Source of the DNA: a virus | Taxonomy: Duplodnaviria; Heunggongvirae; Uroviricota; Caudoviricetes | Strand: one strand, 5' to 3' | DNA length: 6,734 nt | IMG/VR virus record: IMGVR_UViG_648276647_000003 | Location: 1-6,734 of that record | In this document: one piece after another, positions 1-6,734 of the stretch | Position numbering within the stretch: the first letter of the stretch is position 1 | Layout of the letters: each line of letters opens with the position of its first letter | Position numbers and translations under genes: made by a program | The notes under the pieces: generated by a model | What the model saw: the letters and a program-made list of their open reading frames with translations, nothing else | Databases searched by the model: none | What the model was told of the DNA's origin: nothing

Positions 1-1
1 C

Positions 2-193
2 CCCTGTCTTGCGGTGGTATCGCGGCGTCATATGGACGGATGGGTGCCGGTATTTACCCAGGGCGAACTGATGTTTGAGGATATTGACTTGCTGGTCATG
101 CTGCAGCTGGTGGCGCGGGTGGTCGCCGATTCGCTGGGAAATTTTTTGCAAGGACTCCCTACCAAAGAGACGCCCATCCCGCCAGCGGAATAA
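2..193 (+). CDS. Tail assembly chaperone (lambda gpG / P2 gpE analogue), C-terminal fragment; 5' end lies outside the window
   Basis: Frame is open from the window edge to TAA at 191-193 (...ELMFEDIDLLVMLQLVARVVADSLGNFLQGLPTKETPIPPAE*). It lies directly upstream of the tape measure gene, contains a slippery heptamer, and is overlapped by an open -1 frame, which is the classic chaperone arrangement. This frame is absent from the supplied ORF track because it has no in-window start. Confidence 0.5.
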   Translation, partial: PCLAVVSRRHMDGWVPVFTQGELMFEDIDLLVMLQLVARVVADSLGNFLQGLPTKETPIPPAE

Positions 194-390
194 CCTTCAA
201 TAGCCTGCCGGGTGGTGAAGATTTTATTCTTCGTCCGGCGCTTGCCTTCCATATTGACCAGAAAGATCTTAACAGTGGTGCGGTAGATCTCTGTCGCATC
301 GCGCTTCTTAATGACTACCTTGATATGTGCGAGGACAACGATGTCCGGGTAGAAAAATGGAGAGAGGATAATGAACGCCGAGACTATTAA
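2..390 (+). CDS. Predicted -1 frameshift fusion product of the tail assembly chaperone (gpGT / P2 E+E' analogue); slip at 142-148, extension ends at TAA 388-390
   Basis: The -1 frame is closed upstream by TGA at 85-87 and open from 88 to 390. After a slip on T TTT TTG it reads FFARTPYQRDAHPASGITFNSLPGGEDFILRPALAFHIDQKDLNSGAVDLCRIALLNDYLDMCEDNDVRVEKWREDNERRDY*, overlapping the tape measure ATG (371) by 20 nt. Confidence 0.4.
142..148 (+). promoter_or_regulatory. Programmed -1 ribosomal frameshift slippery heptamer T TTT TTG (X XXY YYZ in the zero frame)
   Basis: Zero-frame codons are aat(140-142) ttt(143-145) ttg(146-148), so the heptamer is correctly phased, 45 nt before the chaperone stop, and the -1 frame is open downstream. 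Confidence 0.5.
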
Positions 391-2359
391 AGATTTCCTC
401 GTCTCGCTTGGCTTCAGTGTGGATGATGCAGGAGCGAAAAAGTTCGGTTCTGTCCTCGCCGGTACAACTGCAAATGTCATCAAAATGGGACTGGCCGTTG
501 AAGGAGCTGCGCTGTCCGTGGTGGCCTTCACGGCTAAGATCGCCTCCGGCCTGGATAATCTTTACTGGGCGTCACAGCGCACCGGCGCGACGGTCCAGGG
601 AATTCAGACTATTGGCTATGCGGTTTCGCAGGTTGGCGGTAGCGTGGACGCTGCGCGATCTTCTCTGGAAAGCCTCTCCCGGTTTATTCGTAACAATCCC
701 GGTGCAGAAGGCTTTCTGAATCGCCTGGGCGTACAGACCCGTGATGCCAGCGGTAACATGCGTGACATGGCCGCTATCTTTACGGGCGTTGGACAGAAAC
801 TCAGCAGCATGCCGTATTACCGGGCTAACCAGTATGCGCAGATGCTGGGCATTGACGAAAATACCCTTATGGCGATGCGCCGGGGTGTGGGTGGTTTCTC
901 CGGGCAGTACAGCGCAATGGCGAAAGCTATCGGCTTCAATGCTGACGAGGCGGCCAGAAGCTCCAACAAATTTATGACCTCCCTGCGTGAGTTTGGCGCG
1001 ATGGCAGGCATGGCCCGTGACAAAATCGGCTCTAATCTTGCGGGTGGACTTGCGGGTTCGTTGGACACCCTGCGCCGCCATATCCTGGACAACTTCCCGC
1101 GTATCGAGCAGACCCTGACGAAAGCCATAAAAGGCATTCTGGCGCTCGGGGATATTATCGGGCGGCTGTTCTTCAGACTGATTGAAGGAACATCAGGCCT
1201 CATCACCTGGTGGCAATCGCTGGATAAGCAAACGCGGGAGTTGATCTCGCTGTTTGGCGCACTGACGATTGCGCTGCGCATTCTGAACAGTACGTTCTGG
1301 ATGTCGCCGATTGGCCTCATTACCGCGCTGGCGGCGGGGATTGCCCTCCTGTGGGAGGACTATCAGACCTGGAAGGAAGGCGGCGACAGCCTGATTGACT
1401 GGGGCAAGTGGAAACCGGAGGTTGATGCCGCGCTGAAGATGGTTCGTGACCTTAAAACGACCGTTAACGACCTGGTGAAAGCGCTGGCGAAACTGCTCAA
1501 TATTGACCCCAAATCATGGTCCCTGAAGTGGGATTTCAGCAACTTCATCGACCAGATGGGCGAATTCAGCAAAATGCTGAACATGATCGCCGACCTACTC
1601 AACGCTATCAAAGATGGCCGCTGGGTTGATGCCGTCAGCATCGGCAAACAGATACTTAATCAGGGCAGCGAAAATCCGTCAGCGATGCCGATGGTTACAG
1701 ACAGCGCTAACAGTACTGCCGACTGGATTAAAGAGCACTGGGGATTCGATCCCCGCAGCGTGGGCCGGACGGTACGCGGCTGGTTTGGTGATGATGAGCC
1801 GGAACAATATGCACAGGCTACGAAACGAGGAGAACGGAATAACAATCCGGGAAACCTTAATTTTGCTGGTCAGGTAGGGGCTTCTCTTGAACGCCCGGGC
1901 GGGCGATTTGCCAGATTTGAAACTGCTTTTGATGGATTACGGGCTCTTGCTCGTCAGTTAATGCTGTACGCCGGACGGGGAATAAACAGTGTGGAGAAAA
2001 TTATCTCTACCTGGGCACCTGCGTCTGATAATAACAACACAACTGCGTATATCAGGGCTGTATCGCAACGACTGGGAGTGGATCCCCGGGCTGCCCTGAA
2101 TATGAGCGATCCGCAAACCATGTCAGCATTGATGAGCAGCATTATCCAGCATGAAAATGGAAGAAATATCTATTCTCGAGAGCTGATTAATAAGGCTGCC
2201 GTAGCGGGAATTAGTGGCAAAGTGACAGAGGTTAACCAGCAAAATACCTACCACATTTACGGTGGCGGAGATCCGCACGCTGTCGGTAATGAGGTTGCAC
2301 GTCGGCAACAGTCTGCAAATGCTCAGGTCATGCGAAGTAATCAGGTGAGGGTGGGTTAG
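371..2359 (+). CDS. Phage tail tape measure protein (662 aa)
   Basis: Long ORF immediately after the chaperone/frameshift pair, with RBS ggagagagg a few nt before the ATG. The N-terminal two thirds is Ala/Gly/Leu-rich with hydrophobic segments (e.g. LISLFGALTIALRILNSTFWMSPIGLITALAAGIALLW) typical of tape measure proteins; a distinct C-terminal domain follows. Size and position fit a contractile-tail tape measure. Confidence 0.85.
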   Translation: MNAETIKDFLVSLGFSVDDAGAKKFGSVLAGTTANVIKMGLAVEGAALSVVAFTAKIASGLDNLYWASQRTGATVQGIQTIGYAVSQVGGSVDAARSSLESLSRFIRNNPGAEGFLNRLGVQTRDASGNMRDMAAIFTGVGQKLSSMPYYRANQYAQMLGIDENTLMAMRRGVGGFSGQYSAMAKAIGFNADEAARSSNKFMTSLREFGAMAGMARDKIGSNLAGGLAGSLDTLRRHILDNFPRIEQTLTKAIKGILALGDIIGRLFFRLIEGTSGLITWWQSLDKQTRELISLFGALTIALRILNSTFWMSPIGLITALAAGIALLWEDYQTWKEGGDSLIDWGKWKPEVDAALKMVRDLKTTVNDLVKALAKLLNIDPKSWSLKWDFSNFIDQMGEFSKMLNMIADLLNAIKDGRWVDAVSIGKQILNQGSENPSAMPMVTDSANSTADWIKEHWGFDPRSVGRTVRGWFGDDEPEQYAQATKRGERNNNPGNLNFAGQVGASLERPGGRFARFETAFDGLRALARQLMLYAGRGINSVEKIISTWAPASDNNNTTAYIRAVSQRLGVDPRAALNMSDPQTMSALMSSIIQHENGRNIYSRELINKAAVAGISGKVTEVNQQNTYHIYGGGDPHAVGNEVARRQQSANAQVMRSNQVRVG

Positions 2360-2946
2360 TGGATATTCTCTCTACACTTTTTCATCAGCAGAGTAGAAAA
2401 ATAGGAATGATTGTTCCCAGTGTTGTTATTTCAGAGAAGCATACAGATATGCTTGAAATAACAGAGCATCCGGTAGAGGTCGGGGCCGCTGTCGCTGATC
2501 ATGCCTATAAAAAACCGTCAGAAGTGGTGATGGAGGTTGGTTTTGCCGGTGGCGGCGCATTGCTGGATTTTGCCAGTAACCTGACGGCTACCAGCCTGCT
2601 CGGCCTGAGTCCTCAGCAGACGTATCAGGAGCTACTGGGTCTGCAGGAAAGCCGTATCCCCTTCGATGTGGTAACCGGTAAACGACTGTACAGCAACATG
2701 TTGATCCGGGCGCTGGAAGTGACGACGGACAAGACAACCGAAAACGTCCTGTCCGCCGTCCTCACCCTGAGGGAGGTCCTTATCTCCCGGACACAGCAGA
2801 TTACCGTCGCGGATAAAACCAACATGAAGGAAGGGGCCAGCACGTCGGCGGTACAGAACAGCGGCAACAAAACCACAAAGCCTCCAGATACTTCACTGCT
2901 GAAAAGCATCACGGGTAACGTGGCGTCATTACTGGGAGGCGGATAA
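2359..2946 (+). CDS. Phage tail/baseplate-associated protein, function unassigned (occupies the position of Mu gp43-like proteins after the tape measure)
   Basis: 195-aa ORF whose GTG start overlaps the tape measure stop (TAGTG at 2357-2361), preceded by a gaggg RBS. An alternative ATG at 2407 would give a shorter product. Family assignment is by position only. Confidence 0.55.
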   Translation: MDILSTLFHQQSRKIGMIVPSVVISEKHTDMLEITEHPVEVGAAVADHAYKKPSEVVMEVGFAGGGALLDFASNLTATSLLGLSPQQTYQELLGLQESRIPFDVVTGKRLYSNMLIRALEVTTDKTTENVLSAVLTLREVLISRTQQITVADKTNMKEGASTSAVQNSGNKTTKPPDTSLLKSITGNVASLLGGG

Positions 2947-3248
2947 TGACAATTCAGGAAATTCCGCTGACAGCGGACAATCAGCAGTTCAGCATCGTCC
3001 TGGGGGGTGTCACCTGGCGGATTAGCATCATATGGCGCGATCTTTACTGGATTATGGACCTGCAGAACGACAGAGGGGAGCCGGTAATCTCCGGTATTCC
3101 TCTCGTCACTGGTGCTGACCTGCTGGCGCAGTACGCCTGTATGGGGCTTGGTTTTAAGCTGGTGGTGGTCTGTGATGACAACACACAGGATTACCCCACA
3201 AAAACTGACCTGGGCGGTCGCAGCCATTTACTGGTATCAACGGAGTAA
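2946..3248 (+). CDS. Small phage tail/baseplate-associated protein (100 aa), function unknown
   Basis: ATG overlaps the upstream stop (ATAATG at 2944-2948) and its own stop lies 2 nt before the next ATG, so it is tightly coupled within the structural operon. Confidence 0.55.
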   Translation: MTIQEIPLTADNQQFSIVLGGVTWRISIIWRDLYWIMDLQNDRGEPVISGIPLVTGADLLAQYACMGLGFKLVVVCDDNTQDYPTKTDLGGRSHLLVSTE

Positions 3249-3250
3249 GC

Positions 3251-4321
3251 ATGTCACAGAACTGGATGAGACATTTCGAGCTGCAGCTTGTGGACGGGAA
3301 CGGTCAGGGAATTGAGCTAAGTGATTTCAAAGTCACCTTTACGATCGACTGGTTCAACATCAGCAGCGCGTCCCGGGTAGGGACTATCAAAATTTATAAC
3401 CTCTCGGCAGATACTGTGAACCGAATTACCGGGCAGGAGTTTTCGAAAGTGCGTCTGATTGCCGGTTACGACGGTATCGCGCCGGAGGTGTCAGCAAGCG
3501 ACGTAGGGACCGTGCGGGAAGTTGACGCGGCGGACGTGGGCCAGAGAGATGGCCGCAACTACGGACTGATTTTCAGCGGTGAAATTCGCTACTCGGTCAC
3601 AGGAAAAGACAGTCCGGTTGATACCTACGTCCTGATTCAGGCAGCAGATACTGATCTGGCTTTTGCCACCAGTATAACCTCACAGACGCTGGCTGCCGGT
3701 TACACGGTCGCTGATGTGAACCGTGCGCTGATGAAAGACTTCGAAGCCAAAGGCGCGACCGAAGGCCTGACGCCTGAAATGCCTGCTACTGTATTCCCCC
3801 GGGGGCGGGTACTCTTTGGCATGACGCGGCATCTAATGGATAACGTAGCCGGACAATGTGGCGCAACATGGCAATTCGTGGACGGTCAGCGCCAGATGGT
3901 GGCGAATAACGAATATGTTCATGAAGCGATTGTGCTCAACAGCGCTACCGGGCTTATTGGCATGCCGCAGCAGACCATCGGCAACGGCGTAAACGTCCGC
4001 GCGCTTATTAATCCGAACATCCGGGTTAATGGGCTCATTCAACTGGATCAGGCTTCTATCTATAAAACAGCTTTACCGAATGACGATATTGCTAAAGCAG
4101 CGGGACGTTACTTTGACGAAACAATAGATGGCAACTCTAACGTTACCCTGCCCGTGTCCAAACAAATGACGGCCAGCATCGCAACTGATGGCGTTTATAT
4201 TGTGCGCGGGATTATGTACACTGGCGACACAAGGGGCCAGGCCTGGTACATGGATATGATGTGCGAAGCGCGCGGTGCGCAGGATATGCCATCCAGCACT
4301 GCTTTGCAGAGAGGATTATAG
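3251..4321 (+). CDS. Putative baseplate hub protein (Mu gp44 / P2 gpD / T4 gp27-like), 356 aa
   Basis: 356-aa ORF located between the tape-measure-proximal proteins and the central spike, which is the conserved hub position in Mu-like tail modules. The hub assignment is positional and by size, not a verified motif match. Confidence 0.55.
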   Translation: MSQNWMRHFELQLVDGNGQGIELSDFKVTFTIDWFNISSASRVGTIKIYNLSADTVNRITGQEFSKVRLIAGYDGIAPEVSASDVGTVREVDAADVGQRDGRNYGLIFSGEIRYSVTGKDSPVDTYVLIQAADTDLAFATSITSQTLAAGYTVADVNRALMKDFEAKGATEGLTPEMPATVFPRGRVLFGMTRHLMDNVAGQCGATWQFVDGQRQMVANNEYVHEAIVLNSATGLIGMPQQTIGNGVNVRALINPNIRVNGLIQLDQASIYKTALPNDDIAKAAGRYFDETIDGNSNVTLPVSKQMTASIATDGVYIVRGIMYTGDTRGQAWYMDMMCEARGAQDMPSSTALQRGL

Positions 4322-4323
4322 AA

Positions 4324-4668
4324 ATGAAACGATGGATATTTTCATTGCTGGCGTTAGTGTCTGTTGGTGTAAGTGCAAACACCATAACGATGCAATGCGG
4401 CAACTTTCGTATGGATGCGATCCCTGACTCATTATTTAAAATCAATGGCGAAACAGTAACGTCCCAAAAAGTAAAAATGTTGGGTAAAGACGGTACAGGC
4501 ATGCAGATCAAAATGGGGCTGATGCCTGCCAAAGATGGCCACAATTATGGGTTCGAGTATATCCATCGACCGGGCACCGAAACGCGTTTCCTGAACGTCC
4601 AGCTTCTGCAGAACAGCATGGACGCGCCTAGAATCATCGGGTCTTTCCCATGCAAAAAAGTTAATTAA
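4324..4668 (+). CDS. Small secreted/periplasmic protein, paralog A (114 aa precursor); cargo (moron) gene, function unknown
   Basis: ATG at 4324 is preceded by an agagagg RBS and starts 2 nt after the hub stop. N-terminus MKRWIFSLLALVSVGVSA-NTITMQC is a typical Sec signal peptide with an AXA-type cleavage site and no lipobox. Mature protein has Cys near its N-terminus (QCG) and near its C-terminus (FPCKK). Lower GC than flanking genes by eye. The track's longer 4261 start would overlap the hub gene and place the signal peptide internally. Confidence 0.7.
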   Translation: MKRWIFSLLALVSVGVSANTITMQCGNFRMDAIPDSLFKINGETVTSQKVKMLGKDGTGMQIKMGLMPAKDGHNYGFEYIHRPGTETRFLNVQLLQNSMDAPRIIGSFPCKKVN

Positions 4669-4680
4669 CAGGGGGGATTA

Positions 4681-5046
4681 ATGAAGCGCTTAGCTCTCTT
4701 ATCTCTTGTTTTTATGTCGTATAGCGTGCTTGCAGCGCCTGTTTTGCGCTTTAAGTGCGGTGACGATAAATTTGTAATGTATGTGAATGCCTCAATGAGT
4801 AAACAGGCAGTCATAATGAACGATCAGCTAACAGAAAATTCAGCCACTGACCAGTATCCGTACGGTGACTTGGGGGATTCGGTGGTCATCACATTTGATG
4901 TATGGGGGGCGAATGGTGGGATGCATAACCACTACACAACTGTTTTCCCTAACGATTCAAAAACTATTAAACAAATAGTTCAGATTTTAGACGCAGATGA
5001 TCGCCCCCGTGGTGATGCCATCTATAAGACCTGCACGAAAATGTAG
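4681..5046 (+). CDS. Small secreted/periplasmic protein, paralog B (121 aa precursor); cargo (moron) gene, function unknown
   Basis: RBS gggggga lies just upstream of the ATG at 4681. Signal peptide MKRLALLSLVFMSYSVLA-APVLRFKC. Mature protein has the same two-Cys layout as paralog A (KCG ... KTCTK) and a shared C-terminal block (VQIL...PR...C.K versus VQLL...PR...C.K in A). AT-rich by eye. Confidence 0.7.
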   Translation: MKRLALLSLVFMSYSVLAAPVLRFKCGDDKFVMYVNASMSKQAVIMNDQLTENSATDQYPYGDLGDSVVITFDVWGANGGMHNHYTTVFPNDSKTIKQIVQILDADDRPRGDAIYKTCTKM

Positions 5047-5071
5047 GAACCTTATCGCAGACACCATTTAA

Positions 5072-5093
5072 CCCGCCACCCGGCGGGTTTTTT
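5072..5093 (+). terminator. Rho-independent terminator: 6-bp GC stem cccgcc/ggcggg, 4-nt loop, T6 tract
   Basis: cccgcc(5072-5077) accc ggcggg(5082-5087) tttttt(5088-5093), beginning 26 nt after the paralog B stop codon. Confidence 0.6.
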
Positions 5094-5112
5094 GCTTTCT
5101 GGAGCCTACTAA

Positions 5113-5865
5113 ATGGCAGTATCTGACCAGACCCGCAGCGGCGACCTTGCCGAAACATTCAAATCTGAACGGGAAACAACAAAGAACCAGATCCGTGTCG
5201 CCTTGCCTGGCATTATTCAGTCATTCGATCCTGACGCGGTGACGGCGGTTGTGCAGCCAGCTATCCGTTCGGTTGAAAAGGATAACTACGGTAACCGCAT
5301 TACCAAAAATTACCCATTGCTGGTGGATGTGCCAGTGGTATTCCCGCGCGGCGGAGGCTGTACGTTGACTTTTCCGGTAAAAGCCGGGGATGAGTGTCTT
5401 GTCGTTTTTGCCGATCGTTGTATTGATTTCTGGTGGCAGAGTGGCGGGATACAGGAGCCAGTCGATGACAGAATGCATGATTTATCGGATGCGTTTTGTA
5501 TTGTCGGTCCCCAGTCGCAGGCAAGGAAGATTAGCGGTATTAATACCAGTGCCACACAGTTGCGTAGTGACGACGGCAGCACCTATTTTGAGCTTAATCC
5601 TGATACCAGGAAAATTAAAATTGTCGCTCCGGGTGGTCTTGATGTGGTTGCCCCTCTGGCTGATTTTTCTGAGAAAGTAACCATTCATGGCCTGTTAACC
5701 TGGATGGGTGGCATGGTGGGGTCTGTTGTTTCTGGTGTGGCTTCAAAAATCACTGGTGCTGTTGAGTTTTTGGGGAGCGTGAAGGCTAACGGCAAGCCAA
5801 TCGATGATACGCACACTCATGGCGGTGTTCAGCGCGGTGGAAGCAGTACCGACGGGGTAAACTGA
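5113..5865 (+). CDS. Baseplate central spike protein (P2 gpV / Mu gp45 / gp138-like), 250 aa
   Basis: RBS ggag lies 8 nt upstream of the ATG. The N-terminal OB-fold region (PLLVDVPVVFPRGGGCTLTFPVKAGDECLVVFADRCIDFWW...RMHDLSDAFCIVG) matches the hallmark pattern of gpV-type spikes. The Gly-rich C-terminus contains HTHGG, resembling the His-containing apex of spike proteins. Confidence 0.85.
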   Translation: MAVSDQTRSGDLAETFKSERETTKNQIRVALPGIIQSFDPDAVTAVVQPAIRSVEKDNYGNRITKNYPLLVDVPVVFPRGGGCTLTFPVKAGDECLVVFADRCIDFWWQSGGIQEPVDDRMHDLSDAFCIVGPQSQARKISGINTSATQLRSDDGSTYFELNPDTRKIKIVAPGGLDVVAPLADFSEKVTIHGLLTWMGGMVGSVVSGVASKITGAVEFLGSVKANGKPIDDTHTHGGVQRGGSSTDGVN

Positions 5866-6218
5866 TGCGATACAGACGTGAAGACGCCGATGGCGATTAC
5901 ACCTTTGGCAGCGGTGATGACACCTGGCTGATTAACTCACCGGAGGCCGTGGCGCAGGCGGTAAAAACGCGATTCGAATTGTGGTATGGGCAATGGTTTC
6001 TCGACACCACCGAGGGGACTCCGTGGATCCAGTCCGTACTCGGTAAGCAGAAGCCGGAAACCTACAACCTGGCGATCAGAAAACGCATTCTGGAAACGCA
6101 GGGCGTTAAATCAATCCTCTCTTTCAATACGACGGTGGATACCACGACCCGACGTGTCATGTTTTCCGCTGAAATCGACACTCTCTATGGAATAACGACT
6201 GTTACATCGGAGGCGTAA
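5865..6218 (+). CDS. Small baseplate wedge protein (Mu gp46 / P2 gpW / T4 gp25-like position), 117 aa
   Basis: ATG overlaps the spike stop (TGATG at 5863-5867). Size and position between spike and baseplate J fit the gp25-like wedge protein; a TRFELWYG segment loosely resembles the gpW motif. Family assignment is tentative. Confidence 0.6.
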   Translation: MRYRREDADGDYTFGSGDDTWLINSPEAVAQAVKTRFELWYGQWFLDTTEGTPWIQSVLGKQKPETYNLAIRKRILETQGVKSILSFNTTVDTTTRRVMFSAEIDTLYGITTVTSEA

Positions 6219-6712
6219 TGGCTCTGAACCTTGATTCTCTCGGTTTATCTGCAAAGGTAACCGCGGAGGGGATCAGTGCGCCTGATTATCAGACGATACT
6301 CAGCACCCTGATTAGCTATTTTCAGCAGATTTATGGCAGTGATGCCTACCTCGAACCGGACAGCAAAGACGGCCAGATGGTGGCTCTGATGGCGCTGGCG
6401 ATTCATGATGCCAATAATACTGCGATAACTGTCTACAACTGTTTTTCACCGGCAACCGGCTATGGGGCTGCACTGACCAGTAACGTGAAAATAAATGGTA
6501 TTTCACGTAAAGGCGCGACGAACTCTACGGTTGATTTGCTTCTTACAGGAACTGCCGGAACAACCATCATTAATGGCAGCGTGAAAGACAGTAATAATGT
6601 GATATGGCGTTTGCCTGCTTCAGTGGTGGTCGGCGTGGATGGTACAGTGATGGTGACCGCAACATGTTCCGTCAGTGGTGCAGTGGCGGCCGCTGGCTGG
6701 AACTATCACTGA
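6218..6712 (+). CDS. Baseplate J-like protein (Mu gp47 / P2 gpJ / T4 gp6-like), N-terminal 164 codons; apparently truncated by a 1-nt frameshift, possible pseudogene or sequencing error
   Basis: ATG overlaps the upstream stop (TAATG at 6216-6220), RBS ggagg. The ORF ends at TGA 6710-6712, but another frame is open from about 6660 to the window edge and reads LAGTITEINTPTRG, which fits the expected continuation of a baseplate J protein. Intact homologs are usually around 300-380 aa. Confidence 0.6.
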   Translation: MALNLDSLGLSAKVTAEGISAPDYQTILSTLISYFQQIYGSDAYLEPDSKDGQMVALMALAIHDANNTAITVYNCFSPATGYGAALTSNVKINGISRKGATNSTVDLLLTGTAGTTIINGSVKDSNNVIWRLPASVVVGVDGTVMVTATCSVSGAVAAAGWNYH

Positions 6713-6734
6713 AATTAATACGCCAACCCGTGGC

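Follow-up and report, generated by a model that had tools for sequence, protein, structure and literature searches.

The 5′ end of the window, by which we mean the whole 6,734-nucleotide stretch of DNA analysed (positions 1 to 6,734 of the Caudoviricetes record IMGVR_UViG_648276647_000003), raises the question of how a reading frame that extends from within one tail gene into the next, and that has no start of its own, comes to be translated. Judged from its sequence and from comparison with its relatives, window 2–390 very probably contains a −1 recoding site located in the chaperone gene of a SEN34-like (Brunovirus-type) contractile-tailed E. coli prophage. The arrangement is of the G/GT type, as the initial annotation had proposed, with a Phage_TAC_15 gene upstream, a tape measure gene downstream, and a conserved −1 ORF lacking its own start. 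The −1 programmed frameshift of G/GT-type tail assembly chaperones was reportedly described by Xu, Hendrix and Duda in 2004. In systems of this type a short and a long protein are produced in a fixed ratio, and both are needed for tail assembly and are absent from virions. The frameshift at this locus is an ordinary and well-supported instance of a recoding event that is already known, and the locus is one more case of the G/GT rule, which holds almost universally among phages with long tails. What our analysis contributes beyond this is a correction to the annotation of DUF6889 and the description of the slip signal as three overlapping heptamers, which is the twist of the present case.

The identity of the genes on either side of the junction could be established from profile matches and from related genomes. 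The 63-residue upstream fragment, which had been taken for a tail assembly chaperone, indeed matches Pfam family PF21822 (Phage_TAC_15) above the gathering threshold (7.9e-11, 43 bits vs a cut-off of 22) over profile positions 74–125 of 127, and the full-length chaperone homologue matches phrog_1688 ‘tail assembly chaperone’ (3.4e-64). Recovery of the complete chaperone had been called for, and the gene was found, 150 codons long, in a 97.8%-identical E. coli prophage (L001), in which RefSeq lists it as a ‘phage tail assembly chaperone’ CDS at 5740–6192. The downstream gene is a tape measure gene, as had been stated: it gives a full-length match to phrog_2276 ‘tail length tape measure protein’ (6.7e-283), and its homologue in phage SEN34 is annotated as the tape measure. 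The gene order is sheath (DUF3383), tube (DUF3277/PF11681), chaperone, an apparent gap of 177 nt and tape measure, followed on the 3′ side by genes for a Dit-like protein, plug, hub, spike and wedge, in that order. The locus thus belongs to the tail genes of a myovirus prophage of the SEN34-like (Brunovirus) kind, and the overlapping ORF pair sits between the tube gene and the tape measure gene, which is the position expected for the G/GT type. No NCBIfam model matched either the chaperone or the extension. The features of the junction are listed in Table 1.

Table 1. Features at the chaperone/tape measure junction, with their positions in the window
Feature	Position	Strand	Basis
Last 63 codons plus stop of the tail assembly chaperone gene (3′ end, zero frame)	2..193	+	PF21822, phrog_1688
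Slippery run GGGAAATTTTTTG, three overlapping in-phase heptamers	136..148	+	Sequence and conservation among homologues
Zero-frame stop TAA, end of the short chaperone form	191..193	+	Sequence read
Predicted −1 extension ARTPYQ...NERRDY, 80 codons plus TAA 388–390; putative ‘T-like’ domain of the long form	148..390	+	
DUF6889 domain, extension residues 38–75	259..372	+	PF21829, 3.6e-12
Tail tape measure gene, 662 aa, transglycosylase-like C-terminal region	371..2359	+	phrog_2276
Antisense ORF, 167 aa, almost certainly not a gene	28..531	−	Stop-poor antisense frame

All coordinates given in the initial annotation proved correct. The zero-frame codons at 134–151 read CTG GGA AAT TTT TTG CAA, so that, relative to the frame closed by the chaperone stop codon, the heptamer T TTT TTG (142–148) has the X XXY YYZ phase. 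The −1 frame, whose codons start at positions equal to 1 mod 3, is closed by TGA at 85–87 and is then open from 88, past the zero-frame stop, to its own TAA; the 82 codons that had been reported for it are counted from 142 and correspond to 80 codons after the heptamer. Since the 662-aa downstream ORF begins at ATG 371, the −1 ORF overlaps the tape measure gene by 20 nt. In most relatives the extension ends 11 nt into that gene, and the longer overlap in the window is due to a TGA-to-CGA change. The tape measure gene is preceded by an AGAGG Shine–Dalgarno-like sequence at 363–367. A scan of positions 1–700 revealed no promoter-like site, and a terminator scan of the same region found three weak terminator-like hairpins, none of them in a position that matters.

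We would expect most ribosomes to read the chaperone gene through to its stop codon and to produce the 150-aa short form consisting of the Phage_TAC_15 domain, and a minority to slip back by one nucleotide on the run at 136–148. The slipped ribosomes would continue in the −1 frame as far as TAA 388–390, giving a fusion of about 216 aa (136 + 80 residues) in which the 80-residue extension carries DUF6889. By analogy with lambda G/GT and P2 E/E+E′, the N-terminal domain common to both forms would coat the product of the gene directly downstream, the tape measure protein. The extension, present only in the rare long form, would bring in tube protein for polymerisation around the tape measure, and both chaperone forms would then leave the assembly and be missing from the virion. 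That ribosomes shift here, how efficiently, on which heptamer, and what the extension binds are matters that we infer.

Evidence that the −1 frame is coding, and that it is entered from the chaperone frame, comes from homologous loci taken from 46 species-representative genomes and from phage records. In 46 distinct homologues, from many enterobacterial genera, the extension measures 77–81 codons, can be aligned and has no internal stop; as in other G/GT-type loci, slip site and −1 ORF have both been kept while the sequences diverged. The extension encoded in the window scores 45–46 bits against PF21829 (DUF6889; cut-off 23.9), covering profile positions 3–40 of 40 at its C-terminal end, and it also matches phrog_4364, a family of unknown function (2.9e-17). 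In the part that does not overlap other genes, pairwise differences at −1 codon positions 1, 2 and 3 amount to 0.28, 0.24 and 0.53, respectively, a pattern that indicates purifying selection on the −1 frame. Upstream of the slip run the third zero-frame position is the most variable (0.37–0.54, vs 0.05–0.25 for position 2), and in the 38 nt that follow the run it is the second zero-frame position, equivalent to position 3 of the −1 frame, that varies most (0.475). Because the periodicity flips at the run, it is the −1 frame on which selection acts beyond that point, including in the 3′ end of the chaperone gene itself. We rate this switch in periodicity as the most direct evidence for entry from the chaperone frame.

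RefSeq treats the −1 ORF differently, as a small independent gene with its own initiation that encodes a 31-aa ‘DUF6889 family protein’ (window 298–390). A CDS of this kind is indeed predicted by PGAP in genomes of E. coli, and in several genera DUF6889 proteins of 58–78 aa starting with Met have been reported by gene callers. We nevertheless regard this explanation as very improbable. The RefSeq CDS (6297–6389 in the L001 prophage) begins at ATC, which looks like a way of accommodating the family match without a start codon. In the window, the sole ATG, GTG or TTG of the −1 frame is ATG 325, situated within the DUF6889 domain 21 codons from the end, and a start there would leave just these 21 codons and cut the domain. 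Only 3 of the 47 distinct loci have a canonical start codon anywhere 5′ of the conserved LPxG motif, the other 44 having none, and the first −1 frame starts of the 47 loci, including those three, are not accompanied by any Shine–Dalgarno-like sequence. A downstream ORF without its own initiation signals is what is seen in the G/GT type. Moreover, conservation and −1 periodicity begin at the slip run, within the chaperone gene, and in other lineages the two domains are found fused in frame.

These fusions were identified by an exhaustive, profile-free search with a fused sequence as query. Among the best 150 representatives (50% identity clusters), seven carry TAC_15 and DUF6889 in one frame; they are 190–210 aa long and share 34–41% identity with the query, and three (L137, L138 and L139) were verified as continuous ORFs on their contigs. 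Since such fusions exist in other lineages, TAC_15 and DUF6889 act as one polypeptide. In L139, a separate 159-aa TAC gene lies directly upstream of the 191-aa fused gene, so here the short and the long form are encoded as two genes and not by recoding. Two further ‘fused’ database proteins (P0001 and P0020) turned out to be multi-indel assembly errors in which the frame switches several times, and they were not used as evidence.

As to the site of a ribosomal shift, three in-phase heptamers overlap in the slip run, G GGA AAT (136–142), A AAT TTT (139–145) and T TTT TTG (142–148), the first G of the run belonging to the Leu codon CTG, as its third base. The overlap zone 88–190 contains no other in-phase heptamer, in keeping with a slip site of the G/GT type. 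The codons GGA AAT TTT TTG are unchanged in 42 of 45 distinct homologues, and the exceptions are an ATT in L031, a TTA in L023 and a T5 deletion in a copy, L046, that was already broken. Within the slip-run codons a single TTA is the sole synonymous alternative encountered, whereas synonymous variation is seen in the Asp, Ser and Leu codons next to the run, and per-site divergence across 136–148 is close to 0 in the homologue alignment. Judged from this alignment, it is the nucleotide sequence of the slip run that is under constraint, given that synonymous alternatives are available for all of its Gly, Asn, Phe and Leu codons.

The initial annotation had singled out T TTT TTG as the slip site. 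This heptamer is in phase, but it is one of three, and relatives that do not have TTTTTTG still keep the −1 ORF, so that it is a candidate for the site used. In five distinct enterobacterial loci (L014, L020, L039, L042 and the L047 fragment) the Leu codon is CTC or CTA and G GGA AAT is absent. Salmonella L031 (GGGAAATATTTTG) and Bordetella phage IFTN9 (GGGAAATACT) keep G GGA AAT only, Acinetobacter phage Ab105-1phi (GGGAAATTTTATT) keeps the first two heptamers, the sole heptamer of Burkholderia phage Magia (GGCCCTTTTATC) is C CCT TTT, located where the middle one lies in the window, and a Ralstonia phage (GGGTTTTTTC) has G GGT TTT and T TTT TTC. The homologous −1 ORF is retained in all of these, including the Acinetobacter, Bordetella, Burkholderia and Ralstonia phages. 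No heptamer is universal among the relatives compared, and at least one is always present on the L-G-N/P-F codons.

Motifs that shift efficiently in E. coli include H_HH.U_UU.Y and R_RR.U_UU.Y (PMC4066793), and A_AA.U_UU.U is therefore among the efficient ones. In the same host, shifting is weak when the A site holds U_UU.G or a heterogeneous codon such as AAU (PMC4066793), so T TTT TTG may not be the heptamer that is used. The E. coli motif rules would thus favor A AAU UUU (139–145), whereas the precedent of P2 favors U UUU UUG. A further possibility, to which we give roughly even chances, is that the signal is a 13-nt composite lying over the Leu-Gly-Asn-Phe-Leu codons, in which more than one heptamer is used and on which different lineages rely in different ways, each on its own heptamers. 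If true, this would entail two junction variants (NFF-A and NFL-A) and would offer a means to tune the short-to-long ratio.

The choice of heptamer also bears on the sequence across the junction. The fusion had been predicted to read ...GNFF-ARTPYQ..., which holds if the shift takes place on either of the two upstream heptamers, or if only the P-site tRNA slips. It does not hold for a tandem slip on T TTT TTG, from which the codons predict ...GNFL-ARTPYQ..., and the junction may consequently be NFL-ART instead of NFF-ART. The predicted tryptic junction peptide is VVADSLGNFFAR for a shift on the first or second heptamer or for a P-site slip, and VVADSLGNFLAR for a tandem slip on T TTT TTG, the matching zero-frame tryptic peptide of the slip region being VVADSLGNFLQGLPTK. 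Whichever the junction, the product would have 216 aa.

The same NFF-ART fusion would result from transcriptional slippage, if RNA polymerase added one U on the T6 run (142–147) and this were the main source of the long form. The T6 run is present, and a frame-fusing T7 allele (L135) as well as a T5 allele (L136) occur in assemblies, which indicates that the run is indel-prone at the DNA or sequencing level. Each of the two alleles (proteins P0025 and P0092, respectively) is known from a single contig, and both were treated as homopolymer indels or decay and not as natural variants. Efficient transcriptional slippage in bacteria generally needs runs of about nine or more A or T, which counts against a run of six. 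In PMC4066793, slippage is discussed only for the longer runs A7 and U7. In addition, the Salmonella L031 locus, the Bordetella phage and Magia have no long homopolymer at the site and yet keep the −1 ORF, and the shift of P2, which serves as a precedent, is ribosomal. Slippage of RNA polymerase is for these reasons about as improbable a source of the long form as independent initiation, and ribosomal frameshifting remains the preferred explanation.

It could also be that the open −1 frame and the heptamers coincide by chance and that a long form is neither made nor needed. Stop-free runs of 80 codons do arise by chance at ~52% G+C; a crude estimate for at least 82 codons is 4.8%, a figure that is too high, since it includes cases in which the −1 frame of one gene is occupied by the gene that follows. 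However, the −1 protein is conserved across genera and into phages of Acinetobacter, Bordetella, Burkholderia and Ralstonia, the −1 frame matches a Pfam family, and the synonymous sites of the slip run are invariant. The nine plus-strand ORFs of the window contain eight in-phase heptamers in 2010 codons, three of which make up the cluster at 136–148; each of these three is followed by 80–82 open −1 codons, compared with only 0–6 for the other five. Coincidence is thereby effectively refuted by the comparative data, and we give it hardly any credence.

Nor is it credible that the 167-aa minus-strand ORF is a real gene in the gap between chaperone and tape measure, although no longer ORF with a start codon spans that gap and its frame is intact, in the sense of having no more than one stop, in 15 of the 47 loci, since it has no Pfam, PHROG or NCBIfam match, is open for at least 150 codons in only 5 of the 47 distinct loci (ten, like the window, have one stop and most others have 2–6), would run antisense through three plus-strand coding regions, and, because its codons are the reverse complement of those of the −1 frame, would have its most variable sites at first codon positions, a pattern of variation that fits plus-strand coding. 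The initial annotation was therefore right to call this ORF an artefact, but it is the comparative data that show this, and not the frameshift itself.

With regard to stimulatory elements, single-sequence folds of the RNA were no better than those of shuffled sequences (z = −0.59 and 0.03), folding of a 26-sequence alignment gave about −0.6 kcal/mol (−0.59) with 0 covarying pairs, and a search of Rfam returned no match. The conserved hairpin or pseudoknot located 5–9 nt after the heptamer that characterizes the IS3/IS911 or dnaX type was accordingly not found. P2 and most other phage chaperone sites are likewise without downstream structure (PMC3091744).

The locus can be compared with E/E+E′ of the P2 FETUD operon. 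P2 shifts at TTTTTTG in E. coli (PMC3091744), and its RefSeq record carries the entry ‘site of −1 translational frameshift’. The likeness to P2 pointed out in the initial annotation is borne out by the same TTTTTTG and by the fact that the end of E′ likewise runs into the beginning of the next gene, T, the overlap being 8 nt in P2 compared with 20 nt in the window and 11 nt in most relatives. P2 is also a myovirus, it has the same order of sheath, tube, chaperone and tape measure genes, and its extension ends in a conserved module of ~40 residues, as here. There are, however, clear differences. The P2 proteins belong to the Phage_TAC_7 and Phage_P2_GpE families, and those of the present locus to Phage_TAC_15 and DUF6889. 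An hmmscan search gave no match to PF10109 (Phage_TAC_7) or PF06528 (Phage_P2_GpE) even at E ≤ 10, with P2 controls in the same search scoring 2e-12 and 2.1e-22, and comparison of the DUF6889 profile with P2 E′ in hhalign (probability 0.5%) revealed no detectable homology. In P2 there is one heptamer, at a distance of 6 codons from the stop, in contrast to the three overlapping heptamers here, the last of which is separated from the stop by 14 codons, and P2 E and its extension are shorter (91 and ~57 aa, vs 150 and 80 aa). In the way it works the locus would thus resemble P2 E/E+E′, but by sequence it falls outside the P2 families.

Lambda G/GT resembles the locus in having a low-level −1 shift, which is predicted here, and a short and a long chaperone with a common N-terminus. 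The lambda heptamer, G GGA AAG, differs only at its last base from the first heptamer of the run, G GGA AAT. Unlike the phage studied here, lambda is a siphovirus, and the AAU A-site codon of the present heptamer is expected to be a weaker shifter in E. coli than AAG (PMC4066793). According to the model for lambda, the binding partner is the tape measure in the case of the G part and the tube protein in that of the T part (PMC5009743). The ratio that reflects frameshifting efficiency is about 1:30 in lambda and 2–3 times higher in P2 (PMC5009743).

A corollary of reading the slip run as a composite signal is that DUF6889/phrog_4364 may be the ‘T domain’ of Phage_TAC_15 chaperones. Seen as a frameshift extension, this domain of unknown function would be given a function, and its recognition would allow annotation pipelines to join the two CDSs, so that the value of the finding lies mainly in the correction of annotations. 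From protein structure no further insight was gained: a sequence search of the PDB found no relative of the fusion protein, and in an AlphaFold2 model of the fused P0025 (45-row alignment; mean pLDDT 55) the extension has a pLDDT of 27–42, so that the predicted structure lends no support to a tube-binding role. DUF6889 was not mentioned in the literature searched.

In the window's own lineage, neither RefSeq nor the SEN34 annotation includes a frameshift; in the RefSeq records examined the long form is missing, and the 31-aa protein with the ATC start stands in its place. This differs from the GenBank records of two related phages, in which a joined CDS is entered as ‘tape measure chaperone frameshift product’, by annotation and not from experiment. 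Klebsiella phage Mulock (MN098327; CPT_Mulock_014/015) has a homologous chaperone (Mulock-like relatives share ~65–70% protein identity), an identical GGGAAATTTTTTG run and a −1 ORF whose end lies a short way into the tape measure gene, and the Mulock genome paper does not mention a frameshift. Mulock and the more distant Burkholderia phage Magia (CPT_Magia_015/016) have the site in the same place between tube and tape measure genes; Magia differs in having C CCT TTT as the only heptamer at the equivalent codons and a longer chaperone of 186 aa. In E. coli itself the prophage region is present in 375 of 5,426 complete genomes (~7%).

Upstream of the slip run, 13-19 nt 5′ of the heptamers, the adjacent codons CGG (Arg) and GTG (Val) are unvarying, synonymous sites included, in 44 of the 45 distinct homologues. 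In phage P2, the sequence GGTGGTCGG lies immediately 5′ of its own TTTTTTG. The conserved stretch could be a Shine-Dalgarno-like (GGTGG) stimulator of frameshifting, or a coincidence.

On one contig, L139, the short and long forms of the chaperone appear to be encoded by two genes, without a frameshift: a gene for a 159-aa Phage_TAC_15 protein is followed by an adjoining gene whose 191-aa product combines Phage_TAC_15 and DUF6889 in a single frame. L138 carries a 208-aa in-frame fusion of the two domains, followed directly by genes for a Dit-like protein, a Pam3_gp18 plug, a spike and a sheath initiator, with no tape measure gene between the fusion gene and these. Such a gene order is unusual for a chaperone whose client is presumed to be the tape measure protein. 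Two alleles of the T run were seen. With seven Ts (L135), extension and chaperone share one frame, giving a 213-aa product, and with five (L136), the extension is shifted to the +1 frame, in a genome where the tape measure is truncated as well. Each allele was found in one contig, so both probably reflect homopolymer errors or decay of the prophage.

Features discussed in the text and their coordinates
Feature	Location	Detail
CGG GTG GT	window 115-122	synonymous-site conservation
Terminator-like hairpin, then weak T tract	window 275-312	12 pairs, G-T allowed
Free-standing 31-aa 'DUF6889 family protein'	window 298-390 = L001 6297-6389	RefSeq/PGAP
114-aa ORF	window 4324-4668	phrog_3443 match
T7 allele	L135 1897-1910
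T5 allele	L136 1603-1615
Apparent short and long chaperone gene pair	L139 231-1285	ENA ERZ22921146 contig
Fusion gene and downstream tail genes	L138 1038-4664	Logan ERR10900000 contig

At the E. coli prophage locus L001, RefSeq/PGAP does not annotate the frameshifted chaperone, and the short CDS given for its extension starts at an ATC codon. 'DUF6889 family protein' is the product name under the match in 10/10 E. coli records, among the matches listed. The hairpin within the extension, 127 nt 3′ of the slip run, is probably due to chance; the equivalent stretch differs in SEN34, the one relative compared. Terminator-like sites numbered three, versus 0.8 expected in 700 nt.

Elsewhere in the window, the 114-aa ORF lies within the baseplate module and has a signal-peptide-like N-terminus (MKRWIFSLLALVSVGVSA...); its PHROG match is of unknown function, and the start in the ORF list (GTG 4261) is too early, overlapping the hub gene. 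Residues ~442-650 of the tape measure protein (371-2359), its C-terminal third, match endolysin and transglycosylase PHROGs (phrog_873, phrog_7182), which accounts for the RefSeq name of the entire protein, 'lytic transglycosylase'.

Follow-up and report, generated by a model that had tools for sequence, protein, structure and literature searches.

A hypervariable accessory slot separating the baseplate hub gene from the spike gene in SEN34-like temperate myoviruses carries genes for predicted exported proteins

The superinfection-excluding moron gp15 of phage HK97, an inner-membrane protein, is encoded among tail genes, and both this moron and the Z/fun hotspot of P2, which adjoins baseplate and tail genes, place accessory genes of deviant composition, followed by a terminator, amid conserved tail genes, with contents that differ between close relatives. 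T5 Llp, T1/phi80 Cor, T4 Spackle and T4 Imm are small phage proteins that carry export signals and act outside the cytoplasm to exclude superinfecting phages at the envelope; Llp and Cor are lipoproteins, Spackle is helical, and the gene for Llp adjoins that for the receptor-binding protein of the tail tip, whose activity Llp opposes. Spackle acts against the gp5 lysozyme, and PliC, MliC, Ivy and PhiA provide further parallels as periplasmic inhibitors of peptidoglycan hydrolases. Envelope-level phage exclusion of this kind is much less catalogued than cytoplasmic defence and bears on the host range available to phage therapy in Enterobacterales.

The window analyzed here is a stretch of 6,734 nucleotides from an Escherichia coli prophage, in which the baseplate hub gene is followed by a slot, a conserved intrinsic terminator and the spike gene. 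Comparison of its architecture with that of relatives marks the region as an accessory slot, hypervariable in content, that SEN34-like (Brunovirus-like) temperate myoviruses of Enterobacterales have within their baseplate operon. The features needed to follow the comparison are these:

1820 to 2185, plus strand: endolysin-like domain of the TMP (PDB 7q47 "Endolysin," E = 5e-14; 9vvp Gp29, E = 1e-19)
3251 to 4321, plus strand: baseplate hub gene, which forms the conserved flank on the left (match to phrog_196 baseplate hub, E = 1.5e-89; weak match to Pfam E217_GP41)
4324 to 4668, plus strand: ORF A, encoding a 114-aa predicted exported protein with a signal peptide at residues 1 to 18 (nucleotides 4324–4377); phrog_3443, E = 8e-51
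4669 to 5069, plus strand: exchangeable cassette consisting of ORF B, its RBS and a 3′ spacer; homology breaks at 4661–4668 and resumes at 5069–5071
4681 to 5046, plus strand: ORF B, rare cargo encoding a 121-aa predicted exported protein with a signal peptide at residues 1 to 18 (nucleotides 4681–4734)
5070 to 5093, plus strand: intrinsic terminator detected by a terminator scan, with stem AACCCGCC / GGCGGGTT, loop ACCC and a T run
5113 to 5865, plus strand: central spike gene, which forms the conserved flank on the right (N-terminal domain Pfam PF18352, E = 1.4e-44; GpV Apex motif)

A preliminary description of this DNA had pointed to translationally coupled overlaps between the structural genes, and these are present (TAGTG 2357–2361, ATAATG 2943–2948, TGATG 5863–5867 and TAATG 6216–6220), as are the AT-rich runs (at 4432, 4466 and 4960) and the terminator hairpin that it listed. 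Homology of the hub to its relatives is continuous through the gene and as far as ORF A. The 2-nt gap between hub and ORF A (TAGAAATG) equals that between plug and hub (2 nt), so that ORF A follows as closely on its neighbor as the structural genes do on theirs. On the other side of the slot, the spike gene, annotated in RefSeq as a "membrane-puncturing spike protein," is preceded by an RBS (GGAG at 5101–5104). The endolysin-like domain of the TMP has PHROG homologues in phrog_873 (endolysin) and phrog_7182 (tail injection transglycosylase); it is replaced by a Pfam SLT domain in relatives with hubs approximately 90% identical and is cleanly deleted in three loci that also lack ORF A (L038, L045 and L049).

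The content of the slot varies widely between relatives. Comparison took in 80 of more than 570 viral-contig loci, and 36 slot architectures were distinguished over approximately 118 loci between the hub (or ORF A) and the terminator or spike. The first gene after the hub encodes a predicted exported protein in approximately 110 of 115 loci, this being ORF A in 98, a lipoprotein family in eight and another secreted family in four. Cargo of defense type was detected in the slots of relatives (PD-Lambda-1, E = 2.8e-82; PDC-S42, E = 1.7e-36), together with Mrr-like nuclease/ZorD-type matches, a YafO toxin (by RefSeq annotation) and a DUF2335 protein; several frequent cargo families had no match in Pfam or PADLOC. 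Conserved flanks around variable content, with known defense systems among the alternatives, are the marks by which hotspots are recognized, and these data support the hub-spike junction as a true variable hotspot. The locus resembles the HK97 and P2 examples in its accessory genes of deviant composition amid tail genes, its downstream terminator and its turnover between close relatives, here with defense systems among the alternative cargo. A literature search returned nothing on a hub-spike hotspot of SEN34-like phages or on SEN34 virion proteomics. The slot is well delimited, by the conserved 3′ end of ORF A and the conserved terminator, and easily cloned; it lies in a common prophage family of E. 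coli, Salmonella and Klebsiella and could be mined for new anti-phage genes.

ORF A is the usual resident of the slot. Its product is a full-length member of phrog_3443 (residues 1–114 aligned to a profile of 115 positions, E = 7.9e-51), a family of 332 protein clusters, and one subtype at the same genomic position bears the RefSeq name "STY1065/STY2022 family phage-derived protein." Neither label gives a function; a search of NCBIfam found no model matching the family, and in the literature no paper was found to use the STY1065/STY2022 locus tags in a biological sense. ORF A lies directly 3′ of the hub in 98 of approximately 124 related loci of Enterobacterales, at hub identities down to approximately 50%. 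Approximately 20% of loci lack it although the module is otherwise intact, and in these its place is taken by unrelated exported proteins. In E. coli, 279 genomes carry ORF A as compared to five with ORF B. The gene is also present in the isolated viable phages SEN34, vB_EcoM-606R2, Mulock, GZ7 and YP3, and it persists in P4-like satellite elements, where Dit, plug, hub, A and spike are the only genes of the module, with no TMP gene, no other tail genes and no terminator. Its retention there would also fit a function at the tail tip.

ORF A has diverged into at least 26 alleles, as counted at 85% identity, and its median identity is 69% where phage hubs are at least 85% identical. One locus (L033) carries a tandem triplication of the gene, giving three paralogues, and its TMP has no recognizable hydrolase domain. 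Allele divergence and triplication together may represent an arms-race signature. Among close relatives, ORF A alleles showed no correlation with the spike allele (Spearman 0.00) or with the hub, nor do they co-vary with the TMP hydrolase type; uncoupled from both spike and hydrolase, they indicate no phage-side target.

ORF B, in contrast, is rare. Breakpoints against many relatives fall exactly at 4661–4668 and 5069–5071, and the cassette exchanged is therefore ORF B alone. This cassette (4669–5069) was found in five of 5426 complete E. coli genomes, at the same site every time, or five of the 350 E. coli genomes that bear this phage module; the five carriers are of animal origin. No match to ORF B was detected in 50,697 phage records. 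Its family comprises 15 clusters at 90% identity, with six real representatives among 1.84 billion proteins; a 1588-aa protein also returned by the representative search is a tandem-repeat protein that scored by summing weak repeats and was rejected as a homologue. Forty-four alignment columns are invariant across the family, including the motifs WGxNGGMHNHY and DADxRPRGD and C118, and C26 is nearly invariant. In every context seen, ORF B lies directly 3′ of another exported-protein gene and 5′ of a terminator hairpin of the same type, a pattern that holds even where the slot lies between plug and hub. The distribution of ORF B supports its behaving as rare, horizontally moved cargo.

The terminator hairpin (5070–5089) has an 8-bp GC-rich stem followed by a T run. 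Nearly every locus has it 5′ of the spike gene, irrespective of the cargo and even with an empty slot. In an alignment of 53 distinct sequences, 97.3% of cells are paired and four of seven pairs have changed on both sides, compensatory changes that mark a hairpin conserved across relatives. Sequence on the 5′ side of the hairpin is unconserved and that on its 3′ side is conserved. On this pattern the terminator is part of the conserved frame, and its earlier assignment to the cargo as the cargo's own is not upheld.

The lower GC content described for 4324–5046 was confirmed. ORF A has 44.9% GC, ORF B 43.4% and the pair 44.4%, as compared to a mean of 52.7% in flanking windows of 366 nt (sd 3.0, minimum 44.0); only 0 to 0.6% of flank windows are as low. 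Codon usage deviates as well, with a CAI-like index of 0.61 to 0.65 for ORFs A and B and 0.71 to 0.74 for the structural genes. Conservation of the position throughout the lineage, with GC and codon usage like those of the flanks, had been named beforehand as an outcome that would argue against an accessory moron. Neither part of it describes ORF B. For ORF A the position is conserved; however, its GC is unlike that of the flanks and it is missing from some relatives.

Sec-type signal peptides had been proposed for both products and as lacking in baseplate proteins, and heuristic sequence features (a basic n-region, a hydrophobic h-region and small residues at −3 and −1) agree. ORF A begins with MKR and WIFSLLALVSVGV, with predicted cleavage after VSA and before N (Kyte-Doolittle 2.6), and ORF B with MKR and LALLSLVFMSYSV, with predicted cleavage after VLA and before A (Kyte-Doolittle 2.05); each has a hydrophobic core of 12 to 13 residues followed by a V-x-A cleavage motif. 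Nothing comparable was seen in the hub, spike, plug or gp25-like proteins. These features are kept in 98 of 98 members of the A family and in all members of the B family, over a segment whose sequence varies. Neither protein has a lipobox Cys at +1, the first cysteine being residue 25 in A and 26 in B, seven to eight residues past the predicted cleavage site; in this A and B differ from the lipoproteins Llp and Cor.

A scan of the plus strand of the window found no sigma-70-like promoter, and synonymous-site conservation at the 3′ end of the hub, where a promoter might be embedded, fell inside the spread of values seen elsewhere in that gene. ORF B starts 12 nt past the ORF A stop here and 10 to 14 nt past the upstream gene in every context seen. 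This spacing leaves no room for a promoter of its own, consistent with co-transcription of ORF B with ORF A, and together with the promoter scan it leaves autonomous "moron" expression unsupported. A weak or non-sigma-70 promoter may serve the two genes, or the product of ORF A may appear only in the late phase, alongside those of the tail genes. Of the features typical of morons, patchy presence is seen for ORF B and in part for ORF A (absent from approximately 20% of loci), composition is deviant, a terminator follows but is not specific to the cargo, and no promoter of their own was found. The locus differs from HK97 gp15 in the last respect, in having a position-conserved resident in ORF A, and in that A and B resemble soluble barrels destined for export.

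Neither protein had been recognized as a member of a phage structural family, in agreement with profile and PDB-sequence searches. No Pfam family matched ORF A or ORF B at E ≤ 0.01, MliC/PliC (PF09864) included, and searches of Pfam, NCBIfam, PADLOC and PDB sequences, with family profiles, returned no usable match and no protein of known function for either. ORF B had no Pfam, PHROG or NCBIfam family, and its PADLOC match to an MTase (E = 0.031, 10 bits) was discarded as noise. AlphaFold models of A (pLDDT 82) and B (pLDDT 79) each show an eight-strand barrel, all-beta as compared to the helical Spackle. The mature part of A forms a beta-barrel of approximately 96 residues with one conserved cysteine pair, C25 and C110 being invariant across the family and the N-terminal hairpin variable. 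When compared with PliC, MliC and PhiA, the models share 4 to 13% identity, and scores against these are matched or exceeded by scores against avidins, the Cap15 barrel and designed barrels; the likeness to PliC/MliC is thus at the level of a generic fold. An outer-membrane barrel of the Lom/Ail/OmpX type was rejected on grounds of size, strand length and C terminus, the criteria being a mature length of approximately 150 residues or more, long strands of amphipathic character and an aromatic signal at the C terminus. A and B were also considered as paralogues and rejected (hhalign of mature regions, E = 0.12, probability 0.5%; BLASTP, E = 5). A 70% probability obtained with full-length A and B profiles is attributable to the signal peptides and was lost on trimming; the two share only fold class and cysteine placement.

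These observations are plausibly, if tentatively, accounted for by a slot that serves as an accessory hotspot of the baseplate operon for periplasmic proteins, which would probably act to keep superinfecting phages from entering. Its first position is nearly always taken by a gene for a predicted exported protein, in most loci ORF A, and cassettes behind it would be swapped through recombination bounded by the conserved 3′ end of ORF A on one side and the terminator on the other. Both products would be sent by Sec to the periplasm, where, at the envelope, they would probably stop an incoming tail tip or the passage of DNA and so, by superinfection exclusion, shield the lysogen or an already infected cell. 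More doubtful is a broader form of this reading, whereby the A family would be a widespread, unrecognized class of periplasmic anti-injection proteins adjoining the tail-tip genes of one entire lineage of enterobacterial temperate myoviruses, and also present in P4-like satellites with a private hub and spike; ORF B and the remaining first-position genes for exported proteins would be analogues that take its place, and the terminator would anchor the exchange of cassettes at a fixed point in a so far undescribed defense hotspot. The A and B families would on either form be two small exported barrel candidates for envelope-level exclusion. Should they be ordinary accessory genes without a phenotype, little would change.

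Other explanations were weighed against the same data. The preliminary description took ORFs A and B to form a single moron of two genes, acquired horizontally together with a terminator of its own and placed here between hub and spike. That the region is accessory within a conserved tail module holds, in that it is deviant in composition, lies at a variable hotspot and contains a mobile ORF B; a single two-gene insertion does not. Both genes are AT-richer than the flanks, both products are predicted to be exported and a terminator follows, and the hub-spike adjacency looked for in relatives without the insert does occur, with no gene between, in L038, L045 and L049 (at least two lineages). 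A comparable unit of secreted gene, ORF B and terminator is present at a different junction in Serratia fonticola, such that slot and terminator may once have moved together. However, the breakpoints set apart ORF B alone, ORF A occupies this position in approximately 80% of the lineage and in many more E. coli genomes than ORF B, the terminator is there whatever the cargo, and no promoter was found. Joint acquisition is accordingly very unlikely. It is somewhat less improbable, yet still unlikely, that in the periplasm A, possibly along with B, inhibits the peptidoglycan hydrolase on the TMP of incoming virions, as Spackle does the gp5 lysozyme or in the way of PliC, MliC, Ivy or PhiA, and so blocks wall penetration or lysis from without. 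The TMP of the window has an endolysin-like domain, and relatives have that or an SLT domain; the three A-less loci with empty slots have exactly this domain deleted, and where A is missing with the domain present, another exported protein or a lipoprotein takes its place. Such co-absence is limited to three loci, though, and the same A allele (at least 85% identity) occurs with either the endolysin-like or the SLT domain, which are matched by different sequence families (10 SLT and nine endolysin-like in subtype 0; four and six, respectively, in the subtype of the window). A also occurs in triplicate beside a TMP without a recognizable hydrolase domain and in satellite-like elements without a TMP gene, and no Pfam MliC/PliC match was found.

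Slightly lower weight, the same for both, is given to two further readings, each judged improbable. In the first, A would have a tail-tip function in the assembly, stability or penetration of the hub-spike complex, its N terminus being membrane-active or an anchor and B a diverged extra copy. The conserved position 2 nt past the hub stop, the minimal Dit-plug-hub-A-spike blocks of P4-like satellites and the isolated viable phages that carry the gene are all consistent with such a role. Virions assemble in the cytoplasm, however, and the N terminus of A has canonical Sec features, namely a basic n-region, a 12-residue core and a V-x-A site, with a sequence as free to vary as those of signal peptides; the invariant cysteine pair suggests an oxidizing compartment, unrelated exported proteins substitute for A where it is missing, and its alleles diverge far more than the hub. 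In the second, A, B or both would be lysogenic-conversion factors rather than anti-phage proteins, aiding the host in an animal niche, for instance as periplasmic binders of ligand or metal or in stress or serum resistance, comparable to lambda Bor and Lom. Small barrels of the calycin/avidin-like type are typical ligand binders, the invariant His, Asp and Asn clusters of B (GGMHNHY and DADxRPRGD) could bind metal or ligand, and the five B-bearing E. coli come from animals. Against conversion, no promoter for lysogenic expression was found, the cargo of relatives is mostly of anti-phage or toxin type rather than virulence genes, and the A and B families are confined to this phage module.

A prophage carried by E. 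coli strain C25 matches the window at 98% identity, and the genes are those of a tail and baseplate module from temperate myoviruses of the SEN34-like (Brunovirus) type.

Genes and domains of the window
371–2359, + strand, tape measure protein (TMP)
1820–2185, + strand, peptidoglycan-hydrolase domain inside the TMP (residues about 484–605), homologue of the PDB 7q47 endolysin (E 5e-14)
2359–2946, + strand, Dit-like protein
2946–3248, + strand, Pam3-gp18-type plug
3251–4321, + strand, baseplate hub
4324–4668, + strand, ORF A
4681–5046, + strand, ORF B, with a terminator next downstream
5113–5865, + strand, central spike (Pfam PF18352 N-terminal domain and Apex motif)
5865–6218, + strand, sheath-initiator/gp25-like protein
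From 6218, + strand, baseplate J

The four stop/start overlaps and the AT-rich runs listed in the preliminary description are present, and its report of lower GC content is borne out: ORF A and ORF B have 44.9% and 43.4% GC as compared to 52.7 ± 3.0% in 366-nt windows of the flanks, at most 0.6% of which are as low, and codon use is shifted in the same direction. Both proteins open with MKR, then a hydrophobic core, then a V-x-A motif, consistent with the signal peptides originally proposed. Signal peptides maintain their features while residues vary, and this pattern is seen across both families; a lipobox is absent from both proteins. Each family also conserves a cysteine pair, one near the mature N terminus and one near the C terminus (three of the four cysteines are invariant and the fourth, C26 of ORF B, nearly so), an arrangement that would fit a disulfide formed in the periplasm. 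AlphaFold models built from family alignments were confident enough for use (pLDDT 82 for ORF A and 79 for ORF B), and each predicts an eight-stranded up-and-down β-barrel for mature proteins of about 96 and 103 residues, respectively, an assignment of predicted fold class and not of function. No homology between ORF A and ORF B was detectable after signal-peptide removal. An outer-membrane barrel was ruled out for either protein by short length and wrong ends.

Approximately 130 related loci were gathered; their sources were E. coli genomes, contigs representing one genome per species, and viral contigs. Nucleotide homology to relatives with other content stops at 4661–4668, the last codons of ORF A, and resumes at 5069–5071, where the terminator stem begins, indicating that the exchangeable cassette is 4669–5069 and carries ORF B alone. 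An ORF A homologue lies directly 3′ of the hub in 98 of the ∼124 loci with both hub and spike, a position maintained down to about 50% hub identity. The proposal that both genes arrived as a single two-gene moron is thus highly improbable. Its corollary of autonomous expression is likewise not supported, as no sigma-70-like promoter turned up on the + strand when the whole window was scanned, and ORF A starts 2 nt past the hub stop, the plug-to-hub spacing, so that it is not separate from the operon. ORF B homologues always lie 10 to 14 nt 3′ of another exported-protein gene, with the terminator next downstream, and must therefore be co-transcribed with that neighbor.

ORF A belongs to phrog_3443, a PHROGs family without assigned function, and ranges over Escherichia, Salmonella, Klebsiella, Citrobacter, Enterobacter, Pantoea, Serratia, Yersinia, Rahnella, and others; 19 deposited phage genomes have a homologue, as do 279 of the 5426 complete E. 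coli genomes. ORF B occurs in five of the same 5426 genomes, every time at the hub–spike site, matches no phage record searched, and is represented by 15 clusters among 5.8 billion proteins and six genuine representatives among 1.84 billion. Thirty-six gene architectures occupy the slot across loci. Behind ORF A, relatives carry PD-Lambda-1 (E 3e-82), PDC-S42, an Mrr-like nuclease, a YafO toxin with partner, a DUF2335 protein, or a T5orf172 protein. Several additional exported proteins also occur. The commonest cargo, in 26 to 34 of the ∼124 loci, is a two-gene pair encoding 243 to 276 and 123 to 142 amino acids (e.g., 7023–7853 in related locus L102 and 7778–8206 in L098); neither Pfam nor PADLOC gave a match for this pair, which is a candidate uncharacterized defense or toxin pair. 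In about 110 of 115 loci, the product of the first post-hub gene is a predicted exported protein: ORF A accounts for 98, a lipoprotein family for eight, and another secreted family for four.

Upstream of the spike, nearly all loci have a hairpin (ACCCGCC-loop-GGCGGG) with a T run and, beyond it, the spike ribosome-binding site, whatever precedes the hairpin; three loci with an empty slot are among them. Among 53 distinct aligned sequences, conservation lies 3′ of the stem and is lost 5′ of it, 97.3% of stem positions pair, and four of seven pairs show changes on both sides. In Serratia fonticola (L052–L054, 3646–4450), hub and spike are adjacent, and the slot is instead flanked by plug and hub. 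There, a secreted protein of 113 aa from another family comes first, an ORF B homologue second, and a hairpin of the same kind last, indicating that slot and terminator go together. The terminator is a component of the conserved frame; it was correctly recognized in the preliminary description but is not the cargo's own. These data support well an accessory slot within the baseplate operon in which the exported ORF A is resident, the cargo (here ORF B) exchangeable, and the terminator fixed. Of the earlier interpretation, accessory character and predicted envelope destination are retained, while the unit, its boundaries, terminator ownership, and expression autonomy are not. The locus is a case of cargo in a phage tail-module hotspot, an already known kind, and matches the accessory/defense pattern known from P2 Z/fun and from HK97 with its gp15 moron. 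No description of this hub–spike hotspot was found in the literature, and its main value is that both the hotspot and the family of ORF A, though uncharacterized, occur widely and have clean limits.

Six satellite-like elements (L034, L035, L037, L039, L041, and L042; e.g., L041 730–7201) encode a P4-type primase (Toprim, D5_N or DUF927), Dit, plug, hub, an ORF A homologue, and spike, with an HTH gene and then host rlmJ beyond the spike. TMP, gp25-like, and baseplate J genes are absent from them, and no terminator precedes the spike; it would be unusual for a satellite to bring a set of tail-tip genes of its own.

ORF A is strongly diversified: at an 85% identity cutoff it has 26 or more alleles, and its median identity is 69% among phages whose hubs are ≥85% identical; its N-terminal hairpin is variable and its C-terminal two-thirds highly conserved. 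No co-variation with spike allele was seen. Hotspot context, export signals, this diversification, and precedents (HK97 gp15, T5 Llp, T4 Spackle, and T4 Imm) point to envelope-level superinfection exclusion as the most likely role, in which both proteins would act at the envelope. The full statement, slot architecture together with exclusion by both proteins, is tentative, at somewhat below an even chance. That ORF A (perhaps also ORF B) is a specific inhibitor of TMP-borne hydrolases is unlikely. The hydrolase domain is cleanly deleted from the TMP in three loci with an empty slot and no ORF A (window residues about 476–589 in L038, L045, and L049), and where a hydrolase domain is present without ORF A, the position of ORF A is taken by another exported protein. 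However, the endolysin-like domain is replaced by a Pfam SLT domain in phages with about 90% identical hubs, and one and the same ORF A allele pairs with either; in a Serratia aquatilis locus (L033, 6092–7459), the hub is followed by three ORF A paralogues in tandem, representing two subtypes, and the TMP has no recognizable hydrolase domain (no spike match was found in this locus); and the satellite-like elements retain ORF A without any TMP gene. Together these leave the link to hydrolases weak. Retention in those elements would favor a tail-tip assembly or penetration factor, a role we consider improbable for ORF A, and a host-directed conversion function of ORF A or ORF B is similarly improbable.

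The annotated SEN34_20 of Salmonella phage SEN34 (77 aa; L002 3411–3752) is N-terminally truncated; the full ORF encodes 113 aa, signal peptide included, and is homologous to ORF A (61% identity). Copies of this enterobacterial prophage hub in records titled Chryseobacterium sp. 18061 (L012, 86% identity) and Bacillus sp. AFS073361 (L048, a 255-bp contig, 98% identity) probably reflect contamination or mislabeling of source assemblies. The 5070–5093 hairpin and its counterparts in related loci place a strong conserved intrinsic terminator within a late structural operon, and no promoter was detected upstream of it within the window. A second terminator-like hairpin (275–302, + strand; 12 pairs, weak T tail) lies upstream of the TMP gene, within the region of a small DUF6889 gene.

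What the first reader, a model, noticed from the sequence alone, without database searches (positions are those of the whole stretch)
4324..5046. The two cargo proteins are diverged tandem paralogs with a conserved N-proximal and C-proximal cysteine pair
After signal peptide removal both proteins are about 100 aa. Each has a Cys-Gly near the mature N-terminus (A: TMQCGNFRM; B: RFKCGDDKF) and a Cys a few residues from the C-terminus. Their C-terminal blocks align with identical spacing: A VQLLQNSMDAPRIIGSFPCKK versus B VQILDADDRPRGDAIYKTCTK, each with 14 residues between the VQ(L/I)L block and the Cys. A mid-region is also alignable (A KDGHNYGFEY versus B NGGMHNHYTTV). This indicates an ancient tandem duplication and a single end-to-end disulfide in an oxidising compartment, i.e. 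a small periplasmic domain present in two specificities. Tandem diverged periplasmic paralogs are characteristic of inhibitor or immunity gene arrays.
Basis: seen in the sequence. Interest (0 to 1): 0.65.

Follow-up and report, generated by a model that had tools for sequence, protein, structure and literature searches.

The report
Two exported beta-barrel proteins in prophage
Two small exported proteins encoded between the baseplate-hub and tail-spike genes of an E. coli prophage share one predicted fold (an eight-stranded barrel probably closed by one disulfide) and may be very distant relatives, but they are not a duplicated gene array: the first is a fixed gene of this phage group, the second is rare swappable cargo, and neither has a known function.

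Summary
Gene A is 4324-4668 (114 aa) and gene B is 4681-5046 (121 aa). Both have Sec-type signal peptides. Both have one Cys near the mature N-terminus and one near the C-terminus, invariant in each family, and 14 residues separate VQ(L/I)L from the last Cys in both.

Pairwise similarity is at chance level: BLASTP E=5 and shuffle p=0.43. A first profile match (E 4e-5) came from the signal peptides. With broader, mature-only profiles a weak end-to-end match remains (hhalign E about 1e-3 to 1e-2, probability below 8%). It beats every column or strand-block shuffle. It also places the eight predicted strands of A on the eight of B.

AlphaFold models (pLDDT 86 and 79) are both eight-stranded meander barrels. 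They share 40 of their top 60 PDB neighbours: avidins, Cap15, DUF1842 and PliC.

Comparative genomics argues against an in-situ tandem duplication or an immunity array. A follows the hub gene in about 300 E. coli genomes and in related Salmonella, Klebsiella, Yersinia, Serratia and Photorhabdus prophages. B occurs in 5 of 5,426 E. coli genomes, in a hypervariable slot, and once without A. No toxin gene lies nearby.

The function is unknown. A periplasmic binder or inhibitor, possibly for superinfection exclusion, is an inference only.

The parts
3251..4321 (+). Baseplate hub gene (356 aa). It is the conserved upstream anchor of the accessory slot.
   Evidence: phrog_196 baseplate hub, E 1.5e-89. 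Weak Pfam E217_GP41 hit. The stop codon lies 2 nt before the start of A.
4324..4668 (+). Gene A: 114-aa exported protein of family phrog_3443. The mature domain is predicted to be an eight-stranded beta-barrel. It is the constant first gene after the hub in this phage group.
4324..4377 (+). Signal peptide of A (aa 1-18, MKRWIFSLLALVSVGVSA). The cleavage site after VSA is inferred.
   Evidence: Read directly from the translation. pLDDT is low over residues 1-20 and there is no strand before residue 21. No signal-peptide predictor was available.
4396..4398 (+). Codon of A Cys25, at the end of strand 1 (Cys-Gly turn).
   Evidence: Invariant in 71 family members. Strand 1 is residues 21-25.
4651..4653 (+). 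Codon of A Cys110, in strand 8.
   Evidence: Invariant in 71 family members. Strand 8 is residues 103-113.
4681..5046 (+). Gene B: 121-aa exported protein of a very small family. The mature domain is predicted to be an eight-stranded beta-barrel. It is rare cargo in the variable second slot.
4681..4734 (+). Signal peptide of B (aa 1-18, MKRLALLSLVFMSYSVLA). The cleavage site after VLA is inferred.
   Evidence: Read directly from the translation. The model shows a helix at 3-13 and then the first strand from residue 21.
4756..4758 (+). Codon of B Cys26, at the end of strand 1.
   Evidence: Present in every full-length B-family member, including the distant P0136-P0140.
5032..5034 (+). Codon of B Cys118, in strand 8.
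   Evidence: Invariant. Strand 8 is residues 114-120.
5070..5099 (+). Intrinsic-terminator-like hairpin (AACCCGCC-ACCC-GGCGGGTT plus a T run). It closes the accessory cassette just before the spike gene.
   Evidence: Terminator scan. RNA fold -20.7 kcal/mol, z -4.3. The same hairpin precedes the spike gene in the E. coli, Salmonella, Klebsiella and Yersinia relatives whose intergenic sequence was read. It follows B in Serratia, where the cassette lies before the hub.
5113..5865 (+). Membrane-puncturing baseplate spike gene (250 aa). It is the conserved downstream anchor of the slot.
   Evidence: Pfam N-terminal spike domain, E 1.4e-44, plus the GpV Apex motif. RefSeq annotates it as a spike protein.

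Best explanation
The window is the tail-tip and baseplate module of a SEN34-like (Brunovirus-like) temperate myophage integrated in E. coli. An accessory cassette sits between the baseplate-hub and spike genes and ends in a conserved terminator hairpin.

Slot 1 of the cassette holds gene A. A is present in nearly every relative examined, and its start abuts or overlaps the hub stop codon. Slot 2 is a hypervariable site for exchangeable cargo. In this prophage it holds gene B, a rare family.

Both proteins are exported by Sec. Each mature domain of about 100 aa is predicted to fold into an eight-stranded up-and-down beta-barrel. Strands 1 and 8 each carry an invariant Cys, so a single disulfide probably staples the barrel shut in the periplasm.

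A and B are best read as members of two separate families with the same architecture. They are possibly very remote homologues. They were brought side by side by cassette exchange, not by duplication at this locus.

The most conserved segments of both families are the strand 5-6 and strand 7-8 loops at one end of the barrel: A has PAKDGNNYG and NSMDAPK, B has WGANGGMHNHY and DADxxPRGD. I therefore infer that each protein uses that end to bind a periplasmic or envelope target. The most likely purpose is interference with envelope steps of phage infection (superinfection exclusion). The target, the binding and the phenotype are all untested.
For: Shown by tool results:
- Gene identities and order.
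- The region is 100% identical to E. coli C25 and is annotated there as prophage tail genes.
- A-family genes follow the hub in E. coli, Salmonella phage SEN34, Klebsiella phages, and Yersinia, Photorhabdus and Serratia ureilytica prophages.
- The start of A abuts or overlaps the hub stop codon (coordinates).
- Slot 2 differs between relatives.
- B is in 5 of 5,426 E. coli genomes; the A region is in 304.
- A and B have low GC.
- The terminator is conserved.
- Both AlphaFold models are eight-stranded barrels.
- The cysteines are invariant in both families.
- Mature-only hhalign scores are 19.1 local and 18.8 global. Column shuffles give 11.3±2.4 and 3.0±2.5. None of 200 column shuffles or 150 block shuffles reaches the observed score.
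- The profile alignment puts strand on strand: 83% agreement in strand/non-strand state at shift 0, falling to 32-38% at shifts of 6-9.

Inferred, not shown:
- Signal-peptide cleavage, the disulfide, the binding surface and the function.

From the literature:
- Exclusion proteins are known to act in the envelope and can be encoded beside tail genes. T4 Spackle inhibits the gp5 tail lysozyme (PMC7677548). T5 Llp blocks the receptor FhuA (PMC9586334).
Against: - Pairwise similarity is at chance level.
- hhalign probability is only 4.6-7.4%.
- The B-profile search of 1.84 billion proteins did not reach the A family.
- Eight-stranded meander barrels arise repeatedly in evolution, so a shared fold plus a weak profile signal does not prove homology.
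- I could not superpose the two models directly, because no coordinates are returned and the AlphaFold database library was not available.
- B's model rests on only 12 sequences.
- No sigma-70-like promoter was found in 4100-5300. Together with the abutting or overlapping hub stop and A start, this suggests late-operon expression, so expression from the prophage, which a lysogen-protecting role needs, is not shown.
- A is conserved whether the tape-measure protein ends in an SLT transglycosylase module or in a different module. This argues against the most obvious specific target.
- No PADLOC defence model matches.
Confidence: 0.55

Rival explanations
1. A and B are diverged tandem paralogs made by an ancient duplication at this locus. 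They form a two-member array of periplasmic inhibitor or immunity proteins with different specificities.
For: - The genes are adjacent, on the same strand and 12 nt apart.
- They have the same predicted fold and the same Cys placement.
- There is a weak co-linear profile signal.
- A plus B, or an A domain plus B, co-occur in three of the four B-family contexts seen: E. coli C25, Yersinia, and E. coli L013/L014.
Against: - A occurs without B in about 300 E. coli genomes and in many genera.
- B occurs without A in Serratia fonticola.
- Slot 2 holds unrelated genes elsewhere.
- No locus has extra copies.
- No toxin or effector domain lies nearby.
- There is no pairwise significance.
- The A family is unusually conserved, with 68% mean column identity across genera. 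Fast-evolving immunity proteins do not usually look like this.
Confidence: 0.12
2. A and B are unrelated families that converged on the common eight-stranded meander barrel. They lie together only because slot 2 accepts any small gene. The shared end cysteines and the VQ(L/I)L match are coincidence or a common structural solution.
For: - BLASTP E=5 and local shuffle p=0.43.
- With the first, narrower profiles, the mature-only hhalign score was inside the shuffle range: 82 of 300 shuffles reached it.
- VQLL is not conserved in divergent members.
- The large profile search did not link the two families.
Against: - The broader profiles give scores above all 200 column shuffles and all 300 strand-block shuffles, including those with the end blocks fixed.
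- The alignment is end to end with few gaps and matches strand to strand.
- A D-x-P-[RK] element lies in the strand 7-8 loop of both families.
Confidence: 0.3
3. A, B or both are periplasmic lysozyme or muramidase inhibitors of the PliC/MliC type. They would protect the lysogen's cell wall from host lysozyme or from the muralytic domain of incoming phage tails.
For: - The proteins are predicted to be periplasmic.
- Tape-measure proteins of relatives carry an SLT domain.
- T4 Spackle is a precedent for a periplasmic inhibitor of a tail lysozyme (PMC7677548).
Against: - No Pfam MliC hit and no other family hit.
- Avidins, Cap15 and DUF1842 score higher than PliC, so the resemblance is a general fold resemblance.
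- A is equally conserved in prophages whose tape-measure protein lacks the SLT module.
Confidence: 0.1
4. A is not cargo. It is a late phage function needed by the phage itself, for example to mask the receptor on lysing cells as T5 Llp does, or to act in the periplasm at lysis. Only B is a moron.
For: - A is constant in position across genera and its start abuts or overlaps the hub stop codon.
- No promoter-like site was found.
- Its sequence is highly conserved.
Against: - A has the same low GC as B, unlike the structural genes.
- In Serratia fonticola the cassette lacks A and holds another secreted protein in its place.
- A 296-aa lipoprotein carrying a C-terminal A domain replaces A in some E. 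coli prophages.
Confidence: 0.2

Closest known systems
Avidin/streptavidin-like and related eight-stranded meander beta-barrels: streptavidin 6qsy, zebavidin 4bj8, the Cap15 barrel 7n34, DUF1842 8t0b, and Burkholderia 5hal
   Different: Sequence identity is 4-14%. There is no Pfam match and no evidence of biotin or nucleotide binding. A and B are exported and carry a Cys pair on strands 1 and 8. This is a fold-class resemblance only, not family membership.
PliC/MliC periplasmic lysozyme inhibitors (Pfam PF09864; 4mir, 3oe3, 2f09; Brucella PhiA 7dpy)
   Different: There is no HMM match. They rank lower than the avidins. Inhibitory activity is untested, and A is conserved regardless of the muralytic module of the tape-measure protein.
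Phage superinfection-exclusion proteins that act in the envelope: T4 Spackle (PMC7677548) and T5 Llp (PMC9586334). From my own knowledge: Cor of T1/phi80-type phages and Ltp of Streptococcus phage TP-J34.
   Same: Small phage-encoded proteins exported by a signal peptide. Several are encoded next to tail or receptor-binding genes. They act by binding a tail enzyme or the receptor.
   Different: There is no sequence relationship. The PDB fold searches of both models did not list Spackle or Llp among the top 60 neighbours. Llp, Cor and Ltp are lipoproteins, whereas A and B have no lipobox. No exclusion phenotype is known for A or B.
Accessory-gene (moron or defence) hotspots of temperate phages, for example the P2 and P4 hotspots (PMC9122126)
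   Same: A fixed site between conserved genes where unrelated cargo genes alternate between otherwise similar prophages. Cargo has low GC and a terminator bounds the site.
   Different: The site lies inside the baseplate operon of SEN34-like myophages, between hub and spike. To my knowledge it has not been described; my literature searches found nothing on it. None of the cargo seen here matches a PADLOC model (tested for A and B only).

Membership tests
Diverged tandem paralogs (duplication at this locus) | Statistically significant sequence similarity between the two neighbouring genes | tested here: inconclusive
   Pairwise, not significant: BLASTP E=5 and Smith-Waterman shuffle p=0.43. Mature-only profiles give hhalign E 0.0013-0.0088 and probability 4.6-7.4%, but scores above all shuffles, z 3.3-7.2. 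Narrower profiles gave no signal.
Diverged tandem paralogs (duplication at this locus) | Same three-dimensional fold | tested here: met
Diverged tandem paralogs (duplication at this locus) | The two genes are inherited together, or vary in copy number, across relatives | tested here: not met
   A without B in about 300 E. coli genomes; B in 5 of 5,426. B without A in Serratia fonticola. No extra copies in 16 loci.
Immunity or inhibitor gene array (toxin-immunity type) | An adjacent cognate toxin, effector or enzyme gene | tested here: not met
PliC/MliC lysozyme inhibitors (PF09864) | Match to the family HMM | tested here: not met
   Pfam scan at E up to 0.1: no family for A, and only an insignificant GMPPB_C hit for B. 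NCBIfam gave none.
PliC/MliC lysozyme inhibitors (PF09864) | Eight-stranded periplasmic beta-barrel fold | tested here: met
PliC/MliC lysozyme inhibitors (PF09864) | Inhibition of c-type lysozyme | not testable with these tools
   Needs an enzyme assay with purified protein.
Avidin family (biotin-binding barrels) | Match to the family HMM or the biotin-binding residues | tested here: not met
Phage moron or accessory cargo | Presence/absence polymorphism between otherwise collinear phages | tested here: met
   Met for B and slot 2. Only rarely met for A, which is replaced in L010 and fused in L013.
Phage moron or accessory cargo | Base composition different from the surrounding genes | tested here: met
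   GC is 0.449 for A and 0.434 for B, against 0.50-0.54 for the flanking genes.
Phage moron or accessory cargo | Own promoter and terminator | tested here: inconclusive
   A strong, conserved terminator is present. No sigma-70 consensus match in 4100-5300. The start of A abuts or overlaps the hub stop codon.
Sec-exported, disulfide-bonded periplasmic protein | N-terminal signal peptide with an AxA-type cleavage site | tested here: met
   Read from the sequence: VSA|N in A and VLA|A in B. It is conserved as a hydrophobic N-terminus across both families. No dedicated predictor was available.
Sec-exported, disulfide-bonded periplasmic protein | A disulfide actually formed and dependent on DsbA | not testable with these tools
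   Only the invariance of the two cysteines, and their position on the neighbouring strands 1 and 8, could be shown.

The most novel reading that the evidence does not exclude
A and B belong to one undescribed superfamily of phage-encoded, disulfide-stapled periplasmic beta-barrels. These would act as envelope-level superinfection-exclusion factors by binding, through the conserved loops at one end of the barrel, a part of the incoming tail tip or the host component it uses. The site between the hub and spike genes of SEN34-like myophages would then be a dedicated, previously unrecognised hotspot for such envelope-acting cargo.
Probability: 0.2. Interest if true: 0.55.

Novelty: new member of a known kind. 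Interest (0 to 1): 0.3.

Why it matters
If followed up, the locus offers three things:
- A conserved exported phage protein (A, hundreds of prophages across Enterobacterales) with no known function.
- A clean example of an accessory-gene hotspot inside a baseplate operon.
- A possible new fold family for envelope-level phage exclusion.

As it stands, this is an ordinary pair of uncharacterised prophage cargo genes. The specific claim that made it look interesting, a duplicated immunity-type array, is not borne out.

Tried and rejected
1. Full-length profile-profile comparison gave E 4.3e-5 and probability 69%. I rejected it as evidence, because removing the signal peptides dropped the score into the shuffle range.
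2. Pfam, NCBIfam, PADLOC and PHROGs scans gave no functional name.
3. HMM searches of PDB sequences found only chance hits, E at least 0.09.
4. The B profile against 1.84 billion representatives gave 7 hits. None was from the A family, and one (P0141) was a spurious Ig-repeat protein.
5. Foldseek of model B against viral structures found nothing at E up to 1e-3. The best hit was a Serratia phage Scapp lipoprotein, TM about 0.5. No hit from a phage known here to carry an A-family gene was listed among the top 50.
7. The idea that A inhibits the SLT domain of the tape-measure protein is weakened, because A is conserved whether that C-terminal module is SLT or something else.
8. Literature searches for the RefSeq accessions and for SEN34 turned up no functional study.
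9. Rfam found nothing in the window.
Full report
**What the window is**

The 6,734-base window is the tail-tip and baseplate part of a temperate myophage integrated in E. coli. It is 100% identical to the chromosome of E. coli strain C25, where it is annotated as prophage tail genes.

The gene order on the + strand is:

| Coordinates | Gene |
|---|---|
| 371-2359 | tape-measure protein |
| 2359-2946 | Dit-like baseplate protein |
| 2946-3248 | baseplate plug |
| 3251-4321 | baseplate hub |
| 4324-4668 | gene A |
| 4681-5046 | gene B |
| 5070-5099 | terminator-like hairpin |
| 5113-5865 | membrane-puncturing spike |
| 5865-6218 | 117-aa protein; its 117-aa counterparts in relatives hit Pfam Sheath_initiator |
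| 6218 onwards | baseplate J |

The closest described phages are Salmonella phage SEN34 (genus Brunovirus) and several Klebsiella temperate phages.

**Checking the observation**

- A is 114 aa and B is 121 aa.
- Both start with a charged N-terminus, a hydrophobic core and an AxA-like site: VSA|N in A and VLA|A in B. The mature proteins are 96 and 103 aa.
- A has Cys25-Gly26 and Cys110. B has Cys26-Gly27 and Cys118.
- In both, 14 residues separate VQLL/VQIL from the last Cys.
- Both cysteines are invariant in 71 A-family sequences and are present in every full-length B-family sequence, including five distant ones.

**Is the similarity more than chance?**

At the pairwise level it is not:
- BLASTP finds only the C-terminal 23 residues, at E=5.
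- With 5,000 shuffles, the local alignment score of the mature proteins is average (p=0.43). The global score is marginal (z=2.05, p=0.03).

A first profile-profile comparison looked good: E 4.3e-5, probability 69%, 100 aligned columns. It was driven by the two signal peptides. After trimming them the score fell to 12.65, and 82 of 300 column shuffles did as well.

I then widened both profiles:
- The A profile gained divergent A-family proteins from Klebsiella and Citrobacter phages, a Yersinia prophage, and the C-terminal domain of a 296-aa E. coli lipoprotein.
- The B profile gained the five distant relatives found in the search of 1.84 billion representatives.

With these mature-only profiles:
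- hhalign gives an end-to-end alignment with a local score of 19.1 (E 0.0088) and a global score of 18.8 (E 0.0013). Its own probability is only 4.6-7.4%.
- None of 200 column shuffles reached these scores: z=3.3 local and z=6.3 global.
- No permutation of the eight strand-plus-loop blocks of B reached them either. Across 150 full permutations, z was 4.7 local and 4.2 global. Across 150 permutations with the two end blocks fixed, z was 7.2.
- Cross-family HMM-to-sequence p-values are only 0.006-0.1.
- The B profile did not retrieve any A-family protein from 1.84 billion sequences.

So there is a weak, co-linear signal that is unlikely to be pure chance, but it is far below what would prove homology. 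What both families do share in that region is a D-x-P-[RK] element in the loop after that strand.

**Structure**

| | A | B |
|---|---|---|
| Sequences in the alignment | 71 | 12 |
| Mean pLDDT | 85.8 | 79.2 |
| pTM | 0.73 | 0.68 |

Both models are all-beta with eight strands in the same order and with similar lengths. The third strand of A is short and split in the model.

The hhalign global alignment used no structural information. It places the eight predicted strands of A on the eight of B. Aligned positions agree in strand/non-strand state 83% of the time at shift 0, and only 32-38% of the time when one protein is slid by 6-9 residues.

In both models the first Cys ends strand 1 and the last Cys lies in strand 8. 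These are the two strands that close a meander barrel, so a single stapling disulfide is geometrically plausible. I could not measure the distance, because coordinates are not returned.

The first (no pairwise significance) is met.

**Genomic context: the main correction**

Gene A is a fixed feature of this phage group:
- A search with the region from the 3' end of the hub gene to the start of the spike gene (4200-5120) matched in 304 of 5,426 complete E. coli genomes, at 446 places.
- A-family genes, down to 30% identity, sit directly after the hub gene in E. coli, Salmonella phage SEN34, Klebsiella phages, and Yersinia, Photorhabdus and Serratia ureilytica prophages.
- The start of A often overlaps the hub stop codon. 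In the window the gap is 2 nt.
- The family has 332 clusters at 90% identity, all named ones from Enterobacterales, and corresponds to phrog_3443 of unknown function.

Gene B is rare:
- It has 15 clusters among 5.8 billion proteins and 7 representatives among 1.84 billion.
- It has no match in 50,697 phage records.
- It is present in 5 of 5,426 E. coli genomes.

In relatives, the place of B is taken by unrelated genes:
- a DUF2335 membrane protein;
- a 184-aa membrane protein plus a 56-aa protein;
- a reverse-strand 121-aa protein;
- membrane-anchored proteins of 138 and 168 aa;
- a reverse-strand 222-aa gene annotated as a HypF-finger protein;
- a ParE toxin gene with an adjacent small gene, probably its antitoxin;
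- a T4 Y11B-like protein.

The four contexts in which B-family genes were found:

| Host | Arrangement |
|---|---|
| E. coli C25 type | A then B |
| Yersinia | A then B |
| E. coli L013/L014 | 296-aa lipoprotein with a C-terminal A domain, then B |
| Serratia fonticola | an unrelated 113-aa secreted protein, then B, then the terminator, all between plug and hub (no A) |

HMMs of both families found no additional copies in any of the 16 loci.

A and B both have lower GC (0.449 and 0.434) than the flanking tail genes (0.50-0.54).

The terminator hairpin is conserved in every relative whose intergenic sequence was read, just upstream of the spike gene. In Serratia it follows B, so it marks the 3' boundary of the cassette.

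This pattern is a constant gene plus a hypervariable cargo slot. It is not a duplicated array. No toxin or enzyme gene that would need an immunity protein lies nearby.

**What they probably do**

Nothing names a function:
- no Pfam, NCBIfam or PADLOC match;
- no PDB sequence relative;
- no literature on these proteins.

From the anatomy I infer exported, disulfide-stapled barrels that bind something in the periplasm. The best-conserved segments of both families are the strand 5-6 and strand 7-8 loops. In a meander barrel these lie at the same end:
- A: PAKDGNNYG and NSMDAPK.
- B: WGANGGMHNHY and DADxxPRGD, with His82, Asp104, Asp106 and Arg110 conserved across the whole family.

The likeliest purpose is interference with envelope steps of phage infection. 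The reasons are:
- the genes sit in the tail-tip module;
- the neighbouring slot carries envelope proteins and a toxin-antitoxin pair;
- there are precedents for exported exclusion proteins that bind a tail lysozyme (T4 Spackle, PMC7677548) or the receptor (T5 Llp, PMC9586334).

This is inference only, and several observations count against it:
- No promoter-like site was found, and A appears coupled to the late operon. Expression in the lysogen is therefore unproven.
- The obvious candidate target is the muralytic C-terminal module of the tape-measure protein. That module differs between prophages that carry equally conserved A proteins: it is SLT in Yersinia and some E. coli prophages, and an unannotated module in this window.
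- A PliC-like lysozyme-inhibitor role is possible at the fold level, but the family HMM does not match.

**Novelty and verdict**

These are uncharacterised families, and B has no PHROG at all. Their kind is familiar: small exported prophage cargo proteins in an accessory hotspot.

- The claim of a shared domain is plausible at the level of fold and is weakly supported at the level of sequence profiles.
- The claim of a tandem duplication, or of an inhibitor or immunity array, is not supported.

Interest is modest. The most useful leads are the widely conserved gene A and the hub-to-spike hotspot itself.

Noticed in passing
window 1829-2359 (tape-measure protein, aa 487-662); compare L008 692-2695: The tape-measure proteins of this prophage and of a Yersinia relative are 60% identical over aa 1-486 and then diverge completely. 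The relative ends in an SLT transglycosylase domain (Pfam E 7e-24). The window has a different C-terminal module, containing RNNNPGNLNF, with no Pfam hit. This looks like a swap of the cell-wall-acting module.
   Followed up: partly
window 5070-5099; L002, L003, L004, L005, L006, L008, L013 upstream of the spike gene; L010 about 4420-4450: A GC-rich hairpin plus T run (ACCCGCC..GGCGGGTTTTTT) is conserved just upstream of the spike gene across E. coli, Salmonella, Klebsiella and Yersinia prophages, whatever cargo precedes it. In Serratia fonticola it follows B, ahead of the hub. A terminator inside a late tail operon implies read-through or antitermination, and it may also serve as the recombination boundary of the cassette.
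   Followed up: partly
L013 and L014, 3107-3997: In some E. coli prophages the gene after the hub encodes a 296-aa protein. It has a lipoprotein-type signal (LLVSGC) and an about 100-aa C-terminal domain of the A family. It is followed by a B-family gene. The A domain therefore also exists tethered to a membrane.
   Followed up: partly
L010-L012 (Serratia fonticola), 3646-4378: Here the cassette lies between the plug and hub genes, not between hub and spike. It holds an unrelated 113-aa secreted protein with two cysteines, followed by B.
   Followed up: no
L016 4314-4927; L015 3895-4950; L002 3301-3873; L003 3480-4208; L007 3378-4046: The second slot between A and the spike is a hotspot with very varied cargo: a ParE toxin with its partner, a T4 Y11B-like protein, a DUF2335 membrane protein, other membrane proteins, and a zinc-finger-like protein on the opposite strand.
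   Followed up: partly
L005 (Salmonella phage SEN34, NC_028699) 3001-3342: The deposited annotation of SEN34_20 starts at locus position 3109 (77 aa). This cuts off the signal peptide and the first Cys. The A-family reading frame extends to position 3001, where it has an alternative start codon.
   Followed up: no
alignments A1 and A2 (full-length A and B): Method warning. Two unrelated-looking exported proteins gave hhalign E 4e-5 and 69% probability only because their signal peptides align. Trimming the signal peptides removed the signal.
   Followed up: yes
B residues 76-85 and 104-112 (window about 4906-4935 and 4990-5016): The B family keeps a His/Asp-rich pair of loops, GGMHNHY and DADDRPRGD. 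His82, Asp104, Asp106 and Arg110 are conserved even in the most distant members. This would suit a metal site or a charged binding site.
   Followed up: no

Follow-up and report, generated by a model that had tools for sequence, protein, structure and literature searches.

Genes and source of the window

The stretch of DNA analyzed here, hereafter the window, is 6,734 nt long and, as assessed by ORF mapping and by searches of Pfam and PHROGs, consists of a single co-oriented series of tail genes (Table 1). Neighbouring genes abut or overlap at all junctions but two, where there are spacers of 12 nt and 66 nt (5047–5112), the latter directly preceding the gene for the membrane-puncturing spike. 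A hairpin occupies this 66-nt spacer; no other intergenic gap of the window exceeds 12 nt. Two other features of the upstream part were recorded. The C-terminal region of the tape measure protein (residues ∼440–650) matches phage lytic transglycosylase/endolysin families, and the homologous protein of E. coli P4 carries the annotation lytic transglycosylase. A long imperfect hairpin of 12 pairs (275–302, + strand), lacking a proper T-run, precedes the tape measure gene in the chaperone/DUF6889 region and could reflect the frameshift site usual for the chaperone rather than termination.

Table 1. Genes and features of the window, with the evidence for each.
Feature	Position	Strand	Evidence
Tape measure	371–2359	+	
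Dit-like baseplate protein	2359–2946	+	
Plug	2946–3248	+	
Baseplate hub, left backbone flank of the slot	3251–4321	+	phrog_196, E 1.5e-89; homologues in 77 related loci
o114, small gene directly after the hub	4324–4668	+	phrog_3443, unknown function, E 8e-51
Variable cargo slot (E. coli relatives), o114 last codons to hairpin base	4661–5069	+	homology ends and resumes
o121, variable cargo gene	4681–5046	+	no Pfam or PHROG family
Terminator hairpin, 8-bp stem, ACCC loop	5070–5089	+	sequence, consensus scan, folding, simulation, 71-sequence alignment
T6 run and U-rich tail (TTTTTTGCTTTC)	5088–5099	+	sequence; T columns invariant or nearly so (71-sequence alignment)
Shine-Dalgarno GGAG of the spike gene	5101–5104	+	sequence, folding, kept in alignment
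Membrane-puncturing spike, right backbone flank	5113–5865	+	Pfam spike N-terminal domain, E 1.4e-44, plus Apex motif
Wedge/W-like gene	5865–6218	+	
J-like gene, start only	6218 onward	+	

The closest matches of the window are the E. coli C25 and P4 prophages (97–98% identity), and in Salmonella phage SEN34 (Brunovirus) and four vB_EcoM phages the flanks are ∼90% identical to the window. The C25 and P4 prophages are lambdoid: an integrase, RecET, repressor/Cro-like and replication genes, and NinB lie upstream of the late genes, and NinB is followed, all on one strand, by genes for a DUF1133 protein and an antirepressor and then by holin, lysis, head, and tail genes. SEN34 forms plaques, can be induced with mitomycin, and is a myovirus whose regulatory genes are lambda-like (PMC5261728). 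The window represents the module for tail and baseplate in a SEN34-like prophage, a lambdoid myovirus. This module is found in 411 of 5426 complete E. coli genomes (∼8%) and in many other Enterobacterales, and the hub–spike insert of the window is present in only five of these 5426 genomes. In two near-identical E. coli prophages (L007:39661–41104, which is C25, and L095:33603–35046), the annotation gives a truncated tail-fibre gene, with ∼1.1 kb of unannotated sequence behind it; these prophages may be defective for a cause unrelated to the terminator.

Structure and conservation of the hairpin

The stem of the hairpin is formed by A5070–C5077 (AACCCGCC) pairing with G5082–T5089 (GGCGGGTT), with six G–C pairs out of eight, and is closed by a 4-nt loop (5078–5081). 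The hairpin starts 24 nt past the o121 stop codon and is oriented like all the genes of the window. Its 3′ end runs into six T (5088–5093) followed by GCTTTC, and nine of the 12 bases past the G–C core are T. Next comes the ribosome-binding site of the spike gene, located 11 nt past the hairpin and 8 nt ahead of the ATG (5113), which is not sequestered by the hairpin as assessed by folding. Folded by itself, the hairpin has a free energy of −14.2 kcal/mol, and the entire 66-nt spacer reaches −20.7 kcal/mol (z = −4.3), a value equalled by none of 200 shuffled sequences. A consensus terminator scan called the hairpin on the + strand, and there is no T-run on its reverse strand. When the window was simulated 2000 times with a first-order Markov model, a site at least as good (a stem of at least 8 bp with at least six G–C pairs, and at least six T in 8 nt) arose in 0.1% of simulated windows per strand; the actual window has one qualifying site, on the + strand, and none on the − strand. 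When the whole window was searched with Rfam covariance models (E ≤ 1), there was no match. A 63-aa ORF on the − strand (4967–5158) spans the hairpin; it lacks support from relatives, in which the DNA ahead of the hairpin is unconserved, and is most likely spurious.

The element described in a first-pass annotation, made from the letters alone, as a strong intrinsic terminator within the late tail operon and just upstream of the spike gene is borne out by its stem, T6, folding energy, and rarity in simulation. The coordinates given there (5072–5093) are right, in that they delimit the G+C core plus T6 of a stem that in full begins at 5070. The sequence features expected of an intrinsic terminator are present, i.e. 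a G+C-rich stem-loop, an adjacent 3′ U-tract, a position past a stop codon, co-orientation with the genes, and evolutionary maintenance.

The last of these was assessed by scanning for homologues of the spike protein, with one genome per species, which yielded 80 loci with spike identities of 46–90% in Escherichia, Salmonella, Citrobacter, Enterobacter, Klebsiella, Pantoea, Erwinia, Yersinia, Serratia, Photorhabdus, Arsenophonus, and other genera. Hairpin counts were made on the 77 loci in which hub and spike are on one contig. In 64 of these, a hairpin with a T-run is found 15–24 nt before the spike ATG. Its occurrence depends on what lies between hub and spike. Whenever cargo is present beyond o114 (55 of 55 loci), the hairpin and T-run directly precede the ribosome-binding site of the spike gene, and seven of the 10 empty sites (gaps of 38–86 nt) have them too. 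Where o114 is the only gene at the junction, the hairpin is present in two of five loci, the other three having o114 abutting the spike gene, and it is found in none of the seven loci in which hub and spike overlap. Four loci (L024, L027, L055, and L062) were scored by reading the sequences and not by the hairpin scanner, which failed because A- or G-rich bases 5′ of the stem pair with the T-run (three loci) or because the loop is 14 nt long (one locus). Across the 580 kb covered by the loci, 58 of the 79 strict terminators on the + strand fall within the same 36-nt zone before the spike gene.

Variation in the stem is compensated. Among the loci, stems are 7–9 bp long and loops mostly 4–6 nt (3–14 nt overall), and compensated variants of the stem include CCCGCC/GGCGGG, CCTGC/GCAGG, GCCGC/GCGGC, CCCACC/GGTGGG, and CCCAGC/GCTGGG. 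In an alignment of 71 sequences, 92% of the cells are paired versus 35–66% when the 3′ arm is slid, five of the eight stem pairs show changes on both sides, and the observed covariation score is reached in none of 500 shuffles, figures that are descriptive and not probabilities since the loci are related to each other. An invariant T-run combined with compensatory changes in the stem argues for selection on an RNA hairpin followed by U's, i.e. on a terminator. A stable and conserved stem would also be compatible with an element of RNA stability or processing, a stem-loop that shields the 3′ end of the upstream or cargo mRNA with no termination involved. We consider such a role improbable: the adjacent T-run, which would be superfluous for 3′ protection, is a termination signature as conserved as the stem, and stem length and loop size match those of terminators.

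Finally, we compared the 125 nt before the spike ATG with those of seven relatives harboring different inserts, namely a DUF2335 gene, a pair with a YafO toxin, and further hypothetical genes. The stretch of identity opens precisely with the first stem base and continues through the T-run and the ribosome-binding site into the spike gene, whose 5′ end is conserved in DNA and contiguous with the hairpin and leader. A candidate explanation in which the hairpin and leader form an isolated island of DNA identity, i.e. a recombination patch, was rejected because identity runs on into this conserved 5′ end. Considering that relatives with unrelated cargo and with empty sites have the hairpin in common, it is not a property of the insert in the window.

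Borders and contents of the hub–spike slot

On the left side, homology to relatives with other cargo stops within the last ∼4 codons of o114. Together with the edge at the base of the stem, this delimits a variable segment of ∼4661–5069, i.e. o121 only. The first-pass annotation had treated o114 and o121 as a two-gene cargo pair, a view that has to be revised. Judging by its distribution, o114 is better viewed as a semi-core gene than as cargo in the same sense as o121: its family has 61 members in the related loci, always on the + strand and in most loci directly behind the hub gene, and it is represented by 332 protein clusters, all of them unnamed and with no Pfam family, as opposed to only 15 protein clusters for o121. 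Both genes have a lower G+C content (44.9% for o114 and 43.4% for o121) than the flanking tail genes (50–54%).

The two proteins have several features in common. Each has a signal peptide, a Cys right past the predicted cleavage site (xCG), and a second Cys near the C terminus, and confident AF2 models of both are all-β (pLDDT of 82 for o114 and 78 for o121). There is a weak resemblance to avidin/lipocalin-like β-barrels (TM ≤ 0.5), and searches for function in Pfam and for folds in PDB and BFVD gave no significant match for either protein, the PHROG of o114 having no known function. An hhalign comparison (probability 56%, E 1e-4) is only suggestive of o114 and o121 being remote paralogues. 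Since o114 is conserved, predicted to be periplasmic, and encoded beside a tail-tip gene, a function in superinfection exclusion is worth considering.

In the related loci, the distance between hub and spike ranges from an overlap (seven loci) to ∼2.8 kb. The gaps contain 179 ORFs, of which 163 are co-oriented with the hairpin and the late genes, and those outside the o114 family form 55 unrelated clusters, most without any match. Recognised cargo includes Phd/YefM, YafO, Fic/Doc, FitA-like and Arc repressors, a P22-type antirepressor, a superinfection-immunity protein (Imm_superinfect), DUF2335, T5orf172, PD-Lambda-1, and several PADLOC candidate systems (PDC). The hairpin is retained where the cargo gene next to it is antiparallel (L066, L072, and L082, and L023, in which it is the sole cargo gene). 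A motif, CCTGACATTTGATCAG(T), was noticed ∼20 nt 5′ of the hairpin in five loci with hairpin-proximal cargo on the minus strand: in L023, L072, and L082 this cargo belongs to a six-member family found on the minus strand only, and in L032 and L066 it forms singleton clusters. CCTGACATTTGATCAG may be the promoter/operator of the divergently oriented cargo gene.

Similar hairpins also occur at other junctions of the module. Four are located between plug and hub (L029:1682–1701 and L070:2485–2502, both without cargo, L033:1000–1019, and L089:2919–2945), and two are found at the spike–wedge junction, just past the spike gene (L078:4432–4458 and L085:4270–4296). At this last junction, SEN34 has a small extra ORF. 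In Serratia fonticola (L089), a homologue of o121 lies with its hairpin between plug and hub, and hub and spike abut; the first small gene adjoining this o121 homologue is not an o114 homologue. Two tandem hairpins are present upstream of the spike gene in L033 (3410–3500), the first followed by GCTTTCT, a fragment of an E. coli-type leader, which looks like the footprint of a cassette that arrived with its own terminator. Both L033 and Serratia fonticola show that a terminator can accompany a cassette as it moves. We considered whether the tandem terminators in L033 stem from a DUF2335 cassette passed recently between E. coli and Yersinia, and rejected this, because only the 29-nt terminator/leader matches and the genes are diverged; such a transfer is at most an old event.

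These two cases, together with the sharp edges of the variable region, are what would be expected if the hairpin were a recombination joint, a landing pad for cassette swaps acting at the DNA level, with termination being incidental. This seems quite unlikely to us. The compensatory changes in the stem and the conserved T-run point to selection on RNA and not on DNA identity alone, no recombinase gene or repeat was found flanking the slot, and sharp edges are expected wherever a selected element abuts unrelated cargo.

Whatever its origin, the slot is a previously uncharted site for accessory genes with sharp, searchable borders. On the right, searches can use AACCCGC-loop-GCGGGTTTTTT followed by the spike gene, and on the left, the end of o114 or of the hub gene. 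These borders provide a handle for mining unknown prophage cargo, much of it without known function, and make the slot a testable case of insertion tolerance in structural operons.

Proposed transcription through the hairpin and likeness to known systems

A terminator at this position raises the question of how the spike and the genes downstream of it are transcribed. A consensus scan for σ70 promoters found none on the + strand of the window, and in a PWM scan of 3900–5112 the best score (9.89) was lower than the median best score of shuffled sequence (10.36). There was thus no promoter above chance for o114 or o121 themselves or upstream of 4324, in agreement with the earlier statement that no convincing σ70 promoter is visible. 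Of the 31 intergenic gaps that lie within the slot in relatives, 15 contain a σ70-like site above the 95th percentile of matched coding windows, but these sites are only suggestive because A+T-rich spacers inflate the scores. A promoter in 5094–5112, which the first-pass annotation had offered as one way of expressing the downstream genes, is not supported, nineteen bases being too few and the scans giving no match there. Neither does its proposal of the cargo pair as an autonomous transcription unit hold, since the hairpin is common to relatives with unrelated cargo and to empty sites, and no promoter was found. With a 19-nt leader too short for a promoter and an unconserved sequence upstream of the hairpin, read-through would be the only route to spike expression.

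The relatives of the window point to how read-through may be achieved. The DUF1133 protein of C25 and P4 belongs to PHROG 753 (phrog_753, "anti-termination protein Q-like", E 1e-81) and shows a weak sequence match to the structure of Q21 (6p18). Its gene is located just upstream of the lysis genes in C25, P4, and SEN34, and is annotated as Q-like in SEN34. Family annotation and the match to Q21 thus make this a putative Q-like protein, and the prophage in the window would be expected to have the same gene, as do its 97–98% identical relatives. In C25 (L007), the best promoter-like site in 20 kb, TTGACT-18-TATATT, lies at the stop codon of the Q-like gene (17766–17795), and a hairpin with T7 follows ∼65 nt past it (17858–17874), both being pattern matches only. 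Two further strong terminators flank an ORF6N antirepressor gene ahead of the holin gene (region 17766–18992). This antirepressor gene is closed by a hairpin of the AACCCGCC...GCGGGTT type, like the one studied here. Within the structural genes of C25, the studied hairpin is the sole strong terminator on the + strand. In SEN34, strict + strand terminators are found at 38689 and 38868 (between Q and holin), at 40649 (past the lysis genes), and at 16275 (the studied hairpin). SEN34, a viable phage, thus has four predicted terminators separating the late promoter region from the spike gene. Processive antitermination by Q is the established solution for terminators in lambdoid late operons (PMC2629481), and read-through by Q-type antitermination, which the first-pass annotation had listed among its options, fits the Q-like gene, promoter-like site, and terminator of C25, P4, and SEN34 and appears to be the best explanation here. 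In a family that has a Q-type antiterminator and viable members carrying the hairpin, the paradox of a terminator in the middle of an operon would be resolved.

The same comparison speaks against a further suggestion made from the sequence, that the insert and its terminator are polar on the baseplate genes and the prophage is crippled. C25 and P4 do have a truncated tail-fibre gene further downstream, although it is unrelated to the hairpin. On the other hand, SEN34, which yields plaques and myovirus particles, and four isolated vB_EcoM phages have the same hairpin in the same place, and so do most of the related loci (64/77), which leaves a defect of this kind scarcely credible.

Taken together, these findings suggest that the hairpin is probably a selected Rho-independent terminator that closes the cargo slot between hub and spike, insulates it in the lysogen, and is overridden by a Q-like antiterminator. 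We infer both termination and antitermination in vivo from sequence features. In the repressed prophage, the hairpin would halt transcription coming from or through the slot, e.g. from cargo promoters, before it reaches the spike, baseplate, and tail-fibre genes. After induction, Q-modified polymerase starting at the late promoter would pass the hairpin as well as several terminators upstream of it, the spike and downstream genes would be made from one long late transcript, and the spike would be translated from its own ribosome-binding site. Because the terminator, the leader, and the 5′ end of the spike gene form the right flank, and hub and o114 the left one, cargo would be exchanged between them, and genes newly inserted in the slot would be insulated automatically. 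In the window itself, where no promoter is detectable for o114 or o121, the terminator may have nothing to stop in the lysogen.

The hairpins in empty sites, next to antiparallel cargo, and at the plug–hub and spike–wedge junctions may be scars of lost cargo, may reflect a terminator that preceded the cargo and rendered the site permissive, or may point to a role in the late transcript itself, modestly attenuating or stabilising the RNA. A role of the last kind would be that of a partial terminator during lytic growth, an attenuator that sets the expression of spike, wedge, and fibre genes below that of the upstream genes. This would account for the hairpin in empty sites and beside cargo on the opposite strand, and for similar ones at cargo-free junctions of tail genes, and it has a precedent, a proposal of this kind having been made for the P22 "ant moron", which lies directly upstream of the tailspike gene (PMC2629481). 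We nevertheless hold it to be unlikely. The seven loci in which hub and spike overlap and the three in which o114 abuts the spike gene have no hairpin, indicating that a tail can be built unattenuated; Q-type antitermination would be expected to suppress such a terminator, as in lambdoid late operons (PMC2629481); and hub and spike are presumably needed at similar copy numbers, which leaves a step-down in expression without an obvious rationale.

Within the preferred reading, that of a slot-closing terminator overridden by antitermination, the order of events could be reversed. It is possible, though we are inclined to doubt it, that the terminator predates the cargo and creates the slot, a backbone insulator on the spike leader turning the junction into a transcriptional safe harbour. 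If so, defence, toxin-antitoxin, and accessory genes could gather and be swapped there without a dedicated recombinase, there would be several terminator-marked junctions per module (plug–hub, hub–spike, and spike–wedge), and conserved terminators inside operons would predict cargo hotspots in the structural operons of phages.

The arrangement resembles several known systems. The moron concept, developed with HK97 and HK022, is that of an extra gene with a σ70 promoter and a factor-independent terminator in a late operon. The terminator on the downstream side is part of the definition (PMC3714127). Like lambdoid morons, the slot genes interrupt a pair of genes that abut or overlap in related phages, are lower in G+C than their flanks, have a factor-independent terminator downstream, and lie in a late operon that, judging from the relatives, would be read by a Q-type antiterminated polymerase. 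Unlike lambdoid morons, the genes of the window have no detectable promoter. Moreover, a single terminator position is shared by empty sites and by no fewer than 55 cargo families unrelated to one another, which makes it a part of the slot or backbone and not of each moron. The likeness to the P22 "ant moron" (PMC2629481) lies in a single, highly variable slot in a morphogenetic operon, upstream of the gene for a host-contacting tail protein, with contents ranging from none to several genes, including antirepressor/Arc and superinfection-exclusion genes. The two differ in virion type (a contractile tail here, a podovirus in P22), in their flanking genes, which are unrelated, and in their gene repertoire, and what is conserved in the present slot is a terminator hairpin joined to the leader of the spike gene.

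The anti-phage hotspots of P2-like prophages and P4-like satellites are likewise reported to be fixed sites between conserved genes with interchangeable defence or toxin-antitoxin cargo (PMC9122126). The present slot belongs to another phage family, is located inside a tail operon, and holds mostly cargo without a recognised defence function. Finally, the order of elements in the relatives, i.e. a Q-like gene, a promoter-like site, a short leader, a terminator, and then lysis, head, and tail genes, is like that of lambda pR′–tR′ and Q, whereas their Q-like protein, unlike lambda Q, is a DUF1133/phrog_753 protein with a weak sequence link to Q21. The slot and its terminator are therefore known moron and late-operon logic in a newly described slot, and the mechanism is not surprising; the hairpin, most likely read through, is a good example of a known arrangement and not a defect.

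Follow-up and report, generated by a model that had tools for sequence, protein, structure and literature searches.

A one-base frameshift in the baseplate J gene of an Escherichia coli M605 prophage scaffold: a probable consensus error 43 nt from the scaffold end

The stretch of prophage DNA analysed here (6734 bp, hereafter the window) ends within a gene for a baseplate J-like protein that appears to be interrupted, which raises the question of whether the interruption is carried by the prophage or was introduced into the record. According to the ORF list, the J frame occupied positions 6218–6712 of the plus strand and comprised 164 codons, its product ending in ...CSVSGAVAAAGWNYH* at the TGA codon 6710–6712, as had been stated in a preliminary description of the window. 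The frame containing position 6699 was open to position 6734 and read GTITEINTPTRG, i.e., ...RPLAGTITEINTPTRG. It had been taken for the continuation of J, and its translation indeed matched residues 159–172 of the intact protein. The features concerned are as follows:

5865–6218, plus strand: intact sheath-initiator (gp25-like) gene (PF10934 Sheath_initiator, PHROG 120)
6218–6712, plus strand: truncated baseplate J/gp47 ORF (ORF list, PF04865, PHROG 6)
6690–6691, plus strand: lesion, a C doubled to CC with respect to all relatives (GGCGG-CGCTGG changed to GGCGGCCGCTGG; alignment)
6693–6734, plus strand: continuation of J, LAGTITEINTPTRG, in the +1 frame with respect to the ORF and without a stop up to the scaffold end (translation; equal to residues 159–172 of intact J)
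6710–6712, plus strand: premature TGA resulting from the frameshift (ORF list)
6734: physical end of scaffold GL883938.1, 43 nt past the extra C, the rest of J lying beyond the record

The lesion was located by alignment with two intact relatives, namely, the prophage of FDAARGOS_144 (J of 399 aa) and phage vB_EcoM-606R2, on which nothing was found in the literature. The window contained one surplus base, a C at 6690/6691, which converts GGCGGCGCTGG into GGCGGCCGCTGG, and its flanks were identical to those of these relatives over 130 nt upstream and 43 nt downstream. The alignment thus upheld the earlier diagnosis of a one-base frameshift but moved its position, since the indel had been placed within ggct at 6695–6698 and the extra C lies about 5 nt upstream. 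The intact homolog reads ...SGAVAALAGTITEINTPTRGWVSV... across the junction, and removal of the extra C restored ...SGAVAALAGTITEINTPTRG, not the SGAVAAA(A/G)GTITE that had been proposed as the joined frame. Residues 1–158 of the window J were wild type and were followed by six out-of-frame residues (AGWNYH) before the stop. By its nature the change is one of run length, C → CC; the remark that the site is not at a homopolymer therefore holds in that there is no long run, but not in that run length is altered all the same. The last 870 nt of the window matched 346 complete E. coli genomes as well as several phages, and all full-length matches in these genomes and phages spanned 869 nt. Since the relatives are 1 nt shorter and one extra base was aligned, the window carries a true frameshift relative to its homologs. 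It should be noted that the extra C generates a NotI site, GCGGCCGC, at 6686–6693, a perfect 8-bp palindrome absent from all relatives, which is probably a coincidence.

The identification of the gene as baseplate J was sustained by profile comparison, in which the truncated product scored 29 bits against Pfam PF04865 (Baseplate_J, gathering cut-off 21.1) over profile positions 4–77 of 255, and the intact 399-aa homolog (L001) scored 57.3 bits over positions 4–252 of 255. The product also matched PHROG 6, the baseplate wedge subunit. The genes of the window follow the order of a contractile-tail module, i.e., chaperone, tape measure, Dit-like, plug, hub (3251–4321), two small cargo ORFs, spike (5113–5865), sheath initiator and J, the stop codon of the sheath-initiator gene overlapping the start codon of J (ATGA). 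In relatives, J is followed by a Phage_Wedge1/DUF2612 gene and then by a tail fibre gene. As a baseplate J/gp47 wedge gene it is an ordinary one, and the myovirus-type prophage to which it belongs is widespread in E. coli. The gene shares with the Baseplate J/gp47 family (PF04865; Mu gp47, P2 gpJ, T4 gp6) the Pfam match, PHROG 6, the order spike, sheath initiator, J, Wedge1/DUF2612 and tail fibre as found in its relatives, and an N-terminal part of 158 residues identical to that of intact members. It differs in that a stop at codon 164 of 399 results from one extra C, and the C-terminal 60% of the gene lies beyond the record, which ends at 6734.

In the relatives, J was found to be uninterrupted at the equivalent position. 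Of 107 related loci, 105 carried J as one ORF of 1200 nt, and 308 complete E. coli genomes covered it over its whole length; among these, the full-length matches inspected were 1199–1200 nt long, each annotated as a single J gene. The complete genome Z1322HEC0009 also carries a 1199-nt J. The closest solved relatives by sequence were 9zd7 gp88, 9ndy wedge protein 2, 7kh1 gp16 and 8env gp44, and of these, 9zd7 gp88, 7kh1 gp16 and 8env gp44 aligned through the lesion position as one chain. Natural termination of homologs at this point, which would have made the short frame a normal one, was checked, and the homologs read through. A continuous polypeptide of about 400 aa characterises 105 of the 107 related loci, the complete genomes and the solved structures, and the ORF of the window departs from this by one base, which probably reflects the record and not the biology. 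Only two of the 107 related loci had a disrupted J, L058 (at J nt 1110) and L100 (at J nt 847, 913 and 922). Their lesions were single-base deletions in short runs (G5 → G4, AAA → AA twice, and one more), so that such indels in database copies of J look technical.

The frame downstream of the stop is open to the window end, as would be expected if J were functionally expressed from two frames, either by programmed +1 ribosomal frameshifting or as a natural split into two genes. The same arrangement was found in none of the relatives: J was uninterrupted in the 105 loci mentioned above, a conserved two-frame arrangement occurred in 0 of 297 complete genomes, and homologs and solved wedge proteins cross the position as one chain. 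Inspection of the codons around the frame junction (GCG GCC GCT GGC TGG AAC TAT CAC TGA) revealed neither an X_XXY_YYZ heptamer nor, from 6690 to the stop, any known +1 motif. Because no relative shares the arrangement and a shift motif is lacking, both programmed recoding and a natural split were rejected, and the probability left to a functional two-frame J is practically negligible.

Meanwhile, a canonical programmed −1 signature was observed at the other end of the window, in the tail chaperone region (1–390), where the chaperone ORF, ending at 193, contains the heptamer A_AAT_TTT (139–145) in zero frame. The −1 frame was open from at least position 100 to the stop at 388–390 and overlapped the start of the tape measure gene at 371, and the heptamer was conserved in 48 of 48 related loci. 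An open second frame and such conservation are the traits of a genuine recoding site in this element. In public annotation, the region is represented only by a short separate ORF for a “DUF6889 family protein”. The J lesion resembles the programmed −1 frameshift of tail assembly chaperones (lambda G/GT type) in that two frames occur in a gene of the tail cluster, but it differs in the direction of the shift required (+1), in the lack of a slippery motif and in being conserved in no relative. Look-up of the hub protein led to contig ADIK01000035.1 (L123), which was 98.5% identical to the window over 1792–6734 and contained an intact J. This contig also carries an IS66-family transposase pair (5577–6967) between the tail chaperone and the DUF6889/tape measure genes, where the chaperone frameshift extension would be.

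In none of the collections searched did the extra-C allele occur a second time. In a megablast search of positions 6640–6734 against 5,426 complete E. coli genomes, the extra C was present in 0 of the 297 genomes holding this segment, the best identity of 98.9% corresponding to one gap. Exact scans for the 26-mer with the insertion across 185,579 species-representative genomes, IMG/VR and JGI metagenome contigs were negative, and the wild-type 25-mer was found in 118 viral contigs. At the protein level, the 164-aa product occurred on this one contig only (153 billion gene positions), and the frameshifted tail attached to four other common N-terminal alleles was absent from 15 billion proteins according to exact look-ups. 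The tape measure protein of the window was likewise unique to this contig (exact look-up). The repaired N-terminus of 172 aa was identical to that of 11 of the 106 intact relatives, i.e., J showed no drift of the kind that follows inactivation, so the event is either very recent or not real.

The closest collinear prophage, that of strain P4, was 97.2% identical to the window over a 6733-nt alignment. Relative to it, the extra C was the only indel that is not a multiple of three, the others being two in-frame 3-nt indels, both in the hub gene. The remaining ten genes of the contig were intact, all other ORFs were full length, and comparison with the closest relative revealed no further lesion within 6.7 kb of tail genes. 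Thus, the suggestion that the prophage is a defective or domesticated element found no independent support, the neighbouring genes being undamaged and the allele a singleton. No related strain shared the lesion; since the search yielded no prophage near-clonal to that of M605 (best whole-window identity 97.2%), this test of inheritance is a weak one.

The position of the lesion acquires its meaning from the origin of the window. An exact-protein look-up returned one contig of the same extent, so that the window corresponds to the entire 6734-bp scaffold GL883938.1 of assembly GCA_000176555.2, which leaves no downstream sequence by which it could be lengthened, and the truncated protein is EGI12692.1 (UniRef F4T8V4) of E. 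coli M605. The extra C is therefore only 43 nt from a contig end and falls in the last 0.7% of the scaffold. Strain M605 is a commensal B2 strain whose draft genome was produced by the Broad Institute (PMC4182557). The assembly is an early draft, dating from circa 2010. A literature search for the sequencing method of M605 returned only the commensal B2 and Broad Institute origin of the strain, and one on 454 contig-end errors returned nothing directly citable; the platform of the Broad project was presumably pyrosequencing. Run-length indel errors concentrate at low-coverage contig ends and are typical of pyrosequencing and other flow-based platforms. At the opposite end of the scaffold, base 1 is C (CCCCTG), where 42 of 43 relatives have T (TCCCTG) and one has C. 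As a second end error this base was uninformative, because one relative also has C and the base may be real.

It was further found that J is frequently broken in assemblies. The 90% cluster of the truncated product contained 328 members, most of them “partial” J fragments at contig ends, which indicates that J is a frequent assembly break. The locus of E. coli FJ_Ec_21 (L133, 2348–2552 against window 6560–6734) contained a mosaic J, whose 5′ part was about 75–80% identical to the window up to about position 6728 and which was nearly identical from 6729, so that the scaffold end at 6734 lies 5–6 nt past this mosaic boundary. A second J-like copy of the FJ_Ec_21 type in M605 would, speculatively, explain why the contig stops at 6734. 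Some phage matches to the J region were also partial, and the lesion site itself is located in the linker between two J regions that align separately to gp88. Six contigs of other assemblies had boundaries 0–3 nt from the insertion site: three of them (L126, L127 and L128) start at CTGG, GCTGG and CGCTGG, respectively, and three (L129, L130 and L131) end at ...GGCGGCG(C). These six probably represent about two independent samples or clones, and the few controls at neighbouring codons gave 0 of 4; the clustering may be due to chance, or the inter-domain linker of J may contain a mosaic junction. The 158-aa protein P0009, considered as a further boundary at codon 158, was rejected, since it is an internal fragment whose sequence continues across the site. 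In another contig (L081, IMGVR_UViG_2606217111_000006, 5575 bp), the 3′ part of J was observed at both ends in inverted orientation (J nt 410–1200 forward at 1–791 and J nt 1200–262 reversed at 4637–5575), which represents either two prophage copies joined tail to tail or a palindromic error of assembly.

A further, independent assembly was found through the Logan collection, in which contig 384 of SRR024152 (L124) encodes the same hub protein and is 100% identical to window positions 838–5373 (4536 nt), so that SRR024152 was presumably built from M605 reads, in which case the raw reads of the strain are public. This contig ends before J, its last base being that of the T4 run 5370–5373, which would fit flow-type read noise. 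No gene for the 164-aa product was recorded in SRR024152; this counts weakly against the insertion, as a contig break could by itself explain the absence. In a search for the adjoining SRR024152 contig, no spike fragment with a start at 5344 or 5371 was recorded, and J partials of 157, 158 and 172 aa as well as six C-terminal hybrids were either absent or derived from other samples. This route by partial products is a weak one, given that an 87-aa positive control from contig 384 was also missed.

The preliminary description had named an indel error and a genuine mutation as the two options, with a slight preference for the latter; both options stand, but the contig-end position and the singleton allele shift the balance towards error. 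In our estimation, the extra C is probably a consensus error made at the end of a draft contig and would be absent from the DNA of the strain. This reading is favoured by four circumstances taken together, namely, the position at the contig end, the singleton allele, the change from C to CC and the otherwise undamaged contig. It is supposed that read support would thin or turn mixed at contig ends, that the scaffold end here probably coincides with a repeat boundary shared with a second J-like gene, and that a one-base run-length overcall, C → CC, could then survive into the consensus. The case resembles known run-length indel errors of draft assemblies in that a single base is added to a run, 43 nt from a scaffold end and in a single record, and comparable run-length deletions were found in related database sequences of J; it differs in that the run here is only 1 to 2 bases long. 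It speaks against an error that C → CC is not the long homopolymer in which pyrosequencing errors peak. Moreover, proximity to a contig end would also be likely for a real variant if M605 had two J copies differing in this C.

A genuine, recent and strain-specific +1 insertion that inactivates J and leaves the M605 prophage defective for tailed particles is possible, although we doubt it. The base is, after all, present in the deposited consensus and is not part of a long homopolymer, and real frameshifts in the structural genes of E. coli prophages are common, inactivation of such genes being frequent. The premature stop is located within the Pfam domain (position 77 of 255) and in the inter-region linker defined by gp88, so that an insertion, if real, would mean a true loss of function. 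Frameshift pseudogenes of cryptic and defective E. coli prophages are comparable, a 1-nt indel in a structural gene abolishing the tail if it is real; they differ in that they usually contain several lesions, deletions or IS insertions common to related strains. Against a real insertion, the allele was a singleton in all the collections searched, no second lesion was present in 6.7 kb of tail genes, the repaired translation was identical to intact alleles, the source record is an early draft assembly, and a place in the last 0.7% of the scaffold is improbable for a random mutation unless the mutation is tied to the cause of the contig break. A very small probability is assigned to an origin of the extra C at a mosaic boundary in J, in either of two variants: an assembly junction at which reads from a second, partly identical J copy were merged, or a real but imprecise recombination of two prophages, shifted by one base. 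The contig boundaries 0–3 nt from the site (L126–L131), its location in the inter-domain linker and the mosaic J nearby (FJ_Ec_21, partial phage matches) agree with such a junction, but the six contigs amount to about two independent samples, the few controls gave 0 of 4, and in a collection of this size chance boundaries are expected at most codons. In addition, the second J copy in M605 is hypothetical, and both flanks were identical to those of ordinary relatives, over 43 nt downstream and no less than 130 nt upstream, so that no change of parentage is visible at the insertion site. It is similarly far-fetched that a real extra C points to a hotspot of recurrent rearrangement or mutation in the J linker, at the place of the contig boundaries mentioned above; recombination between co-resident prophages would then repeatedly break or re-join the baseplate wedge genes of this prophage family there.

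Under the favoured reading of a consensus error, EGI12692.1/UniRef F4T8V4, the 164-aa “putative bacteriophage protein”, would be an artefactual truncation arising at the end of a draft contig, and the frameshift would give no ground for counting the M605 prophage as defective. The wedge proteins P2 gpJ, Mu gp47 and T4 gp6 are required for baseplate assembly. By analogy with them, a real insertion would leave an essential wedge protein its N-terminal domain (residues 1–158) but cost it the C-terminal 241 of its 399 residues, including most of the Baseplate_J domain, and would be expected to render the prophage tail-defective; in that case a common E. coli prophage would have been inactivated in one strain, which is routine. 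Neither outcome is novel or of much biological weight. The locus does illustrate that a window may end where a contig ends, which alters the weighting of any lesion nearby.

Apart from J, two small ORFs at 4324–4668 and 4681–5046 were observed to fill a variable slot between the hub and spike genes. They encode products of 114 aa (PHROG 3443, unknown function) and 121 aa (no family), respectively, both with signal-peptide-like N-termini (MKRWIFSLLALVSVGVSA... and MKRLALLSLVFMSYSVLAAP...). In relatives, the same slot was occupied by other genes, for instance those encoding DUF2335, DUF4282 or a thioredoxin-domain protein, and the two ORFs look like moron or cargo genes within the tail module.
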